Assembly: GCA_028690055.1 (NCBI GenBank) | Contig: JAQVBZ010000003.1 | Span: 7,779 to 71,778 of the forward strand | Source of the DNA: Minisyncoccota bacterium | Lineage (GTDB): Bacteria; Patescibacteriota; Minisyncoccia; JAHIHE01; JAGLIN01 | DNA: 64,000 nt | Direction: 5' to 3' | Shown here: piece after piece, positions 1 to 64,000 of the stretch | Numbering within the stretch: the stretch's first letter is position 1 | Layout: each line of letters begins with the position of its first letter | Notes under the pieces: model-generated | What the model was told of the DNA's origin: nothing | The model's database searches: none | Seen by the model: only the letters and a program-made list of their open reading frames with translations | Program-made: the position numbers and the translations under genes

Positions 1-45
1 TTATGCCAGAAACGACGCATCGTCTTTTACTGTTTGGAATGTAAT

Positions 46-73
46 GGGATTCTTCGGGGTACCTCAGAATGAC
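46..73. repeat. Solo arm of the REP/MITE-like repeat family (GGGATTCTTCGGGGTACCTCAGAATGACA)
   Basis: 28-nt match to the core CTGAGGTACTCCGAAGGATCCC / reverse complement that recurs about 10 times in the window; it lies just downstream of the minus-strand deacylase gene. Confidence 0.6.
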
Positions 74-126
74 ACGATATCTATAGTTACCAATACCACG
101 ACAAAAATTATCGGGATTCCTTCTTC

Positions 127-1704
127 TTACTTAGAAAGTACCGCACCGGCCAGTTCCCCGGTGTGAACCCCTTTGTCCACGACCAGCTTGCCGTTTATCA
201 CTACATATTCTACGCCTGTCGAATATTGATAAGGATTCTCAAAGCTGGAGCAGTCGTTGATTTTCTGCTCGTCAAAAATCACTATATCTGCAAAATAGTC
301 TTTCTTGAGGAGCCCTCTTTTTGTGATGCCCATCTTCTGAGCAGGAAGAGATGTCATCTTGTAAATCGCCTCCTCCAAGCCGAGAAGTCCTTTCTGCCGA
401 ACGTACTTACCCAGTACGCGAGCGAAAGTGCCGAAACATCGCGGATGTACCAACTCTCCACTTCGAACATATTCGATATTGTACGCGGCATCAGCGGAAG
501 AGATAATACAATACTTGTTCTGCATTTCCTTTTCAATATTCTTCTCTCCCAGGACGCCCTTATCAAACACTATGACATGTCCGCCCGCACTAATCAGGAG
601 TTCAATGATTGCCTCCTCCGGCTCAATGGACTGGCTCTCTGCGATATCGCCGATTTTCCTGCCCACCACTTCGCGCATGTTCGGACAGATAGAAACGATG
701 ATGTTATTGTAATCGCGGTTCATCCCTTTCATTTCTTTCACAATTTTCCCGCGCAGCTCCTGATCCTTCAGGCGTTCAATCATTCTCTTGCGTCCTCCTT
801 CCGGAACCCAATCCGGCAACAAGATATAAAGGACGGAACCGGTGGTATCGTAAGGATAGATATCAAAATTGATGTTAACGCCCTCTTCGTTGGCAAGGTC
901 GATCATCTGAACCGCTCTTTCCATATCAGGCCAATATTTTTTGCCGATCGACTTGAAATGGGATATCTCGATAGAGACTCCAGTCTCCCTGCCGACCTGG
1001 ATAGTCTCATTGACACTGGGCAAAAGCTCCTCCGCCTCACCGCGAATATGGCTAGCGTAACAAGCATCGGCAGATTTCAAAATACCTGTCAGATATTTTA
1101 TTTCTCCGGTACTGGCCATCTTGGAATGAGAAAAAACCAATCCGGTCGACATACCGAAAGCGCCCTCGTTCAAAGCATCGCCCAGCATCTTGCCGATCGA
1201 CTTGACTTCGCTTTCCTTGATTTTCCGTACGTCGTCGCCCATCAACCCTCGACGGAGAGTCTCATGTCCGACCAGAGTTCCGAAATTGAGACCGATATCC
1301 CTTTTCTTCAGTTCCTGCAAAAATTCTTTCGTCCGTGTCCAGTTTACGCTGATATTATCCATATTCACCCACTTGCGCAGCGAACAGACAGAATCAGATC
1401 CCAGCACCGGCGCCAACGACGACCCACAGTTCCCGCCTATGATCGTGGTAACTCCCTGCATTACCTTACTGTCCAATCTCGGAATCGTAAAAAGTGTCCA
1501 AAAGCTATCCGAGTGATCCAAGATGTCAACAAACCCAGGACAAACTATCTTGCCTTTGACATCAATGATTTGTTTCGTCTGGAATTTTCCCGGCAGCTTT
1601 TCCACGGCGGCTATTTTTCCGCCCATGATAGCGATGTCCATATCCGTTCTCTTTGCGCCGGACCCATCGATTACCGTGCCGTTTTTTATGACTAGATCAA
1701 ACAT
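127..1704 (-). CDS. N-acyl-D-amino-acid deacylase (D-aminoacylase)-like amidohydrolase
   Basis: 525-aa ORF. The N-terminus (DLVIKNGTVIDGSG...DIAI.GGKI) and the CPGFVD..H motif, with overall length and layout, fit metal-dependent amidohydrolases of the D-aminoacylase type. Confidence 0.65.
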   Translation of the reverse strand: MFDLVIKNGTVIDGSGAKRTDMDIAIMGGKIAAVEKLPGKFQTKQIIDVKGKIVCPGFVDILDHSDSFWTLFTIPRLDSKVMQGVTTIIGGNCGSSLAPVLGSDSVCSLRKWVNMDNISVNWTRTKEFLQELKKRDIGLNFGTLVGHETLRRGLMGDDVRKIKESEVKSIGKMLGDALNEGAFGMSTGLVFSHSKMASTGEIKYLTGILKSADACYASHIRGEAEELLPSVNETIQVGRETGVSIEISHFKSIGKKYWPDMERAVQMIDLANEEGVNINFDIYPYDTTGSVLYILLPDWVPEGGRKRMIERLKDQELRGKIVKEMKGMNRDYNNIIVSICPNMREVVGRKIGDIAESQSIEPEEAIIELLISAGGHVIVFDKGVLGEKNIEKEMQNKYCIISSADAAYNIEYVRSGELVHPRCFGTFARVLGKYVRQKGLLGLEEAIYKMTSLPAQKMGITKRGLLKKDYFADIVIFDEQKINDCSSFENPYQYSTGVEYVVINGKLVVDKGVHTGELAGAVLSK

Positions 1705-1822
1705 AACATTTTTGTGATTTGATTACCTGTGTTGATTCTATTATACAATCCTTTTTGTTTTTCTTCAATTCTAAAATAGGGGTGTCATAATGAATTCAGC
1801 CGAAGAATAATAAAGAGAATAT

Positions 1823-2899
1823 TTAAAAAGTATAAACCCCGCGCCCCAGAAGTCCAATTACCAAACCGACAGCACACATGAAATAAGAGATAACCCAAAA
1901 ACGCATTACGATTTTGGACTCCGACCAACCCTTAGCTTCAAAATGGTGGTGGATGGGGGCACTGAGAAATACCTTCTTATGCCTGAATTTTTTGGAAGTC
2001 AGTTGGATGATTACCGAAAGCGATTCGATAACAAGGATGAATCCCACGAATGGCAGGATAAGAAAAGAATCCGTGAGCATCGCTACCGTCCCAAGCGTCA
2101 CCCCCAGCGCCATCGATCCTGTGTCGCCCATAAAGAACCGCGCGGGAGGAATATTGAACCAGAGGAATGCCAAGAGGGCTCCGATTATGGCGCCACAAAA
2201 CATTGCAAGCTCTGTCTTGCCCTGCATAAAAGCAATGGCGGCAAAAACTGCGAGAGCCGGGAGGACTACCCCGCCCGCCAGTCCATCCAGACCGTCCGTT
2301 TCATTAAGAGAGAAGGAAGTGGCCACGATGATAAAAATAAACAGCGGGATATACCAGATGCCGATAGTGAGGTCGCCGAACGCCGGGATATGGACTGTGT
2401 CCCAACCGAGACGAAAATAGAACCAGTACGCCCCGACAACCGCCACGAATAGATAAAGTAGCATCCGATCTTTCATACTGAGTCCGCCGCCCTTGGGTCC
2501 GATACGGAATACCCCCATCATATCATCAAGCATCCCCACAATCGCCGCAAGCACCATCAGCCCAATAGGCAGGAAAGTCTCACTCCGATTAAGAAAGTCC
2601 AGCGACTCGAATATAGAGAAGTGAGTTAGTGACGATAGTAGGGAGAAAAGTAGCGCCAATATCAGCACTACCCCCCAAATAATGATTCCGCCCATAGTTG
2701 GTGTGCCACGCTTTTTTTCGTGTAAAGCCGTAAAAACAGGAGTATCTCCATCCGCACGGATCTGTTTGCCAATCTTATATTTATAGAGATAGTGTGTAAG
2801 CAGCGGAGTCAGCGCCATAGCCACGGCGAAAGAAATAGAGGCAATACCGAAGACTCGCACGATTTCATACACGCCGTAAGAACCTTCAAAGGGAATCAT
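1823..2899 (-). CDS. mraY: Phospho-N-acetylmuramoyl-pentapeptide transferase
   Basis: 358 aa and polytopic. Conserved MraY motifs are present: GTPTMGG, DDxxG, NLTDGLDGLAGG, FMGDTGS, and HHHFE near the C-terminus. Confidence 0.9.
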   Translation of the reverse strand: MIPFEGSYGVYEIVRVFGIASISFAVAMALTPLLTHYLYKYKIGKQIRADGDTPVFTALHEKKRGTPTMGGIIIWGVVLILALLFSLLSSLTHFSIFESLDFLNRSETFLPIGLMVLAAIVGMLDDMMGVFRIGPKGGGLSMKDRMLLYLFVAVVGAYWFYFRLGWDTVHIPAFGDLTIGIWYIPLFIFIIVATSFSLNETDGLDGLAGGVVLPALAVFAAIAFMQGKTELAMFCGAIIGALLAFLWFNIPPARFFMGDTGSMALGVTLGTVAMLTDSFLILPFVGFILVIESLSVIIQLTSKKFRHKKVFLSAPIHHHFEAKGWSESKIVMRFWVISYFMCAVGLVIGLLGRGVYTF

Positions 2900-2913
2900 A
2901 AGTAGAATTTTAG

Positions 2914-3321
2914 CTATTTAACTTTTTTAATGCTAGCATCCATGAATCTTTTGTCAATCAAAAAAACCGATAAAAATATGCCCAGGCTGTCTATTGTCAC
3001 GTCCACCGCGTTACCGCTACGGCCGGAAATAAAAGTCTGGTGGTATTCGTCACTAAGCGCGAAAGTGAGCGCAAAAAGCGCAGCGTACGCGATAGCCCGC
3101 CGCCTGCCGATATTCTGCGCCGCCGCCCGATAAAAAAGGAAGGTGAGGACAGCGTACTCCGTGATATGAGCAATCTTGCGCAGGATCAAATCCCAATTAT
3201 CGGCAAAGTCGCTGCGCAAACTGGGAATACTGGAAAGGTAAAATATGCCTGCGCACCAGAAAAAAACCGGAAGCCAATAAAAGATTATCGATCGCTTTTG
3301 TTTTTTGTTTAGCGCAATCAT
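2914..3321 (-). CDS. VanZ-family membrane protein
   Basis: 135 aa with 4 TM helices. The central motif 'RKIAHITEYAVLTFLFYRA' and the C-terminal 'DEYHQTFISGRSGNAVDVTIDSLG' are characteristic of VanZ-like proteins. Confidence 0.65.
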   Translation of the reverse strand: MIALNKKQKRSIIFYWLPVFFWCAGIFYLSSIPSLRSDFADNWDLILRKIAHITEYAVLTFLFYRAAAQNIGRRRAIAYAALFALTFALSDEYHQTFISGRSGNAVDVTIDSLGIFLSVFLIDKRFMDASIKKVK

Positions 3322-4472
3322 GAATTATAAATTATTCCATAAATTATACCGGAGAGATAAACGAGTATCATCAAAAAAGACATCCCTTTGGAAATGTTGA
3401 TTTCATATTCTGGCCTGCGATCGCCTTTTTCTTTCGCATTATAGAAGATAAGAATGATTAAGATGCCTACAAGTCCACCGGTCACGCTTCCGGTAAAAGT
3501 TATAACCCGGATAAAATCCCGATACCCGATAAGAAAAAATAAATAGGGAACGATGGACGCCAAAAACCAAGATGAATCTTCTTTCATCCGATAATCGTAT
3601 TGAAAAATCTCCTTCAGTGCAACATTGGAAACGAGATAAGAGGTGATTGTTGCCAAAAACCCGAGAAAAAAACCGGCAACAATAACTCCGTCACCGATAA
3701 AGTGACTAAGCCCGACAAAAGATTCTTCGGAAGTCAGATCGCCCGTCACACCCACTATGGCCGCGATGAAAATAACATAAATCAAAGTATAGAGAATTGT
3801 CCCCCAAGTAAGCACCTTCTTAATCCTATTTTTTCTTTTTGAAATGATGCTAATAATCTCCGGGACTGCTGAGCTTGCCCCCAATGAAAAAAGTATGACA
3901 CCGAAAGGCAGAAAAAACTGAGTAAAATCACTGGTCATATAATTCCCAGTATCGATATAGGGGGCACTCTTAAATGATACCACCCCGACAATCACGACCA
4001 AGAGCAATACCATCCACGACTCTACCAAGCTGAAAATCTTAAAATCAAAACGAGTAACGATAAAAATAAAAACAAAAGTTAAGGTGGAATATAAAAATTC
4101 ATCTCCTCCAAGAGAGGGCGAAAGAAGTGAATTCAGGAAAATACCGGACAAGATGATATAGACCATATTGCCGGAATAAAAAGACAAGAAAGAAGCAAAG
4201 GAAGCAAGTTGTTTGCCGGTTCCACCCAAATATCTTTTTGCACAGCCCACCAGTCGGCAGCGTTTTTTGCTGCGAAGGATTATCTCCCCATACATAAGAT
4301 TGGTCACCAGCATCATCACGCCCAGAAGAAACATCAGGGCCATCGAAGGAAGAAATCCCGCCTTTGCTATTACATACGGCAGACCAAAAATTCCCGCGCC
4401 TATTGCAGTCCCGATCAGAGTGGCCATCGCCATCAGAAATTCTTTATCTATCAATCTTCCCTTTTTTGCCAT
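3318..4472 (-). CDS. Polytopic membrane transporter (aromatic amino acid/Trp-Tyr permease-like)
   Basis: 384 aa with about 11 predicted TM helices. The stop overlaps the VanZ start. Family assignment rests only on size and topology. Confidence 0.35.
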   Translation of the reverse strand: MAKKGRLIDKEFLMAMATLIGTAIGAGIFGLPYVIAKAGFLPSMALMFLLGVMMLVTNLMYGEIILRSKKRCRLVGCAKRYLGGTGKQLASFASFLSFYSGNMVYIILSGIFLNSLLSPSLGGDEFLYSTLTFVFIFIVTRFDFKIFSLVESWMVLLLVVIVGVVSFKSAPYIDTGNYMTSDFTQFFLPFGVILFSLGASSAVPEIISIISKRKNRIKKVLTWGTILYTLIYVIFIAAIVGVTGDLTSEESFVGLSHFIGDGVIVAGFFLGFLATITSYLVSNVALKEIFQYDYRMKEDSSWFLASIVPYLFFLIGYRDFIRVITFTGSVTGGLVGILIILIFYNAKEKGDRRPEYEINISKGMSFLMILVYLSGIIYGIIYNS

Positions 4473-4651
4473 TATGACTTTTTATTTTTATTTTACACAA
4501 GGAATGCTCACGTATGGAGTAGTAGACTTTAGTCTGCGCTGCTGTCCGATGCGGATAAAACGTGTTAATGCGACATTTTTTTCGGCTTGGGACAGTCGCG
4601 CGGGATAAATCCCGCTAATATCCCGTCCGTTCACCACAAATAAACCGATCA

Positions 4652-5440
4652 CTATTCAATGATATCCACCTTCACAATCTCATCCCCCTGCTGCATGCCC
4701 TGCACAACTTCTTGTCCTTCCAATACCTGTCCGAAGACGGTGTGCTTACCGTTAAGATGCGGCTGATCCGCCACTGTGACGATAAAAAACTGGCTGCCAT
4801 TGGTATTTGGTCCGGAATTGGCCATCGCCAATGCACCCACGGTCATCTGGTGCGAAGTCAAATCTTTGTTATACACGTATCCAGCGCTTTCATAAGAATT
4901 GATAAGCGAGTCACTGAGCCCCAAGCTCCAAGGATTGATTTCGTCCCCAAAGGAATAGCCGGGGCCTCCTGTGCCGGCGATAGGCAGATTATTGGGATTG
5001 TCATTCGCGTCATAAACGAAATCCACGCCTGCCGTGCCTCTGGAATTCGGATCCCCACCTTGAATCATAAATTCGGAAATCACGCGGTGAAATTTGAGAC
5101 CGTCATAAAAACCTTCTTTGGATAGTTTAAGGAAATTCTCCACGGTCTTGGGAGCGTCTTTGGCATAGAGCTCCAGAGTGATATCGCCATGTGTCGTTTC
5201 CATCACAACTTTCTTATTCTCTACGGATTGATTTTCGGTTGATTGTTCCATTTGATTATTTTTTTCCTGTTGGTTAGCTTCATTCTTATTAAACGCGATA
5301 TAAGATTCGTAAGCGGCCACCACTAGCAACAAGAGCAATAGCGCAAATACCTTGTTCTTTTTCTTGTTCTCTTTTTGCGCTACTTCCATTTCTTTTTGCG
5401 CTTCTTTTCTCTGAAGCTTCAACTTCTCTTTTCTTCCCAT
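4652..5440 (-). CDS. Peptidyl-prolyl cis-trans isomerase, cyclophilin type, membrane-anchored
   Basis: Lys/Glu-rich N-terminus, then one TM helix (FALLLLLLVVAAY), then a cyclophilin domain (HGDITLELY..APKTVENF...FHRVI..FMIQGGDP). Confidence 0.85.
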   Translation of the reverse strand: MGRKEKLKLQRKEAQKEMEVAQKENKKKNKVFALLLLLLVVAAYESYIAFNKNEANQQEKNNQMEQSTENQSVENKKVVMETTHGDITLELYAKDAPKTVENFLKLSKEGFYDGLKFHRVISEFMIQGGDPNSRGTAGVDFVYDANDNPNNLPIAGTGGPGYSFGDEINPWSLGLSDSLINSYESAGYVYNKDLTSHQMTVGALAMANSGPNTNGSQFFIVTVADQPHLNGKHTVFGQVLEGQEVVQGMQQGDEIVKVDIIE

Positions 5441-5504
5441 AGTTTGTGATATTAATGTTTAATGGATATTCTCTCCTTGCATGCAACCGACCGACAGCCT
5501 AAAC

Positions 5505-5850
5505 ATAATTATCGGTTATTTCCTCTTTCCTCTTTTTTTCTCTTCTCTTCTTCCTTCTCCTTGCGCATCATTTTAATACCTTCCAGAGTCAGCCAGATTG
5601 GCATGAAGAGGTTCAGATATTTTTCATACAAACCTTCGTATTCCTTTTTTGCCATATTTTTATCAAATTAATTTTTCATAACCGACTATCGGTTATTTCC
5701 TCTTTCCTCTTTTTTTCTCTTCTCTTCCTCCTTCTCCTTGCGCATCATTTTAATACCTTCCAGAGTCAGCCAGATTGGCATGAAGAGCTCTAAATATCTT
5801 TCATATAAACCCTCAGTTTCCTTTTTCTTGCCTACTCTTGTCCACATATT
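5505..5850. repeat. Tandem direct duplication (2 x ~165-180 bp, about 90% identical), each copy carrying a 48-53-codon ORF on the minus strand
   Basis: Units 5509-5655 and 5686-5847 share the polypyrimidine tract ...ggttatttcctctttcctctttttttctc... and ...gcgcatcattttaataccttccagagtcagccagattggcatgaaga.... On the minus strand they translate to MAKKEYEGLYEKYLNLFMPIWLTLEGIKMMRKEKEEEKRKKEERGNNR and MWTRVGKKKETEGLYERYLELFMPIWLTLEGIKMMRKEKEEEKRKKEERGNNR. Confidence 0.8.
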
Positions 5851-5854
5851 TTGA

Positions 5855-8701
5855 TCAAATTTGTTTCAATTGTTCCACTTCAACACGAAAAGTGTCGCCG
5901 CGCTTGATATTGCCCTTAAGGAATTCCACGGCGATGAGATTCTCCAGCTTCTCCTGCATGGTTCGTTGTAAGAATCTCGCCCCATACTCCGCATTATACC
6001 CGACTTCTACCAAATAAGAAACCGCTTCGTCGCTGAGCTCGACTTTGATGCCCTGCGCCTCGTCCAGTCTCTTAGCGAGACCCTTGATCTGCAGTTGAGC
6101 GATCAGGAGTAAATTCCGCGGCGTAAGGGAGTGAAAAACGATCTTATCCGTGAAGCGATTCAGGAATTCTGGAGTAAAGTACTGCAAGAGGTAAGGATCC
6201 AGCATCTCTAAGATTCTATCATTATCACTATTCTCGTCAACAAATATCTTGCTCACCTCTTTGCTTCCGGCGTTGGAAGTGGCGATAATTATGGCGTTGG
6301 TAAAATCCACCGTCCGCCCCAGATTATCCGTCAGCCGCCCGTCGTCAAAAACTTGCAAAAAAAGGTTCAGAACATTCTTGTTCGCCTTCTCCAATTCGTC
6401 CAAGAGCAATAGAGAGAACGGATTGCGTTTGACCGCCTCGGTCAGGATACCGCCACCGGCATTATCATCACTGCCTTCCGAAGAAGAATAGCCAATCAGT
6501 TTTTCCACACTGTCCACCGTCTGATATTCGCTCATATCCAGCCGGATCATCGCTTCTTCATTGCCATAATAAATCTCCGCCAGCGCTTTGGCAAGCTCGG
6601 TCTTACCCACCCCGGTCGGCCCTATGAATAAAAATGCTCCGATAGGGCGGTTTTGCAATTTCATCCCCACCCGCACCCGACGAATAGCTGAAGACACGGA
6701 CTTGATTGCCTGATCCTGCCCGATAACCCGCCGATGCAGACTCTCTTCCAGATTCAAAAGTTTTTCCGCCTCGTTAGAATTTATACTCTCCAGAGGAATG
6801 CCGGTTTTTTCCGTAATGATTTTCATGATATCCTCGTCGCGCAGTGTCTGCCCCTCGCCCCGGCGACGTACCTCTACGGCTGTTTCCGAGAGCAAATCGA
6901 TCGCCTTGCCGGGCAGCAAACGGTCGGGGAGATATCGATTGGAAAGTTCCACTGTTTTCTTGATAGCGCCGTAAGTCATTGTCACGCCCTCTCGTGCCTC
7001 GATATATCCCGCTTGGATAGCCAGGACCTGGAGTGCGTCTTTCTCGTTAAGTTCCTCCACTTTCACTGTATCAAAACCGTTAGCAAAATCGCCGCGCGGT
7101 TCAATGAAGCGATGATAATTACGATAATCGGTCGAGCCGATAATTTGAAAAAGTCCTTGTGAAAGGATAGGAGACAAAATTTTGGAAGCGTCGAATCCTT
7201 CCCCGTTTCCCGCCGCCGCCAGATTATGAATATCGGGAATATATAAAATAATGTTCCCGCCGCGTCCCATATCTTCCAAAACTTTTTGAATCCTCAGCTC
7301 CAGGTCTCCGCCAGCGCTAGCCCCCGCAATCAATGCGGTAATATCCAACACCACCAGTCTCTTGTCGCGCAGCGTCGGCAGGACCTCGTCGTGGATCATC
7401 CGGTTGGCCAATGCTTTGACAATCGTGGTGCGTCCGCTACCCTCCTCGCCGACAAGTAACGCATTGTTCTGACTGGTTCTTTCCAAAATCCGCATCAGTT
7501 CGTCCAGCTCTCTACTGCGATTAACGACATTTCCTGTCAGCCCCGAACGGGCGCGATCAGTCATATCGTAACTGAATTGATCTAGCTCGGGAGTAGTGCG
7601 CGCCGTCCAAGCTTTATTCATTACCGTATGTGTAATCTTACGCGGACGCCCATTTCCTATTCGCACCTTGCCCAAACTCCTCGTCCAAAGCAAGGCGCTG
7701 CGGATGTCCTGTAAATCAAATTTGGCATCGTGAAAATATTTTTCCATATCTTGGTCACAGAAAAGCGCGAGAAAAAGTGCTTCCGGCTCGATCATATCGA
7801 AACCCGCGATTATACTTTCCTGCAGCGCGAAAATCGCGAGCTGCTTCATTTCCGGGCTCATCACGGTCCCTTTCTTTCTGTTGTAATGATCGTTTGTAGG
7901 CAGATGCTTAATGGCATCGTCCAAAAACGCACCGAAAGCCTTAGTATCTATTTCCATTCTCATCGTCAAACTCCTGATATCATCATCTCCCAGCAGAACT
8001 CTCGCCAGATGAAAAACACCGGGGGCCTGCGCATGATCGTGCGCCAGATCCAATGCTTTCTTCAACATGCCGAGCGTCGAAACGGAGGCGAAGGCGGACA
8101 CGTCTATGGCTTTTTCCAGCTTGGCAGGATTTTCCTCATAGAAAGGCTTGAATTCTGTATCTGTAAGACTGATTTCCTTGCGGGAAAGATCGGCGGTTCG
8201 GGCAAAATAATAACAGCACATCGCGCCCAAAAGGCCCGACCAAAAAAGCAGAGTTCCCACTCCCCGCTCCGTAAAAATCACACCGAGAGCCTCTACAATA
8301 TTCAAAGCGAAATAATAGGCGGCAATAACAAGGGCGCCGAAGATATCATCCTTCGCAAGACGAACCGAGTCTACATCGCTTTTGAAACTCACAAAAAAAT
8401 CCCCATTTTGAGAAACAATGAAGAAAACTCCGTAAATCAGGGCTGCGAACGCCAAGAAATAAGAGAGGAATCGCGCCGAAGATTGCAGCGCGTGACCGAA
8501 CAATCGGAAAAAAGAAAGATTTCCCGACAAGTCAGAACCCCAGAAATAATCCCCCGCGCCGCGGACGCGCAACAAAACTCCGCCGCCATCGCAGGTAGGA
8601 CATTTCGACCCGTTATCCCGAAATCCGTCAGCCTGACATTCGGGGCACCGGATCACTTCCGACACGGCTTGATTCTCTTGTTTTCCTTGTTCCTCTGGCA
8701 T
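5855..8701 (-). CDS. Hsp100/Clp-family AAA+ ATPase with N-terminal zinc ribbon and transmembrane anchor (ClpA/ClpC-like; degenerate D1, canonical D2)
   Basis: 948 aa. An N-terminal C4 zinc ribbon (CPEC...CPTC) is followed by 3 hydrophobic helices, two Clp_N repeats (HLARVLLGDD / EALFLALFCDQD), a degenerate D1 (P-loop GEEGSGRTT, no Walker B Glu), the RYLPDRLLPGKAIDLL linker, a canonical D2 (GPTGVGKT, LLLDELEKA) and a GARFLQR C-terminal small domain. Confidence 0.85.
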   Translation of the reverse strand: MPEEQGKQENQAVSEVIRCPECQADGFRDNGSKCPTCDGGGVLLRVRGAGDYFWGSDLSGNLSFFRLFGHALQSSARFLSYFLAFAALIYGVFFIVSQNGDFFVSFKSDVDSVRLAKDDIFGALVIAAYYFALNIVEALGVIFTERGVGTLLFWSGLLGAMCCYYFARTADLSRKEISLTDTEFKPFYEENPAKLEKAIDVSAFASVSTLGMLKKALDLAHDHAQAPGVFHLARVLLGDDDIRSLTMRMEIDTKAFGAFLDDAIKHLPTNDHYNRKKGTVMSPEMKQLAIFALQESIIAGFDMIEPEALFLALFCDQDMEKYFHDAKFDLQDIRSALLWTRSLGKVRIGNGRPRKITHTVMNKAWTARTTPELDQFSYDMTDRARSGLTGNVVNRSRELDELMRILERTSQNNALLVGEEGSGRTTIVKALANRMIHDEVLPTLRDKRLVVLDITALIAGASAGGDLELRIQKVLEDMGRGGNIILYIPDIHNLAAAGNGEGFDASKILSPILSQGLFQIIGSTDYRNYHRFIEPRGDFANGFDTVKVEELNEKDALQVLAIQAGYIEAREGVTMTYGAIKKTVELSNRYLPDRLLPGKAIDLLSETAVEVRRRGEGQTLRDEDIMKIITEKTGIPLESINSNEAEKLLNLEESLHRRVIGQDQAIKSVSSAIRRVRVGMKLQNRPIGAFLFIGPTGVGKTELAKALAEIYYGNEEAMIRLDMSEYQTVDSVEKLIGYSSSEGSDDNAGGGILTEAVKRNPFSLLLLDELEKANKNVLNLFLQVFDDGRLTDNLGRTVDFTNAIIIATSNAGSKEVSKIFVDENSDNDRILEMLDPYLLQYFTPEFLNRFTDKIVFHSLTPRNLLLIAQLQIKGLAKRLDEAQGIKVELSDEAVSYLVEVGYNAEYGARFLQRTMQEKLENLIAVEFLKGNIKRGDTFRVEVEQLKQI

Positions 8702-8710
8702 TGCAAAAAA

Positions 8711-9079
8711 TTATCCGACTAAAAGATAAAACAGGTTTTCCCAAAACATCACGAGCGCGACAGGAGGAAGTAATAGCCAGAGAGCGTAGCAGGCGATAAT
8801 AAGAAACGAAAGAAAAATTGCGAGTAGAATCCCGAAAAACACCCGGCACAGACGAAAAATCGGACCAATCAACTTGCCGATAAGGGAATAATCGCCATAG
8901 ATGGGCTGAAAGATCAGTTTCAGATTGATTAAGACACCAATATCCCTCCCCACACCCTTAATCATATTTACTTCCCTGTGCCAGAAATCTTGCGATCCCC
9001 GAACATACCAAAAAGACAAAAAGCCTGATATGCCTTTGAAGATTCGAAAAGGTGATAAGATAAAAGAGTCAGTTGCCAT
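8711..9079 (-). CDS. Small hypothetical membrane protein
   Basis: 122-aa ORF with two hydrophobic segments, immediately upstream of the Clp gene on the same strand; no recognisable family. Confidence 0.35.
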   Translation of the reverse strand: MATDSFILSPFRIFKGISGFLSFWYVRGSQDFWHREVNMIKGVGRDIGVLINLKLIFQPIYGDYSLIGKLIGPIFRLCRVFFGILLAIFLSFLIIACYALWLLLPPVALVMFWENLFYLLVG

Positions 9080-9301
9080 GGAAATGGATTTTAGAGGGGT
9101 ATCGTATTATTATCAAAAATAAACACCGTCATCCTATTGTGTTCAAAGATGACACAGAATATACTGCAAGATATAACGAAACAGGAAAAAACAAATTATC
9201 CCGGATCAGGTTAATCTGATATAATTAACCGAAGAGTAAACGCAAAAAACGAGAGTAACCTTGAGTTCATTATACCATAAATTATTATTTTACTTAAATA
9301 G

Positions 9302-10915
9302 ATGATTAACAAATACATCATAGAAGAAATCGTCAAGCGGGCCGCTGCGGGGAAGAAAGATTTTTCCGAAAAAAAGATATCTAAAATCAAGCGGGCCGCC
9401 TCGAAAAAATTCGGCACCTCCTGTCCTACAAACATTGAGCTACTACGTGAGTATCGCAAACTGTTAGCGCAGAAAGAAATTGTAAAAAGCGAAATCATCG
9501 AGAAAGCGCTGGTCACAAAAGAAATCCGCACCGAGTCTGGCGTGGCTATCGTGGCGATTCTGACCAAACCTTACCCCTGCCCGGGAAAATGCGCCTACTG
9601 CCCCGACGAGAAAAATATGCCCAAGAGTTACCTTTCCAACGAACCGGCCGTGATGCGCGCGGTACTCACCAAATTCCGTCCGTACGAGCAAGTGAAAGCA
9701 CGATTGGAATCGCTGGAAACCACCGGACACAAGACCGACAAGATTGAACTCATCGTAATGGGCGGGACTTTTTCGTATCTTCCCAAACGCTATCAGACTT
9801 GGTTTACCAAAGAATGTTTTCGCGCCTGCAATGAATTTGGCAAAGAAAAGGGAATTTATAAAGATTTAGATTTGGAAGCACAGCAAAAGAAAAACGAAAA
9901 AGCTAAAAAAAGAATCATAGGGCTGACGCTGGAAACGCGTCCGGATTATATCGACGAGAAAGAAATTCTCAGTATGCGCAAATTAGGCGCCACGCGCGTC
10001 GAACTCGGAGTGCAGAGTGTGTATGATGATGTTTTGAAGCTCAACCGGCGCGGACACGGCGTAGCGGAAACCGTGCGCGCCACCCGGCTGCTCAAAGAAG
10101 CGGGCTTCAAGGTCAACTATCATATGATGCCGGAACTCCCCGGCTCCGACGTGGAGCGGGACGTGCAAATGTTCGCGGAGCTTTTTGGCAATCCCGATTT
10201 CCAACCGGATATGATAAAGGTCTATCCCTGCGTAGTCGTCAAAGGCACCCTCATCTATAAATGGCTGCGAACGGGAAAATATCAACCCTATTCCGACCAA
10301 GAGCGCCTCGACATGCTAGCGCGCATCAAGAAGAATCTCCCCTACTATGTCCGCGTCACGCGTCTCATCCGCGACATCCCCTCGACCAGCATCATCGCAG
10401 GCAACAAGATTACGAACCTGAGACAAGCACTCGAAATGAAAAGTGAAAAGGAAGGATGGAAATGCAAATGCATCCGCTGCCGGGAAATACGCAGCGAGAC
10501 GCAGGTAGAAGAAAAAGATTTGCAACTTTTTCGCGAAAGCTACGAAGCATCCGACGGCAAAGAAATTTTTCTCACTTTCGAGGACAAAAAACGCGAACAC
10601 CTCTATTCGCTGCTGCGGCTAAGGATAAATTCCGAAGAAGCCGGTGCCAATCATTTCATCCCCGAACTACGAAACGCCGCTCTCATTCGCGAAGTCCATA
10701 CTTACGGCAAACTCGTGCCAGTCAAAACCCGTGACTCCAAATCCGCCCAGCACATCGGACTCGGGAGAAGGCTTCTTTTGGAAGCGGAAAAAATAGCCCG
10801 TGAAGAATTCGGAGCAAAAAAAATCGCCGTCATCAGCGGTGTGGGCGTGCGTGATTATTACCGTAAAAATGGTTATAAGTTAGAAGGAAGTTATATGGCG
10901 AGAAAATTATTATAG
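9302..10915 (+). CDS. elp3: Elp3-like tRNA uridine(34) carboxymethyl-modification radical-SAM / GNAT acetyltransferase
   Basis: 537 aa. A radical-SAM Cys cluster (CPGKCAYCP) is followed by the Elp3 signature RVELGVQSVYDDVL..RGHGV and a C-terminal GNAT-like domain. This two-domain layout is diagnostic of Elp3/KAT9 homologues. Confidence 0.8.
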   Translation: MINKYIIEEIVKRAAAGKKDFSEKKISKIKRAASKKFGTSCPTNIELLREYRKLLAQKEIVKSEIIEKALVTKEIRTESGVAIVAILTKPYPCPGKCAYCPDEKNMPKSYLSNEPAVMRAVLTKFRPYEQVKARLESLETTGHKTDKIELIVMGGTFSYLPKRYQTWFTKECFRACNEFGKEKGIYKDLDLEAQQKKNEKAKKRIIGLTLETRPDYIDEKEILSMRKLGATRVELGVQSVYDDVLKLNRRGHGVAETVRATRLLKEAGFKVNYHMMPELPGSDVERDVQMFAELFGNPDFQPDMIKVYPCVVVKGTLIYKWLRTGKYQPYSDQERLDMLARIKKNLPYYVRVTRLIRDIPSTSIIAGNKITNLRQALEMKSEKEGWKCKCIRCREIRSETQVEEKDLQLFRESYEASDGKEIFLTFEDKKREHLYSLLRLRINSEEAGANHFIPELRNAALIREVHTYGKLVPVKTRDSKSAQHIGLGRRLLLEAEKIAREEFGAKKIAVISGVGVRDYYRKNGYKLEGSYMARKLL

Positions 10916-10946
10916 AAACCTCCTAAAATTTCTAAATAACGCGGGG

Positions 10947-11027
10947 GTATCATCCTGAATGTAGCGGAGCGGAACGAAGGATCCCGTTACTATAATGGGA
11001 TTTTCGGAGTACCTCAGAATGACACGG
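10947..11027. repeat. Two-armed REP/MITE-like element (variant left arm)
   Basis: The left arm ATCATCCTGAATGTAGCGGAGCGGAACGAAGGATCCC is inverted relative to GGGATTTTCGGAGTACCTCAGAATGAC. The element lies directly after the elp3 stop. Confidence 0.6.
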
Positions 11028-11294
11028 TTCATTTAAATAAATTTAATCAACATATTTTGTAAATTGTATTTAACCACATCCCGAAAGGATGTGCGAAAGC
11101 AGGTAAAAACATAATCAATGAAATATCGTCTGGTGCGTATGGTTCACGCCCTTTCAGTCGTGGTCCAACAAATTAAAAACGCATTCCATAGAAACGTTAT
11201 ATTCTATGAATTATATTTAGGGGTCACGTCTGAAAAGGTATGAATGTTAAGCAAGGCATTTTTCTCTTGAGATAAAAAATTCTTGTTTTCGACG

Positions 11295-12008
11295 CTATCT
11301 TCTCATTTCCAAAACAATCTCCTCTCCGTTTTCTTTTCTTTTTCCCGCACGATCATAATAGCCTATTCTGACATCAGAAAAACCTGCTCCTTCCGCCAGC
11401 GCGCGTAATTCCTCCTCGGAAAATTGGTGCACGAAACGATTTACTATTGCCCCGCGTGTACCTTTCCAAGGCACGGTAACATCGCCACTGATTTTTCCCT
11501 CTAGTTGCGACCCGATATCAAACCGGCCACTCGCCCATTCGTTAAAAAGATTCCAGACAGTGATTTTCACGCGACCGTTCGGTCGCAAGACCCTCCGTAT
11601 CTCCTCGAAAAACTTTTTGTGCAGCAGGGGCGATGGCAGATGATGCAATACCGCAAAACTGATTATAAAATCAAATTCTTCGTCTCTGACCGGCAATTCT
11701 GTCGCCTCGCCTATGACAAAACGCACCCGGCCACTCTCGATTGCTCCCATATACCTTTCCTCGGCAATATCGATCAGGTTCTCCGCGATATCTACACCCA
11801 TATAACAAGCTTCTTTCTTCAACAGAAAAGGCAGCATCAGCCCGTTGCCGCAGCCGATGTCCAGCACTGTCGCGCCTGTCGGCAAATCGCCGATAAGGTT
11901 AAGCTTGATCTGCGAAGGTCGGCTCCGACTCTGATCCCATTCCCGAGCGATAAGATTGTAGTCGTCTTTAACTTTTTTCACTATCCTCTGCGGATCGGTT
12001 TGTGACAT
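11295..12008 (-). CDS. Class I SAM-dependent methyltransferase
   Basis: 237 aa with motif I (VLDIGCGNG) and a post-I acidic residue (MGVDI); Methyltransf_11-like. Confidence 0.75.
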   Translation of the reverse strand: MSQTDPQRIVKKVKDDYNLIAREWDQSRSRPSQIKLNLIGDLPTGATVLDIGCGNGLMLPFLLKKEACYMGVDIAENLIDIAEERYMGAIESGRVRFVIGEATELPVRDEEFDFIISFAVLHHLPSPLLHKKFFEEIRRVLRPNGRVKITVWNLFNEWASGRFDIGSQLEGKISGDVTVPWKGTRGAIVNRFVHQFSEEELRALAEGAGFSDVRIGYYDRAGKRKENGEEIVLEMRR

Positions 12009-12106
12009 ATATTTAAAATTACAATAAAAAGTTGCTACCTTAATAATAGTTTTTATAGGAACTTTTGTCTACAAAAAAAGGGAAGAGCATAAGTTCTTCC
12101 TTAAAT

Positions 12107-12544
12107 TTAAAACGGTAAGATTATATCGTCGGCGTCGAAATTTATTTCGAGTACTACATCTTGTAGCGGGCGCCAGTTACCGTGAACATAAACTTTGAAG
12201 TTAAATTTCGTACTTGCTGGAATCAAATGCCACAGGGCTTCGTATGCAGTATTTATTTCACTGCGATCGAACTCTAGGTGGTACGTCTTATCATACTTAT
12301 CTATGCGCTCTAACATCTTTATAAATAATGTAGGACTGCTGCATATTTTAAACGCTACTTCCGAACTCGGAATTTCCACATCTATACCACCGGATTCTGA
12401 GGCAGTAAGAGAGTATAATTTGCCTTCGGTGTCTCCATAACTGCGCTTTGCAGGAGACGCAGTAGCTGACGATACGGTTGTCGACAGCACAATCAGCACG
12501 ATAAGTACCGATGATATTTTCCGTATTTTTCTCGATGAGATCAT
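12107..12544 (-). CDS. Hypothetical secreted protein
   Basis: 145 aa with a signal-peptide-like N-terminus (KISSVLIVLIVLSTTVSSATA) and no recognisable domain. Confidence 0.35.
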   Translation of the reverse strand: MISSRKIRKISSVLIVLIVLSTTVSSATASPAKRSYGDTEGKLYSLTASESGGIDVEIPSSEVAFKICSSPTLFIKMLERIDKYDKTYHLEFDRSEINTAYEALWHLIPASTKFNFKVYVHGNWRPLQDVVLEINFDADDIILPF

Positions 12545-13047
12545 TCTATCTTTCTCCTAAATAGAAAAACCCCCAACCACCGTCGTCAATCCTAGCATAA
12601 AAATATTATTTGTCAGTTGATTGATCTGATTTTAGCTGCGGATTTATTTACAAAGAAGCGCGAAATAATCCGCCTTTTAAGACCACGAACTATGGTAGGG
12701 CCAGGCTGAGGCTCCTTTTTTCTCATGACTTCAGATGCCTGCAAATAGCCATAAAACTGCCCTTGATTCCCATTCCGAAACTAACCGGAAGCAAGACTCA
12801 GCTCATCCACAAAATCCCCGAAGGAATAATCATATGGATTGGATAAAATCAGAAAATACTTTCTGCCATCCCTTTAATATCCAAAAAACAGAAAAAATGT
12901 CCGGCAAATAAAACTATAAAAATAGCCAAGCTGTTCCAAGGGCATAACCGAACTTCTCGCAGCCTCATCCATTTTTGAAAGATAAAAAACAGACATAAAA
13001 ATTCTTATTTCTCGAATCTTTATGCCCGCACTGCATGATTTACAATT

Positions 13048-13560
13048 TTATATTTTCATTTCTTCGACCAGCTTTCTTACATCCGGGCCATAGTCATCCT
13101 GATACCCCTCATCACCGATACATGCGCGTTTTGACACTTGTCTGCTCCACATCCATTCTCCGTCCTTTATTTCGAACTGCATATTAGGAACAAAGAAATA
13201 TACCCGCGCATGGAACTGCGCCGCATCTGCGACATCATCGACGGTCCATTCATGAAGATGGATACCGTTTTCGCCAACGAATTGCACCCCTTGCTGCCCG
13301 AGTTGCATCGCACACCTATCACTGGTAGCGATTTTAATATCACTGATTTTATCGAAATGGACCTGGAATGATTCGGTCCCGCTTTTTTCAAAATGATAAG
13401 CGGATGCCGGTTGTACTGCTATGACTATGGATAGCAACGATACGATGGCCAAGGAAGAAAGCCCCTTTTTGTTCTCCATATTTTTCACCTCAACAGAAAC
13501 GTGTGCCGTATTCACAAAAAGACGCAAAAATTTTGCGCCTTTTTGTAAAATACGACCCAC
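13048..13560 (-). CDS. Hypothetical secreted protein
   Basis: 170 aa with an N-terminal signal/TM segment (LSSLAIVSLLSIVIAVQPASA) and a Cys-containing mature part. Confidence 0.35.
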   Translation of the reverse strand: MGRILQKGAKFLRLFVNTAHVSVEVKNMENKKGLSSLAIVSLLSIVIAVQPASAYHFEKSGTESFQVHFDKISDIKIATSDRCAMQLGQQGVQFVGENGIHLHEWTVDDVADAAQFHARVYFFVPNMQFEIKDGEWMWSRQVSKRACIGDEGYQDDYGPDVRKLVEEMKI

Positions 13561-13604
13561 TGTCAGTTCAACCTAAAACCTGGTTTGAATCGACCTTACA
13601 ATCG

Positions 13605-14525
13605 TTATGACTTCAGATATCGGCGGATGGCAATGAAGCTGCTCAAGATTCCCATGCCTACCCCGATTAGAAGTAATACCCCGCTGATGTTCCAGAAATT
13701 GCCTATGAAATAGTCATACAGATAAAAACCGGAAAAGATTTGTGCCATCCGTACGGACAGCGAAACAGACAAGAGGTAAGTGAGTAGCATGGTTACGGCG
13801 CATCCTATCACCCCGAAAATCGCGCCCTCGATAACAAAAGGCAGCTTGATATACCAGTTGCTCGCTCCCACCAGCCGCATAATCTCAATTTCGACTCGAT
13901 GCGAATACATCGCTAATCGTATAGTATTGAAAGCAATCAAGATACTGATGGCCACGAAGAGCAGCGTGAGCGTGGTGATACCCCGACGAACATTATCGAG
14001 CGCATTGGAAAGACTCTCGATTACGTCTTTATTCTCTCCGTAGTCCACTTCCTTAATGATTGATTTATAGTTCTGATTGCCTTTGATATAATCATCTACT
14101 GTCTCAAACTGTCCCAGCTCATTGGTCTTTATATTAAGCACGGCGAAGAGAGGATTATCCCCCAACTCTTCAAGGCTCTCATTGATATCCTGATCATCCA
14201 CATGCGCCTCTTTAAAACTTAAGAGAGCCTGATCTTTGGAGACATAAATCACGCCCTTGACCTCCGACATATTTTCCAAATCCTTCTTGAGACTGAGAAT
14301 TTTCTCCTCGCTGGCATCGTCCTGGAACTGGATGGAGATATCTATCTTGTTCTGGAAAGATTGCAGGGTATGATTTCCCACCGCATCGATTACCAGGCTT
14401 ACAGATACGGTAAAGAGCGCTATCACGATAATTATAACGGTCGCCATATTCAGCCAAACGTTCCGGGTTAAATCCTGAACGGCTGAAGTTATAAGCCTCT
14501 TGAAACTTCTACTCCAAAACATCAT
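13605..14525 (-). CDS. ftsX: Cell-division ABC transporter permease FtsX
   Basis: 306 aa with an N-terminal TM, a periplasmic loop and 3 C-terminal TM helices. The RLAMYSHRVEIEIMRLVGA motif is typical of FtsX. It sits immediately downstream of ftsE. Confidence 0.85.
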   Translation of the reverse strand: MMFWSRSFKRLITSAVQDLTRNVWLNMATVIIIVIALFTVSVSLVIDAVGNHTLQSFQNKIDISIQFQDDASEEKILSLKKDLENMSEVKGVIYVSKDQALLSFKEAHVDDQDINESLEELGDNPLFAVLNIKTNELGQFETVDDYIKGNQNYKSIIKEVDYGENKDVIESLSNALDNVRRGITTLTLLFVAISILIAFNTIRLAMYSHRVEIEIMRLVGASNWYIKLPFVIEGAIFGVIGCAVTMLLTYLLSVSLSVRMAQIFSGFYLYDYFIGNFWNISGVLLLIGVGMGILSSFIAIRRYLKS

Positions 14526-14587
14526 TTTTGTTTCTGAAAATTGATAAAGATTATATCACAAAGACTATATATACGTGTATGACTTTG

Positions 14588-14626
14588 TAAATATCGCCCC
14601 CTCTCCCATCGGGAGAGGGTTAGGGT
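14588..14626. repeat. Hairpin plus G-tract repeat (CCCCCTCTCCCATCGGGAGAGGGTTAGGGTGGGGGAGG)
   Basis: A 9-bp perfect stem CCCTCTCCC/GGGAGAGGG is followed by four G-tracts. Related copies lie at 38625-38665 (opposite strand), 56150-56188 and 63367-63425. Confidence 0.6.
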
Positions 14627-14689
14627 GGGGGAGGAATAATGCTCTTGTATCCCAATCCTATTTTTCACAGTTCCGTCCCGCGTAATAAC

Positions 14690-14718
14690 GGGATCCTTCG
14701 GAGTACCTCAGAATGACA
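14690..14718. repeat. Solo arm of the REP/MITE-like family, inside the ftsE-ftsX intergenic region
   Basis: GGGATCCTTCGGAGTACCTCAGAATGACAG lies between the ftsE stop (14728) and the ftsX start (14525). Confidence 0.6.
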
Positions 14719-14727
14719 GGTTAAATC

Positions 14728-15411
14728 TTATATGATATATTTCCCTCGGTCAAGCTGGTCCTTGGCAATCCTGCCGTTGTCAATCGTAATGACTCTTTTA
14801 TTGAGAAGGTTTACCACTTCGTGATTGTGCGTCGCCAGAATGACAGTAGTACCGTACTGATTAATTTTGGTGAGCAATTGCACGATATCCCAAGTGTTGA
14901 CCATATCCAAGTTTCCCGTCGGCTCATCCGCCACAATGATATCCGGACGGTGTACCAATGCCCTCGCAATCGAAACGCGCTGCTTCTCTCCGCCCGAAAG
15001 CTCATGAGGATAGCGGGCGACTTTCTCTGCCAAACCGACGATGTCCAAAACTTGCGGCACATCAATCTCGATTTCCTGATCACTCTTGCCGGAAACTTCC
15101 ATAGCAAAAGCCACGTTCTCAAAAACGGTTTTTTTGTCCAGAAGTTTGAAATCTTGGAAGACCACGCCGATATGTCTACGCAACACGGGCAGCTTGCTTT
15201 CCTTGATCTGAGTGATATCGCGACCCTTGATATAAACTTTGCCCTGTGTCGGTTTTTCTTCGGCAAATATCATCTTGAGCAACGTGGACTTCCCCGCCCC
15301 GCTCTGGCCGACGATAGAAACGAACTCCCCTTCTTTGATTTCGAAATTGATATCATGAAGAGCGGCTCCGTTCTGGTTGTATTGTTTAAAAACGTTATCA
15401 AAAAGTATCAT
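14728..15411 (-). CDS. ftsE: Cell-division ATP-binding protein FtsE
   Basis: 227 aa with Walker A GQSGAGKST, the ABC signature LSGGEKQR and Walker B IIVADEPTGNLD. Confidence 0.9.
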   Translation of the reverse strand: MILFDNVFKQYNQNGAALHDINFEIKEGEFVSIVGQSGAGKSTLLKMIFAEEKPTQGKVYIKGRDITQIKESKLPVLRRHIGVVFQDFKLLDKKTVFENVAFAMEVSGKSDQEIEIDVPQVLDIVGLAEKVARYPHELSGGEKQRVSIARALVHRPDIIVADEPTGNLDMVNTWDIVQLLTKINQYGTTVILATHNHEVVNLLNKRVITIDNGRIAKDQLDRGKYII

Positions 15412-15538
15412 CTTTTGGTTCTTTATATCTTATGCCGAATTAACGCAATGCTATAAGCATCTTACATCCCATCGAGAAGGCAGGGCCGGTAGAAACAAAT
15501 AATTTTTAAACATTATTTTCTCCGCATTGTCCGATTTT

Positions 15539-16036
15539 CTACTTCTTCTCCGCTTTCGCCTTCTTTAATTTGAAGACTTTTCTCTCATTATATTCCGAAA
15601 CTTTTCCGTTATTCCACTGCTGTACCGGGCGCAAATATCCCACCACGCGCGAATAAACTTCGCAGGGCTGTTCAATCAGACATTTGGGGCAAGTAAAATG
15701 TTCTCCTACCAAATAGCCATGATTCGGGCAAATGCTGAAAGTCGGAGTCAGCGACAGATAAGGCAGAGAATGCTTCTCGAAAATCTTCTTAATGATCAGT
15801 TTAGCCTCTTGACCGCTCGGCAGTCTCTCTCCTACAAAAGCGTGTAGCACTGTTCCTCCGGTATATTTGGTCTGTAACGGATCTTGCAATCTTACCGCTT
15901 CAAAGAGATCGTCAGTATATCCTACCGGCAGCTGAGTCGAATTGGTGTAATATGGTTCTCCTTTTGCTTTAGCTTCCTGAATTTTTGTAGCTTTTGTCAT
16001 AGTTTTAAAATTATGTTTTAAAAATATCCGGTCCAA
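15539..16036 (-). CDS. Stand-alone NrdD C-terminal zinc-ribbon/glycyl-radical domain (anaerobic ribonucleotide reductase fragment or spare-part-like protein)
   Basis: 165 aa. The sequence YYTNSTQLPVGY...LQTKYTGGTVLHAFVGE...TPTFSICPNHGYLVGEHFTCPKC...EVYSRVVGYLRPVQQWNNGKVSEYNERKV matches the conserved C-terminus of class III RNR, where the RVxGYL glycine-radical loop is followed by WNxGKxxEYxxRK. No NrdD body lies upstream. Confidence 0.6.
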   Translation of the reverse strand: MDRIFLKHNFKTMTKATKIQEAKAKGEPYYTNSTQLPVGYTDDLFEAVRLQDPLQTKYTGGTVLHAFVGERLPSGQEAKLIIKKIFEKHSLPYLSLTPTFSICPNHGYLVGEHFTCPKCLIEQPCEVYSRVVGYLRPVQQWNNGKVSEYNERKVFKLKKAKAEKK

Positions 16037-16089
16037 ACAAGATTCTTTATATTACTGTGCCGAATTTCTCGTCGTCAGCGATAATCGTT

Positions 16090-16863
16090 TTAATTGACTC
16101 CCGCCCATACTTTCGCGACATCATAAGAGTCGAACTGCTGCTGCTGCAAAGACCTCATATCTACTCCAAAAGCCCCGTAGTCTTTATTAGCCAAATCATA
16201 AATCGCCGTCTGATAAATCATTTTGCTGTCATCCGTCGAGAAGACAACGTTACCTACCATATCATATTTACTATCCATGATTCCAAAAGACATAAATTCA
16301 TCTTTTCGCGCAGGATTGTAAAGTTTAAATATCACTGAACCGTCAATACTATCAGTACTTACAACCACGAGAGTAGTTCTATCATGAGATATGGTCTTCA
16401 CGGAACCCTCTGTTTCTCCGTATATTTTTTCCATTTGCCCGGATTTCAAATCAATTCTATAGAGACATGAATAATTATCTTCGAACGGTATATATCCGCC
16501 CGCCCCTTCGCGCTTCGTAGTCAAGAACAGACTATTGCCAGCCTGAGCCAAACGTTTAACGGAAAAATAAAAATCTTCTTTCATCTTCCCGATTTCGATT
16601 TCTCCGTTCTTAACCGTAAACACCTGAGAAATATCCTTCCCGTCCTCCGCCTCTATTTTTAGATTATCAAGAGAAATTGCATTTCCGATTTTATTGTTTT
16701 CTACGGCCTGTTCAGGGTTTTTGTCCCCCATAAAGACACTGAAATTATCGAAATAATACAAAGTCGCGCATATCAGCAAAATAACTGCCAACGCCAGAAC
16801 AGTTTCTAACGGATTCTTCTTTTTTTCCGGAGAATTCCCCGCATTCTCGACCCACTCTTCCAT
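16090..16863 (-). CDS. Hypothetical membrane-anchored extracytoplasmic protein
   Basis: 257 aa with an N-terminal TM (LALAVILLICATLYYF) and a beta-rich C-terminal domain; no assignable family. Confidence 0.4.
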   Translation of the reverse strand: MEEWVENAGNSPEKKKNPLETVLALAVILLICATLYYFDNFSVFMGDKNPEQAVENNKIGNAISLDNLKIEAEDGKDISQVFTVKNGEIEIGKMKEDFYFSVKRLAQAGNSLFLTTKREGAGGYIPFEDNYSCLYRIDLKSGQMEKIYGETEGSVKTISHDRTTLVVVSTDSIDGSVIFKLYNPARKDEFMSFGIMDSKYDMVGNVVFSTDDSKMIYQTAIYDLANKDYGAFGVDMRSLQQQQFDSYDVAKVWAGVN

Positions 16864-16978
16864 ATTTTTTACAGATTAGGTTAAGATTAGGCTAAAAAAT
16901 ATCAGTTATCCGTTAGGCAGCTTTTATTGCGAAACAGTTATGCATTCCGTACTCCCATTATACATCAAAAAGTTATTT

Positions 16979-17344
16979 TTAGGTAGTCGCACTCTCCACT
17001 ACTTTCTTATCAGCCTTTCTTTCCTTCAAGAAAAAGAAAATTCCGGCAGAAATATAAAATAATGCGGACACGAAAGATAGAGAGGCGAGAGAATACGCAC
17101 CCAAAACATCGATTGTAGCCGTAGTTGCAAATATCATAAATATTACCACCAATACACTTAAAACAGCTCCCGCAAATTTTCTCCGGCTAGACGACAAACC
17201 GACCACTTTCCTCTTCAACCTCAAGAAAACAACAGGAGAAATAAATATAAAAGAATACAGGACAATAGCTAAATAACCGCCAAGTCCGATTCCATCAGAA
17301 CAATGATTCTGATAGCACCTTATATCATCGGGAACGACAGACAA
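16979..17344 (-). CDS. Small hypothetical membrane protein
   Basis: 121 aa with 3 predicted TM helices. Confidence 0.3.
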   Translation of the reverse strand: MSVVPDDIRCYQNHCSDGIGLGGYLAIVLYSFIFISPVVFLRLKRKVVGLSSSRRKFAGAVLSVLVVIFMIFATTATIDVLGAYSLASLSFVSALFYISAGIFFFLKERKADKKVVESATT

Positions 17345-17421
17345 AAAAGTAAAGATAAGATAAAAATCCCCATAATGCCAAACGCCAGCCTTTAATTTTC
17401 ATCTTTATAGCTAAAATAAAA

Positions 17422-18508
17422 TTAACTCCTCAGCCTCGCCTCGATAAAACCCTCGATATCTCCATCCAGCACATCTTCTGTCTGTGCCGTTTCCATTTTG
17501 GTTCGATGATCCTTGACCATTTTGTAGGGATGCAAAACATAGGACCTGATCTGATTTCCCCACTCTGCCGATTTATATTCTCCCCGCAAATCCCGTTTCG
17601 CCTTTTCTTCTTCTTCTTTTCTCAGCGTATATAATTTTGACCGCAACATATTCATCGCCTCCTCTTTGTTCTGCATCTGGCTTCTTTCGTTCTGGCACGC
17701 TACCACGATTCCGGTCGCAAGATGCGTGATGCGTACCGCCGAGTCCGTTTTGTTGACATGTTGCCCACCTGCGCCCGAGGAACGATAGGTGTCGATGCGG
17801 ATTTCTTCATCCCTTATCGGTACTTCGGCATTGTCAGCGATTTCCGGCAGAACTTCAACCGAAGCAAAAGATGTTTGACGCAAGCTGTCTGCATTAAAAG
17901 GCGACAAACGTACCAATCGATGCACTCCGATTTCATTTTTCAGATAACCGTAAGCATATTTACCCGTAACCTTAAAAGTAGCACTCTTGATGCCGGCCTC
18001 CTCGCCGCGAGAATCATGAGTGATTTGCGTTTTGTAATTTTTTCTTTCCGCATACCGAAGATACATCCGAAGCAGCATCTCGGAGAAATCCTGAGCATCC
18101 ACTCCGCCCGCCCCGGAGCGTATCGTCACGATAGCATTGGACGGATCATTTTTTCCGTTCATAAAGACCAAATGCTCGTTTTTTAGAAAGATTTCCTCGA
18201 TTTCAGCAAGTTTATTTTCGATTTCCGCCTTAAGTTCTTTATCCTCCTCACTTTCCGCGAGTTTCGCCATTTCCTCCAAACTTGCGACTTCATCCCGGAG
18301 TCCATTCCAAAAAGCGATCGTTTCTCGACCGTTCTCGATTTGCCGCATTATCTTCCCTGCCTTCTCCGGCTCGCTCCAAAAGTCTTCTTTCTGACTCAAA
18401 GACTCCAGTTCCCACACCTCTTTTTCCTTTTGAGCGAGGTCAAAGACGGTCACTTACGGCAAGTATCCTGTCTTTCAGATCCTCAATTTTTTCGATGGTT
18501 TCTTTCAT
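17422..18508 (-). CDS. prfB: Peptide chain release factor 2, expressed via programmed +1 frameshift
   Basis: Frame 0 begins with ATG at 18508 (MKETIEKIEDLKDRILAVSDRL) and ends at an in-frame UGA within CTT TGA C at about 18440-18446. The +1 frame continues as DLAQKEKEVW... through the universal SGAGGQHVNKT motif (GGQ) and the RF2 SPF-region. The list ORF 17422..18453 is the downstream segment. Confidence 0.9.
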
Positions 18509-18605
18509 GGGGAAATTATAGCATAGAATAAATATAATAAAAAATGGACGAAATAAAAGGCCTTCAAAAAGAATCAGGCCTCAAAACTTCAGTTTTTGAT
18601 TGTTT

Positions 18606-18920
18606 TTATTTTCTTCTAAGCGACACTATGTAATATTTAGTGTCGTCTTTTTCCGCTTCCTGTCCTATTACATCCCTTTTTTCTTCCCGCCTAATTTCTT
18701 CGCAGACAATTTTAAACGATTTCACTTTAAACGATTTCAATGCCTCTTCTGCCCCCTCCTTAAAAACCGACGTATTCTCTTCAGCTCCTATCCAAATAGG
18801 GAAGGTGTAACCTTTGCCTTCTTTTTTGGCTGCACCTATCTCTTTTTGACAAAACCCAATCACGTCACTCGCAATTTTTTTTATTTTTTTTATTTCTTCT
18901 TTACTTTTATCTTTAGTCAT
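18606..18920 (-). CDS. Hypothetical protein
   Basis: 104-aa charged ORF with no recognisable domain. Confidence 0.3.
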   Translation of the reverse strand: MTKDKSKEEIKKIKKIASDVIGFCQKEIGAAKKEGKGYTFPIWIGAEENTSVFKEGAEEALKSFKVKSFKIVCEEIRREEKRDVIGQEAEKDDTKYYIVSLRRK

Positions 18921-19087
18921 GACTTACCTCCAAAATTTTATTGTTTACCCCACAGAGCTTTTCCTGGGAGGGGTAACTTCATATTGTATATTAGTCTTAC
19001 CCGGATGTCCAGCCAATCATCTATATCTCGAAACCGGATGAATTATTTTAAAATTATTTGCTGTCACCGATTGTTGTCCGTAAAATA

Positions 19088-19120
19088 AAAAACAAGCCTT
19101 TACAAAGGTTTGTTTTATGA
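19088..19120 (-). terminator. Rho-independent terminator downstream of tRNA-Thr
   Basis: The hairpin AACAAGCCTTT-ACA-AAGGTTTGTT is followed on the minus strand by a U-run. Confidence 0.5.
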
Positions 19121-19122
19121 TG

Positions 19123-19195
19123 AGCCATCTGTCGGGATCGGACCGACGACCTGCGGTTTACGATACCGCCGCTCTACCAACTGAGCTAAGATGGC
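19123..19195 (-). tRNA. tRNA-Thr (anticodon CGT)
   Basis: Manual cloverleaf: acceptor GCCATCT/AGATGGC, D-arm GCTC-AGTTGGTA-GAGC, anticodon stem GCGGT/ACCGC with loop ATCGTAA, T-arm GTCGG-TCCGATC-CCGAC; no encoded CCA. Confidence 0.8.
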
Positions 19196-19345
19196 CGAAA
19201 AAACTAAAAATGCCCAGAATAAATCTTGCATATTCATCTTATATTCTATTAGGAAATAGGTCAAGATGCACAGTTGGTTCAATCGTCTCGATTGAAATTT
19301 CCGTTTTTATTTCACAAAAAACTTTTCCATTTTATATTACCCTAC

Positions 19346-19930
19346 CTAAACATACGAAGTTTTTCCAAACACCTCTTTAAGTGATTTGTACCGGTCTTCG
19401 GCTCCCGCTTTTACCTCCCCAAAGAATATCCTCTTATTAAAATCACGCTCTATTTTCTCATTCACCCATTCGATAAATTCCCTATAGGCTTTCCCCGCGG
19501 GGATATGTTTCCAAGCAAACTGGATATAAAAATCAGTATTCAAATGAGCCAAAGCATCCGCAGTCGCCAAAACTTTTCCCTCTATGGTCCGAGGTAAATT
19601 TTCGCCCCTACATGAATGAGGCTCAATGATTACCGCCAGGACTTCTTGGATCTCTTCGTTCGAATATCCCGACTCTTTTAAGACCTTGATTGTTTCCGCC
19701 TTGGAAACTTCTTCGAATCCTTGGGCATGCCTGTCGATGAACACATCTCCAAAATCGTGTAGCCAAGCCCCGGCCACAGCTAAATCTTCATTGGCACCAA
19801 ACTCTTTAGAAAGTTTTTCCGCGTTTTTAGCCACGAACTGAACATGATTTTGCCATGACCATTGAGCAAAATCCTCTTTTGAGGAGACATAAGCACTCTC
19901 AACTAACCGAGCAACTCTGTAATGTTTCAT
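19346..19930 (-). CDS. HD-domain phosphohydrolase
   Basis: 194 aa with the HD motif region ...AGAWLHDFGD... and a downstream conserved Asp. Confidence 0.7.
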   Translation of the reverse strand: MKHYRVARLVESAYVSSKEDFAQWSWQNHVQFVAKNAEKLSKEFGANEDLAVAGAWLHDFGDVFIDRHAQGFEEVSKAETIKVLKESGYSNEEIQEVLAVIIEPHSCRGENLPRTIEGKVLATADALAHLNTDFYIQFAWKHIPAGKAYREFIEWVNEKIERDFNKRIFFGEVKAGAEDRYKSLKEVFGKTSYV

Positions 19931-19983
19931 TAAACTTATATAGTTAATTATGAACTTTTAAAAGATTATTAGATAAAACTCTG

Positions 19984-20054
19984 AGCGGATAACGGGAGTC
20001 GAACCCGTCTCTCAACCTTGGGAAGGTCGCATAATACCGATATACTATATCCGC
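19984..20054 (-). tRNA. tRNA-Gly (anticodon CCC), probable
   Basis: Manual fold: acceptor GCGGATA/TATCCGC, anticodon stem CGACC/GGTTG with loop TTCCCAA, T-arm ACGGG-TTCGACT-CCCGT. The D-arm is short and irregular, hence moderate confidence. Confidence 0.6.
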
Positions 20055-20113
20055 AAATATTTCACCGCACGTTGCCATTATACCCGCCCTTTCGCCGATT
20101 TGCAAGTTAGAGC

Positions 20114-20524
20114 CTATATTTCCTCTCTACTGGCAAAGAAATAATTCCACCATTTTGTCCGATTGGGAATACTGGCTTCCCTTGCCTCTTCATCAGCCTG
20201 AACTTCCTCCACGCTTTTATCTTTTTCCTTTATCATCAATACTTGTTCGCCCTCGGCCTTCAGATTGAGTCTCTTGCGCGCCTCCGCCTCCTTATATTGA
20301 TCGGTCTTGTAATATTCAAGAAGCTGCGAGAGATCATAATTGTCTTTCTCCATGGAACCTATCTCCGCTTTAAGCACGTCGATTTCTTTTTTGATTTTGT
20401 ATTCACGATAAAGCTCCTTACTGAGCGCCGACCCTAGGCACAAAACAACCACCACGACAATCAACGCCGCCGCTTGGAACGTGACCTTCTTGGAAGAACT
20501 TCTTTTTTTGTTGATTCCTACCAT
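20114..20524 (-). CDS. FtsB/DivIC-like septum formation initiator
   Basis: 136 aa with an N-terminal TM (AAALIVVVVVLCLGSA) followed by a coiled-coil segment (KIKKEIDVLKAEIGSMEKDNYDLSQLL) typical of FtsB/DivIC. Confidence 0.5.
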   Translation of the reverse strand: MVGINKKRSSSKKVTFQAAALIVVVVVLCLGSALSKELYREYKIKKEIDVLKAEIGSMEKDNYDLSQLLEYYKTDQYKEAEARKRLNLKAEGEQVLMIKEKDKSVEEVQADEEAREASIPNRTKWWNYFFASREEI

Positions 20525-20692
20525 TGTCTTTTGTGCTTTTATATTTATATATTTTTCAAGGACACGCGATCGGACCGAGTCTGACGTAAATTTTCGTGGA
20601 CTTCGGACAAAATCAATGATAAAATAATATCAGGGTAAATCTCACCAAAATAGATTTCGTCCCACTTTTACCTATAATCAAGCTACTCTATA

Positions 20693-20809
20693 TGAAGAAA
20701 AAGAAAATCTTTGAAACCCTCAAGTTTTTTGCCGTTTTGTTAGTAGGAATAAGTGTCATTGTGTCGCTATTCGCGCCATTCATACTCAGCTACTCACAGA
20801 AGTAATATA
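20693..20809 (+). CDS. Possible small membrane peptide (38 aa)
   Basis: ATG-start ORF MKKKKIFETLKFFAVLLVGISVIVSLFAPFILSYSQK. It is followed at 20860-20900 by the hairpin CAATCG-TTT-CGATTG and a T-run, which would act as a plus-strand terminator. Confidence 0.25.
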
Positions 20810-21102
20810 CCATATTTTCTTAGAAAAGGTAATCATTCTGCCACGGGTTTCTGCCGGTCCAATCGTTTCGATTGAACCTTTTGTTTTGATTGCAAGAATA
20901 TCCTAAACAACCACATCAATAATGCCATTACGAGATGTAGGGGCACAATATTTTGTGCCCTTTTCGATATGACAATTTTTCTAACGTAATCCACAAAACG
21001 TAAGATAATATCTATTCTGCATAGGTTCAGGATTGCCGCGTCGTCGCAAAGACCTCCTCCTTGCAATAGCAGAAACAGACAAGAACTATCCCGAATAATA
21101 AA

Positions 21103-21132
21103 ATCCCACTCCGGAAGGAGCGGGATTTTTAT
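21103..21132 (-). terminator. Terminator hairpin downstream of gyrB
   Basis: AAAATCCCACTCC-GGAA-GGAGCGGGATTTT is a 13-bp stem with a GNRA loop, about 15 bp after the gyrB stop. Confidence 0.5.
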
Positions 21133-21145
21133 CAAAAGACTCTTA

Positions 21146-23206
<2,061 letters not shown>

Positions 23207-23444
23207 TTACTAAAATAACGCTTAAAATCCACAAATAAAACCATAAACTAGCTGGTAGTTTATGGTTATATTGTAGCAGACTTCGGCTTTTTCTTCAATA
23301 GCTGGGGGATTTTTAATTATATTCAGATCAAGCCACCTCTCACACACCTTGTTATTCCCGCCCTTGCTCCAATAAGATAAACTCCGAAGAAAATCCAGGG
23401 TAAGAATACCAGACAAGACAGTTGATCCCAATACCCACGGAGCC

Positions 23445-25814
23445 TTATTTCCTGATTTCCCCGCCAAGATTCTTAAGCGTTTCGATAATCTTATCCATGA
23501 TAGCTTTGATTTCACTGTCACCGAGAGTCTTATCTTCCGCCTGACAAACCACCTTGAAAGCGACGCTCTTTTTATCCGCATCGATATTTTCGCCCTCATA
23601 AACATCGAAAGGAATAACCCTTATGATATTCTTATCGCCCAAGCCGAAAACTGAGTCGGCTATTCTCTGCCATTCCAGAGACTTATCAACCACTACCGCC
23701 AAATCGAATTCACTTTCCGGCAGCTTGTTTATACCTTTGAAAACTCCGCCCTCCTTCCGTAGCGATGCTAAGTCTTCTTCATAAACTTCAAAACCAAAAA
23801 CCCTGACCTCCATATCCAGCTTTGATAAAATCTGCGGATGAATGACTCCCATTTTCCCGACAGGCTTGCCGTCTATGATTATGACAGCCGATTGTCCGCC
23901 GTGCCACAATTTTCCCGCTTCGGACATCGCTTCATATTTCACACCTTCAAAACCAAGATTTTCCAAAAATGCTTCTACCTTGCCCTTGCCGATAGAAAAA
24001 AGCTTATCTTTGTCGATATTTTTTGATGATAAAACGCCGCTCAGATATTTCTTCTCCAAAGGAAGCCCATCCTCCCGCTTGAAGGCCACCCGTCCCGACT
24101 CGAATATCCGCACCTCGTCACGATATTTTAGATTCTCTTCCACATTCTTCAGAAGTCTCGGCAGTAAGCTGGTCCGGAAAAACTTGGCATCTTCACTCAG
24201 ATAGTTCTTAAGCTCCAAACATCCGCCATCACCGAGGTCAAAAATCTCTATATCTTTTTCACCGATAAGCGAATAGTTGTATACTTCAAGAAATCCCAAG
24301 CCTTTCCAGATAGAATTTATTTCCCTTTCCATTTTCCACATCAGGTCCTGACAAACTTGTTTCATCTCCACCTGTGCCGATTGTGCGCCGATGTTATCAT
24401 AGCCATATATCCTCGCAATCTCTTCGATTACATCATTCACTTTTTCAATATCGATTCTGAAAGTCGGCACAATCACTTTGATCATATCGCCTTCACTTAC
24501 TGCGCGCAATCCAAGCGAATTCAAAATCGTCAGCGCTTTTTCTTCTTCGATTTTAATACCGAGCAAATTTTCTACTCTTGAATATTCCAATTCGATCTCT
24601 TTTTCTTTCCGAGGCTCGAAATAGACATCGATCAAATCTTCATTAATTTTACCACCGGCAATTTCCGTGACGAGCTTCATCGCCTCTTGCAGACACATCA
24701 TCGTAATTTCCGGATCGATTTCTCTCTCGAAGCGGTGCGAAAAATCGGTAAACACTTTCAGTCTTTGCGCCGTCTTACGGACCCCCGTACCGAAGAAATT
24801 CGCTGATTCAAAAATGATATTCTTAGTCGATTCCGTGACCGAAGTTTCTTTTCCTCCGATTACACCCGCTACCGCAATAGGTTTTTCCGCGTCACAGATC
24901 ACGAGATCATTCTCCGTAAGCTCGTATTCCTTATCATCCAGCGCCAAAATCTTTTCGCCCTTTTGCGCAAGCCTCACCACGATTTTGCCGTTTAATTTAT
25001 CCGCGTCAAAAGCGTGCATCGGTTGACCGAAAGAAAACATAATATAATTGGTAATATCGACGATATTATTGATAGGTCGGAGCTCCACGCTCTCCAATCG
25101 AGCCTTTATGGAATCCGGAGACTCTTTGACAGTTACATCGTTCACGACCACCGCACTATATCTGCGGCACAATTCTTTTTCCAAAACCTCAACTTCCAAA
25201 ACGGCATTTTTATTTTTCTTCTCAATCAGACATTTCGTGCTAAACCTCTTTAATTCCTGCCCTGTAAGTGCTGCCGTTTCCCTCGCTACGCCTAAATGGC
25301 AAAGACAATCATGCGCACGATTAGGCAAGATATCAACTTCAAAAACGGTATCATCCAACTTCAAAGCCTCCTTGATCGGCGTGCCAATTTTCAAATCCGC
25401 AGATAATACCATAATTCCATCATGGCTTTTTCCGAGACCCAACTCATCTTCCGCACAAATCATCCCACAAGACTTCTCCCCGCGCACTTTCCTTTCCTCG
25501 ATTTTCATTCCATTAGGAAGCTCAGCGCCGACCAAAGCCACCGCCACTTTCTGCCCGACTTCAACATTAGGCGCACCGCAGACGATATCTAAGATTTCAC
25601 TTTCCGAGATTTTGACTTTGGTAACACTGAGCTTATCCGCATCCGGATGCTTCTCTTTAAAAACCACCTCGCCCACCACGACATTATCCAGCCCTTCGCC
25701 CAGCTTAATGATATTCTCCACCTCAAAAGAATGCCGGGTCAAAAGTTCCGCCAATTCTTCCGGCGTCTTATCGATTGCAACGAAGTCTTGAAGCCATTTA
25801 TATGATATTTTCAT
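23445..25814 (-). CDS. pheT: Phenylalanine--tRNA ligase beta subunit
   Basis: 789 aa with the N-terminal tRNA-binding fold (MKISYKWLQDFV), B3/4 and B5 domains and a C-terminal FDX-ACB domain. Confidence 0.95.
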   Translation of the reverse strand: MKISYKWLQDFVAIDKTPEELAELLTRHSFEVENIIKLGEGLDNVVVGEVVFKEKHPDADKLSVTKVKISESEILDIVCGAPNVEVGQKVAVALVGAELPNGMKIEERKVRGEKSCGMICAEDELGLGKSHDGIMVLSADLKIGTPIKEALKLDDTVFEVDILPNRAHDCLCHLGVARETAALTGQELKRFSTKCLIEKKNKNAVLEVEVLEKELCRRYSAVVVNDVTVKESPDSIKARLESVELRPINNIVDITNYIMFSFGQPMHAFDADKLNGKIVVRLAQKGEKILALDDKEYELTENDLVICDAEKPIAVAGVIGGKETSVTESTKNIIFESANFFGTGVRKTAQRLKVFTDFSHRFEREIDPEITMMCLQEAMKLVTEIAGGKINEDLIDVYFEPRKEKEIELEYSRVENLLGIKIEEEKALTILNSLGLRAVSEGDMIKVIVPTFRIDIEKVNDVIEEIARIYGYDNIGAQSAQVEMKQVCQDLMWKMEREINSIWKGLGFLEVYNYSLIGEKDIEIFDLGDGGCLELKNYLSEDAKFFRTSLLPRLLKNVEENLKYRDEVRIFESGRVAFKREDGLPLEKKYLSGVLSSKNIDKDKLFSIGKGKVEAFLENLGFEGVKYEAMSEAGKLWHGGQSAVIIIDGKPVGKMGVIHPQILSKLDMEVRVFGFEVYEEDLASLRKEGGVFKGINKLPESEFDLAVVVDKSLEWQRIADSVFGLGDKNIIRVIPFDVYEGENIDADKKSVAFKVVCQAEDKTLGDSEIKAIMDKIIETLKNLGGEIRK

Positions 25815-25839
25815 TTTGGTTGGTTATTCTTATTAATAT

Positions 25840-25868
25840 TTGACAACTTGATAGGTTAAATGTATATT
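25840..25868 (+). promoter_or_regulatory. Sigma-70-like promoter (TTGACA-N17-TATATT) upstream of ORF 25900-26322
   Basis: Near-consensus -35 TTGACA at 25840-25845, a 17-nt spacer, and -10 TATATT at 25863-25868. Confidence 0.4.
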
Positions 25869-25899
25869 CTATATTAACATAACAAAAAAAGATTCAGAG

Positions 25900-26322
25900 G
25901 TGATAAGAGTGGAAGAAACGATGAAAGAGATATACTGTTATGAATCCATACAGAATGAAAAGGGAGAATTTAACAGTTCTTTCACGGGTCAGCTTCCTGA
26001 TTTCATAGAAGAAAAATACCCAATAAGAAAGTTTGAGGAACAAGTAGAAAAGTTTACTGTGGTAATACACCATTCTGAGGGGCAAACCGCAGTCGATTTG
26101 CTGAGATGCCGCGTAGACAAATTGACTATCTTCGGCAATCAGATGATAATGGCTTACCGGAATGAAGGTCTACAGTGTTATAAGATCTTTCAGAGATACC
26201 TCCTGCACGGACGACAAGCTGATATAACTATCGGACATGTCCACGAGTTTATCCTGATGGATAACCTGCTCTTCATACGGGAGATAACCAAATCGACCGC
26301 TGATGCCAAATATGTAGATTGA
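25900..26322 (+). CDS. Hypothetical protein inserted between pheS and pheT
   Basis: 140 aa on the opposite strand to pheST. The likely real start is ATG at 25921, preceded by GGAAG. No recognisable domain. Confidence 0.4.
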   Translation: MIRVEETMKEIYCYESIQNEKGEFNSSFTGQLPDFIEEKYPIRKFEEQVEKFTVVIHHSEGQTAVDLLRCRVDKLTIFGNQMIMAYRNEGLQCYKIFQRYLLHGRQADITIGHVHEFILMDNLLFIREITKSTADAKYVD

Positions 26323-26419
26323 ACAAAAACAGAATGGTGAGAAAAAACCACAAAAAACATTTTTTCAAACAGAAGGTTGATCTTTTAAATTTTAACTTTC
26401 TTTTTTTGTTTTCAAAAAA

Positions 26420-26684
<265 letters not shown>

Positions 26685-26721
26685 CATCGATCATTCCCGT
26701 ATAAATCAAATTTTCAAAAAA

Positions 26722-27747
26722 CTAAAACTGCTCCAAAAATCTCAAATCGTTTCCATAAAATAATCTCAAATCGTTCACTCCGGTCTTGATCATAGCGATA
26801 CGCTCCAACCCCACTCCGAAAGCAAAGCCTTCGTATTTTCCTTCCTCAAATCCCACTGAGGTAAACACCTTCTGATTGACCATCCCCGCGCCCAAGATTT
26901 CAATCCATCCCGTCTGCTTGCAGATACGGCATCCTTTGCCGCCGCAATATGGACAAGCAACATCAATTTCAAATCCCGGCTCCACGAATGGGAAGTAGCT
27001 GGGACGGAGTCTTATCTCTAATTCTTTCCCGAAAAGTCCTTTCATAAATTCCGCCATCACTGACTTGAAATTTGCCACCGTGAGTTTGCCGCTCTCATCC
27101 ACCATCAGACCTTCAACCTGATGGAAATTCGATTCGTGTGTCGCATCCGCGTTTTCAAAACGGAAAGTTCTGCCTGGCACAATAATACGAAACGGCGGTT
27201 TGTTTTCTTCCATAAAACGGACCTGCATCGGCGAAGTGTGAGTGCGCAAAAGATTGCCATCCGTAAACCAAAAGGTGTCCCACATATCCCGCGCTGGATG
27301 ATTTGATGGAATATTAAGCGCGTCGAAATTATGGAACTCGTCTTCAACTTCCCTACCATCGGCAACCAAAAAACCCATCGAGCGAAAAATATCCTCGACT
27401 TCATAGCGAGTCTTAGTGAGAGGATGGATGTGTCCCACCGCAGGTTTTTCACCCGGATAAGTGACATCCACTTTTTCTTTCGTGTCGAGCTCGGCGAATT
27501 CTTTCTCTTTCATTTCCGTTTCCTTCGTCGCAAGAGCCGATTCGATTTCATTTTTTGCAATGTTGGAAATTTGTCCGATCTCTTTTTTCTCTTCCACGGA
27601 CATATCCTTGAGCCCCTTCAGGACTTCCGTAAGCTCGCTCTTGCGCCCCAGATATTTCACCCGCACTTCTTCCAACGCCTCAGCGCTTTCCGCTGCGGTA
27701 ATTTCCGTCAAGGCGGTATTTTTTATATTTTCGATTTTATCTTTCAT
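26722..27747 (-). CDS. pheS: Phenylalanine--tRNA ligase alpha subunit
   Basis: 341 aa with class II aaRS motifs ([35 protein letters not shown]). Confidence 0.95.
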   Translation of the reverse strand: MKDKIENIKNTALTEITAAESAEALEEVRVKYLGRKSELTEVLKGLKDMSVEEKKEIGQISNIAKNEIESALATKETEMKEKEFAELDTKEKVDVTYPGEKPAVGHIHPLTKTRYEVEDIFRSMGFLVADGREVEDEFHNFDALNIPSNHPARDMWDTFWFTDGNLLRTHTSPMQVRFMEENKPPFRIIVPGRTFRFENADATHESNFHQVEGLMVDESGKLTVANFKSVMAEFMKGLFGKELEIRLRPSYFPFVEPGFEIDVACPYCGGKGCRICKQTGWIEILGAGMVNQKVFTSVGFEEGKYEGFAFGVGLERIAMIKTGVNDLRLFYGNDLRFLEQF

Positions 27748-27780
27748 ATGATTAGATTATTTTATTTACTATAGTACCTG

Positions 27781-27870
27781 TCATCCTGAGGTACTCCGAA
27801 GGATTCCGTTATATTCCGCATAGCGTCGGGATTCTTCACTTCGCATCCGCTCCGTTCAGAATGACGCCAT
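27781..27870. repeat. Two-armed REP/MITE-like element between pheS and the NIF3 gene
   Basis: GTCATCCTGAGGTACTCCGAAGGATTCCG ... CGGGATTCTTCACTTCGCATCCGCTCCGTTCAGAATGACG. Confidence 0.6.
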
Positions 27871-27873
27871 GGA

Positions 27874-28662
27874 CTATACCTCATTCGGCACATCCACAAA
27901 TTCCACTTCTATCTTAAATTTCTTCGCAACCATATTTCCCAGATTCCTGATTCCCTCTTTTTCCGTATTGTAATGTCCAGCGCTTATATAATTCATCCCT
28001 ACCTCTTCCACTTTGCGTACCACTTCTTCCCAAATATCTCCCGTCAAAAACACATCCGCTCCGGCCAGATACGCTTCTTCAAAATGCGGAGAGGCGCTGC
28101 CGGATATGATTGCCACTTTTTTTACCTTCTTTTTCCCTTCTGCCATTGCAAGACTATGAGTGCATAATTGCACTTCAACTTTTTTCTTGAATTTCTCAAA
28201 ATCCATCTCTTTTTCAAGTTCGCCGATAAATCCCAGACTAAACGGCTTATTCTTTACAAGGCCGAGCATCTTTGCCAAACTTATGTTATTCCCGATTGTC
28301 GGATGCGCATCCAACGGCAAGTGGTAACCCGCCAGATTGATATCGTTTTCCAAAAGCACTTTGACTCGGTTCTTTTGGACACCTTTCAAGCGAAAAGGAG
28401 CCGGAATGTCACTCTTAAAAAATCCGTGATGCACCATGATCATATCCGCCTGCTTTTCCATCGCCTTTTTGATAAGCGCCTTGCTGAGCGATACGCCAGT
28501 CACAATTTTCGAAATATCTTCCCTACCTTCGATTTGGAGACCGTTAAAACAGCCATCCTCGAAATCTTTTACTTTGAGATACTCGTCACAGAATTGGATT
28601 ATCTTGTCTCTTTTTACTGGCATAAGTTTAATATTTATTTCTTGCAATCTCCTTTGCTTCAT
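27874..28662 (-). CDS. NIF3-family dinuclear-metal protein (YqfO/YbgI-like)
   Basis: 262 aa with the NIF3 N-terminal His cluster (MIMVHHGFF) and a C-terminal lobe (FLTGD...HYNTE). Confidence 0.8.
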   Translation of the reverse strand: MKQRRLQEINIKLMPVKRDKIIQFCDEYLKVKDFEDGCFNGLQIEGREDISKIVTGVSLSKALIKKAMEKQADMIMVHHGFFKSDIPAPFRLKGVQKNRVKVLLENDINLAGYHLPLDAHPTIGNNISLAKMLGLVKNKPFSLGFIGELEKEMDFEKFKKKVEVQLCTHSLAMAEGKKKVKKVAIISGSASPHFEEAYLAGADVFLTGDIWEEVVRKVEEVGMNYISAGHYNTEKEGIRNLGNMVAKKFKIEVEFVDVPNEV

Positions 28663-28835
28663 TCCAAAATCCTTAACAGTAACGAATGCACAAAAACTCC
28701 ATCCCCTCCGATGGATTCTAAAGGCAACTTGATTCTATCAAAGTTTCTAGCATTTTTCAAGTAATTAAGGCTATATTTCAGATTATACGAAACAGATACA
28801 TATCAAGAAATACATCTTCCCCTTGTCGGTGATAC

Positions 28836-29279
28836 CTATCTTTTAACCAGAAAATAAAACTCCATCACCACCACGAACAATACGAAAAAGAATGCGCTAT
28901 AGATATCGAGCCTTCTTTCCCCCTGCAAAATCAGCAATCCCACAAAAGTCACCGCGAGAAACATCCCCTGTCGAAAAGCGATTTCTACCTGCTGAAACTC
29001 AATCTTGTCCTCGAAAATCCGCCGCCGCAGATAGAATCCTAAAAGCGAGAAAAGACTGGTCAAAGCGAAAAATAGTGTGAAGTAAAAAAGCAGAAAACCT
29101 CCGAGATGCGCGCTATCAGGACTAATGTTCTGCAACACCAAAAACCAAGCCGCAAAAGAAACGACTGTACTAAAAATCATTCCCCATAGGTAAGTTTTAA
29201 TAGTCATAGGTTCAAGATTATCCGCCTTATAATGATTACATTCTAACCCATTTACGCCCTTTACGCAAAACTTAACCAC
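28836..29279 (-). CDS. Hypothetical membrane protein
   Basis: 147 aa with 4 predicted TM helices. Confidence 0.35.
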   Translation of the reverse strand: MVKFCVKGVNGLECNHYKADNLEPMTIKTYLWGMIFSTVVSFAAWFLVLQNISPDSAHLGGFLLFYFTLFFALTSLFSLLGFYLRRRIFEDKIEFQQVEIAFRQGMFLAVTFVGLLILQGERRLDIYSAFFFVLFVVVMEFYFLVKR

Positions 29280-29336
29280 CCGCGCTTAAGACCTTTTGTT
29301 TCAGCCGAATTAAAATATAATAATCTTTTTTTATTT

Positions 29337-29692
29337 GTCATTCTGGAATTTCGTTACTGCGAAATATCCGGAATCCCGAGACTATGCAAGACAAATATTA
29401 TACTTCGGTCTTATAACTAAGCCTTACTGGCTTAGCAGTGGGATCTCTGATAACAGCTTCGCAAATTTCGGGATAACAGACTGTAAAAAAGTAAAAATGC
29501 AATAAATTTAATAAGCCAAAGATAAATCGGGGGGGAAGCACAGGTGTGTCGAAAGCTTTTATCTATGTCATTCTAAAAGCAGCCCAAGCTTAATATACCC
29601 TCATCTGAATGGTATATTACAGCAATAATTTATCATTTAAGACTGATAAAGTTCAAGGGATTCCTCCGCTTCGCTGCGGAATGACAAAACGA
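29337..29692. repeat. Composite palindromic repeat region (second hairpin-repeat family)
   Basis: Left hairpin GTCATTCTGGAATTTCGTTACTGCGAAATATCCGGAATCCC; right unit AAAGTTCAAGGGATTCCTCCGCTTCGCTGCGGAATGACAAAACG. Both units recur at 63040-63095 and 63230-63290. Confidence 0.55.
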
Positions 29693-29820
29693 TGGATTTA
29701 CAGCAATAAATAAAGTTTTGACGAAATGATGTTAAAATCTCGAAATTCACATTACCACCCCTTGCCTTCTTTCTTTTTTTCATATATACTCTACCTATCC
29801 TCATAAAAGGATATTTTTAT

Positions 29821-29892
29821 CGCGGGGTAGAGCAGCGGCAGCTCGCGAGGCCCATAACCTCGAGGACGGGGGTTCGAATCCCTCCCCCGCAA
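29821..29892 (+). tRNA. Initiator tRNA-fMet (anticodon CAT)
   Basis: The 5' CGCGGGG... and 3' ...CCCCGCA ends give an unpaired C1/A72, the bacterial initiator hallmark. The anticodon loop is CCCATAA on a G-C-rich stem, and the T-arm is GGGGG-TTCGAAT-CCCTC. The sequence closely parallels E. coli tRNA-fMet. Confidence 0.85.
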
Positions 29893-29985
29893 CAACCAAA
29901 CGAAAGCACGCCTGATAAGGTGTGTTTTTGTTTGGTTGTTTAAAAATTGATATTCGAAGTTTATGCCCCGGAATCTTGCGCTGCG

Positions 29986-30024
29986 GGAGCAGGTTTAAAC
30001 CTGCTCCTGCTACTCCATTTTTTA
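29986..30024 (+). terminator. Palindromic terminator-like hairpin plus T-run
   Basis: The perfect 22-nt palindrome GGAGCAGGTTTAAACCTGCTCC is followed by ...CCATTTTTTAATTT. A related GCAGGTTTTAACCTGC hairpin follows the HD gene at 34683-34700. Confidence 0.4.
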
Positions 30025-30094
30025 ATTTGACAATCTTTATACTATGTCTATAATAGTATATAAAGAATAACATATTATTTTTAATAGCAAACAT

Positions 30095-30445
30095 ATGGAT
30101 TCATCACAAGAGATGACACGCGGCGCCATCGAACTTGTCGTGCTACAGACACTCTCCAACTACGGAGACAACTACGGCTATGAGCTTATCAAGATCATCG
30201 CGCAAAAAAGTGAGAGTATTTTTGAATTCAAAGAAGGAACACTTTATCCTTTGCTTTATCGTCTGGAGGAAAAGAAACTGGTAAAGAGCTATCGCCAAGT
30301 CGCCGAGAGCGGCAAAGAGAGAAGATTCTATCACATCACTGCCGCCGGAGAGAAAAAGTTGGCAAGCAAAAAATCAGAATTTGAGACTTTCCTCGCGGGG
30401 ATGGACGCAATCCTCAAGCCTAATCATTTAAGCTTGGAGAGATGA
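30095..30445 (+). CDS. PadR-family transcriptional regulator
   Basis: 116 aa with a winged-HTH containing the PadR signature (GAIELVVLQTL...GYELIKII...EGTLYPLLYRLEEKKLV). Confidence 0.85.
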   Translation: MDSSQEMTRGAIELVVLQTLSNYGDNYGYELIKIIAQKSESIFEFKEGTLYPLLYRLEEKKLVKSYRQVAESGKERRFYHITAAGEKKLASKKSEFETFLAGMDAILKPNHLSLER

Positions 30446-32073
30446 AGAACCGAACAATCCATAAACAATATGTGGACGACATAATCCGGGAGCTTCCCAT
30501 ATCCGAATACACCTCGCGATTTTGCGAGGAGCTTTTGGAGCACTTGGAAGACTGCGAGGAAGATTTCAATGATCAACCAGGGGCTGATAGTCCGAAACAA
30601 ACTGTGCGAAAAATCGGAGACAAAGATTTGATTATCCGAACCTACAAAGAATTTCACCGCGAACGTCACTCCAAACTCCGGCGGCTGGAACTCTCTTTTT
30701 ATGTCATATTTTCCTGGCTGATATTTTTTATTACCTCGACGATACCTAACTATTTAGAATCGACTTATCTCTACTCCGATCACCCCGCCCCCTTGTTTTC
30801 TGGCATCATGATTTTTTGTGCCGCCATCTTCTGTACTCTGGCTATTAATTATACCTTCTATAATTTTCTATCCGTCCGTCTATCCCTCCACTCGGAAAGT
30901 GACGATCGCAAGCAAAAATTGCTGGTCATATTCTTTTTTCTGCCAGCGATAAGCGCGCTGGTGAATCTTATGACTGCCTTCTCCGCCCCAGGGCAAGCTC
31001 AGCTCTGGGGAATATTGATTGCGCCCCTGCCCTTCCTCAGCGCCTTCCTGCCGGCGCTGATTAATTTTAAGATTATTTGCAAAAACAAAAAAAACGTCGG
31101 ACTCGACGCCACTCTACCATATCTGACTCTAACCGTTTTTTTGGTTTTTCTGCTTTTGGTCGCCGCCACAGACAAGATACTGTTTTTAGAAACACTGTCA
31201 CCCCTGCAAGCGATAGTCAATATTTTTTACATATTCCATTTCATATTATTTATCCTTATCGATGTCATAGTCGACTTGCCCTTTTTCGCACTCTTTCCTA
31301 TGGATAATTCCAATTCCGCCTCTTATGTGGTACCCGTACAAATGGTGAGCGTCAACATCGCCATCGCCGCCGCATACGTTATGTCGCTGGGAGCAATAGG
31401 TGTTTTAGCACTTCGCTCCGCGCGCAAGCAAAAAAATCTTGCAGAAAAAAGATGGAATAGAGCTGTCGGATTGATACTCTGCGCTTATGCCATATTTATG
31501 TTTCTGCCAATAAAATCCATAGACACACCGGCAATCAACTGGAATGTACCGGCGAAAGAAATTTCCAAACAAATTGAAAAGAAACAGTTCGGAATCTTTT
31601 ACAGTTTCATCAAATTCAAAAACGATGATGAGGGGTATGTTTACAATTATGACACTTGCAGCACCGAGAACGGCTTTATCGCCAAGCAAAGTTCAGGACA
31701 GATTTTCTACTTCGACGTGACGGGAGCTTCATCGATCAGAGAGGTAAAGACGGTGCGGATGGAGAAGCAAAAGGGGAAAGAATATTGTGCACAGATCCCG
31801 ACAAAAGGATATGACGCCGAAAGCCTTTTCTTTTTCCAAGAAGGATGGAAGTGTCTGGATAAAGAGGATACCCCTCTTCCCATGGGCAGGCTCGAAGGTT
31901 GCGCAAAAATCACTTACGCGGACCGCGAGATATTTAAGGAAACCTATGAACATTCTACGAGCGAGATCCAGTCCATCGAGATGAGTGCCGACGGAAACTG
32001 GGCGCTGATCAAGATGGCTGACGTTTACAGCGTAGATTTCTTGTACCTGGCAGATTTGCGAGAACCGAAATAA
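30442..32073 (+). CDS. PadR-associated membrane sensor (N-terminal HAAS/DUF1700-like domain, polytopic, C-terminal extracytoplasmic domain)
   Basis: 543 aa. The start overlaps the PadR stop (ATGA). The N-terminal ~80 aa (YVDDIIRELP...EELLEHLED...IGDKDLIIRTYKEF) fit the HAAS/DUF1700 pattern usually paired with PadR. About 7 TM helices follow, then a ~180-aa C-terminal soluble domain. Confidence 0.55.
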   Translation: MKNRTIHKQYVDDIIRELPISEYTSRFCEELLEHLEDCEEDFNDQPGADSPKQTVRKIGDKDLIIRTYKEFHRERHSKLRRLELSFYVIFSWLIFFITSTIPNYLESTYLYSDHPAPLFSGIMIFCAAIFCTLAINYTFYNFLSVRLSLHSESDDRKQKLLVIFFFLPAISALVNLMTAFSAPGQAQLWGILIAPLPFLSAFLPALINFKIICKNKKNVGLDATLPYLTLTVFLVFLLLVAATDKILFLETLSPLQAIVNIFYIFHFILFILIDVIVDLPFFALFPMDNSNSASYVVPVQMVSVNIAIAAAYVMSLGAIGVLALRSARKQKNLAEKRWNRAVGLILCAYAIFMFLPIKSIDTPAINWNVPAKEISKQIEKKQFGIFYSFIKFKNDDEGYVYNYDTCSTENGFIAKQSSGQIFYFDVTGASSIREVKTVRMEKQKGKEYCAQIPTKGYDAESLFFFQEGWKCLDKEDTPLPMGRLEGCAKITYADREIFKETYEHSTSEIQSIEMSADGNWALIKMADVYSVDFLYLADLREPK

Positions 32074-32245
32074 ACGCCTAAAATTAAAATAAGATTAGAA
32101 CATTAATGTAAAGATAAATTTTATATCTTCGTTCCTATCACCATGTCATAAAAATAAAAACATTACCGGATTCTCCCCTCTTCCGATACTACAAATTATT
32201 ATTTTGTAAATCGGCCCAAGAAATTGACCATATAAATGTAGCGCG

Positions 32246-33910
32246 ATGAAAGAAATAGCAAATACCGATAAATATGTGGACGACATCATCAAAGAGCTGC
32301 CGCCTTCACCACGCACGCGGAGATTCCGCGAGGAGCTCTTGGAGCATATAGCCGATGCCGAAGAGGATCTGCAAAATCAAGAAAATAATTTTAACCAAAT
32401 CAAAACAAAAGTCATGCAAAAAATCGGAGACAAAGACACACTAACCAAAAGTTACGTCGATTTCTATAGAAGCAGCCTATCCTCTCTGTGGCCGATAGAG
32501 CTGCTCATCTACATCGCCCTATCTTTGTGCGTCTTTCTCGTCACGGATCTTATCCTGAGTCCGTATGAACTGATTACAGACTCCTCGCTCTGGATCTTAA
32601 AAATAGCAGTGATCATTTTCTCCATCTTGGTTGCATATGTTTTCAACCGCATCGTGTATACTTTTGCTGCTAAACGCCTATCCCCGCACTTGTCCAGCAA
32701 GAAAGCCCACATTTTGGTAGCCTGGTCACTCGTAATCATGCCCATCCTCTCCTTTATTTACGGCTGGGCATACATTCTTTATTGGGAAGTGCAAAAGTCC
32801 GGCCTGGAATTTTTCATATCCGAATACTTCGCTATCACGGTGTTAAAAATTGCGATTATGCATCTGGCTGCCGCCATCGCTTTCGGCATCATCCCACGCC
32901 GAAAGAAAAAAGTTTCTACCCTCAGCAATAAAGTCCCGTATCTTCTCCTGTTCATCTTTCTGACAATAATGTTTTTTTCCGTCATGCTAGCCCAGCAAAA
33001 ATCCGACTCGCTCTCCGCGTCCGGGCAATTCATAAATGTACTGACATCTTATCTGGCGATGCCGATTAATATTTTATATTCTTTCCTGGACGGCCTGGAT
33101 GTCTATGCTCCGAGCGGTGGGCAGATTTTTACCCTCAACGTTTTCGCCGCCCTGGATTCGTTAGCATTCTTCAGAATGTTTTTGGCACTCTTGATCATTA
33201 CAGCCGTGGGAGGTGTTTGGCTTATCATTTCCGCCGATAAATCCAAGTCAGAAAACGGCAAAAATTGGAAGCGCGCCACAGGCATCGCTCTTATCGCCTA
33301 CTCCGCCTTTGTATTGCTCCCCATTAACAAAGTGCAGCAAGAGGATCCGATTTTGAACGTTCCAGCTTTCAACGTAACGCAGAAAATCGAACAAGATCAA
33401 CGGGGGTTACTCTATCCGGCACTAAAATATGTAGACCAAAGTATTAGAAATAATGCCTTCTACGCGGTCTATAGAGATGGCAATCTCTTTACTATCGGAC
33501 AATCATTCGGTGCAGCGGGCAACTATTTTCTGATCGATGTAAACAACGTTCCGGAAGGACAAGATCCTGTGATTTCTACCAACGCGAAAGAAAAAGGGAT
33601 GGAATCCTACACGCTGGAATTCAATCCGTTCGAGGGAATGATTCCACAGGGATTCGAATGCCCCGATTGCATAACAACCAGGGAAAACGACGAAGCAGAA
33701 GACATATCGTACTCCTCTTATGATGATTCAGGAACAAGAACGTACTATTCTGCAGATTATACAAATTTGACCTACAACGGGCACAGGCTCTTAGCCGAGG
33801 GAAAAAATGTAAAACCTCACGAGATCAAGGTAAGTGCCAATCAAGAGTGGGCGCTCATCGAGTTTGATAGTGAGCAGTTATATCTGATAGATTTGAGAAG
33901 ATTGAAGTAG
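32246..33910 (+). CDS. Tandem paralogue of the PadR-associated HAAS membrane sensor
   Basis: 554 aa. The N-terminal cytoplasmic module (YVDDIIKELPPS..EELLEHIADAEED..IGDKDTLTKSYVDF) and the C-terminal tail (...EWALIEFDSEQLYLIDLRRLK vs ...NWALIKMADVYSVDFLYLADLREPK) are conserved with the upstream gene. The central TM and extracellular parts have diverged. Confidence 0.55.
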   Translation: MKEIANTDKYVDDIIKELPPSPRTRRFREELLEHIADAEEDLQNQENNFNQIKTKVMQKIGDKDTLTKSYVDFYRSSLSSLWPIELLIYIALSLCVFLVTDLILSPYELITDSSLWILKIAVIIFSILVAYVFNRIVYTFAAKRLSPHLSSKKAHILVAWSLVIMPILSFIYGWAYILYWEVQKSGLEFFISEYFAITVLKIAIMHLAAAIAFGIIPRRKKKVSTLSNKVPYLLLFIFLTIMFFSVMLAQQKSDSLSASGQFINVLTSYLAMPINILYSFLDGLDVYAPSGGQIFTLNVFAALDSLAFFRMFLALLIITAVGGVWLIISADKSKSENGKNWKRATGIALIAYSAFVLLPINKVQQEDPILNVPAFNVTQKIEQDQRGLLYPALKYVDQSIRNNAFYAVYRDGNLFTIGQSFGAAGNYFLIDVNNVPEGQDPVISTNAKEKGMESYTLEFNPFEGMIPQGFECPDCITTRENDEAEDISYSSYDDSGTRTYYSADYTNLTYNGHRLLAEGKNVKPHEIKVSANQEWALIEFDSEQLYLIDLRRLK

Positions 33911-34023
33911 CTTGCCACCGCTTTTACATACAGAAACAAAAAGTCCGGATCGCCTCTGGACTTTTTTGTTTTTTTATATTACTATTGAAAGGTATTTGAC
34001 AGGCTTTATTTACAAATCGCAAC

Positions 34024-34098
34024 ATACCCGCGCCAGGGTAGCTCAGTTTGGTTAGAGCATAGGACTCATAAACCTAAGGTCGTGGGTTCGACTCCCAC
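34024..34098 (+). tRNA. tRNA with CAT anticodon (elongator Met or lysidine-modified Ile2)
   Basis: Manual fold: acceptor GCCAGGG/TCCTGGC, D-arm GCTC-AGTTTGGTTA-GAGC, anticodon stem TAGGA/ACCTA with loop CTCATAA, T-arm GTGGG-TTCGACT-CCCAC. Confidence 0.75.
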
Positions 34099-34124
34099 TC
34101 CTGGCACTCACTAAGTTTACAATC

Positions 34125-34673
34125 ATGAACCGAGACAGAGTAGCCGATTTCCTCTTCGAAATCGGCACTTTGCGCAATATGCGCAGAATGCAAAGCCAAA
34201 TCTTACCAGAATCAAATGACAGCATCGCTTCTCACTCTTTCGAAGTGGCAATCATCGGTATGATTCTTGCCCGAAGCGAAAACGCTGATGAGAATAAAGT
34301 AATCAAGATGTGCCTCTTCCACGATATCGCAGAAGCAAGGATCGGAGACGCAAATTTCATCCACAAGTTTTATGTTCAAGCTGACGAAGACAAGGCGTTG
34401 CGCGATCAAATCGCCGACACGCCGATTGCTGAGGAGATTTTGGCAATCATCAACGAATTTGAAGCGAGAGAGAGTAAAGAGGCTATTATCGCCAAAGATG
34501 CGGATCTGCTGGATCAGATTTTAGTCCAGTCTGCCACAATCAAAAACGCCGAGGACAAAAAGCTCTGGAATGAAAACAGCGCCAAAGACCTCCAAACTGA
34601 AATTGCCAAAGAATTGGCCAAGGCCCTGTCAGACACAAATCCCCTGTCCTGGGTTTATAAAATGGCAGAATAG
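34125..34673 (+). CDS. HD-domain 5'-deoxynucleotidase (YfbR-like)
   Basis: 182 aa with the H...HD...D metal motif (ASHSFEVA..., CLFHDIAEARIGD). Confidence 0.7.
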   Translation: MNRDRVADFLFEIGTLRNMRRMQSQILPESNDSIASHSFEVAIIGMILARSENADENKVIKMCLFHDIAEARIGDANFIHKFYVQADEDKALRDQIADTPIAEEILAIINEFEARESKEAIIAKDADLLDQILVQSATIKNAEDKKLWNENSAKDLQTEIAKELAKALSDTNPLSWVYKMAE

Positions 34674-34846
34674 CCCCTGGAGTAGCAGGTTTTAACCTGC
34701 ACTGTTATCCCAAGCCGACAACACACCCTTGTTCCTATGGAACAGCCGGCGCGGGATGAATCCCACTACTCCACCAAAAAAACTACATTGCGCCTCTTGT
34801 TGACATTTCTCACAGAATTGCTATTATTTAAAAGTCGAATTCATAT

Positions 34847-34920
34847 GGGGGCGTAGCTCAGTTGGTTAGAGCGTCTGCTTGTCACGCAGAAGGTCATGGG
34901 TTCGAGCCCCACCGTCCCCG
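34847..34920 (+). tRNA. tRNA-Asp (anticodon GTC)
   Basis: Acceptor GGGGGCG/CGTCCCC, D-arm GCTC-AGTTGGTTA-GAGC, anticodon stem TCTGC/GCAGA with loop TTGTCAC, T-arm ATGGG-TTCGAGC-CCCAC, discriminator G. Confidence 0.85.
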
Positions 34921-34926
34921 CATAGA

Positions 34927-34958
34927 AGAAACAGGATTTTTAAGCCCTGTTTTTGTTA
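34927..34958 (+). terminator. Rho-independent terminator after tRNA-Asp
   Basis: AAACAGG-ATTTTTAAGC-CCTGTTTTTGTT is a stem followed by a T-run. Confidence 0.55.
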
Positions 34959-34987
34959 TCAAAAAAACTTGGAACATAGAGTCCAAG

Positions 34988-35437
34988 TTATAAATATTTT
35001 ATATACGTTTCATCATTTTTCTCTTCAATAGAGAGATGCTTACTCTGCTCCAGTACTTTGTCGCTTATCAAACGACCACCACAATATATGCTGGTTTCTG
35101 AAAAACAGGCGTAAGACAATCTCTCCTCCCCTTCCGCCTCAAATATATCGGCGATTTGTCTTGCGGTAAAAGTTTCCTCAGGTCGACTTTCAACAAGCCG
35201 ATATAAGCGATCATAATAACACTCTTCTCTCTTCCTTCTTTCTTCAAGAGCCTCCATCAGCTCTTCTTCTTCCATCCTGTTTTTTTCAATCTCCGCAAAT
35301 TCTAACTCGCGCTCCTCCTCTTCAGTCAAAGGCGCACCTTTTTTCTCTTCTGCGATTTTCTTTTTCGTCTCACCGAAAATTATTTTCAAAATATATTTTT
35401 TATGCATTTCTACTTCTTCTCCTTTTTGTTTCTTCAA
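34988..35437 (-). CDS. Hypothetical Glu/Lys-rich protein
   Basis: 149-aa ORF, highly charged, with a C-terminal Cys-containing segment; no family. Confidence 0.3.
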   Translation of the reverse strand: MKKQKGEEVEMHKKYILKIIFGETKKKIAEEKKGAPLTEEEERELEFAEIEKNRMEEEELMEALEERRKREECYYDRLYRLVESRPEETFTARQIADIFEAEGEERLSYACFSETSIYCGGRLISDKVLEQSKHLSIEEKNDETYIKYL

Positions 35438-35729
35438 TAACCCATTAAGACTATCTTATTCGGCAGTATGAGTTGTTTTTCGGGAGATGTCAATCCCGCA
35501 CTATTCTTTAGACTGTATGCATTTGGCAAGAATGATAGAGCTGATATCAGATTACGCGACATACTCAAAATATTTCGGATAATATCCAAGATGCCCCGCA
35601 AAATAAGAATCGCTCACAAAAACGTTTTTTTGTATAGATTCGGCAGGATTTGGACTTTTGATTAAATAATTTGACTATATTCCTATGTCATTGCTAATAT
35701 ATCATTATATCCGTCAGACGAACTAAATT

Positions 35730-36065
35730 ATGATTCAAGCAATCAAAGAATTTCTGAAACCTACCAAATGGACGATTATTGCGACAATTATTGTAATAAT
35801 TGTTTATTTGATCAATCTAGACATAGTGGCCCGAACATGGCCTACAAAGACGATATCTTTAACGATGTCTACTATTTTTCTCAGCCCGATTGTTTTTGTT
35901 ATAGATAGAACATATATCCTTTTATTCGTAGACGAACACTCTTTTTTTGCTGGACTTATTTCGTTTGTATTAGACATTCTATACTATTATGTTTGGGGAT
36001 GCATCATGGTTTATATAATAAGACTATATAAGAAAAGAGTGATTAAAAAAATAATTCGATCATAA
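35730..36065 (+). CDS. Small hypothetical membrane protein
   Basis: 111 aa with 3 predicted TM helices. Confidence 0.3.
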   Translation: MIQAIKEFLKPTKWTIIATIIVIIVYLINLDIVARTWPTKTISLTMSTIFLSPIVFVIDRTYILLFVDEHSFFAGLISFVLDILYYYVWGCIMVYIIRLYKKRVIKKIIRS

Positions 36066-36462
36066 TTTTTTCTATTGAAAATTACCTCTCTCTAGAGCTG
36101 CCTATTCAAATTGTGCCGTTGTTTTAAGGAACTTTTTTATTTCAGCTCCTAACCGCAAGTATAACAATAAAGATAACTATTTTTGTCAAAGTTTGCCACA
36201 TTTCGTCTATCTCACCAAGAACTTTTCCAACTGCCTAACATTCAATTCTCCCACTGTCTCCATCCGATCCATAGTTCTAAAGTCGTCCCACATTCCACGC
36301 ATTTAATGTAATACCAGTAAAAATCACGTATGTCTGCGTGTTTTTTTGATATTCAGGTGCTTGACTGGCAACCGATATCTAGCTTGAGTTTTTCAAAGAA
36401 AACCTCTATACTTTAGCTGAAGTTCAATCGATAATTATAGATTTCATAATAAAAGATCAACT

Positions 36463-37203
36463 ATGTGCTCATTCAAGCTGATACAGTAGAATGTCTGGTT
36501 CAAAGAAAAACCGGAGAACATTGCAAACTTCCTGAAAGAAGCTGACGCTGATATTATATGTGCCCAAGAGCTCATAAAAGATTCAAGAATAAATCTTGAT
36601 GTTGCAAAATATGTTGCTGAAAAACTGGGGTTCGGATATTATTATCACGATGGAGATACTTGGGACAACCGCCCGGACAAAGAGGCTCAAGGTAATGCTA
36701 TTTTTTTCCGCTATCCGATAGTCAGCTCAAACTACATTTATGTACAGTGCCCAAAACATAATTCTTCAGATTTCTCAGAAGAGGGGCGAGTATATATAGA
36801 GGCTGTAATCAAAGTCGGCGGTAAAGGATTAACCGTTGGCACGACTCATCTTTCGTACTCGGACCGTTTTATAATCGCCAACCGAAGGAAAAAAGAAATC
36901 GATACTTTGGTCAATATTCTAAAAGGAAGAAAAAATAACTATATATTCACAGGTGATTTGAATTCGCTCCCGGATTCATACGCAATTCCCCAACTAGAAA
37001 AAATTCTTTCACATTCCGGACCGGCTTACAGTCAAAATTCTTGGACAACCAAACCTTTCAAATATGAAATCTTTCAGGAAAACGAGCTCAACCACCGATT
37101 GGATTATGTTTACAACTCCAACGATATCAACATCGTTGATTCAAAAATTCTTGAGTGCCCATACTCGGATCATCTGCCAGTCCGGACAAGATTTAAATTT
37201 TAA
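36463..37203 (+). pseudogene. Endonuclease/exonuclease/phosphatase (EEP) family gene interrupted by an in-frame TAG at codon 9
   Basis: ATG at 36463 gives MCSFKLIQ, then TAG at 36487-36489. The same frame continues open for 238 codons (NVWFKEKPENIANFLKEADADIICAQE...HLSYSDRF...FTGDLNS...DHLPV) with the EEP catalytic motifs. There is no ATG, GTG or TTG start between the TAG and 36907. Confidence 0.6.
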
Positions 37204-37262
37204 GATTGGTCGCAATATATGACGTACACAAAAATTTTACCGATTATTAATATTAAGCAGAA

Positions 37263-38120
37263 ATGAATATCATTTTCCTTGCATTGATAAATACCCTGTC
37301 TGGAGCAATCATTACGATAAAATGGAAACGCCTGAGGACCAACGGTTTGCATCCGGTGAGTGCTTTGGGATTATTCTGTTTTGGCATTCCACTATGGCTG
37401 GCTTCATTTATCGCACTCAGCTATAAATTCGACATCGTTTATTCCGGTGAATATCTCTTCTATATTCTTTTATGGTCAGTAATCGTGATTGTTACTAACC
37501 TAGGTTCTATTTTTCTGATGAAATTCCAGGCATTATCAGAGATGACCGTTTATAAGCTGGGATTTTCTACCGCACTGGGGATCGCCGTCGATTCCATTTT
37601 CTTCAAGACAAACTTCAGCTTTTATATGCTGATAGGAATATTTTTCTTATTTATTTCCGGAATTTTATTATCAAAAAATAAGAGGGCCAACGACATGAAT
37701 ATTCTCGTAACGTTATCGATAATATTGATTCTGAGCATTCTCGGCATATCTTTATATTCGATTTACAAATACGCAATGCCCATCCAACCCAACCCGGTGA
37801 TACATGGCGTTATTTCTCAGTTAGTCGTCTATGTATTATTTTCTTTCTTCGCCTACAAATATTTGCGCCAGGACTATACGGCACAACTCTATAACCGCAA
37901 AGATGTTATAGCCTTCAGCTTATTGATTTTCATTTTTACCGTTACAGAAGCTTTCCTTTTTAAAGAACTGCCCCTAACAATCATAATATTGCTATCGGTC
38001 ATAAGTTTATTGATTTACGCTGTTTATGACATCAAAAAGAAAGAGATAATCCTGTCTCGACAGATCTACCTGGCAGGAGCGCTATCAACTATCGCTTTAA
38101 TTATGATTAACCATAAATAA
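37263..38120 (+). CDS. Polytopic membrane protein
   Basis: 285 aa with about 9 TM helices (possibly a DMT/EamA-like fold); assignment weak. Confidence 0.4.
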   Translation: MNIIFLALINTLSGAIITIKWKRLRTNGLHPVSALGLFCFGIPLWLASFIALSYKFDIVYSGEYLFYILLWSVIVIVTNLGSIFLMKFQALSEMTVYKLGFSTALGIAVDSIFFKTNFSFYMLIGIFFLFISGILLSKNKRANDMNILVTLSIILILSILGISLYSIYKYAMPIQPNPVIHGVISQLVVYVLFSFFAYKYLRQDYTAQLYNRKDVIAFSLLIFIFTVTEAFLFKELPLTIIILLSVISLLIYAVYDIKKKEIILSRQIYLAGALSTIALIMINHK

Positions 38121-38139
38121 ACAATTCACTCTCAAAACG

Positions 38140-38583
38140 ATGAAAATCATCAGCGCTTGCTTGTGCGGTGTAAACTGCGCTTGGAACGGTCAAACGAAAA
38201 CTTCCGAAAAAGCTATTGAACTTGTAAAGAAAGGAGAAGCTATTCCTGTGTGCCCCGAGCAGCTAGGAGGATTGAGTACGCCGAGAATCCCACAAGAAAT
38301 TCAAGCAGGTTCAGGAGAGGATGTACTGTGCTGCAAATGCAAAGTTGTGAATAAAAACGAAGAAGATGTCACCGCTCAATTCATTAGAGGAGCCGAGGAG
38401 ACTTTGAAAATTGCAAAGCTGATCGGAGCGACTGAATTCATCGCCAAATCCAAAAGCCCATCCTGCGGATGCGGTTCGACTTATGACGGAACTTTCTCTG
38501 GCACGCTGATTACGGGAGACGGAGTCACTACGGCACTCTTGAAGCAAAACGGAATCAAGGTGATAAGCGAGAACGGATTGTAG
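38140..38583 (+). CDS. DUF523-family protein (TudS/YbbK-like thiouracil desulfidase fold)
   Basis: 147 aa. The N-terminal SACLCGVNCAWNG motif and C-terminal CGCG cysteines match the DUF523 Fe-S family. Confidence 0.65.
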   Translation: MKIISACLCGVNCAWNGQTKTSEKAIELVKKGEAIPVCPEQLGGLSTPRIPQEIQAGSGEDVLCCKCKVVNKNEEDVTAQFIRGAEETLKIAKLIGATEFIAKSKSPSCGCGSTYDGTFSGTLITGDGVTTALLKQNGIKVISENGL

Positions 38584-38810
38584 TACCGAATCAACTAAAT
38601 CTGTGACATAATAATTTCACTTTTATTCCCCCTCACCCCGACCCTCTCCCGGTAGGAGAGGGAGAAACTCCTAATGCCACAAACCAGATTATAGAACAGA
38701 TTAAGTTAATTTGGCATAACAACAGAAAAAACCGCGAGGCTTCATAAAAAAATAACTCAGTGAGTTATTTTTTTGTATCAATATTTCGATTCCTGTTTTT
38801 GCGAGACAGT

Positions 38811-38842
38811 ACGGGATCCTTCGGAGTACCTCAGGATGACGC
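38811..38842. repeat. Solo arm of the REP/MITE-like family
   Basis: ACGGGATCCTTCGGAGTACCTCAGGATGACGC lies just after the MFS gene stop. A hairpin/G-tract family copy is adjacent at 38625-38665. Confidence 0.6.
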
Positions 38843-38857
38843 ACACGGAGATAAAAC

Positions 38858-40069
38858 TTATTGCTTCCGCAAAGGCAGTATATGCTCTCTATGGCGATTG
38901 TAAACAAAAAATATTAAACCCGTAACTACAATCAGTAAAAATGACAATGCAAAGCCGAGCCGGAAAGAGAAATATGTAATGGCAATTCCGGTAGCGAAAG
39001 GTCCGATTGTTTGGCCAATATCCATAATGGCCGAGAGCGCGCCCAGAGAAGAACCGAGCTTTTCGGGGCTGGTCACTTCTGCGGCGTAGGTACTGGTCGC
39101 AACCGTGGAGAAAGAGAGACCGAGACCAAAGAGCAAGCCCAGCACGATGGCCGCGGTCACAGATTGGAAAAATCCCAGCACACCTATCGACACTCCGAGT
39201 AGCAGCGCCCCGAGCATAATCTGTTTTCTCTTATCCACCCTGTCGGCCAGCTTTCCGAACAAAGGTTTGGAAAGCGCGATGGCCAAAATCTGCGTAGAAA
39301 AAATAACGCCGATTTCCGATGCCGAGATATCGAGCTGCGTCAAATACAAAGGCAGATAAGTTTCGAAAGCACCGTAGGCAAAATATATCGCCATCTCGAC
39401 ACCGGCGGTCGATATCAATCTCTTGTTATCAAAAAGATATTTCAAGTCTGTGTAGAAATCACGTGTGCTCACCTTCGCTCCGCCCTTTCCCTCGTCTTTA
39501 AGAAACACAGTCAAGATAAATACCGGTATCGCCAGAAGAAAAGCAGCCGCATAAACATATTTGTAACCAACGAGAGAGACTCCCTCCTTTGCAAAATAAG
39601 CGATGATAAACCCTCCCAGCATAGGAGCCAGCGCCCGCCCTACTAGAGTAGAAGAAGAATAGAGTCCGAGCTTCTCCCCTTTTGATGCCGCATATTTTTC
39701 AACAATCATCGCCGAGGTTACCGGCCCTAGAATAGCGGTCGCCATCCCATGAAAGAACCTTATGGGGATGAGCCACATCGGAGTGTCTACTGACAAATAG
39801 AGCAAAGGGCAGACGAGAAAGATCGCCCCCGATATCACCAAAAGCTTTTTTCTGCCTATCTTATCCGACATCAGCCCCACGGGAAAGCTGAAAAGTATTC
39901 CTGCCAGAGGCGAAAAAGCGGAAATGAGTCCTATAATTATTTCATTCCCGCCCAGAGCCTGAACGTACAGCGGCAGCACCGGACTCTTGGAAATCGTCGT
40001 CGAGAAGATGGCGAAGAATCCGATCAGTGACAAATAATATATCATGCTCGACTTCAAATCTTTTTTCAT
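38858..40069 (-). CDS. MFS transporter
   Basis: 403 aa with 12 TM helices and the MFS motif A-like loop (GLMSDKIGRKK). Confidence 0.85.
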   Translation of the reverse strand: MKKDLKSSMIYYLSLIGFFAIFSTTISKSPVLPLYVQALGGNEIIIGLISAFSPLAGILFSFPVGLMSDKIGRKKLLVISGAIFLVCPLLYLSVDTPMWLIPIRFFHGMATAILGPVTSAMIVEKYAASKGEKLGLYSSSTLVGRALAPMLGGFIIAYFAKEGVSLVGYKYVYAAAFLLAIPVFILTVFLKDEGKGGAKVSTRDFYTDLKYLFDNKRLISTAGVEMAIYFAYGAFETYLPLYLTQLDISASEIGVIFSTQILAIALSKPLFGKLADRVDKRKQIMLGALLLGVSIGVLGFFQSVTAAIVLGLLFGLGLSFSTVATSTYAAEVTSPEKLGSSLGALSAIMDIGQTIGPFATGIAITYFSFRLGFALSFLLIVVTGLIFFVYNRHREHILPLRKQ

Positions 40070-40159
40070 GCTCTTTTTAAGTAATAAATATAAGTATCGT
40101 AACTGTACACTTTAATCATACGTACACCCTGACCTTACGTAAAAATCACTCACGCGCCT

Positions 40160-40190
40160 ATCATTCTGAGGTACTCCGAAGAATCCTGCA
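40160..40190. repeat. Solo arm of the REP/MITE-like family, between rdgB and the MFS gene
   Basis: TCATTCTGAGGTACTCCGAAGAATCCTGC. Confidence 0.6.
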
Positions 40191-40201
40191 TATCCCGCAC
40201 A

Positions 40202-40792
40202 TTAAAAAGTTTTTACAATCTTCTTGATTTTTCTGATTACCTCACTGTCCGCCTCGCGCTTCTCCTCGATAGTCATCTGTCGCCAAGTCTTATCGATTCT
40301 ATCCACTTTAAAAACAGTACCAAAAGCAAAATTATATTGAAAACCTTGCCCAAAAAACGACCAATCCAGTCTTCCGTCCAGTTTATTAGAAAATGACTGC
40401 ACGGCACCATCAGGATTTGCAATAGCATATGCGCTTTGAAAATAACAAGACAAATCATCGATATTTTCTGTTTCGTTTTTCAGATATTGCAAAAGCTCAG
40501 GCTTATTCATTTCTTTTTCAAACCTCCCTCCCCACCTTTTTACCGACACGCCGGGAAAACCACCCAGAGCGTTCACAAAAAATCCGGTATCGTCACTGAG
40601 CGTAACTTCCCCGCTTGCCGCCGCCCAAGCAAGTGCTTTCTTCTTGGCATTTTCTTCCAGCGAATCGATACCTTCCTCCACCTCTATTTTATCCAATCCC
40701 AAATCTTCATACGACAAAACATCCCAAGTCGGGAAATATTTTCTCCAATCACTTATTTTCCCCGGATTGCCTGAACCGATAAATAGTCTCAT
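40202..40792 (-). CDS. rdgB: Non-canonical purine NTP pyrophosphatase (Ham1/RdgB family)
   Basis: 196 aa with the N-terminal FIGSGNPGKISD (xTGNxGK) motif and SDDTGFFVNALGGFPGVS (DDSGL..ALxGxPGvyS). Confidence 0.7.
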   Translation of the reverse strand: MRLFIGSGNPGKISDWRKYFPTWDVLSYEDLGLDKIEVEEGIDSLEENAKKKALAWAAASGEVTLSDDTGFFVNALGGFPGVSVKRWGGRFEKEMNKPELLQYLKNETENIDDLSCYFQSAYAIANPDGAVQSFSNKLDGRLDWSFFGQGFQYNFAFGTVFKVDRIDKTWRQMTIEEKREADSEVIRKIKKIVKTF

Positions 40793-40906
40793 ATTTTTTG
40801 AATGATAGATTCTATCTATATATTATATCACTCTCCTGCCCCTACGAACACAACAAAAAACACCCCGGAAATCCAGGATGCTTTTTTAAATATCTCAAAA
40901 GAGATA

Positions 40907-41104
40907 TTATGCCTTCTGTACATCAGAAGCGGCAGGACCCTTTGGGGTATCCTTTACTTCGAAAGTAACAGCATCACCTTCTCTAAGGTCGTTGAAATCA
41001 ACGTCGATAAGGTCATTGGCGTGGAAGAAAAGGTCTTTTGCACCATCTTCCGGTGTGATGAAACCGAACTTTTTATCGTTCAGTCTTTTGATTTGTCCTT
41101 GCAT
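40907..41104 (-). CDS. cspA: Cold-shock protein
   Basis: 65 aa with RNP1/RNP2 motifs (KFGFI, FFH) and full-length similarity to the CspA family. Confidence 0.9.
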   Translation of the reverse strand: MQGQIKRLNDKKFGFITPEDGAKDLFFHANDLIDVDFNDLREGDAVTFEVKDTPKGPAASDVQKA

Positions 41105-41369
41105 TTTTTTGTATGTTAAGTAAATAAGTCCGAAGTGATATGTGAAATATTAATAGTGACAATAATATATCCGCATCCTCTTGCGGCAGCCTTAAAATAA
41201 GACCGATCATCTCAAGTTGCAAGACTCAAGCTAACGAGTTGACTATATCATAGAATATTAATACTGTCAAGCATTTTATTAAAGACTCTTTTTTGCCACA
41301 AAGAAGGGGTGATTTTCGTTCGTCTATGCTATTGGAGAGAGTGACAAATTTCAGACGCAAAGCTATAAA

Positions 41370-41565
41370 ACTTTGAATTACGAAATGCTTCATTTTATAA
41401 ATCAATCCTCTTTGTATCATTCTACAGTGCAGTAAAATAAACTCTTGATTGTCTGTCATTCTGAGGTACTCCGAAGAATCCCGTGAGAAAGCGCGAGGAA
41501 TCTGACAATGGGATCCTTCGGAGTACCTCAGAGCCTGCCCTCGACCTGATCGGGGGATGACAAAC
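41370..41565. repeat. Left copy of a ~195-bp inverted repeat flanking the 41685-43220 cassette; it embeds a two-armed REP/MITE-like element (41455-41535)
   Basis: It aligns with the reverse complement of 43433-43630. The shared blocks are CTTTGAATTACGAAATGCTTCATTTTA, GTCATTCTGAGGTACTCCGA(A/G)GAAT(C/T)CCGTGAGAAA and GGGATCCTTCGGAGTA(C/T)CTCAGAGCCTGCCCT(C/T)GA(C/T)CTGATCGGGGGATGACAA. Confidence 0.7.
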
Positions 41566-41684
41566 AAGTTATTCCGTAATTCAAAGGATAAAAAACAAAA
41601 GACCTGGCACTATATGTTTTGATAAAAATTAAAAGCCGGAAAGGTGATTCTCTTTCCGGCCGATGTTTTTTATTTATTGTTTTT

Positions 41685-43220
41685 TTAAGATTTCTCTTGT
41701 ACCCATTTAAGAAGTCTCATAATCCCCTCTCCCGGTTTAGAAGAATTAGATGGGGGTATCTCTGTTTCTTCCTCCACGTATTCCTCCGTTACGGTTTCCG
41801 AAGAGTTGAAACATCTGTGGACAAGATCAAAGAAACCTCCTATGATATTTTTCAGCCCCTCCCCCTGTTCAAGCGGTACCTCTGATTTTTTCTCCGTTTC
41901 CGTTTCCGAAGAGTTAAAGTACGTCGGTACGACTTTCACATAGAAAGTCTTTTCAGCTTTAATATATCTTCCGCTGGCGTCACGTACCTCCACACGAATA
42001 CTCCTGTCTCCACTAGTCTCCACGAACATGATAGATGGAGTCTGCCAATGATAATCACCGGGTGTGGATACCTTTTTCACAAAGGTTCCATCGGCCTTAG
42101 AAAGAAAAATATAGAACGTGTCATCATCTTTGAGACCCGAACACTTCCTAAGATCCAAGGTGAAATAGGTATTCCATGTCACTTCTTTGGGGGTATCGCC
42201 AAAATCAATCGTTATACCACCATCGCCCACCTGGGTTTTTTCGGTAACGGATGTGGTAGTTCTATCTTTTTCACCTGATGATTTTATATATGAGGATTTA
42301 ATATTGATAAGATACGTTTCCTTCTCCAGGACTTTTTTTGCCCCGGAGTCATAAACAATAATATCTATTTTTTTCTCCCCGGAAGAATCGAATATATACT
42401 GCGTTTTAAGTGGACGAGACGGATGCTCAACGAAGAATTTCAGACTCTTGTCTTCGAAACCATCAACTTGAATATTGATGATCGCATCTGTACCGGCATA
42501 GAAACCTCCGAAGTCTAGGGTGACAGATTCTCCTATTCCGGGATTACTTGGCGTAATCCTAACCTTGAAGATAGATTTATTCGACTCTTTTGCGTTATTA
42601 ACAACGAAGATATACGTTTCTTCACGAATCACTCCTAATCTATTATTGACCGTTATCGTCAGATTATACCTTCCATTAGGTAGAGAATCTGTTCGATAAT
42701 TATCTGTGAAGAACGTTCGTTTGGTTGGAATCTCTCCTCCACTGATTGCCCCGCGTATTTTCTGGTCAATAAGGGCCGCTTCATCTCTAGGAACATCGGT
42801 GCCTATCGTGATGTTTATAAAATGATTCTCCTCAGAAACGATAGAAACTTCCAAATCCATCTTACTCGGCTCGATGATACGGAATTCGATTGTCTTCTCT
42901 CCTCCCTTTTGCTTCCCGTCCGTATCAAATACCCCATATTTTATTTTTGTTTTACCTTCTTTGTCCTCACTTGCCCTGAGTTCAATGCGATTAGCGCCTC
43001 CCGTAGGCTGTTCGGTAATTATTTCGAAGAACTTTTTATCGGACTCGGTTATTTTTAGAAGATACCCGCCACTCACAGACAGTACTATTTCCTCATTGTT
43101 AAAAACTTGATAGACAGGAGGATTCTTGGTAGGTATCTGCTGATTGTTTATTTTTAACTTAGCCGTCTCGCTTCCCAAAGCAGGAATACTGCAGAGACAA
43201 CAAATAAGTAAAACTATCAA
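41685..43220 (-). CDS. Secreted repetitive Ig-like/beta-sandwich protein (hypothetical)
   Basis: 511 aa with a signal peptide (MIVLLICCLCSIPALGSE), several ~90-aa beta-rich segments and a C-terminal tandem CFNSSETxTE(E/K)...EIP repeat. Confidence 0.5.
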   Translation of the reverse strand: MIVLLICCLCSIPALGSETAKLKINNQQIPTKNPPVYQVFNNEEIVLSVSGGYLLKITESDKKFFEIITEQPTGGANRIELRASEDKEGKTKIKYGVFDTDGKQKGGEKTIEFRIIEPSKMDLEVSIVSEENHFINITIGTDVPRDEAALIDQKIRGAISGGEIPTKRTFFTDNYRTDSLPNGRYNLTITVNNRLGVIREETYIFVVNNAKESNKSIFKVRITPSNPGIGESVTLDFGGFYAGTDAIINIQVDGFEDKSLKFFVEHPSRPLKTQYIFDSSGEKKIDIIVYDSGAKKVLEKETYLINIKSSYIKSSGEKDRTTTSVTEKTQVGDGGITIDFGDTPKEVTWNTYFTLDLRKCSGLKDDDTFYIFLSKADGTFVKKVSTPGDYHWQTPSIMFVETSGDRSIRVEVRDASGRYIKAEKTFYVKVVPTYFNSSETETEKKSEVPLEQGEGLKNIIGGFFDLVHRCFNSSETVTEEYVEEETEIPPSNSSKPGEGIMRLLKWVQEKS

Positions 43221-43432
43221 GAATACTTTTAATGCGCCCTTTGTTAGTATTTTATCTATCGCTATATTTTTTGTTTTCGTTTCTCATTCCTCCTAGATTT
43301 TTGCTATTCAGCTTTCTTTTTTCTTAAGGTTTCTTGGTTAGAAACATACCACAAATTTCATCTGAAGTCAAGCATGTGGTCTTAAATTCTATTCTGAAGT
43401 GCAGTTCCCTTTTAAACAAAATATCGCTTGTC

Positions 43433-43630
43433 ATCCCCCGATCAGATCAAGGGCAGGCTCTGAGATACTCCGAAGGATCCCGTTATCAGATTCCACGCGT
43501 TTTCTCACGGAATTCCTCGGAGTACCTCAGAATGACGATAATCAAAAGGTCGGTTTACTTAACTTTGGGGTGGCACAAAGAGAATTGAGTTGTAAAATGA
43601 AGCATTTCGTAATTCAAAGGAAGGCGGGAA
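43433..43630. repeat. Right copy (inverted) of the ~195-bp repeat; it embeds a two-armed REP/MITE-like element (43455-43535)
   Basis: Reverse complement of the 41370-41565 copy at about 80% identity. Both termini are near-identical and the middle has diverged. Confidence 0.7.
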
Positions 43631-43711
43631 TCCTGCACGAACGAATACGAATTTACCCTCGCAAAAAAAACAGCAGCGTTTTGACGACTGCTATCTTTAT
43701 GCAAAAAGCCC

Positions 43712-45292
43712 TTAAACTGTGACACTTTTTTTCTTGCGCTTGCGGATGCGGATGAATCCGTAGATGGAAATGATTATCGCCCCGCCACCGATAGCCAAAA
43801 ACTTCCAAGAGTTTTTCGCGCTGTCGCTAATCTCTTCAAGAGGACGGTCGGAAACGTTCTTGGCGCGGATTGAGGAAAGATCGGCTGAACTGGAAATGCT
43901 CTCGACAAGATTGGTGAAAAATATTTCATTGTCCTGGATCGGCGTTTGAAAGAATACCGGTGATGCAAAATCACTGTCCCCGATCACAATCACCTGCCCG
44001 CCACCATTTTGCGCCGTCGAAATCGCAGCCAAAGTATTCTTGCTGCCATTTAGGAAAGAGAGGTTGGTGTTAGGAGTAAGCTTGATATTTTCAGAAATGG
44101 TCTCACTGCCCTTGCTGGAACCTATAAGGCTCTCAACCTCGTAACCGTCCTTGTTTTCTGTTTTGAGAGAAGAGGCCCAGAGGAATGTCAAAGTGTTCAG
44201 TTTGAATAGAGATGGATGATCGCTGAAGTTTTCCTTAACTGCTCTTACCCAATAGGGATACTCGATATAGTATATCGGCGAATTCAATTTGTCGTATACC
44301 AGGTCGTCATTAATCTCTATGCCGTATGTCTTAGTAAAATCATTCATATTGCTCTCGTTCTTTTTTACAAAGAAGCCTTGCTGCAACAAATCGATATCGA
44401 TATTATTCTTTTCTGACATCACTACGACTTTCCCGCCTTTGATAACAAAGTCATCCAAGACCGCTATCTCCTCCGCACTCAAAGTACTCGTCGGACCGGC
44501 GATGATCAAAGTCTTAGGTGAGACCGATTCTTTTTTCTCTATCTCGCCTTCCGCGGTAGCGACGGCCACGTAGAAACCCTTACTATCCTCTTCGGTGGAA
44601 ATGTTTACATCCTTGATCGTGTAAGACTTGGCCAGGTCGGTCGTAACTATAGCTTTCTCTCCGTGTCCTTGCAGGAAGGCGACGACTTCTTTATTTTCTG
44701 TGGAAACAGAATAGACGGCCGAGATCAGGTCATATTCAAAACTTCCCAACGCCGTGACGCTAGCGAGCGTTTCCGTCTTTGCATTACTCCCCTCGCCGGC
44801 AGAGATAGTCGCGCCGAAGAAGAAATTCTTGACCTCATACTTGTCCTTTTCCACCACCTGTCCTTGCAACTGAGGGATACCCTTGGATGCCAGATCCTGT
44901 ACGGTAGCAGTTTCATTGTCCGGCGCTTCGTATTTTACTGCCAGTTTACCTTTGGATAAATCTTCATATTGGTTCAGAAGGTCCTGAATTTGGGTCTTGA
45001 AAATAACATAATCCGACGGCAGATCTTTGGAGATGAAGAAAGTTACTGTCACCGGCTCGTCCAAGTTATTCAAGATATTTTTTGACGCTGGCGAAGCAGT
45101 ATATATCTTGTCCTGCGTTAGGTCCAGATAGAAGGAACTTTGCGAAACGAGATAATTAAAAGCCAGAAGGAAGACAAGGAAAATCACAGCCGAACCCTGA
45201 GTCGACTTCAACAAAGAGCCTTGCGACCTTTTAGTGATTGATGATAATTTCGGAATTTTTTTATTCATAAGATTAATTAGGGTTATTGACAA
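43712..45292 (-). CDS. GldG-like auxiliary component of an ABC-2 transporter
   Basis: 526 aa with an N-terminal TM, a large extracytoplasmic domain and a C-terminal TM with a basic tail (IRIRKRKKKSVTV). It is directly downstream of the ABC ATPase and ABC-2 permease, a GldA/GldF/GldG-type arrangement. Confidence 0.55.
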   Translation of the reverse strand: MSITLINLMNKKIPKLSSITKRSQGSLLKSTQGSAVIFLVFLLAFNYLVSQSSFYLDLTQDKIYTASPASKNILNNLDEPVTVTFFISKDLPSDYVIFKTQIQDLLNQYEDLSKGKLAVKYEAPDNETATVQDLASKGIPQLQGQVVEKDKYEVKNFFFGATISAGEGSNAKTETLASVTALGSFEYDLISAVYSVSTENKEVVAFLQGHGEKAIVTTDLAKSYTIKDVNISTEEDSKGFYVAVATAEGEIEKKESVSPKTLIIAGPTSTLSAEEIAVLDDFVIKGGKVVVMSEKNNIDIDLLQQGFFVKKNESNMNDFTKTYGIEINDDLVYDKLNSPIYYIEYPYWVRAVKENFSDHPSLFKLNTLTFLWASSLKTENKDGYEVESLIGSSKGSETISENIKLTPNTNLSFLNGSKNTLAAISTAQNGGGQVIVIGDSDFASPVFFQTPIQDNEIFFTNLVESISSSADLSSIRAKNVSDRPLEEISDSAKNSWKFLAIGGGAIIISIYGFIRIRKRKKKSVTV

Positions 45293-45528
45293 ATAGACAA
45301 TTCATGCTATCATATCCTCATAAAATAGGTAGGGAGAATTAGTATGACAGTGGAAACAAAAAATAAAATTTTTTTGTTGCATATCACTTCGCAACTTATC
45401 ACTCGGATATGCAATATGATAGACTACGCGATATACGGGTGTTATCCTGTATTCAACAAAGAACAAGCTAATGAAAGGAAGAGAGACATGAAGAGAACCT
45501 GAATTCAGGCTCTTCTTTTTTCTAAAAA

Positions 45529-46245
45529 TTACTTCCACTTCCTCTCTTTGATTGCTTGCGTATTTAAGAAAAGGAAAAATATCACGACGGAAAAATAATA
45601 AACCAAATCCTTGAGCGAAATAACACCGCGCAAAATAGAGTTGAAGTGCGTTGCCAAACTGATGTTCTTTCCGACGATAGCAATGATGGAAGGTGCAGTA
45701 TCAAGAACGAAAGAACTTCCGACGATATAAAAAAGAAATATTACAACCAGAGACAAAAGGAAGGCGGTAATCTGATTTTTCGTAACCGAAGATACCCAAA
45801 GCCCGATGGCGATATAGGCAGCACCCAGAAAAAGCGTACCCAGATAACCGGCAAAGATCAGCCCCCAATCCGGCTCACTTAAACTTCCTAACATCAAAGG
45901 AATCATAAAAGTGAAAAACAAAAGTTTCACCAAAAAAACGAATGCTGCCAAAAACTTTCCCAGCACCACCTGGATATTTTCCAAAGGCAGCGTAAGTAGC
46001 ACCTCTGCCGTGCCACTTCTCTTTTCTTCCGCCCAAGAAGACATTGTGACAGCCGGTAAGATAAAAATGAGAATAGCCGGCATCAACGCAAAGAATCCAC
46101 GCATCGTAGCTTGACCGGAGATAAAGAATCCCTGCATAAAAAGCCAGCCACTGGCTACCAAAAATACACTGGCGACCAGATAGCCCAGAGGAGAATTGAA
46201 ATAGGAATTGATTTCCTTTTTTGCAAGTGTAATAGTTCTATTCAT
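45529..46245 (-). CDS. ABC-2 family transporter permease (GldF-like)
   Basis: 238 aa with 6 TM helices. Its start overlaps the ATPase stop. Confidence 0.7.
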   Translation of the reverse strand: MNRTITLAKKEINSYFNSPLGYLVASVFLVASGWLFMQGFFISGQATMRGFFALMPAILIFILPAVTMSSWAEEKRSGTAEVLLTLPLENIQVVLGKFLAAFVFLVKLLFFTFMIPLMLGSLSEPDWGLIFAGYLGTLFLGAAYIAIGLWVSSVTKNQITAFLLSLVVIFLFYIVGSSFVLDTAPSIIAIVGKNISLATHFNSILRGVISLKDLVYYFSVVIFFLFLNTQAIKERKWK

Positions 46246-47167
46246 TTCCTTGATCCGTTAAATTGATAAAAATATCTTCCAAGCTGGTTTCTTGTTTTTC
46301 AAGCGCCAAAAGTCCTGCACCGCTCTCTACTACCGTCCGGGCGACCTCGGCACGGATATCCGTTTCCTTAAGGACTTCGATATCTATTTTCTTTCCCTCG
46401 AACTTCACCCCAATCACACCATCAAGACTTTGCAATTTTTCTTCCAACGATTGCGATTCTCCTCGGACCTCTATCTTTATCAGAGTATTCGCCTTGCCTT
46501 CTTTCTCCAAATCCTCAGGAACACCATCTGCCACAATCTTGCCTCGATTGATAATGATCACACGCGAACAAGTCGATCGCACCTCGGAAAGGATATGACT
46601 GGACAAAATAATCGTCCGATCCTTGCCGATCTCTTTGATGAGATCACGGATTTCAATTCTCTGCTTCGGATCCAGCCCGGTAGTCGGTTCATCAAGAATG
46701 ATTATTCTGGGATTATGTATGAGTGCCTGCGCGATGCCTACTCTCTGCCGATAACCTTTGGAAAGCGTACTTATCTCCGCATTCTTCTTCTCGGACAATG
46801 CGCATTTTTTTATGACTTCTTTCACTTTGCCGTCGATTTCTTCTTCGCTTATACCCTGCATTCTGCCGATAAATCCCAGATATTCCACAACCAGCATATC
46901 TTCATACAATGGCGCTTGCTCCGGCAGATAGCCGATCTTGCTTTTTATCTTCTGATCCATCAGAGGATTATTGACATCCATTCCCTCAATCTCCACCTCG
47001 CCTGCGCTGGGTTTTAAAAAAGATACCAGAATGCGCAGCAGCGTAGTCTTACCGGCGCCGTTCGGACCCAATAGTCCGACCACTTCCCCCTCCTTGAGCT
47101 CGAAAGATACGTCACGTAGCGCTATGAAATCTCCGTATTTTTTTGTCAGATGTTCAACTTTGATCAT
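46238..47167 (-). CDS. ABC transporter ATP-binding protein (GldA/CcmA-like)
   Basis: 309 aa with Walker A GPNGAGKTT, the signature LSKGYRQRV, Walker B IIILDEPTTGLD and a C-terminal extension. Confidence 0.9.
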   Translation of the reverse strand: MIKVEHLTKKYGDFIALRDVSFELKEGEVVGLLGPNGAGKTTLLRILVSFLKPSAGEVEIEGMDVNNPLMDQKIKSKIGYLPEQAPLYEDMLVVEYLGFIGRMQGISEEEIDGKVKEVIKKCALSEKKNAEISTLSKGYRQRVGIAQALIHNPRIIILDEPTTGLDPKQRIEIRDLIKEIGKDRTIILSSHILSEVRSTCSRVIIINRGKIVADGVPEDLEKEGKANTLIKIEVRGESQSLEEKLQSLDGVIGVKFEGKKIDIEVLKETDIRAEVARTVVESGAGLLALEKQETSLEDIFINLTDQGNE

Positions 47168-47328
47168 TGTTTTATATTACTTCTAAAATATCATTTTCTC
47201 GAACCATATATATGCCGAGATACCTCGGACATGTTCCCAAGCATTTTTTGCTGGCGCAAATTTTCATTTTTTTATCGTACAAGATTCTCCGCAAAGCGAG
47301 GGGGCATAGCATTAAGCTATTCGAGAAA

Positions 47329-48651
47329 TCAATCCCGCTTGACGAGATGGTTCAATTCCTTGTTCATATTTTCCAGAACCTGGAGATAATAGTTAAGAAA
47401 AAAACTATGGATGCTGTGCCACTTCTTTTCCCGATACATCTGCTCCACCCCCAAACGTCTCAGAGTTTTGAAAAATTCCTCATCTTCCGTATGTTCTACC
47501 ACCGCCTCTAAAGCCATATCAAGCTGCCTGAAACCGTAAAAATTATAATCCACACCGACTTTACGGGAGCTGAGGAATAATAAAAGTTGAGGCAAGAGCA
47601 TCTCCTCTTTCTGCTCGCCGACATTCACCCAAATTTCCCGAGCCTCCTTCTTACTGAAACCGTGACTTCTGACGACCGGGTCCACGGCGCGAATGACCTC
47701 TAGCAACTCCTTACATAGATCAAAGAATATTTCCCGATCATCGATAGACTGCGACTGGTATATTATAAGTTCATTGCCGGGAAAAATCTTGAAGCCGAAT
47801 CCTTCACTCACAAGTGTCTTATTATTCATTTGCGCTCTGAGGATACATATCTTAATCATAACATCCGAATTGCTGTATATGGTATTTTCCGGCGTATCTG
47901 AACGAAAAGAGCCGATTTTCTTCCCCAAGTTTTCCAATATCTCCACTGACTCAGCATTACCGTTTTCTAAAATAAGCTTTTTCAATTTCTTGGCATTTTC
48001 CGTCTTGCAGAAAAGCAGTTTTTTGGCAATACTCTTCTCCAAGCCGGTATGCTGAACCTTTGTAAAATAGTTTTCAATGAAAAAATCTATCTGTTCCTCC
48101 TGTTTGAAATCCAGGAGGTAATTCAACGATACGGCCTTTTCCACATTGTCGGTGTCCTTGCTGAAAATAAGCTCGCGTAATTTATTTTCATACTGGATAA
48201 GCATATCCTGCTTGAAAAGATAATCCAAGACACAGCCCAGCCCGATGCCGTTCAAATTGAAATCTTGGCGGAATTCCAAGTCAGCGCAGTAATCGAGATA
48301 CATTGCTGCCATCCTGTCTCCTATGTCGCTGAAATAGTTCCTCTCTGCCATAAGGAATAGCGCCATCGGAATGTGTTCTTTTTGAATCTCATAGCTTTCA
48401 AGAAGCTCGTTCAATCTCCTGCCCAAATTCTGATAATCCAGACGGGAGAGACTCCAGATAAAGTAATATCCCACAGAGGAATATCTATGCTTCTTGTATC
48501 CGTCCAGAATAGGGTACACGAAGATACCGTTTCCCGATTCATCCATATATTCTAAGACATCGTAAATTTGCGGCTCATGTTTAGCATTATATAGATCTGA
48601 AATAAGTTTAGAATCTTCCTCTGATTGCATATTTTTTCCCTTAATAATCAA
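47329..48651 (-). CDS. Hypothetical cytoplasmic protein (orphan)
   Basis: 440-aa alpha-helical ORF with no TM segments and no motif I can assign. Confidence 0.4.
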   Translation of the reverse strand: MIIKGKNMQSEEDSKLISDLYNAKHEPQIYDVLEYMDESGNGIFVYPILDGYKKHRYSSVGYYFIWSLSRLDYQNLGRRLNELLESYEIQKEHIPMALFLMAERNYFSDIGDRMAAMYLDYCADLEFRQDFNLNGIGLGCVLDYLFKQDMLIQYENKLRELIFSKDTDNVEKAVSLNYLLDFKQEEQIDFFIENYFTKVQHTGLEKSIAKKLLFCKTENAKKLKKLILENGNAESVEILENLGKKIGSFRSDTPENTIYSNSDVMIKICILRAQMNNKTLVSEGFGFKIFPGNELIIYQSQSIDDREIFFDLCKELLEVIRAVDPVVRSHGFSKKEAREIWVNVGEQKEEMLLPQLLLFLSSRKVGVDYNFYGFRQLDMALEAVVEHTEDEEFFKTLRRLGVEQMYREKKWHSIHSFFLNYYLQVLENMNKELNHLVKRD

Positions 48652-49019
48652 CCGCCCTGCTCTTTTTGAAAATAAAAAAACTGCAAATGAAACAGAAGTT
48701 TTTCCAGCTTGTGTCTCTGGACGTCTTTATTTCTCCACATTATTATACGCTTTTTGTCTGTTTTTCTTTTCCTTGAATTCTTTAGGCAAATGAGTGCGAT
48801 GTTTCATATATTTCATTATCATACACTTTCTAAAAAAAATCAAAAAAATATGAGGCGTTTATCCCCAAGGGCCCTTTTTAAAGCGAAAACAGGGTCAGGA
48901 GATTAAAAATAACCGGGTTTTTTCATTCATCATAAAGGAATCCGCGCTACAGAAAAAGAGACGAGATAAATCAACGTCTCTATTTCTCACAGACAAGGGT
49001 TTTAACATTAGTTTTAGAA

Positions 49020-49424
49020 TCACCTCGCTTTCAAGATATCCCTGATTTCCGTCAGAAGCTTTTCCTCCACACCGGGAGGGGCGACTTCCTGTGGCTTTTC
49101 CCGCTCGGCCTTTTTTGTCAGCCGATTGGAAAATTTAACCACCATAAAAACCGCAAAGGCGATGAACAGAAAATCCACAACATTCTGCAAGAACAAGCCG
49201 TAGCTAATCGCCACCTCCGAGTTGGTAGCGGTAGCTTTTTCGAGCACAATTTTCAAATTGCGAAAATCTACCCGACCAAGAAGCAATCCGATGGGCGGCA
49301 TCAGGACATCGCTCACAAAAGAAGAAATAATCTTGCCGAACGCACCCCCGATAATAACGGCGACCGCCAGATCGAGAACGTTGCCCTTGATAGCAAACTG
49401 TTTGAATTCTTCAATGATTTTCAT
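49020..49424 (-). CDS. mscL: Large-conductance mechanosensitive channel
   Basis: 134 aa. The N-terminus (FKQFAIKGNVLDLAVAVIIGGAFGKII) and the MPPIGLL loop are MscL hallmarks. Confidence 0.9.
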   Translation of the reverse strand: MKIIEEFKQFAIKGNVLDLAVAVIIGGAFGKIISSFVSDVLMPPIGLLLGRVDFRNLKIVLEKATATNSEVAISYGLFLQNVVDFLFIAFAVFMVVKFSNRLTKKAEREKPQEVAPPGVEEKLLTEIRDILKAR

Positions 49425-49468
49425 ATTTTTTTCTTACGATTTAATAGCTTGCAAAAATAAGACAAGCT

Positions 49469-51124
49469 CTATTTCAGAAATCCTCCGTCTTTATAATAAT
49501 CAAGCTCTGTCTGGTTGACGTCAATGACCTGGTCCCAATTAAAATTGTACCTGTCGAATACAGCCGCATTATAGATCTTCTTTTTCGTATCACCCTGGAT
49601 CAGATAAATATCATTGGAACCGCTCAGCCGGACGAGATTAGAAATAGTATAAGACTCCATCTCCTTTTTGGATATGATCTGTACATCCTCCATCCTATTG
49701 CCATAAGAATTAAAAATCTCCAAGGTGGGAATAAATTTACGGACACCGCCACTGAGATAATAGACGCTAGGTTCCTTACTGGCCCGAATAAGAAATGCGG
49801 TCTTGTATTTGTTGACCACGGAAACGTTCACATCTTTTACATCATTCCAATCGAAACCGTAATCTATGAAAATTTCCGGGTTGGGAATATGACGCTTGAT
49901 ACCGTTCGTCACTAGAAAAATCTTGGCGTCCCCGGACTGCCTGATAAGGTTGTCTTCGAAATCAGCAATCTTGTTGAGCTCCGCATCCGAAAGAATTTTG
50001 ATATTGGTCCACTGATACCCCAGTTGCTCGAAGACTTCGGGAGTCGAAATCCATTTTTTCTTCCCGCCGATCATCACATATACTTTAGTAGAGGAAGCGG
50101 TCTTGATAAGAGTACCGTCGCCGTTGGACGGTGTAGGAGTCGGAGTGGGAGTAGGCGTGGGTGCGGGTGCTGGAGTCGCTTTGTACGTTGCTGTTAGACT
50201 GAGTCCGTGATCGGGTATGGTGACTATCGTCGTCGAGGAGGTCGTGCTGGAGATATTGCCCGTATCCCCGGTCCAACGGTCGAAAACTCTGCCCGAAGCT
50301 GGCGCATTCGCATTAACCGTTACTTTCTCCCCGAGATAATACGTTCCCGAACCGGAACCGTTATTAACGGAGAGGGTGTACACGACGGCATTAGTGTCCC
50401 GGTACGTCGCTGTCAGACTGATGTTGCCTTCCGGGATTGTGACCCTAGTGGCAGAAGCATAGAAATCATAAACAAGACCGACGTCGCCCGTCCACTGATC
50501 GAATAATTTGCCATAAGCCGGAGCATTGGCTGAAATATTCACCACGGTGCCGGGAGTATAGGAACCGGATCCGGAACCGCCATTTACTGTGAGGCTATAC
50601 TTGGGTATGGCTACCGTTTTGAAATTCGCAGTAAGATTGATGTTCCCTTCCGGAACAGTAACTTTGGTGTTCGCAGCATAAAAGTCATTCACATAACCGA
50701 TATCGCCCGACCATTGATCAAAGGCCTGACCCACCCCCGGAGTATTAGCATAGATACTCACCTCGGTACCGGCAGTATAAGTCCCCGAACCGCTGCCGCC
50801 CGTAACCGTAAGGGTATATTTCGAAACAGGCGCATCCTTATAAGTCGCAATCAAAACGATATCGCTTTCCGGAATCGTCACCTTGGTGCTAGATGCGTAA
50901 ATATCAAAAACATAGTTGATATTCCCCGCCCATTTATCAAAAACCTGACCGGCAGGAGGAGTATAAGCCATAATATTCACATTCATGCCGGGAGCATAAG
51001 AACCCGATCCGGAGCCTCTCGTAACATCGAGATAGTAATCTTCCGAAGCCGCCAGAACACCAAAAGCCGCAGAGCAGGATAAGATGCAGAGCAAAATAAA
51101 AGATTTTATAACTTTCATGTTCAT
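49469..51124 (-). CDS. Secreted surface protein: InlB B-repeat (Flg_new)-like repeats, Pro/Thr linker, C-terminal 4 x ~45-aa repeat domain
   Basis: 551 aa with a signal peptide. Five ~70-aa repeats follow (Y.LTV.GGSGSG.YT.GT.V.I.A....G..FD.W.GD.G). Then comes APAPTPTPTPTPTP, then four repeats of the form K(V/I)(Y/F)....GG.(K/R)K.I.....F...G(Y/F).W..V..V. Confidence 0.55.
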   Translation of the reverse strand: MNMKVIKSFILLCILSCSAAFGVLAASEDYYLDVTRGSGSGSYAPGMNVNIMAYTPPAGQVFDKWAGNINYVFDIYASSTKVTIPESDIVLIATYKDAPVSKYTLTVTGGSGSGTYTAGTEVSIYANTPGVGQAFDQWSGDIGYVNDFYAANTKVTVPEGNINLTANFKTVAIPKYSLTVNGGSGSGSYTPGTVVNISANAPAYGKLFDQWTGDVGLVYDFYASATRVTIPEGNISLTATYRDTNAVVYTLSVNNGSGSGTYYLGEKVTVNANAPASGRVFDRWTGDTGNISSTTSSTTIVTIPDHGLSLTATYKATPAPAPTPTPTPTPTPSNGDGTLIKTASSTKVYVMIGGKKKWISTPEVFEQLGYQWTNIKILSDAELNKIADFEDNLIRQSGDAKIFLVTNGIKRHIPNPEIFIDYGFDWNDVKDVNVSVVNKYKTAFLIRASKEPSVYYLSGGVRKFIPTLEIFNSYGNRMEDVQIISKKEMESYTISNLVRLSGSNDIYLIQGDTKKKIYNAAVFDRYNFNWDQVIDVNQTELDYYKDGGFLK

Positions 51125-51322
51125 TTAAGTCAAATGGAAAATAGGCGGAAGATTATACTCATATCCGCTATTAAAATTATAACACACTGGCCCGTCTGAG
51201 TCTACAAAAAATAGCGTAAGACAGCGTTTTTATCCAGCGACAGCCCCCTGTAAGCCAAAGGATTTTTACCATCAATAAAAAATCCCGTGCCATTTGAGAT
51301 TTTCGATATGGAATATAAATTT

Positions 51323-52057
51323 TTACTTACCCGCCCGCTTATTTCTCGCCAATATAAAGCCCAAATCACGCTCAAACTGTGAGGGAAAGATTTGCACGCT
51401 AAAACCGTGTTCGCGCAATATCGTCTCAATCTCCCGGTGATTCCTCCCGTCGTAATCGTGATATTCCAAAAAAATGTTATGGATTTTGGCGAAATCTTCT
51501 TCTGTCAGATTTTCAAAAACTTCATACTCGCCCGCTTCGATATCCATTTTCATAAGATCGACGGCGCTGATGTGATTTGTCTCGAGAAAATCCGCAAGAG
51601 AAACCGCCACTACTTTTTCTGTTTGAGCATCTTCCGCTATATTTTTCTCACTGTCTGATATAAGATGATGATTGATGCTGTCCGACGCGAGAGCGAGTTC
51701 CCGTTCCCCGGCCCTACCGGCAAGCGCAACTTTGTGAGTCTTTACGTTCCCCAACTTATTGACAGAAATATTTTTCAAAAGCAACGCAAAATTGACCCTC
51801 TCCGGCTCCAGCGCATATATTTTCAAAGTCGGATTTAGTGCAGAAACATATAGGGAGAAAATGCCAATGTGAGCACCCACGTCCAAAATCGGCAGATTGC
51901 CTTTCTCGATGATTTCTTCGATTACTTTATAATCCCGCCATTCGAATATTTCCGCCACCACGCTTTCGTCAGCATCCGGCCGCAAGCGAATCTCGAATTT
52001 CCGCTTGTGAAATTCTATCCTTTCCAAAAGTAATTTTTCCTGCTTTTCTTTTTTCAT
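51323..52057 (-). CDS. FkbM-family methyltransferase
   Basis: 244 aa; the ILDVGAHIGIFSLY motif and overall pattern fit FkbM. Confidence 0.75.
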   Translation of the reverse strand: MKKEKQEKLLLERIEFHKRKFEIRLRPDADESVVAEIFEWRDYKVIEEIIEKGNLPILDVGAHIGIFSLYVSALNPTLKIYALEPERVNFALLLKNISVNKLGNVKTHKVALAGRAGERELALASDSINHHLISDSEKNIAEDAQTEKVVAVSLADFLETNHISAVDLMKMDIEAGEYEVFENLTEEDFAKIHNIFLEYHDYDGRNHREIETILREHGFSVQIFPSQFERDLGFILARNKRAGK

Positions 52058-52216
52058 AAAATTTTTTTATCCCCTAACGATAGTTTGATATGGAGTAGCA
52101 GACTTTAGTCTGCGCAACATCTAATGCAGACAGAACGAGTATACACAACGTCTTTTTCGCGCTTCCCGCCAGCAAGGACCAAAACCCTCTTCTCCACACA
52201 ATAGATAGTTATCTGA

Positions 52217-53275
52217 CTATTTCCGCTTTGCCATCACTTCATTGATAGCTGTATAAGAACTTTTTGGAGAAAAATCTTCCGCCACAATCCCGCCCGCATC
52301 ACTACTACCGTCACGCAGCTGTCCTAAGATAATACCGGAAAAACCAGCGGAATTGGCCAAGTGAAGGGAATAAAGGAAATAGTCTTCTTGCTCTGCCATA
52401 TCATTACCCGAATCGTTCCTTACATTTCCCATCCAGACCTCCCCCTCCCAGTGATATTTCTTTTTCATACCCAGCAAATTTTTCTTTCCCCCTTCCAACT
52501 CCGTCGCACTTCCGGCATTCATAGAAAAAATATCGATGACAGCATCATTATTTCCCAACACCCTTTCAGCGAATGTCCTGTCCATTGCTTTCGCTCCGTC
52601 GGATAAAACCGTCCCTTCTAACGCGACTTTCGTAGAAAATGAAATTTGCTTTATCGCGAGCCCTACCTCCTTGGAAAAATTGAACCACTCTTCCAGCGAG
52701 CGCCGAGAATCCACTTGCCTGCCGATGCTGTAGGGACACTCCGGCAATATCAAAAAATAATCCGGTTTGTATCTAGCCATCAAAAAAACCGTATCCGATT
52801 TGTACTCTTTTTTAAAATCATCCCAGCTCGCATTACCTCCGCCTTCATTCGATCCGAGCCAGGAATTCCTGCCCAGATACGCCAAGTATACTTTCATTTT
52901 CTTATCTCGCGCACATGCAACAGCCCCATCCAGTTTCGCCAGTTCGCCAGCACTTTCCAAAGTTCGACGCTCGAGATCAAAACGTACCAGACCAGCCCCC
53001 AGATCGGATGCGAGAGATATCTCTTTCTCAACGTTAGAAAGATCAATAGCAAAATCTTTTTCTCTTCCCACCTTCGCGGAAGCGGCGTTGATAGTAGTAC
53101 CGAAAGAAACATTTTTCGAGAATGACACCATATCGGAAGACAATTCCGGAATTTGCGGCTCGCTAAATTTTTTATAACCGAGATAAACTGAAACAAAAAG
53201 CAACAAAATGATTAGCAGTTTCATGTTCTCTTTGAGATTGCCTTCCATAGTATTTAATATTTTAGCGCACAGCAC
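52217..53275 (-). CDS. Hypothetical secreted protein (possible glycoside-hydrolase-like TIM barrel)
   Basis: 352 aa with a signal/TM anchor (LLIILLLFVSVYLGY) and no firm family assignment. Confidence 0.35.
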   Translation of the reverse strand: MLCAKILNTMEGNLKENMKLLIILLLFVSVYLGYKKFSEPQIPELSSDMVSFSKNVSFGTTINAASAKVGREKDFAIDLSNVEKEISLASDLGAGLVRFDLERRTLESAGELAKLDGAVACARDKKMKVYLAYLGRNSWLGSNEGGGNASWDDFKKEYKSDTVFLMARYKPDYFLILPECPYSIGRQVDSRRSLEEWFNFSKEVGLAIKQISFSTKVALEGTVLSDGAKAMDRTFAERVLGNNDAVIDIFSMNAGSATELEGGKKNLLGMKKKYHWEGEVWMGNVRNDSGNDMAEQEDYFLYSLHLANSAGFSGIILGQLRDGSSDAGGIVAEDFSPKSSYTAINEVMAKRK

Positions 53276-53299
53276 CCGATTAATTCAAACATATTAGAA

Positions 53300-55843
53300 C
53301 TATACTTTTCTACCACTGCCTTTTTCCCCTCCTATACTTTTATAATAGAGCAATTTTATTGTTTCGGAAACAACAAAATATACTACCACGATAGCCATAT
53401 CCAAAGCTATAGAGCTCGCGCTGATAGCCACAAAACCGAATACTTCCTGCCCGAATCGCGTGAAAGGTATGACGAGAGTAACAGCCGCCGCCAGTGTGGC
53501 AAGAGAAATCAATTGAAAAGACGGACAGACCGCGCGCCAGAAAGGCTTGCGGGTGCGAATAGAGAATATGAAAGCGAGCTCGGTCAAAATGCTACCGATG
53601 AACCAATTGGTGCGCAATATCTCCGGAGAAATCTGGTAATAGAGCCCGAAAAAAAGAAAATCAAACACCGAACTTACCACACCCAAAAGCGAAGCGATAA
53701 GCACGATATCCTTAACCTCATATTTGCGCGGAGTCCGGAGTTCCGAGTCGTCCACCGTGTCCGAGCTTACCGCAATCATCGGAAAATCAGAAAGAAGATT
53801 GATAAGCAAAATCTGTAGCGGCAACATCGGTAAAAAATCTATGAGTAGAGAGGCTGAAGCCACGGCAAAGAAATTGCCAAAATTGGAAGCGAGAGTGGAT
53901 TTGATATATTTGGTCGTATTGGCAAAAACCGTCCGCCCTTCCCGGATGCCTTCAATAATGACACCGAGACTCTTATCGAGAAGAATGATATCCGCCGACT
54001 CTCGCGCGATGTCCGACGCCCCATTAACCACGATTGATACCCCGGCAACTTTCAGCGCCGGTGCGTCATTAATGCCCTCGCCCAAAAATCCGACTTGATA
54101 TCTTTCCTGCAGCTCCTTGATGATTTTATATTTCTGCTCCGGCGTTACGCGAGCGATAACCGAATATTTATCCAAGGCCACCGCACGGGTCTTGCGATCC
54201 ATCTCATCCAGCGCCGCCGCAGTGATAACCTCTTCCGGAGACTGGCTGAGCCCGATTTCATATGCCACCGCCCCCGCCACTTCCGCACTGTCACCGGTCA
54301 ATATCTTGATCCGCACGCCCAATTTCTGCGCATTCTTGATAGCCGCAAACGTACTCTTTTTGATAGGATCAACAAAAGAGACTATACCCAAAAGTTCGAA
54401 GCCCTCTACTTGAGCGCGAGCTTCCGTCTCCATATCATCCACATCGGGGGCTATCTCTTTGCGAGCAAGCGCCAGCACACGCCGGCCGGACAACCCCTCT
54501 TGCTTGATCCAATACATGATCTCCATGTGTTGCTTCTTGGATATGGAGTTGCAGTATTCCAAAATCCTTTCAGGCGCACCACGATAGATGAGCTCGCGTT
54601 TGCCTTCGCGCTCCACCATCACTTCGTTCTTTTTCTTCTTCGGATTAAAAGACTCCTCGTAGATGCGATTGTATTTTCCCAGCTCATTTTTTTGCGCTGC
54701 GGAAATTTTTTTCCATAACGCAAGATCGAAAGGCTCCGTCTTCTTCTTCTTGATATCGGATGAGGCTAAATTAGCGTACAGGAATAATGTATTTACGTCT
54801 TCGCCCCACGTCTCCGCCACCGTGAGCGAATTCTCTGTCAACGTTCCCGTCTTGTCCGTACAGATTATTTCCACGCCCCCCAGATCCTCCACCGCAGACA
54901 GCCTCTTGACGATTACCTTGCTTCGTGCCAAAACACGCGCGCTATGTGAAAGAGCAAAAGTAGTCACCAATGGCAACGCTTCGGGAATGACCCCTACCGT
55001 CAATGCGATAGAAAAAAGCAACAGCTCACTTATCTCAAAAGTGCCTGCACGCAAAATAGCGTTAGATGCGAATACCAGAACGAGCGTGACCGCGATAAGT
55101 TTCAATATGAAAGCGGAAAAATCATTGATACCTTTTTCGAAGTTACTCACACTCTTGGTGGCCGAGGCGAGACGTGCGATACTTCCCATCACAGTCCTCT
55201 TGCCGGTTTTGATTACCACCGCCTTGGCAGTACCGTCTACCACTGCCGTACCGGAGAAACCTATGTTTTCCGCCTCAAAAAAATTATCCGCAATCTTCTG
55301 CAACACCCCGCTAATTTTGTGCGCCGACACTGACTCTCCCGTAATAACAGATTCATCTGCCTTAAAATTCTCCGTTTTCAAGAATCGGACATCCGCTGGA
55401 ATCTTATCACCCGTTTCCAAAAAAATTATGTCTCCCACCACCAGCTCTTCGGATTTTACCAAAGATATCTTGCCGCCGCGCAAAGTCTTTACATTCGAGA
55501 CTACGAACGCTTTAAGAAGCTCTATCGTCTTTTCCGACCGATATTCCTGAAAAAATCCCAAGGTGACGTTGATTGCCAAAAAAACAGCGATCATAAAACT
55601 ATCGGTCTTCTCCCCCAAACAGAGCGCCAGTATCGCAGCGCCGATCAGAAGATAGATGAAGGCTGATTTGAATTGGCGAAAAAACACTTCCTGCCATTTC
55701 AATTTTTTATCCGCAAGCGCATTTGATCCATATTTTTCCAATCTCGCCCCAGCTTCTTTCACTGGCAATCCTTTTTGCTCATCCACTTTGAGCTCCTGCA
55801 AAATATCCTCTACCCGTCTGGCGCTATAAGAAAAAACCTCCAT
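53300..55843 (-). CDS. P-type cation-transporting ATPase (P2/P3-type)
   Basis: 847 aa with the phosphorylation motif ICTDKTGTLTEN, the actuator TGES, the hinge GEGINDAPALKVAGV and 10 TM helices. Confidence 0.9.
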   Translation of the reverse strand: MEVFSYSARRVEDILQELKVDEQKGLPVKEAGARLEKYGSNALADKKLKWQEVFFRQFKSAFIYLLIGAAILALCLGEKTDSFMIAVFLAINVTLGFFQEYRSEKTIELLKAFVVSNVKTLRGGKISLVKSEELVVGDIIFLETGDKIPADVRFLKTENFKADESVITGESVSAHKISGVLQKIADNFFEAENIGFSGTAVVDGTAKAVVIKTGKRTVMGSIARLASATKSVSNFEKGINDFSAFILKLIAVTLVLVFASNAILRAGTFEISELLLFSIALTVGVIPEALPLVTTFALSHSARVLARSKVIVKRLSAVEDLGGVEIICTDKTGTLTENSLTVAETWGEDVNTLFLYANLASSDIKKKKTEPFDLALWKKISAAQKNELGKYNRIYEESFNPKKKKNEVMVEREGKRELIYRGAPERILEYCNSISKKQHMEIMYWIKQEGLSGRRVLALARKEIAPDVDDMETEARAQVEGFELLGIVSFVDPIKKSTFAAIKNAQKLGVRIKILTGDSAEVAGAVAYEIGLSQSPEEVITAAALDEMDRKTRAVALDKYSVIARVTPEQKYKIIKELQERYQVGFLGEGINDAPALKVAGVSIVVNGASDIARESADIILLDKSLGVIIEGIREGRTVFANTTKYIKSTLASNFGNFFAVASASLLIDFLPMLPLQILLINLLSDFPMIAVSSDTVDDSELRTPRKYEVKDIVLIASLLGVVSSVFDFLFFGLYYQISPEILRTNWFIGSILTELAFIFSIRTRKPFWRAVCPSFQLISLATLAAAVTLVIPFTRFGQEVFGFVAISASSIALDMAIVVVYFVVSETIKLLYYKSIGGEKGSGRKV

Positions 55844-55869
55844 TGTTTTTTGTTTAAATATTTATTTTT

Positions 55870-55925
55870 ATTGCAAATATCACATATCAATAATCCCACT
55901 TTATAGGCAGGATGTCAAAACGAGA
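55870..55925 (-). promoter_or_regulatory. Conserved upstream motif/promoter shared by the P-type ATPase and DUF2207 genes
   Basis: The minus-strand sequence TTGACATCCTGCCTATAAAGTGGGATTATTGAT sits 30-80 nt upstream of the ATPase start. A near-identical TTGACAGCTTTCTTATAAAATGGGATTATTAAG lies upstream of the DUF2207 gene (58015-58050). Confidence 0.45.
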
Positions 55926-55934
55926 AAACTCATA

Positions 55935-56030
55935 TTTTGTTATTCTGAAGAATCCCGTCATATACCACGGGATAAACAAGATAACTATTATTTCGTCATT
56001 CCGAGGTACCCCGAAAAATCCCTTCATTTT
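55935..56030. repeat. Two-armed degenerate REP/MITE-like element
   Basis: TGTTATTCTGAAGAATCCCGTC ... GTCATTCCGAGGTACCCCGAAAAATCCC. A hairpin/G-tract family copy is adjacent at 56150-56188. Confidence 0.5.
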
Positions 56031-56224
56031 TTGCGTGGTAACGAGATTCTCCCTTCTGCTAAGAGTGACTTATAATGAAACGGCTCTCTCACAATAATTA
56101 CTATCGCAATAAGATGAGCGTAAACAATTTTATCGTCATCAGTACGTCCCCTCTCCTACCGGGAGAGGGTCGGGGTGTGGGGGATGATAATATTTAAACC
56201 TTTTTGAAAAGTACGATTAACACC

Positions 56225-57988
56225 TCACCAACTCCCGCCGCCACCGCCTCCGAAACCGCCACCGGAAAATCCACCGCCTCCGAAACCGCTTGAGCCGGAT
56301 GCAGCAGGAGAAGTCACGGCAGAAGAACTGAAGTCGGATCGAAAATCACCCAAGCTATTCACAAAATAGAGCGCCGTGAAATTATTGAATCCCCGCGAGT
56401 CTTCATACCAGGACGGCGAAGCATTATAAATCCCTACGAATTGTTTCGCCCATTCTTTCTCCACCCCGAGCGTGATCGCATAAGGAAGTAGTTTCTCAAA
56501 CTGTTCCGGATTTTTCTCCGGCGCATTATGGAATTCCAAACGGTCCTTCTCCGCCACGGTCAGATAATTTTTCAGCCCCAGAATCTTCTCTTTGAGAAGA
56601 ACCCCCGATTCGGTTTTTTGCGGCATTGCAAAAGAAAAAATACCGATAATCGCAAAAGAGACGACAAGACTCAGGATCGCATAAGCCCCGAAAACGCCAC
56701 CAAGAAAATTGAAGATGATCAAGAAGAACCCGATAAGGATAAAAAGATAGATAACGAAATATTTAACTCGCGCCTCCTGCGGATTTTTAAAAAAATAACC
56801 TTTTTGCGAAACGGAACCATAAACCTCTTTGACAAAAAGATTGTATTTCTTATAAAAAGTGTTCTTTAGATCCGAAAGTTTAACCGAATTCCCTTTCTCG
56901 AAAATTCCGCCCAACAAAATCTTTTCATGCTCACTGAGAGATTCATCGGCCTCTTTCAATTTCTCAAAATAATATTCCGCGCTTTTTACAAAAAGCATTT
57001 CCTTCTCTTGCCGCCTGATTTTGAGATATCCTTTCACCGCCAACTCTATAATCTCCGCAGAAAGTTCTTTTTGATCACATTTTTCATCCACCATCGTGCC
57101 CGCCTCCGCCGGCGTGACATTGTCCGGCACGTCGAATTCCGTGATAATTGTCCCCCTTCCTTTCGGGTCTTTACCTCTTTTTCTCCAGATACAGAAAGCC
57201 AAGATGAATACCAGGAAAGGTACGAACAAAACAATATTGTCGATGAGAGTCTCTCTGAAAACTTCAGATGCGGTCGGCTGATAAATTATCCCCCTGGGTA
57301 CCCCAACCACGACCGTCAGCCCCTCACCCGCCGATAAATCTTGCGCGACAAAGTTCGCCCCTCCTACAAAACCACTGTCAGATGAGAGGATATACCCCGC
57401 CATATCACAGGCATCAGCGCTGCCCGATAAACCGGAAAAACATTTTATCTGCGTATCCTCTTTTCTAAAAACCTCCGGAAAGGAAACTTGCGCGCTCGCC
57501 TGTACTATCGGTACTATGAATCGGTTGCCCGTCACATTCCAATAGAGTTCATCATAATTACCCAGATAATTGATAACGCGCTTGACCTTGTAACTGATAA
57601 TATAAGTCTTTGCCCCTGTCACAAGAGTATCCGCGTTACCGATCTTTATTTCCTTGTTGTTTCCGCTATCCGAAACCACAAACTCATACGTCGCGCCGTC
57701 GGTGTCAACAACCGAAACATCGCTCAAGCGCACGTTGTAGTTTCCTCCCCTCGCCGCGTAACGCACAGGAATATCTCGATAAATCCCATGTTTCTGAAAC
57801 TGCCCGAAATCATAATCAATTCTCTCCGTTACATCGACACTGGCATCCGTGTTCATCTTGACCGTAACGTCGAAGCTATCGATCTTCTCCTCTCCCACCG
57901 CGAGGGCAAAATTATTCCCGCATAAAAAAATCAGCGCCAAACCCAAAACCGAGGTCACCGCCTTAAATTTTTTGTTATTAATTTGCAT
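56225..57988 (-). CDS. DUF2207-family membrane protein with glycine-rich C-terminal tail
   Basis: 587 aa with a signal peptide, an extracellular domain, 3 TM helices and a C-terminal ...SGSSGFGGGGFSGGGFGGGGGGSW tail typical of DUF2207. Confidence 0.65.
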   Translation of the reverse strand: MQINNKKFKAVTSVLGLALIFLCGNNFALAVGEEKIDSFDVTVKMNTDASVDVTERIDYDFGQFQKHGIYRDIPVRYAARGGNYNVRLSDVSVVDTDGATYEFVVSDSGNNKEIKIGNADTLVTGAKTYIISYKVKRVINYLGNYDELYWNVTGNRFIVPIVQASAQVSFPEVFRKEDTQIKCFSGLSGSADACDMAGYILSSDSGFVGGANFVAQDLSAGEGLTVVVGVPRGIIYQPTASEVFRETLIDNIVLFVPFLVFILAFCIWRKRGKDPKGRGTIITEFDVPDNVTPAEAGTMVDEKCDQKELSAEIIELAVKGYLKIRRQEKEMLFVKSAEYYFEKLKEADESLSEHEKILLGGIFEKGNSVKLSDLKNTFYKKYNLFVKEVYGSVSQKGYFFKNPQEARVKYFVIYLFILIGFFLIIFNFLGGVFGAYAILSLVVSFAIIGIFSFAMPQKTESGVLLKEKILGLKNYLTVAEKDRLEFHNAPEKNPEQFEKLLPYAITLGVEKEWAKQFVGIYNASPSWYEDSRGFNNFTALYFVNSLGDFRSDFSSSAVTSPAASGSSGFGGGGFSGGGFGGGGGGSW

Positions 57989-58158
57989 AAGATTGTTTTA
58001 AAATCTTAAAAATATAACTTAATAATCCCATTTTATAAGAAAGCTGTCAAAGAAAATAACTTAAATTCTATTCTGAAATGCAATCCCCTTTTAAACAAAA
58101 GACATCTCGTTTGAGGTATAATAGTTACGTAGAATAACTAATCATTAACCCTAACGAA

Positions 58159-59128
58159 ATGTCCTATCAACAGCTTACATTAAAACAACGTTTTCAACTA
58201 GAGACACTACGGCAGACTATGGGAACCCAGAAAGAGATAGCGGTGTGGATGAGAATAAGCGCTAGTACTGTTTCTCGTGAACTCAGAAGGAACAGGAAGG
58301 AAGGTTATGAGGCGCGCAGCGCCCATAGCCTCTGCAAGAGGCGCAGGAAAGAAGCCAAGCGTGTAACCAAGAAGCTCTTGCATGATAAAGAGGTTTATAC
58401 TTTTGTGAAAGATAAAATCACAATAGGTTGGTCACCGAAGCAGATCGCAGGACGCTTGAGAGATGATACGGGATTGATTATCTGTCACGAGACCATCTAT
58501 GATTTTATCTATACGAAAAAGAAAGAGTGGATCGAATGTTTAAGAAGAAAGAAAAACAAATACCGCAGGAATAAAGGAACCAAAACGAGGGAAAAAAGGC
58601 GAGAAGAAGCCAAAAAAAAGGATTGATACCAGACCGAGTGTGGTGGAAACGAGAGAAAGGATCGGAGACTGGGAAGGAGGTACTATCGTAGGAGGAGAGA
58701 AGATAACAGGTATCATTACCTCTGTAGAAAGGAGAAGTGGATGTTTATTGGGAGATCTATTTTTAAAAAAGAAAGCGGAAGTAATCAAGATAAAAACAGT
58801 TGCCAGATTCAAGAAGATTCCGGTTGATAAGAAATACACCATTACCTATGATAATGATGTAGAGTTCTCAGAGTATGAGATGATTAAGAAAGAAACAGGA
58901 ATGGATATATACTTTGCTTATCCCTATTACTCATGGGAGAGGGGAACCAATGAGAATACCAATGGACTTCTGAGACAGTTCTTTCCTAAAAAAAGTATGT
59001 TTGCTAAACTGACACAAATGGACGTTGATAAAGCCATTCTGCTTATCAACAATCGTACCAGGAAAAGACTTGGCTATCTGACCCCTTACGAGGTTTTTAT
59101 TGAAGGGAAGAATTGCAGTCCAAGGTAG
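58159..59128 (+). mobile_element. IS30-family insertion sequence; transposase split by a frameshift in an A8 run at about 58608-58616
   Basis: OrfA (58159-58626) carries the IS30 HTH (KEIAVWMRISASTVSRELRRN). OrfB (58640-59128) carries the DDE domain (GDWEGGTIVG, YDNDVEFSEY, YSWERGTNENTNGLLRQFFPK). Reading across the A8 tract in the +1 frame joins them as ...AKKKRIDTRPSVVETRERIGDWEGGT. The terminal inverted repeats were not resolved by eye. Confidence 0.8.
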
Positions 59129-59886
59129 AATGTACGAAATGCCACCCATTGCGATAAGCAACAGGGAAACGGCCAATATCAGTCCTTGTCTTTTCATAAA
59201 ACTTTATTTAGATAAAATTATACCCCTCCTCTATATCTTTAAAAAATTTTGTTTTCAAAAAAACACTCTGCCGAATCGGACAGAGTTTTTTCGCAAAACA
59301 GGACAGACGGAATAATTGATGCTGATTCGAGGCTAATGCATATTTCGATTATTGATCGCATTTATTTACACAATAGACTAAAAAATAGAGGATGGCAAGC
59401 GTTTGCGGAACATGAATCAGGTCGCGTCTATTGCCATCCCTAACTCACTTGCATTTTAAGCCTTCTATTCCAACCAAAAGTTTCAATGTGATGTATTTTG
59501 ATTCCCCGCTTTAAGAGAGGCGGCGTCAACATAAGCGTAGCATTGTTGCCGCGCGGGGTGTGTGGGAACGGCCTGCTACTCATAACTTCAATATCACATA
59601 GCGATTGCGTTTATTAAAATGTAAATCATCAGTTGTTAGTCGATTCAACACACCCCTCGCAACGTTATAGCTCTTCCCTTCTCGAGAGGGGAATCTGATC
59701 CAGATTCTTCGGATGAAAATATACTACGGGAAATACAGGTGGAACATATTGCCATCTAAATACTAGGTTAGCCTAACCTGTATAATATTGTATTTTTTTA
59801 CGATATAAAACGAAGATTCCGGGTCGAGCCCGGAATTACAAGATAATAAAAAATACGAATAATATTATAATAAAGTCTACGTCGCC

Positions 59887-60975
59887 TTACAAGCTAAGCT
59901 CTTTTCGCATATCCTCCGGAGCTTCCCATAGAAAACAATCCTCGGGGTTGAACCAGAAATAGATAGGATCGCCGACTTTGAATTTTTTCCTGAGCTGGTC
60001 TTCCTTGAATTGCTTGTAGGCCCAGACAAGGTCTTCGCCGCTGCGGATCTGGTATTCGTAGAAATGGCCCATAAAGTTTACTGATTCCAGCCTTCCCTGA
60101 AAATAATTTTTGCCTGACTTGCTCTCGATATGGATCTTCTCAGGACGTACGCCGATTGCGATACGGGAAAATCCGGTATGACGTGCGATAGCGATAATCT
60201 TGTCCCGGCACTTCACCTCGTGCGCAGAAATCCTTTCACCGGTAAAAAAATTGCATTTGCCGATAAAGTTAGCAGCGAAGACAGAATTGGGCTTTTCATA
60301 AAGCTCCTCCGGCGTGCCAGTCTGGATGACCTTGCCCTGTCTCATAAGTATGATATTGTCAGCAATTGTCATCGCCTCTTCCTGATTGTGCGTGACATGA
60401 ATGGCCGTGATGCCATATTTCTTGGCGATGCGCTTAAGCTCGTAGCGGAGATATTCCCCGATTTTGGCATCCAGCGCCGAAAGCGGTTCGTCCAAAAGCA
60501 AAATTTTTGAGTTGGTAGAAAGAGCGCGCGCCAACCCCAGCCGCTGTCTCATCCCGCCCGACAGTTCATCCGGCATCGCGTGCGGACGATCGGATAGCCC
60601 TACTCTTTTCAGATTGCTCCGCACCGAATCTTCAATTGCTGCCTTACTCCATCCCTGCACCGTCGGCCCGTAAGCTACATTCTGCCATACATCCAGATGA
60701 GGGAAAACTGCGAAATGTTGAAAAACAAACCCCACATGGCGCTGTTGTACCGACATGTTAAGGGCGCTGCTGCCGTCAAACAGAATATCTCCTTCAGTCG
60801 GATTTTCCAGCCCCGCGATGCAGCGCAAGAGAGTGGTCTTGCCACAACCCGAAGGACCGAGCAAGGCGTTGTATTCTCCTTGCTTGATATGCAAATCGAT
60901 ATCATCAAGCGCTATAACTTTCTTGTCGACAGAAGGAAAACATTTTCCCAAATTCTTAATTTCTATTTCCGGCAT
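59887..60975 (-). CDS. ABC importer ATP-binding protein (PotA/FbpC-like, with C-terminal TOBE domain)
   Basis: 362 aa with Walker A GPSGCGKTT, the signature LSGGMRQR, Walker B ILLLDEPLSALD and a C-terminal TOBE-like domain. Confidence 0.85.
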   Translation of the reverse strand: MPEIEIKNLGKCFPSVDKKVIALDDIDLHIKQGEYNALLGPSGCGKTTLLRCIAGLENPTEGDILFDGSSALNMSVQQRHVGFVFQHFAVFPHLDVWQNVAYGPTVQGWSKAAIEDSVRSNLKRVGLSDRPHAMPDELSGGMRQRLGLARALSTNSKILLLDEPLSALDAKIGEYLRYELKRIAKKYGITAIHVTHNQEEAMTIADNIILMRQGKVIQTGTPEELYEKPNSVFAANFIGKCNFFTGERISAHEVKCRDKIIAIARHTGFSRIAIGVRPEKIHIESKSGKNYFQGRLESVNFMGHFYEYQIRSGEDLVWAYKQFKEDQLRKKFKVGDPIYFWFNPEDCFLWEAPEDMRKELSL

Positions 60976-61030
60976 AGTTGTATTATTTATTTTTTATGAA
61001 TGCTGATTGTGATAGATACCTTCGATTATC

Positions 61031-61108
61031 TGTCACGCTGAGGGTAGTGTAGGATTCCGTTACTATGCGGGATATTACGGGATCCTTCGGAGTACCTCAG
61101 GATAACAC
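61031..61108. repeat. Two-armed REP/MITE-like element between the ABC permease and ATPase genes
   Basis: TGTCACGCTGAGGGTAGTGTAGGATTCCG ... GGGATCCTTCGGAGTACCTCAGGATAACACG, inside the permease-ATPase operon junction. Confidence 0.6.
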
Positions 61109-61124
61109 GTGGCGTTCCCTCCTC

Positions 61125-62697
61125 CTATACCCGTTTCACGGTTCTTGCCGTCTGCGTCTTTTTGAGAATAACAAGAAAAACCAGCGAGAATGAAAAAAGT
61201 ATGAGGCACGCAATCGCCGCTTCGTCCAATCTGTTTTCTTTGAAGAGCTCAACGATAAGCACAGAGACCGTTTTGATATTCTGGCTCACCGCGAGAGTAG
61301 CCCCTGTTTCCGAAAGACTACGCATAAAAACCATAATCGCACCGGTAATCAGCGCCGGTTTTATCTGCGGCAGAATGACCGTGCGAAAAATCCGGACCGT
61401 GCCGGCGCCCAGCGAATAAGCGGCATCTTCCTGGTCAGTGGAAATATTTCGGAAGGCAGCGACGAGCGGTTTTACAAAAAGCGGGAAAGTGAAACAAAGA
61501 TGGGCAAGGATCAAGATGACTATTTCCCAAGGTAAAAATTGCCGCCAAAAAAGCGCCAGAGAAAGTCCCAGGGCGCTAGTGGGGACGATCAGAATAACTT
61601 CGTTCAGGCTCTCGACGATTTCCCCTATTCCCATTCGGTTGCGAGCAATGATGTAGGCAATCGGCAGGGCTAAAAAAGCATTGAATAGCGTGACGATCCC
61701 CGCTACAGCAAATGAAATCAGAAGACTTCCGGTCAAGGCGCTTATGTCCACCGCTTTGAAATTCATAAAATAGTAAAGTACCAAGAAAATCGTAGGTAGA
61801 AAAATCATCGCAAAATAGACGAAAGTGACGATGAAATTGCGAGGAGAAAATAGCCCGGAAAGTTTTTTCTCAAAATCGGGACGGATGGTCGGCAAAGTAA
61901 AAGTTTTTTTGCCGAAAGCCGTCCGAGCCAGAACCAGTATCAAAAGTGCGATAAGGATAAGAATAATACTGAGTGATGCCGCCGCGGGAAAATTATCAGC
62001 GTCTTTGAGAGATACGATTAGAACCGGCGCGGTAGCAAAGACTCCTGCCACCATCATCGTCGCGCCCGTTTCCGAAAGGCTGCGCGTGAAAGAGAGAACC
62101 GCACCATTGATTACTCCATCACGGCAAAGCGGTAGCGCAATAGTACGGAAAAAGCTGAAAGGGCTGGCACCCAGACTATCCGCCGCCTCTTCGTAAGCGA
62201 CGTCAAGCTGCATAATCGCCGCCGAAACCGAGCGCACCATATACGGCAGTGTAAAAACTATGTGCAGTAAGATTATGAGTAGTGGCCCCTGGCTCACCAA
62301 CCCGCCTTCAAGTCCGATAAGTCTGGCTACACCCCAGTTCGTGCCGTAATAGAAATATACCGAAAATCCCAGTGCGGCAGTCGGCATCACCAGAGAAAGG
62401 TCGATAAGGTTATCAAGCCACTTGAGAAAACGATTCTTGCTACGCACGATCATCCATGCCAGCGGCACACCCAGAATCAGATTGAATATCGTGACGATTA
62501 AACCGATTGAGAGCGACAAGAAAAGCGCCCGGATTATCTCCGGATCCAGCAGCGCATCAAAATTCCCGAAGTAGCCCAAGATATAGACCGCGGGAATAAA
62601 AATCACGACAACGAAGAATAATAGCGAGGATAAAAAACCGAGATGAGCAGCCTTTTTCGACCAAGCAAAAGAGTGATTGCTTTTTGTGTCTGACATT
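61125..62697 (-). CDS. ABC importer permease, fused double-permease (FbpB/ThiP-like)
   Basis: Two tandem TMD modules each carry an EAA-like loop (SLSETGATMMVAG / SLSETGATLAVSQ). The preferred start is ATG at 62697 (MSDTKSNHSF...). The list ORF extends to a GTG at 62768 that lies inside a terminator-like hairpin. Confidence 0.8.
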
Positions 62698-62739
62698 ATT
62701 TTCTGTGAATGGGAAATTATTACTCTCTTATTATAACAT

Positions 62740-62778
62740 ATGGGGCGCAAAAATAAAAAAACGGACACTTAGTCCGAT
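62740..62778 (-). terminator. Terminator/attenuator-like hairpin plus U-run about 40 nt upstream of the ABC permease start
   Basis: The minus strand reads CGGACTAAGTGTCCG followed by TTTTTTTATTTTTG. Confidence 0.45.
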
Positions 62779-63454
62779 TGAAGGTTTTAATGCCGCGGGA
62801 TATTTTCTATATATACTTGGCTCACCTGCTTTTCCTATGGCTTATTTCATGCTAATAAATCTGGAATTATGCCAGATTAACTTATTTTGAATTACAAAAT
62901 ACCTTACTTGTTATTCCTGTACAAGTTAGACAGTTCGCTGACAAAATACTACATAATTTTCATCTATATGATATTTTTCGTGTGTCATGCTGGGCTTGAC
63001 CCGGTATCTTCTTTATATTTCGCTTTTACTTTGCCATAACGCTTAATCGTTATACTCCGTAGATTCCGGATATTTCGCAGTAACGAAATTCCGGAATGAC
63101 AAATATCGTGGATTTGGTGTTTAAGAAAAATTCTTCGAAAGATTCTTTTAAAAGTGTCAGCGAATCATCCGGCTTGCACAATTCCGTAAGGACCCCTTGA
63201 GAAGTAGCCTTAGACAAATCTCCTTATCATAAAAGTTCAGCAATAAACCGAGGGATTCCTCCGCTTTGCTGAGGAATGACAAAATGTCGGTTTTATTACG
63301 GAGAATACAGTCTGGATGATTTGAAAAAGTATTCTTAAGATTAGAATTAAATAAGAACTTGCTTCCATTCCCTCTCCCACCGGGATTATCGCCGTGCCAT
63401 AGTAAAGTGACGGCAGGAGGGCGTTAGGGGGATAATTATTTCACTATCAATCAT

Positions 63455-63739
63455 CTACCAATCCAATTTGTATTTTTTATGTCGTCTGTCTTCTATATAG
63501 AGAATCCTCCACCAGTATTTCCCCGCATAATATCCGACGAGAGCACCCATTAAGTCAAAAACTATTTCCGGTAACGGCCGTAATGCAAAAATATTTTCTG
63601 CGCCGTAAGTATACCGATTTCCTCCCGCTGTTAACAATGAATCCACATAAGAAATTTCCAGCAAATCATACACGATATCTCCTAAAAGCACAAATAGAAA
63701 AATCACAAGCAAAGTATATGCGGTTTTTTTAGTGGGCAT
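63455..63739 (-). CDS. Small hypothetical membrane protein
   Basis: 94 aa with 2 TM helices. Confidence 0.3.
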   Translation of the reverse strand: MPTKKTAYTLLVIFLFVLLGDIVYDLLEISYVDSLLTAGGNRYTYGAENIFALRPLPEIVFDLMGALVGYYAGKYWWRILYIEDRRHKKYKLDW

Positions 63740-64000
63740 AATATTCTATATATGATTAGATTCGACCAAAAAACAATGCTGGAAACAAAAGAAACGAGGC
63801 CTTTTATTTATTTAGGACATCAATCCAATCAATAAATCCATTCATAAAATTCCCTCTTCTTTCTCTCATCTCAGGAGACAACAATTCTATCAATTTTACT
63901 TTCATCTGTTTCACATCGACACCCTTCCATCGTTCTTTAATCCTGACAGCAACCACAGGAGTCTCTCCATCCCATTCATCAGGGATTGTGATAAAGCCGA

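What the first reader, a model, noticed from the sequence alone, without database searches (positions are those of the whole stretch)
41370..43630. 1.9-kb cassette encoding a secreted Ig-like protein, bracketed by diverged ~195-bp inverted repeats
Regions 41370-41565 and 43433-43630 are reverse complements of each other at about 80% identity. Their outer ~60 bp and several inner blocks are nearly identical. They enclose exactly one gene (41685-43220, a 511-aa secreted repetitive beta-sandwich protein) plus its 5' region. Each repeat copy contains one two-armed member of the dispersed REP/MITE-like family, and further conserved sequence (TAAAATGAAGCATTTCGTAATTCAAAG) specific to this pair. The geometry looks like an invertible or mobilisable cassette carrying a surface protein, such as a phase-variation shufflon or a composite element. 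Alternatively, two ancient MITE insertions may simply have been fixed on either side. No recombinase lies inside or next to it. An IS30 element lies 15 kb away, and a short motif next to the right repeat (CTTAAATTCTATTCTGAAGTGCAGTTCCCTTTTAAACAAAA, 43381-43421) recurs just upstream of that IS30 (58062-58102).
Basis: seen in the sequence. Interest (0 to 1): 0.62.

Follow-up and report, generated by a model that had tools for sequence, protein, structure and literature searches.

The report
Two IS982-derived MITEs flanking one gene
The inverted repeats are real, but they are two decaying copies of a small transposase-less transposon (an IS982-family MITE common in CPR bacteria) that landed on either side of a long-resident, fast-evolving secreted-protein gene. 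Nothing points to a switchable or imported cassette, so the finding is ordinary.

Summary
In detail: 41371-41563 and 43619-43428 are reverse complements (166/193, 86%, E 1.7e-60) and enclose one gene. The organism is a Candidatus Paceibacterota (CPR) bacterium.

The outer 18 nt of both arms (CTTTGAATTACGAAATGC) is the terminal inverted repeat of an IS982-family insertion sequence. A capped metagenome scan hit more than 120 loci. There the same ends bound 74-238-bp MITEs and ~1-kb elements that encode a 267-269-aa DDE transposase, often with 5-9-bp target duplications.

The left copy (41371-41586) is a complete 216-bp MITE with both ends and a 6/7 duplication (TATAAAA/GATAAAA). The right copy has lost its inner end, which now abuts a 41-nt remnant of the left end of the IS30 element 15 kb away.

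The enclosed gene is not cargo. Relatives whose GldG is 64-78% identical carry a homologous gene at the same place and on the same strand, without the MITEs. Its conserved promoter and its terminator both lie inside the repeat pair, so inversion would switch nothing.

Five other assemblies are identical across the cassette and show the same orientation. No recombinase was found in the window.

Verdict: two independent MITE insertions, a new member of a known kind, of low interest.

The parts
41364..41370 (.). Target-site duplication, left copy (TATAAAA), abutting the outer end of the left MITE
   Evidence: Matches GATAAAA at 41587-41593 in 6 of 7 positions. The chance of at least 6/7 for random window 7-mers is 0.002. 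Family members have 5-9-bp AT-rich duplications.
41371..41586 (+). Left MITE, complete, 216 bp. It has an outer TIR CTTTGAATTACGAAATGC (41371-41388) and an inner TIR ending ...ATTCCGTAATTCAAAG (41571-41586).
   Evidence: the repeat finder I6 finds 16-nt terminal inverted repeats at 94%. The TIR matches the family 16-mer with 0 and 1 mismatch. As single-stranded DNA it folds into a long hairpin, -41.6 kcal/mol, z -7.5. It has no coding capacity of its own.
41455..41563 (+). Core of the left MITE: a two-armed member of the dispersed REP-like hairpin family (GTCATTCTGAGGTACTCCGAAGAATCCC ... GGGATCCTTCGGAGTACCTCAGA ... GGGGGATGAC)
   Evidence: (I3: 23-nt arms, 96%). It is 92% identical to the right copy.
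41587..41593 (.). Target-site duplication, right copy (GATAAAA), abutting the inner end of the left MITE
41634..41661 (-). Intrinsic terminator of the enclosed gene (GGCCGGAAAG..CTTTCCGGC followed by a T-run). It lies between the gene and the left MITE.
   Evidence: It is conserved in relatives L009 and L144 (78.8% over 52 nt), which have no MITE after it.
41685..43220 (-). Resident gene for a 511-aa secreted tandem beta-sandwich (Ig/FN3-like) protein. It is fast-evolving and varies in domain number between relatives.
   Evidence: ORF. Only its own 90% cluster turns up in the 5.8-billion-protein search, and 8 proteins in the exhaustive HMMER search. Positional orthologues are shown.
43343..43371 (-). 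Sigma-70-type promoter of the gene (TTGACT-17-TATGTT with TG), 9 nt from the inner edge of the right insert
   Evidence: It aligns with the corresponding sequences of L009, L012 and L144.
43381..43421 (+). Solo remnant of the left terminal inverted repeat (IRL plus 15 subterminal nt) of the IS30-family element, fused to the truncated inner end of the right MITE
   Evidence: 38/41 identical to 58060-58100. That sequence pairs with the IS30 right end.
43428..43619 (-). Right MITE, inverted relative to the left copy. It keeps the outer TIR (43602-43619) and the core, but lacks its last ~23 nt, including the inner TIR.
   Evidence: No second TIR-like site with up to 3 mismatches lies between 43221 and 43427. 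No duplication of its outer flank GAAGGCG is present.
58060..59136 (+). IS30-family element, 1077 bp. It is the source type of the 41-nt remnant and is not otherwise part of the structure.
   Evidence: TIRs CTTAAATTCTATTCTGAAATGCAATCC / CGTACATTCTACCTTGGACTGCAATTC, as I read them from the alignment. Transposase halves 58159-58626 and 58640-59128 hit NF033563 IS30 at E 1e-20 and 4e-42.

Best explanation
The two ~193-bp arms are two copies of one subfamily of a non-autonomous IS982-family element (a MITE).

Shown: an IS982-family DDE transposase gene sits inside ~1-kb elements that end in the same 18-bp inverted repeat, CTTTGAATTACGAAATGC. Short elements of 74-238 bp with those same ends are scattered through CPR metagenomes, commonly with 5-9-bp AT-rich target duplications.

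Inferred: such a transposase, supplied in trans from elsewhere in the genome or in an ancestor, inserted one copy into the intergenic spacer downstream of the gene's terminator. That copy is complete and carries a 7-bp duplication. In a separate event, a second copy went in the opposite orientation into the spacer between the gldG terminator and the gene's promoter.

Inferred: an IS30-family element later inserted at the inner edge of the right copy. A deletion then removed most of that IS together with the MITE's inner end, leaving a 41-nt IS30 stub.

Shown: the enclosed gene, with its own promoter and terminator, is an old resident of this position downstream of the gldA/F/G-like ABC transporter genes.

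The inverted geometry is therefore a by-product of two insertions into the two nearest AT-rich spacers. It is not a functional inversion or mobilisation module. The copies now look immobile or decaying: they are 14% diverged, one end is lost, and the 64-kb window holds no IS982 transposase.
For: Family ends:
- The outer 21-mer of the arms hits paired ends in two other Parcubacteria genomes. L007 carries a 164-bp element with a GAATTA duplication and L008 a 128-bp element.
Of 122 loci examined, 76 have paired inverted ends.
- 58 distinct elements split into 51 of 74-238 bp and 7 of 911-1018 bp. An exact abutting duplication of at least 5 bp occurs in 38%, against 1.9% with mismatched flanks.
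- Conservation stops sharply outside positions 1-18.

Parental IS:
- All ~1-kb elements encode a 267-269-aa protein.
- It hits NF033520 IS982 at E 1e-37 and PF13612 at E 2e-30.
- It has 1988 homologues at E<=1e-10. Sources name several 'IS982 family transposase [Patescibacteria group bacterium]', and others come from Jorgensenbacteria and Yanofskybacteria.

This locus:
- The left copy has both TIRs and a 6/7 duplication with chance probability 0.002.
- The gene is resident. L009, L144, L011, L012 and L015 all have a same-strand gene with no Pfam hit directly after gldG. Homology to the 511-aa protein is seen for four of them: L009 and L144 at 42-44% identity, L015 at E 4.5e-11, and L012 at E 4e-7. 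The truncated L011 gene is positional only (E 0.033).
- None of the four loci searched (L009, L011, L012, L015) has a MITE or REP match.
- L144 and L009 serve as empty-site comparators. In L144 the terminator-to-promoter spacer is 37 nt. In the window it is 39 nt, then the 239-bp insert, then 8 nt. The terminator-to-csp spacer is about 75 nt in the relatives against 336 nt in the window.
- The promoter and terminator lie inside the pair.
- The 41-nt motif is the IS30 IRL.
Against: - The right copy has only one TIR and no detectable duplication, so its independent insertion is inferred by analogy with the left copy.
- The 193-bp core of this subfamily was not found in any other fetched locus. 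Multi-copy status in this genome is therefore shown only by these two copies.
- The rest of the genome could not be read, and the window contains no IS982 transposase.
- Divergence between the copies is mosaic: TIR 100%, spacer 68%, hairpin core 92%. This is not simple uniform decay. It could mean different master copies, or homogenisation of the REP-like core.
- The NCBIfam IS982 scores (129.9 and 119.7 bits) fall just under the curated cut-off of 130.
- The TIR conservation profile is biased by the search pattern that was used.
Confidence: 0.85

Rival explanations
1. Invertible (phase-variable) cassette. Recombination between the two arms flips the 2-kb segment and thereby switches or alters expression of the surface protein.
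For: The inverted geometry is real and encloses a hypervariable secreted-protein gene. Perfect identity runs of 27, 20, 18, 16 and 15 nt exist, so rare RecA-type exchange cannot be excluded.
Against: - No tyrosine or serine recombinase was found among 32 scanned ORFs or the neighbours' precomputed Pfam calls.
- The promoter, ORF and terminator all lie inside the segment, so a flip changes nothing in cis.
- Five other assemblies, from different samples, show one orientation with zero SNPs.
- Orthologues in relatives have the same orientation without any repeats.
- The arms are 14% diverged, whereas frequent exchange would be expected to homogenise them.
- The arms are explained as transposon copies.
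Confidence: 0.03
2. MITE-bounded composite transposon. The two copies act through their intact outer ends and brought the gene here, or still move it, as one 2249-bp unit.
For: Both outer TIRs are intact and identical (27/27) and face outward in the orientation a composite needs. MITE pairs that mobilise intervening DNA are documented elsewhere. Examples are Acinetobacter MITEs flanking class 1 integrons and MITE-297 (PMC6382973), and TIME-COMPs (PMC13367494).
Against: - There is no shared duplication around the unit: TATAAAA vs GAAGGCG.
- The left copy has its own duplication across its own two ends, so it inserted alone.
- The cargo gene, its promoter and its terminator are ancestral at this site in relatives that lack the MITEs.
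- No second copy of the unit was seen. Every protein-cluster member that could be located sits at this same locus.
- The window holds no IS982 transposase.
Confidence: 0.05
3. Inverted segmental duplication. One intergenic stretch was copied in inverted orientation by replication or repair error, with no transposition involved.
For: Only two copies of this particular core are known, and the right copy lacks transposon hallmarks at its inner end.
Against: - Homology starts exactly at base 1 of a transposon end shared by hundreds of elements.
- The left copy carries a second, inverted end and a flanking duplication.
- The flanks outside the arms are unrelated.
Confidence: 0.03
4. Domesticated regulatory elements. 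After insertion, the copies were retained because they act on the neighbouring genes. Possible roles are a read-through barrier or hairpin terminator between gldG and the gene, or a source of outward promoters. This reading is compatible with the best explanation.
For: - The right insert ends 9 nt from the -35 box of the gene's promoter.
- The outer TIR region reads TTGAAT-17-TATAAA in the left copy. This is my reading of the sequence. The scan did not list this hexamer pair among its hits.
- The elements fold into very stable hairpins.
- Both copies are fixed in all assemblies.
Against: There are no expression data. The promoter-like hexamers are not conserved in the right copy (TACAAC) or in family members. 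Fixation among 99.8%-identical strains carries little weight.
Confidence: 0.1

Closest known systems
IS982-family-derived MITEs, e.g. the ~240-bp MITE derived from ISCca4 in the Cardinium endosymbiont cOegib (PMC9769881)
   Same: Both are short (about 200-240 bp) transposase-less elements whose terminal inverted repeats match those of a co-occurring IS982-family IS. They are intergenic and are presumably mobilised in trans (here).
   Different: The host clade is different (CPR/Patescibacteria). The interior is unrelated to the parental IS and is built around a REP-like hairpin. Only two copies of this subfamily have been seen so far. One copy is truncated by an IS30 remnant.
MITE-bounded composite structures: Acinetobacter MITE pairs flanking class 1 integrons, MITE-297 flanking a 76-kb mer region (PMC6382973), and TIME-COMPs (PMC13367494)
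   Same: Two copies of a non-autonomous element bracket a DNA segment, with intact outer ends.
   Different: The segment here is an ancestral chromosomal gene present in relatives without the MITEs. There is no duplication around the unit. The left copy has its own duplication. The copies are 14% diverged rather than identical.
DNA inversion switches: fimS/FimBE, Hin/Gin invertases, Bacteroides invertons, the R64 shufflon (from established knowledge)
   Same: Inverted repeats flank a segment associated with a surface protein.
   Different: Those systems use short (about 9-30 bp) recombinase-specific repeats. They have a dedicated tyrosine or serine recombinase encoded nearby. They invert a promoter or alternative coding segments, so orientation matters. 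None of these features is present here.
REP/BIME-type dispersed extragenic palindromes (from established knowledge)
   Same: The core of each copy belongs to a dispersed family of ~30-nt hairpin arms found at gene ends throughout the window.
   Different: In this pair the hairpin is embedded between IS982-type ends. No RAYT (IS200/IS605-type) gene was seen, and the family itself was not characterised further.

Membership tests
MITE (miniature inverted-repeat transposable element) | Terminal inverted repeats at both ends | tested here: met
   Left copy: 41371-41386 vs 41571-41586, 16 nt at 94%. The right copy retains only the outer TIR, so it is a truncated member.
MITE (miniature inverted-repeat transposable element) | Small size and no transposase gene | tested here: met
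   The copies are 216 bp and 192 bp. The only ORFs crossing them are the spurious reading frames listed. There is no transposase similarity.
MITE (miniature inverted-repeat transposable element) | Flanking target-site duplication | tested here: met
   Left copy: TATAAAA / GATAAAA, 6/7, chance 0.002. No duplication is detectable for the right copy because its inner end is deleted.
MITE (miniature inverted-repeat transposable element) | TIRs shared with an autonomous IS that can supply transposase | tested here: met
   The same 18-bp end bounds 991-1022-bp elements that encode a DDE transposase: L043, L099, L034, L062, L069, L026 and L073.
MITE (miniature inverted-repeat transposable element) | Multiple copies in the host genome | tested here: inconclusive
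   There are two copies in the 64-kb window and none of this core in any other fetched locus. The rest of the genome (GCA_041673465.1) could not be searched. The species was not in the genome collection scanned.
IS982 family (parental IS of the MITE) | Transposase matches the IS982 family profile | tested here: inconclusive
   NF033520 gives E 1.1e-37 at 129.9 bits and E 1.4e-34 at 119.7 bits, against a curated cut-off of 130. It is by far the best family; the next, IS5, scores 35-50 bits. PF13612 DDE_Tnp_1_3 scores 106-107 bits against a cut-off of 27. NCBI names close homologues 'IS982 family transposase'.
IS982 family (parental IS of the MITE) | About 1-kb element with a single transposase ORF, TIRs and 3-9-bp direct repeats (ISfinder description, from memory) | tested here: met
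   The elements are 991-1022 bp with one 267-269-aa ORF, an 18-bp TIR and duplications mostly of 5-7 bp, up to 9.
DNA inversion switch (inverton / shufflon) | Dedicated site-specific recombinase encoded in or near the element | tested here: not met
   No Phage_integrase, Resolvase or Recombinase hit in 32 window ORFs or in the precomputed Pfam calls within 10 kb on either side. A recombinase elsewhere in the genome cannot be excluded.
DNA inversion switch (inverton / shufflon) | Inversion changes the connection between a promoter and a gene, or swaps coding segments | tested here: not met
   The promoter (43371->43343), the whole ORF and the terminator (41661->41634) are all inside the segment.
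DNA inversion switch (inverton / shufflon) | Both orientations occur in a population | tested here: not met
   Only one orientation appears in the window and in five other assemblies from different samples. This is a weak test, because consensus assemblies hide minority isomers. Read-level data were not available.
Composite transposon | Target-site duplication flanking the whole unit | tested here: not met
   TATAAAA (41364-41370) vs GAAGGCG (43620-43626), 0/7.
Composite transposon | Cargo absent from the site in relatives that lack the flanking elements | tested here: not met
   Homologues of the gene occupy the same site and strand in L009, L144, L012 and L015, with no MITE match there. In L009, L012 and L144 the promoter is also conserved.
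Composite transposon | Cognate transposase available | not testable with these tools
   None is present in the window.

The most novel reading that the evidence does not exclude
The pair is a latent MITE-bounded composite element. Both outer IS982-type ends are perfectly intact (27/27) while the inner ends are mutated or deleted. A clade-specific IS982 transposase could therefore mobilise the 2.2-kb unit, moving a hypervariable surface-protein gene between CPR genomes. That would be a 'MITE-COMP' in a lineage thought to be poor in mobile DNA.
Probability: 0.06. Interest if true: 0.5.

Novelty: new member of a known kind. Interest (0 to 1): 0.2.

Why it matters
On its own, little: MITEs flanking a gene in inverted orientation are a common accident of insertion into neighbouring AT-rich spacers.

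The useful by-product is an annotation key. The 18-bp end CTTTGAATTACGAAATGC identifies a very abundant IS982-family IS/MITE system in CPR/Patescibacteria. The capped scan hit more than 120 metagenome loci, and about 2000 transposase clusters were found. I found no open-access or bioRxiv paper that mentions both IS982 and the Candidate Phyla Radiation.

Recognising these elements prevents them from being misread as regulatory switches. It also helps explain contig breaks in CPR assemblies.

The enclosed gene, a rapidly diverging tandem beta-sandwich protein of variable domain number always encoded next to a gldA/F/G-like ABC transporter, may be the more interesting biology. That does not depend on the repeats.

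Tried and rejected
- I first suspected that the MITE ends derived from the IS30 element, because of a loose resemblance between CTTTGAATTACGAAATGC and the IS30 IRL CTTAAATTCTATTCTGAAATGC. I rejected this once ~1-kb elements with the exact MITE end were found to encode an IS982-type transposase, not an IS30-type one.
- The exact-protein look-up of the window's GldG and of P0001 found nothing. Cluster members P0002, P0004 and P0005 gave the loci instead.
- The word-indexed protein search for the 511-aa protein found only itself. The exhaustive HMMER search found 7 distant relatives.
- The viral-contig scan with the 18-mer gave 6 single, unpaired hits, which I treated as chance or uninformative.
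- The Bacteroidales hit L006 has a single end only and was not interpreted.
- Rfam found nothing relevant in 41200-43800. The only hit was a sub-threshold CyaR match at E 0.86. At gathering thresholds the whole window yields only tRNAs.
- I looked for a frameshift joining the upstream ATG (43287) to the ORF. Comparison with L009 and L144 shows the ATG frame is offset there too. The ATG therefore belongs to a conserved leader or uORF rather than to a broken start.
- The MFS-gene deletion in L004 is not bounded by the two REP arms. One arm is retained, and the junction lies in unique sequence with TTT microhomology.
Full report
**Observation.** The repeats are there. The repeat finder reports two adjoining inverted pairs: 41455-41563/43428-43536 (109 nt, 92%) and 41371-41453/43537-43619 (83 nt, 80%). 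blastn joins them into one 193-bp match, 41371-41563 against 43619-43428, at 86.0% and E 1.7e-60. A global alignment gives 166/193 identities with perfect runs of 27, 20, 18, 16, 15 and 10 nt. Identity is mosaic: 27/27 at the outer end, 68% over the next 57 nt, and 92% over the hairpin core. Between the arms lies one long ORF, 41685-43220 on the minus strand, 511 aa. The 17-mer of the dispersed hairpin family occurs 12 times in the window, against 0.05 expected. The 41-nt motif at 43381-43421 recurs at 58060-58100 with three mismatches.

**Source organism and population.** The 511-aa protein has only its own 90% cluster in the 5.8-billion-protein search. Members of that cluster are annotated as Candidatus Pacebacteria/Paceibacterota MAG proteins, in GCA_041673465.1. 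The 64-kb window is ordinary core chromosome, carrying gyrB, pheS/pheT, prfA, mraY, a Clp ATPase, transporters and tRNAs. Five other assemblies come from ENA, Logan, NCBI and JGI samples (L001-L005). They are 99.8-100% identical to the window and collinear with it. Across 40800-43715 they have no difference at all, and the cassette has the same orientation in each.

**What the arms are.**
- *The left arm is a complete element.* It carries a second, inverted copy of its outer end: CTTTGAATTACGAAAT at 41371-41386 and ATTCCGTAATTCAAAG at 41571-41586 (pair I6). So 41371-41586 is a 216-bp element with terminal inverted repeats. It is flanked by TATAAAA and GATAAAA, a 6/7 match with chance probability 0.002.
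- *The same end occurs in other Parcubacteria genomes.* Searching one genome per species with the outer 21-mer found it in two other Parcubacteria MAGs. In each it is paired in inverted orientation around a short element with an unrelated interior. L007 has a 164-bp element flanked by GAATTA on both sides. L008, a Taylorbacteria MAG, has a 128-bp element.
Of 122 loci, 76 contain paired ends. The 58 distinct elements fall into two size classes: 51 of 74-238 bp and 7 of 911-1018 bp. In addition there is a 1022-bp contig at 98-fold coverage that begins and ends with the repeat.
- *Target duplications are enriched.* Exact abutting duplications of 5-9 bp occur in 38% of elements, against 1.9% when flanks are mismatched between elements.
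- *The conserved end is 18 bp.* Conservation stops abruptly before position 1 and after position 18. This profile is biased by the search pattern.
- *The 1-kb class encodes an IS982-type transposase.* Every member encodes one 267-269-aa protein, and these proteins are 50-89% identical to each other. The protein matches NCBIfam IS982 (E 1e-37, 129.9 bits, cut-off 130) and Pfam DDE_Tnp_1_3 (E 2e-30). It has 1988 homologues at E<=1e-10. Where sources name them, they are called IS982 family transposase from Patescibacteria, or come from Jorgensenbacteria or Yanofskybacteria MAGs.

The arms are therefore IS982-family MITEs. IS982-derived MITEs are already described, for example in Cardinium (PMC9769881).

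**The right copy and the IS30 link.** The right arm keeps the outer TIR and the core but has no inner TIR. Homology to the left copy ends at 43428. Six bases further in begins the 41-nt motif. That motif is not 'upstream of' the IS30. It is the IS30 element's own left end: 58060-58086 pairs with the reverse complement of 59110-59136, so the element spans 58060-59136. The two ORF halves inside it hit the IS30 transposase model. I infer that an IS30 copy inserted at the inner edge of the right MITE. A later deletion then removed most of the IS together with the last ~23 nt of the MITE. This step is inference, and no intermediate was found.

**The enclosed gene is resident, not cargo.**
- *Synteny.* GldG homologues at 78, 74, 65 and 64% identity were traced to their contigs, and the closest homologue of the 511-aa protein was traced to L144. 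In every one a gene with no Pfam hit follows gldG on the same strand. The sizes are 210 aa (L009), 388 aa (L144), at least 257 aa (L011), 393 aa (L012) and 466 aa (L015). The same neighbours, csp and ham1, follow.
- *Homology.* Four of these proteins are detectably homologous to the 511-aa protein. L009 and L144 are 42-44% identical over the C-terminal domain, and L144 also over the N-terminal half. L015 scores E 4.5e-11 and L012 E 4e-7. The truncated L011 gene is matched by position only (E 0.033).
- *No repeats in relatives.* None of the four loci searched (L009, L011, L012, L015) has any match to the MITEs or to the hairpin family.
- *Spacer lengths.* L009 and L144 are close enough for the intergenic DNA to align. 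The gene's terminator and the csp promoter region are conserved. They lie about 75 nt apart in these relatives, against 336 nt in the window. The gldG terminator and the gene's promoter are 37 nt apart in L144. In the window they are separated by 39 nt, then the 239-bp insert, then 8 nt.
- *Promoter and terminator.* The promoter (TTGACT-17-TATGTT, 43371->43343) aligns with the corresponding sequences in L009, L012 and L144. Both it and the terminator (41661->41634) lie inside the repeat pair.

**Consequences for the proposed mechanisms.**
- *Inversion.* Flipping the segment would carry promoter, ORF and terminator together and change nothing in cis. No recombinase was found among 32 scanned ORFs or in the precomputed domain calls for the neighbours. 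Only one orientation is seen. This last test is weak, because consensus assemblies hide minority isomers.
- *Composite transposon.* A composite origin is contradicted by synteny. It is also contradicted by the left copy having its own duplication, and by the absence of a duplication around the pair (TATAAAA vs GAAGGCG). A latent capacity for mobilisation through the two intact outer ends cannot be excluded. MITE pairs that do this are known (PMC6382973; PMC13367494). There is no positive evidence for it here, and the window holds no IS982 transposase.

**The protein.** An AlphaFold2 model built from an 8-sequence alignment is all-beta. Confident domains lie at about 20-117, 120-207 and 335-432, with a low-confidence third domain and an acidic tail. 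Foldseek against the PDB returns tandem Ig/FN3 ectodomains and bacterial adhesin repeats at E 3e-7 to 1e-5. 'Tandem beta-sandwich' is supported. 'Secreted' rests on the hydrophobic N-terminus and on the clear signal peptides of homologues.

**Open points.**
- The core of this MITE subfamily was not found in any other fetched locus, and the rest of the genome could not be read. Copy number beyond two is therefore unknown.
- The uneven divergence of the two copies is unexplained. They may descend from different master copies, or the REP-like core may be homogenised against the other hairpin copies.
- The IS982 assignment falls just short of NCBIfam's curated cut-off, although every other indicator agrees.

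**Verdict.** The element is a new member of a known kind, an IS982-family MITE, here in a CPR bacterium. Interest is low. The main value is recognising the 18-bp end as the signature of a very abundant IS/MITE system in Patescibacteria.

Noticed in passing
window 58060-59136: This IS30-family element has its transposase split into two ORFs (58159-58626 and 58640-59128, frames offset by one) at an A8 run at 58612-58619. It is either an inactivated copy or a homopolymer error. The flanks AA|...|AA are compatible with a 2-bp duplication but carry little information.
   Followed up: partly
window 38954-40250 vs L004 12960-13140: The NCBI MAG (GCA_041673465.1) is 99.8% identical to the window down to about 40250. 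It then lacks 38954-40140, which is most of the MFS transporter gene; a ~95-nt 3' stub remains. Beyond that point it is only 81-83% identical. This is a recombination or deletion breakpoint next to the REP-like hairpin at 40158-40186. The junction shows TTT microhomology and is not REP-to-REP.
   Followed up: partly
window 43220-43298: The first canonical start of the 511-aa ORF (TTG 43220) falls inside the signal-peptide hydrophobic core. In L009 and L144 the protein starts 9-10 codons earlier at GTG/TTG, and those codons are ATA/CTA in the window. Upstream lies a leader, AGGAGGAATGAGAAACGAAAAC, that is 85-91% identical in relatives whose GldG is only 65-78% identical. It contains an 11-codon uORF (43287-43252). 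This may be a conserved 5' regulatory element, or a sign of non-canonical initiation.
   Followed up: partly
L009 3529-4161 vs L144 1693-2859: Two strains whose flanking DNA is about 90% identical encode orthologues of 210 and 388 aa with the same N- and C-termini. Whole beta-sandwich domains are therefore gained or lost quickly. Sizes across the clade are 210, 388, 393, 466 and 511 aa, always directly after a gldA/F/G-like ABC transporter operon.
   Followed up: partly
window 46-74, 10994-11024, 14685-14719, 27778-27812, 38811-38841, 40158-40186, 55993-56022, 61074-61107: A dispersed REP-like hairpin arm (GTCATYCTGAGGTACTCCGAAGRATCCC) lies at gene ends, often followed by a diverged second arm ending ...CAGRATGAC. 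Similar GTCAT... hairpins sit inside IS982-type MITEs of other CPR genomes (L007, L100, L126). This suggests that such hairpins are recurrently captured by, or targeted by, these MITEs.
   Followed up: no
L024-L143 (metagenome loci); L043, L099, L034, L062, L069, L026, L073: A very large IS982-family IS/MITE system shares one 18-bp end in groundwater and sediment metagenomes. Several contigs carry 2-4 MITEs within a few kb (L089, L103, L105, L116, L055, L088, L113). Most transposase-bearing contigs are about 1 kb, so these elements break assemblies. One close transposase homologue is labelled Nanoarchaeota (P0141).
   Followed up: partly
L009 3296-3420: The same gldG-to-gene spacer that holds the right MITE in the window holds a different REP-like hairpin in L009 (GGGATCCCAGATATCTCTCTTATGAGAGATTCCGGGATGAC). 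In L144 it holds nothing. The spacer is a recurrent landing site for small repeats.
   Followed up: partly
window 62885-62900: A degenerate TIR-like sequence, TTTTGAATTACAAAAT, differs from the family 16-mer at two positions. No inverted partner was seen within 500 bp. It may be a decayed solo end.
   Followed up: no
P0008 and P0012 (distant homologues of the 511-aa protein): These homologues end in a hydrophobic helix followed by basic residues and preceded by PAF/PGF (…LPGFSSGLALMILLLSGKMWRR). This resembles PGF-CTERM-type sorting signals. The family may include cell-surface-anchored versions, possibly in archaea.
   Followed up: no
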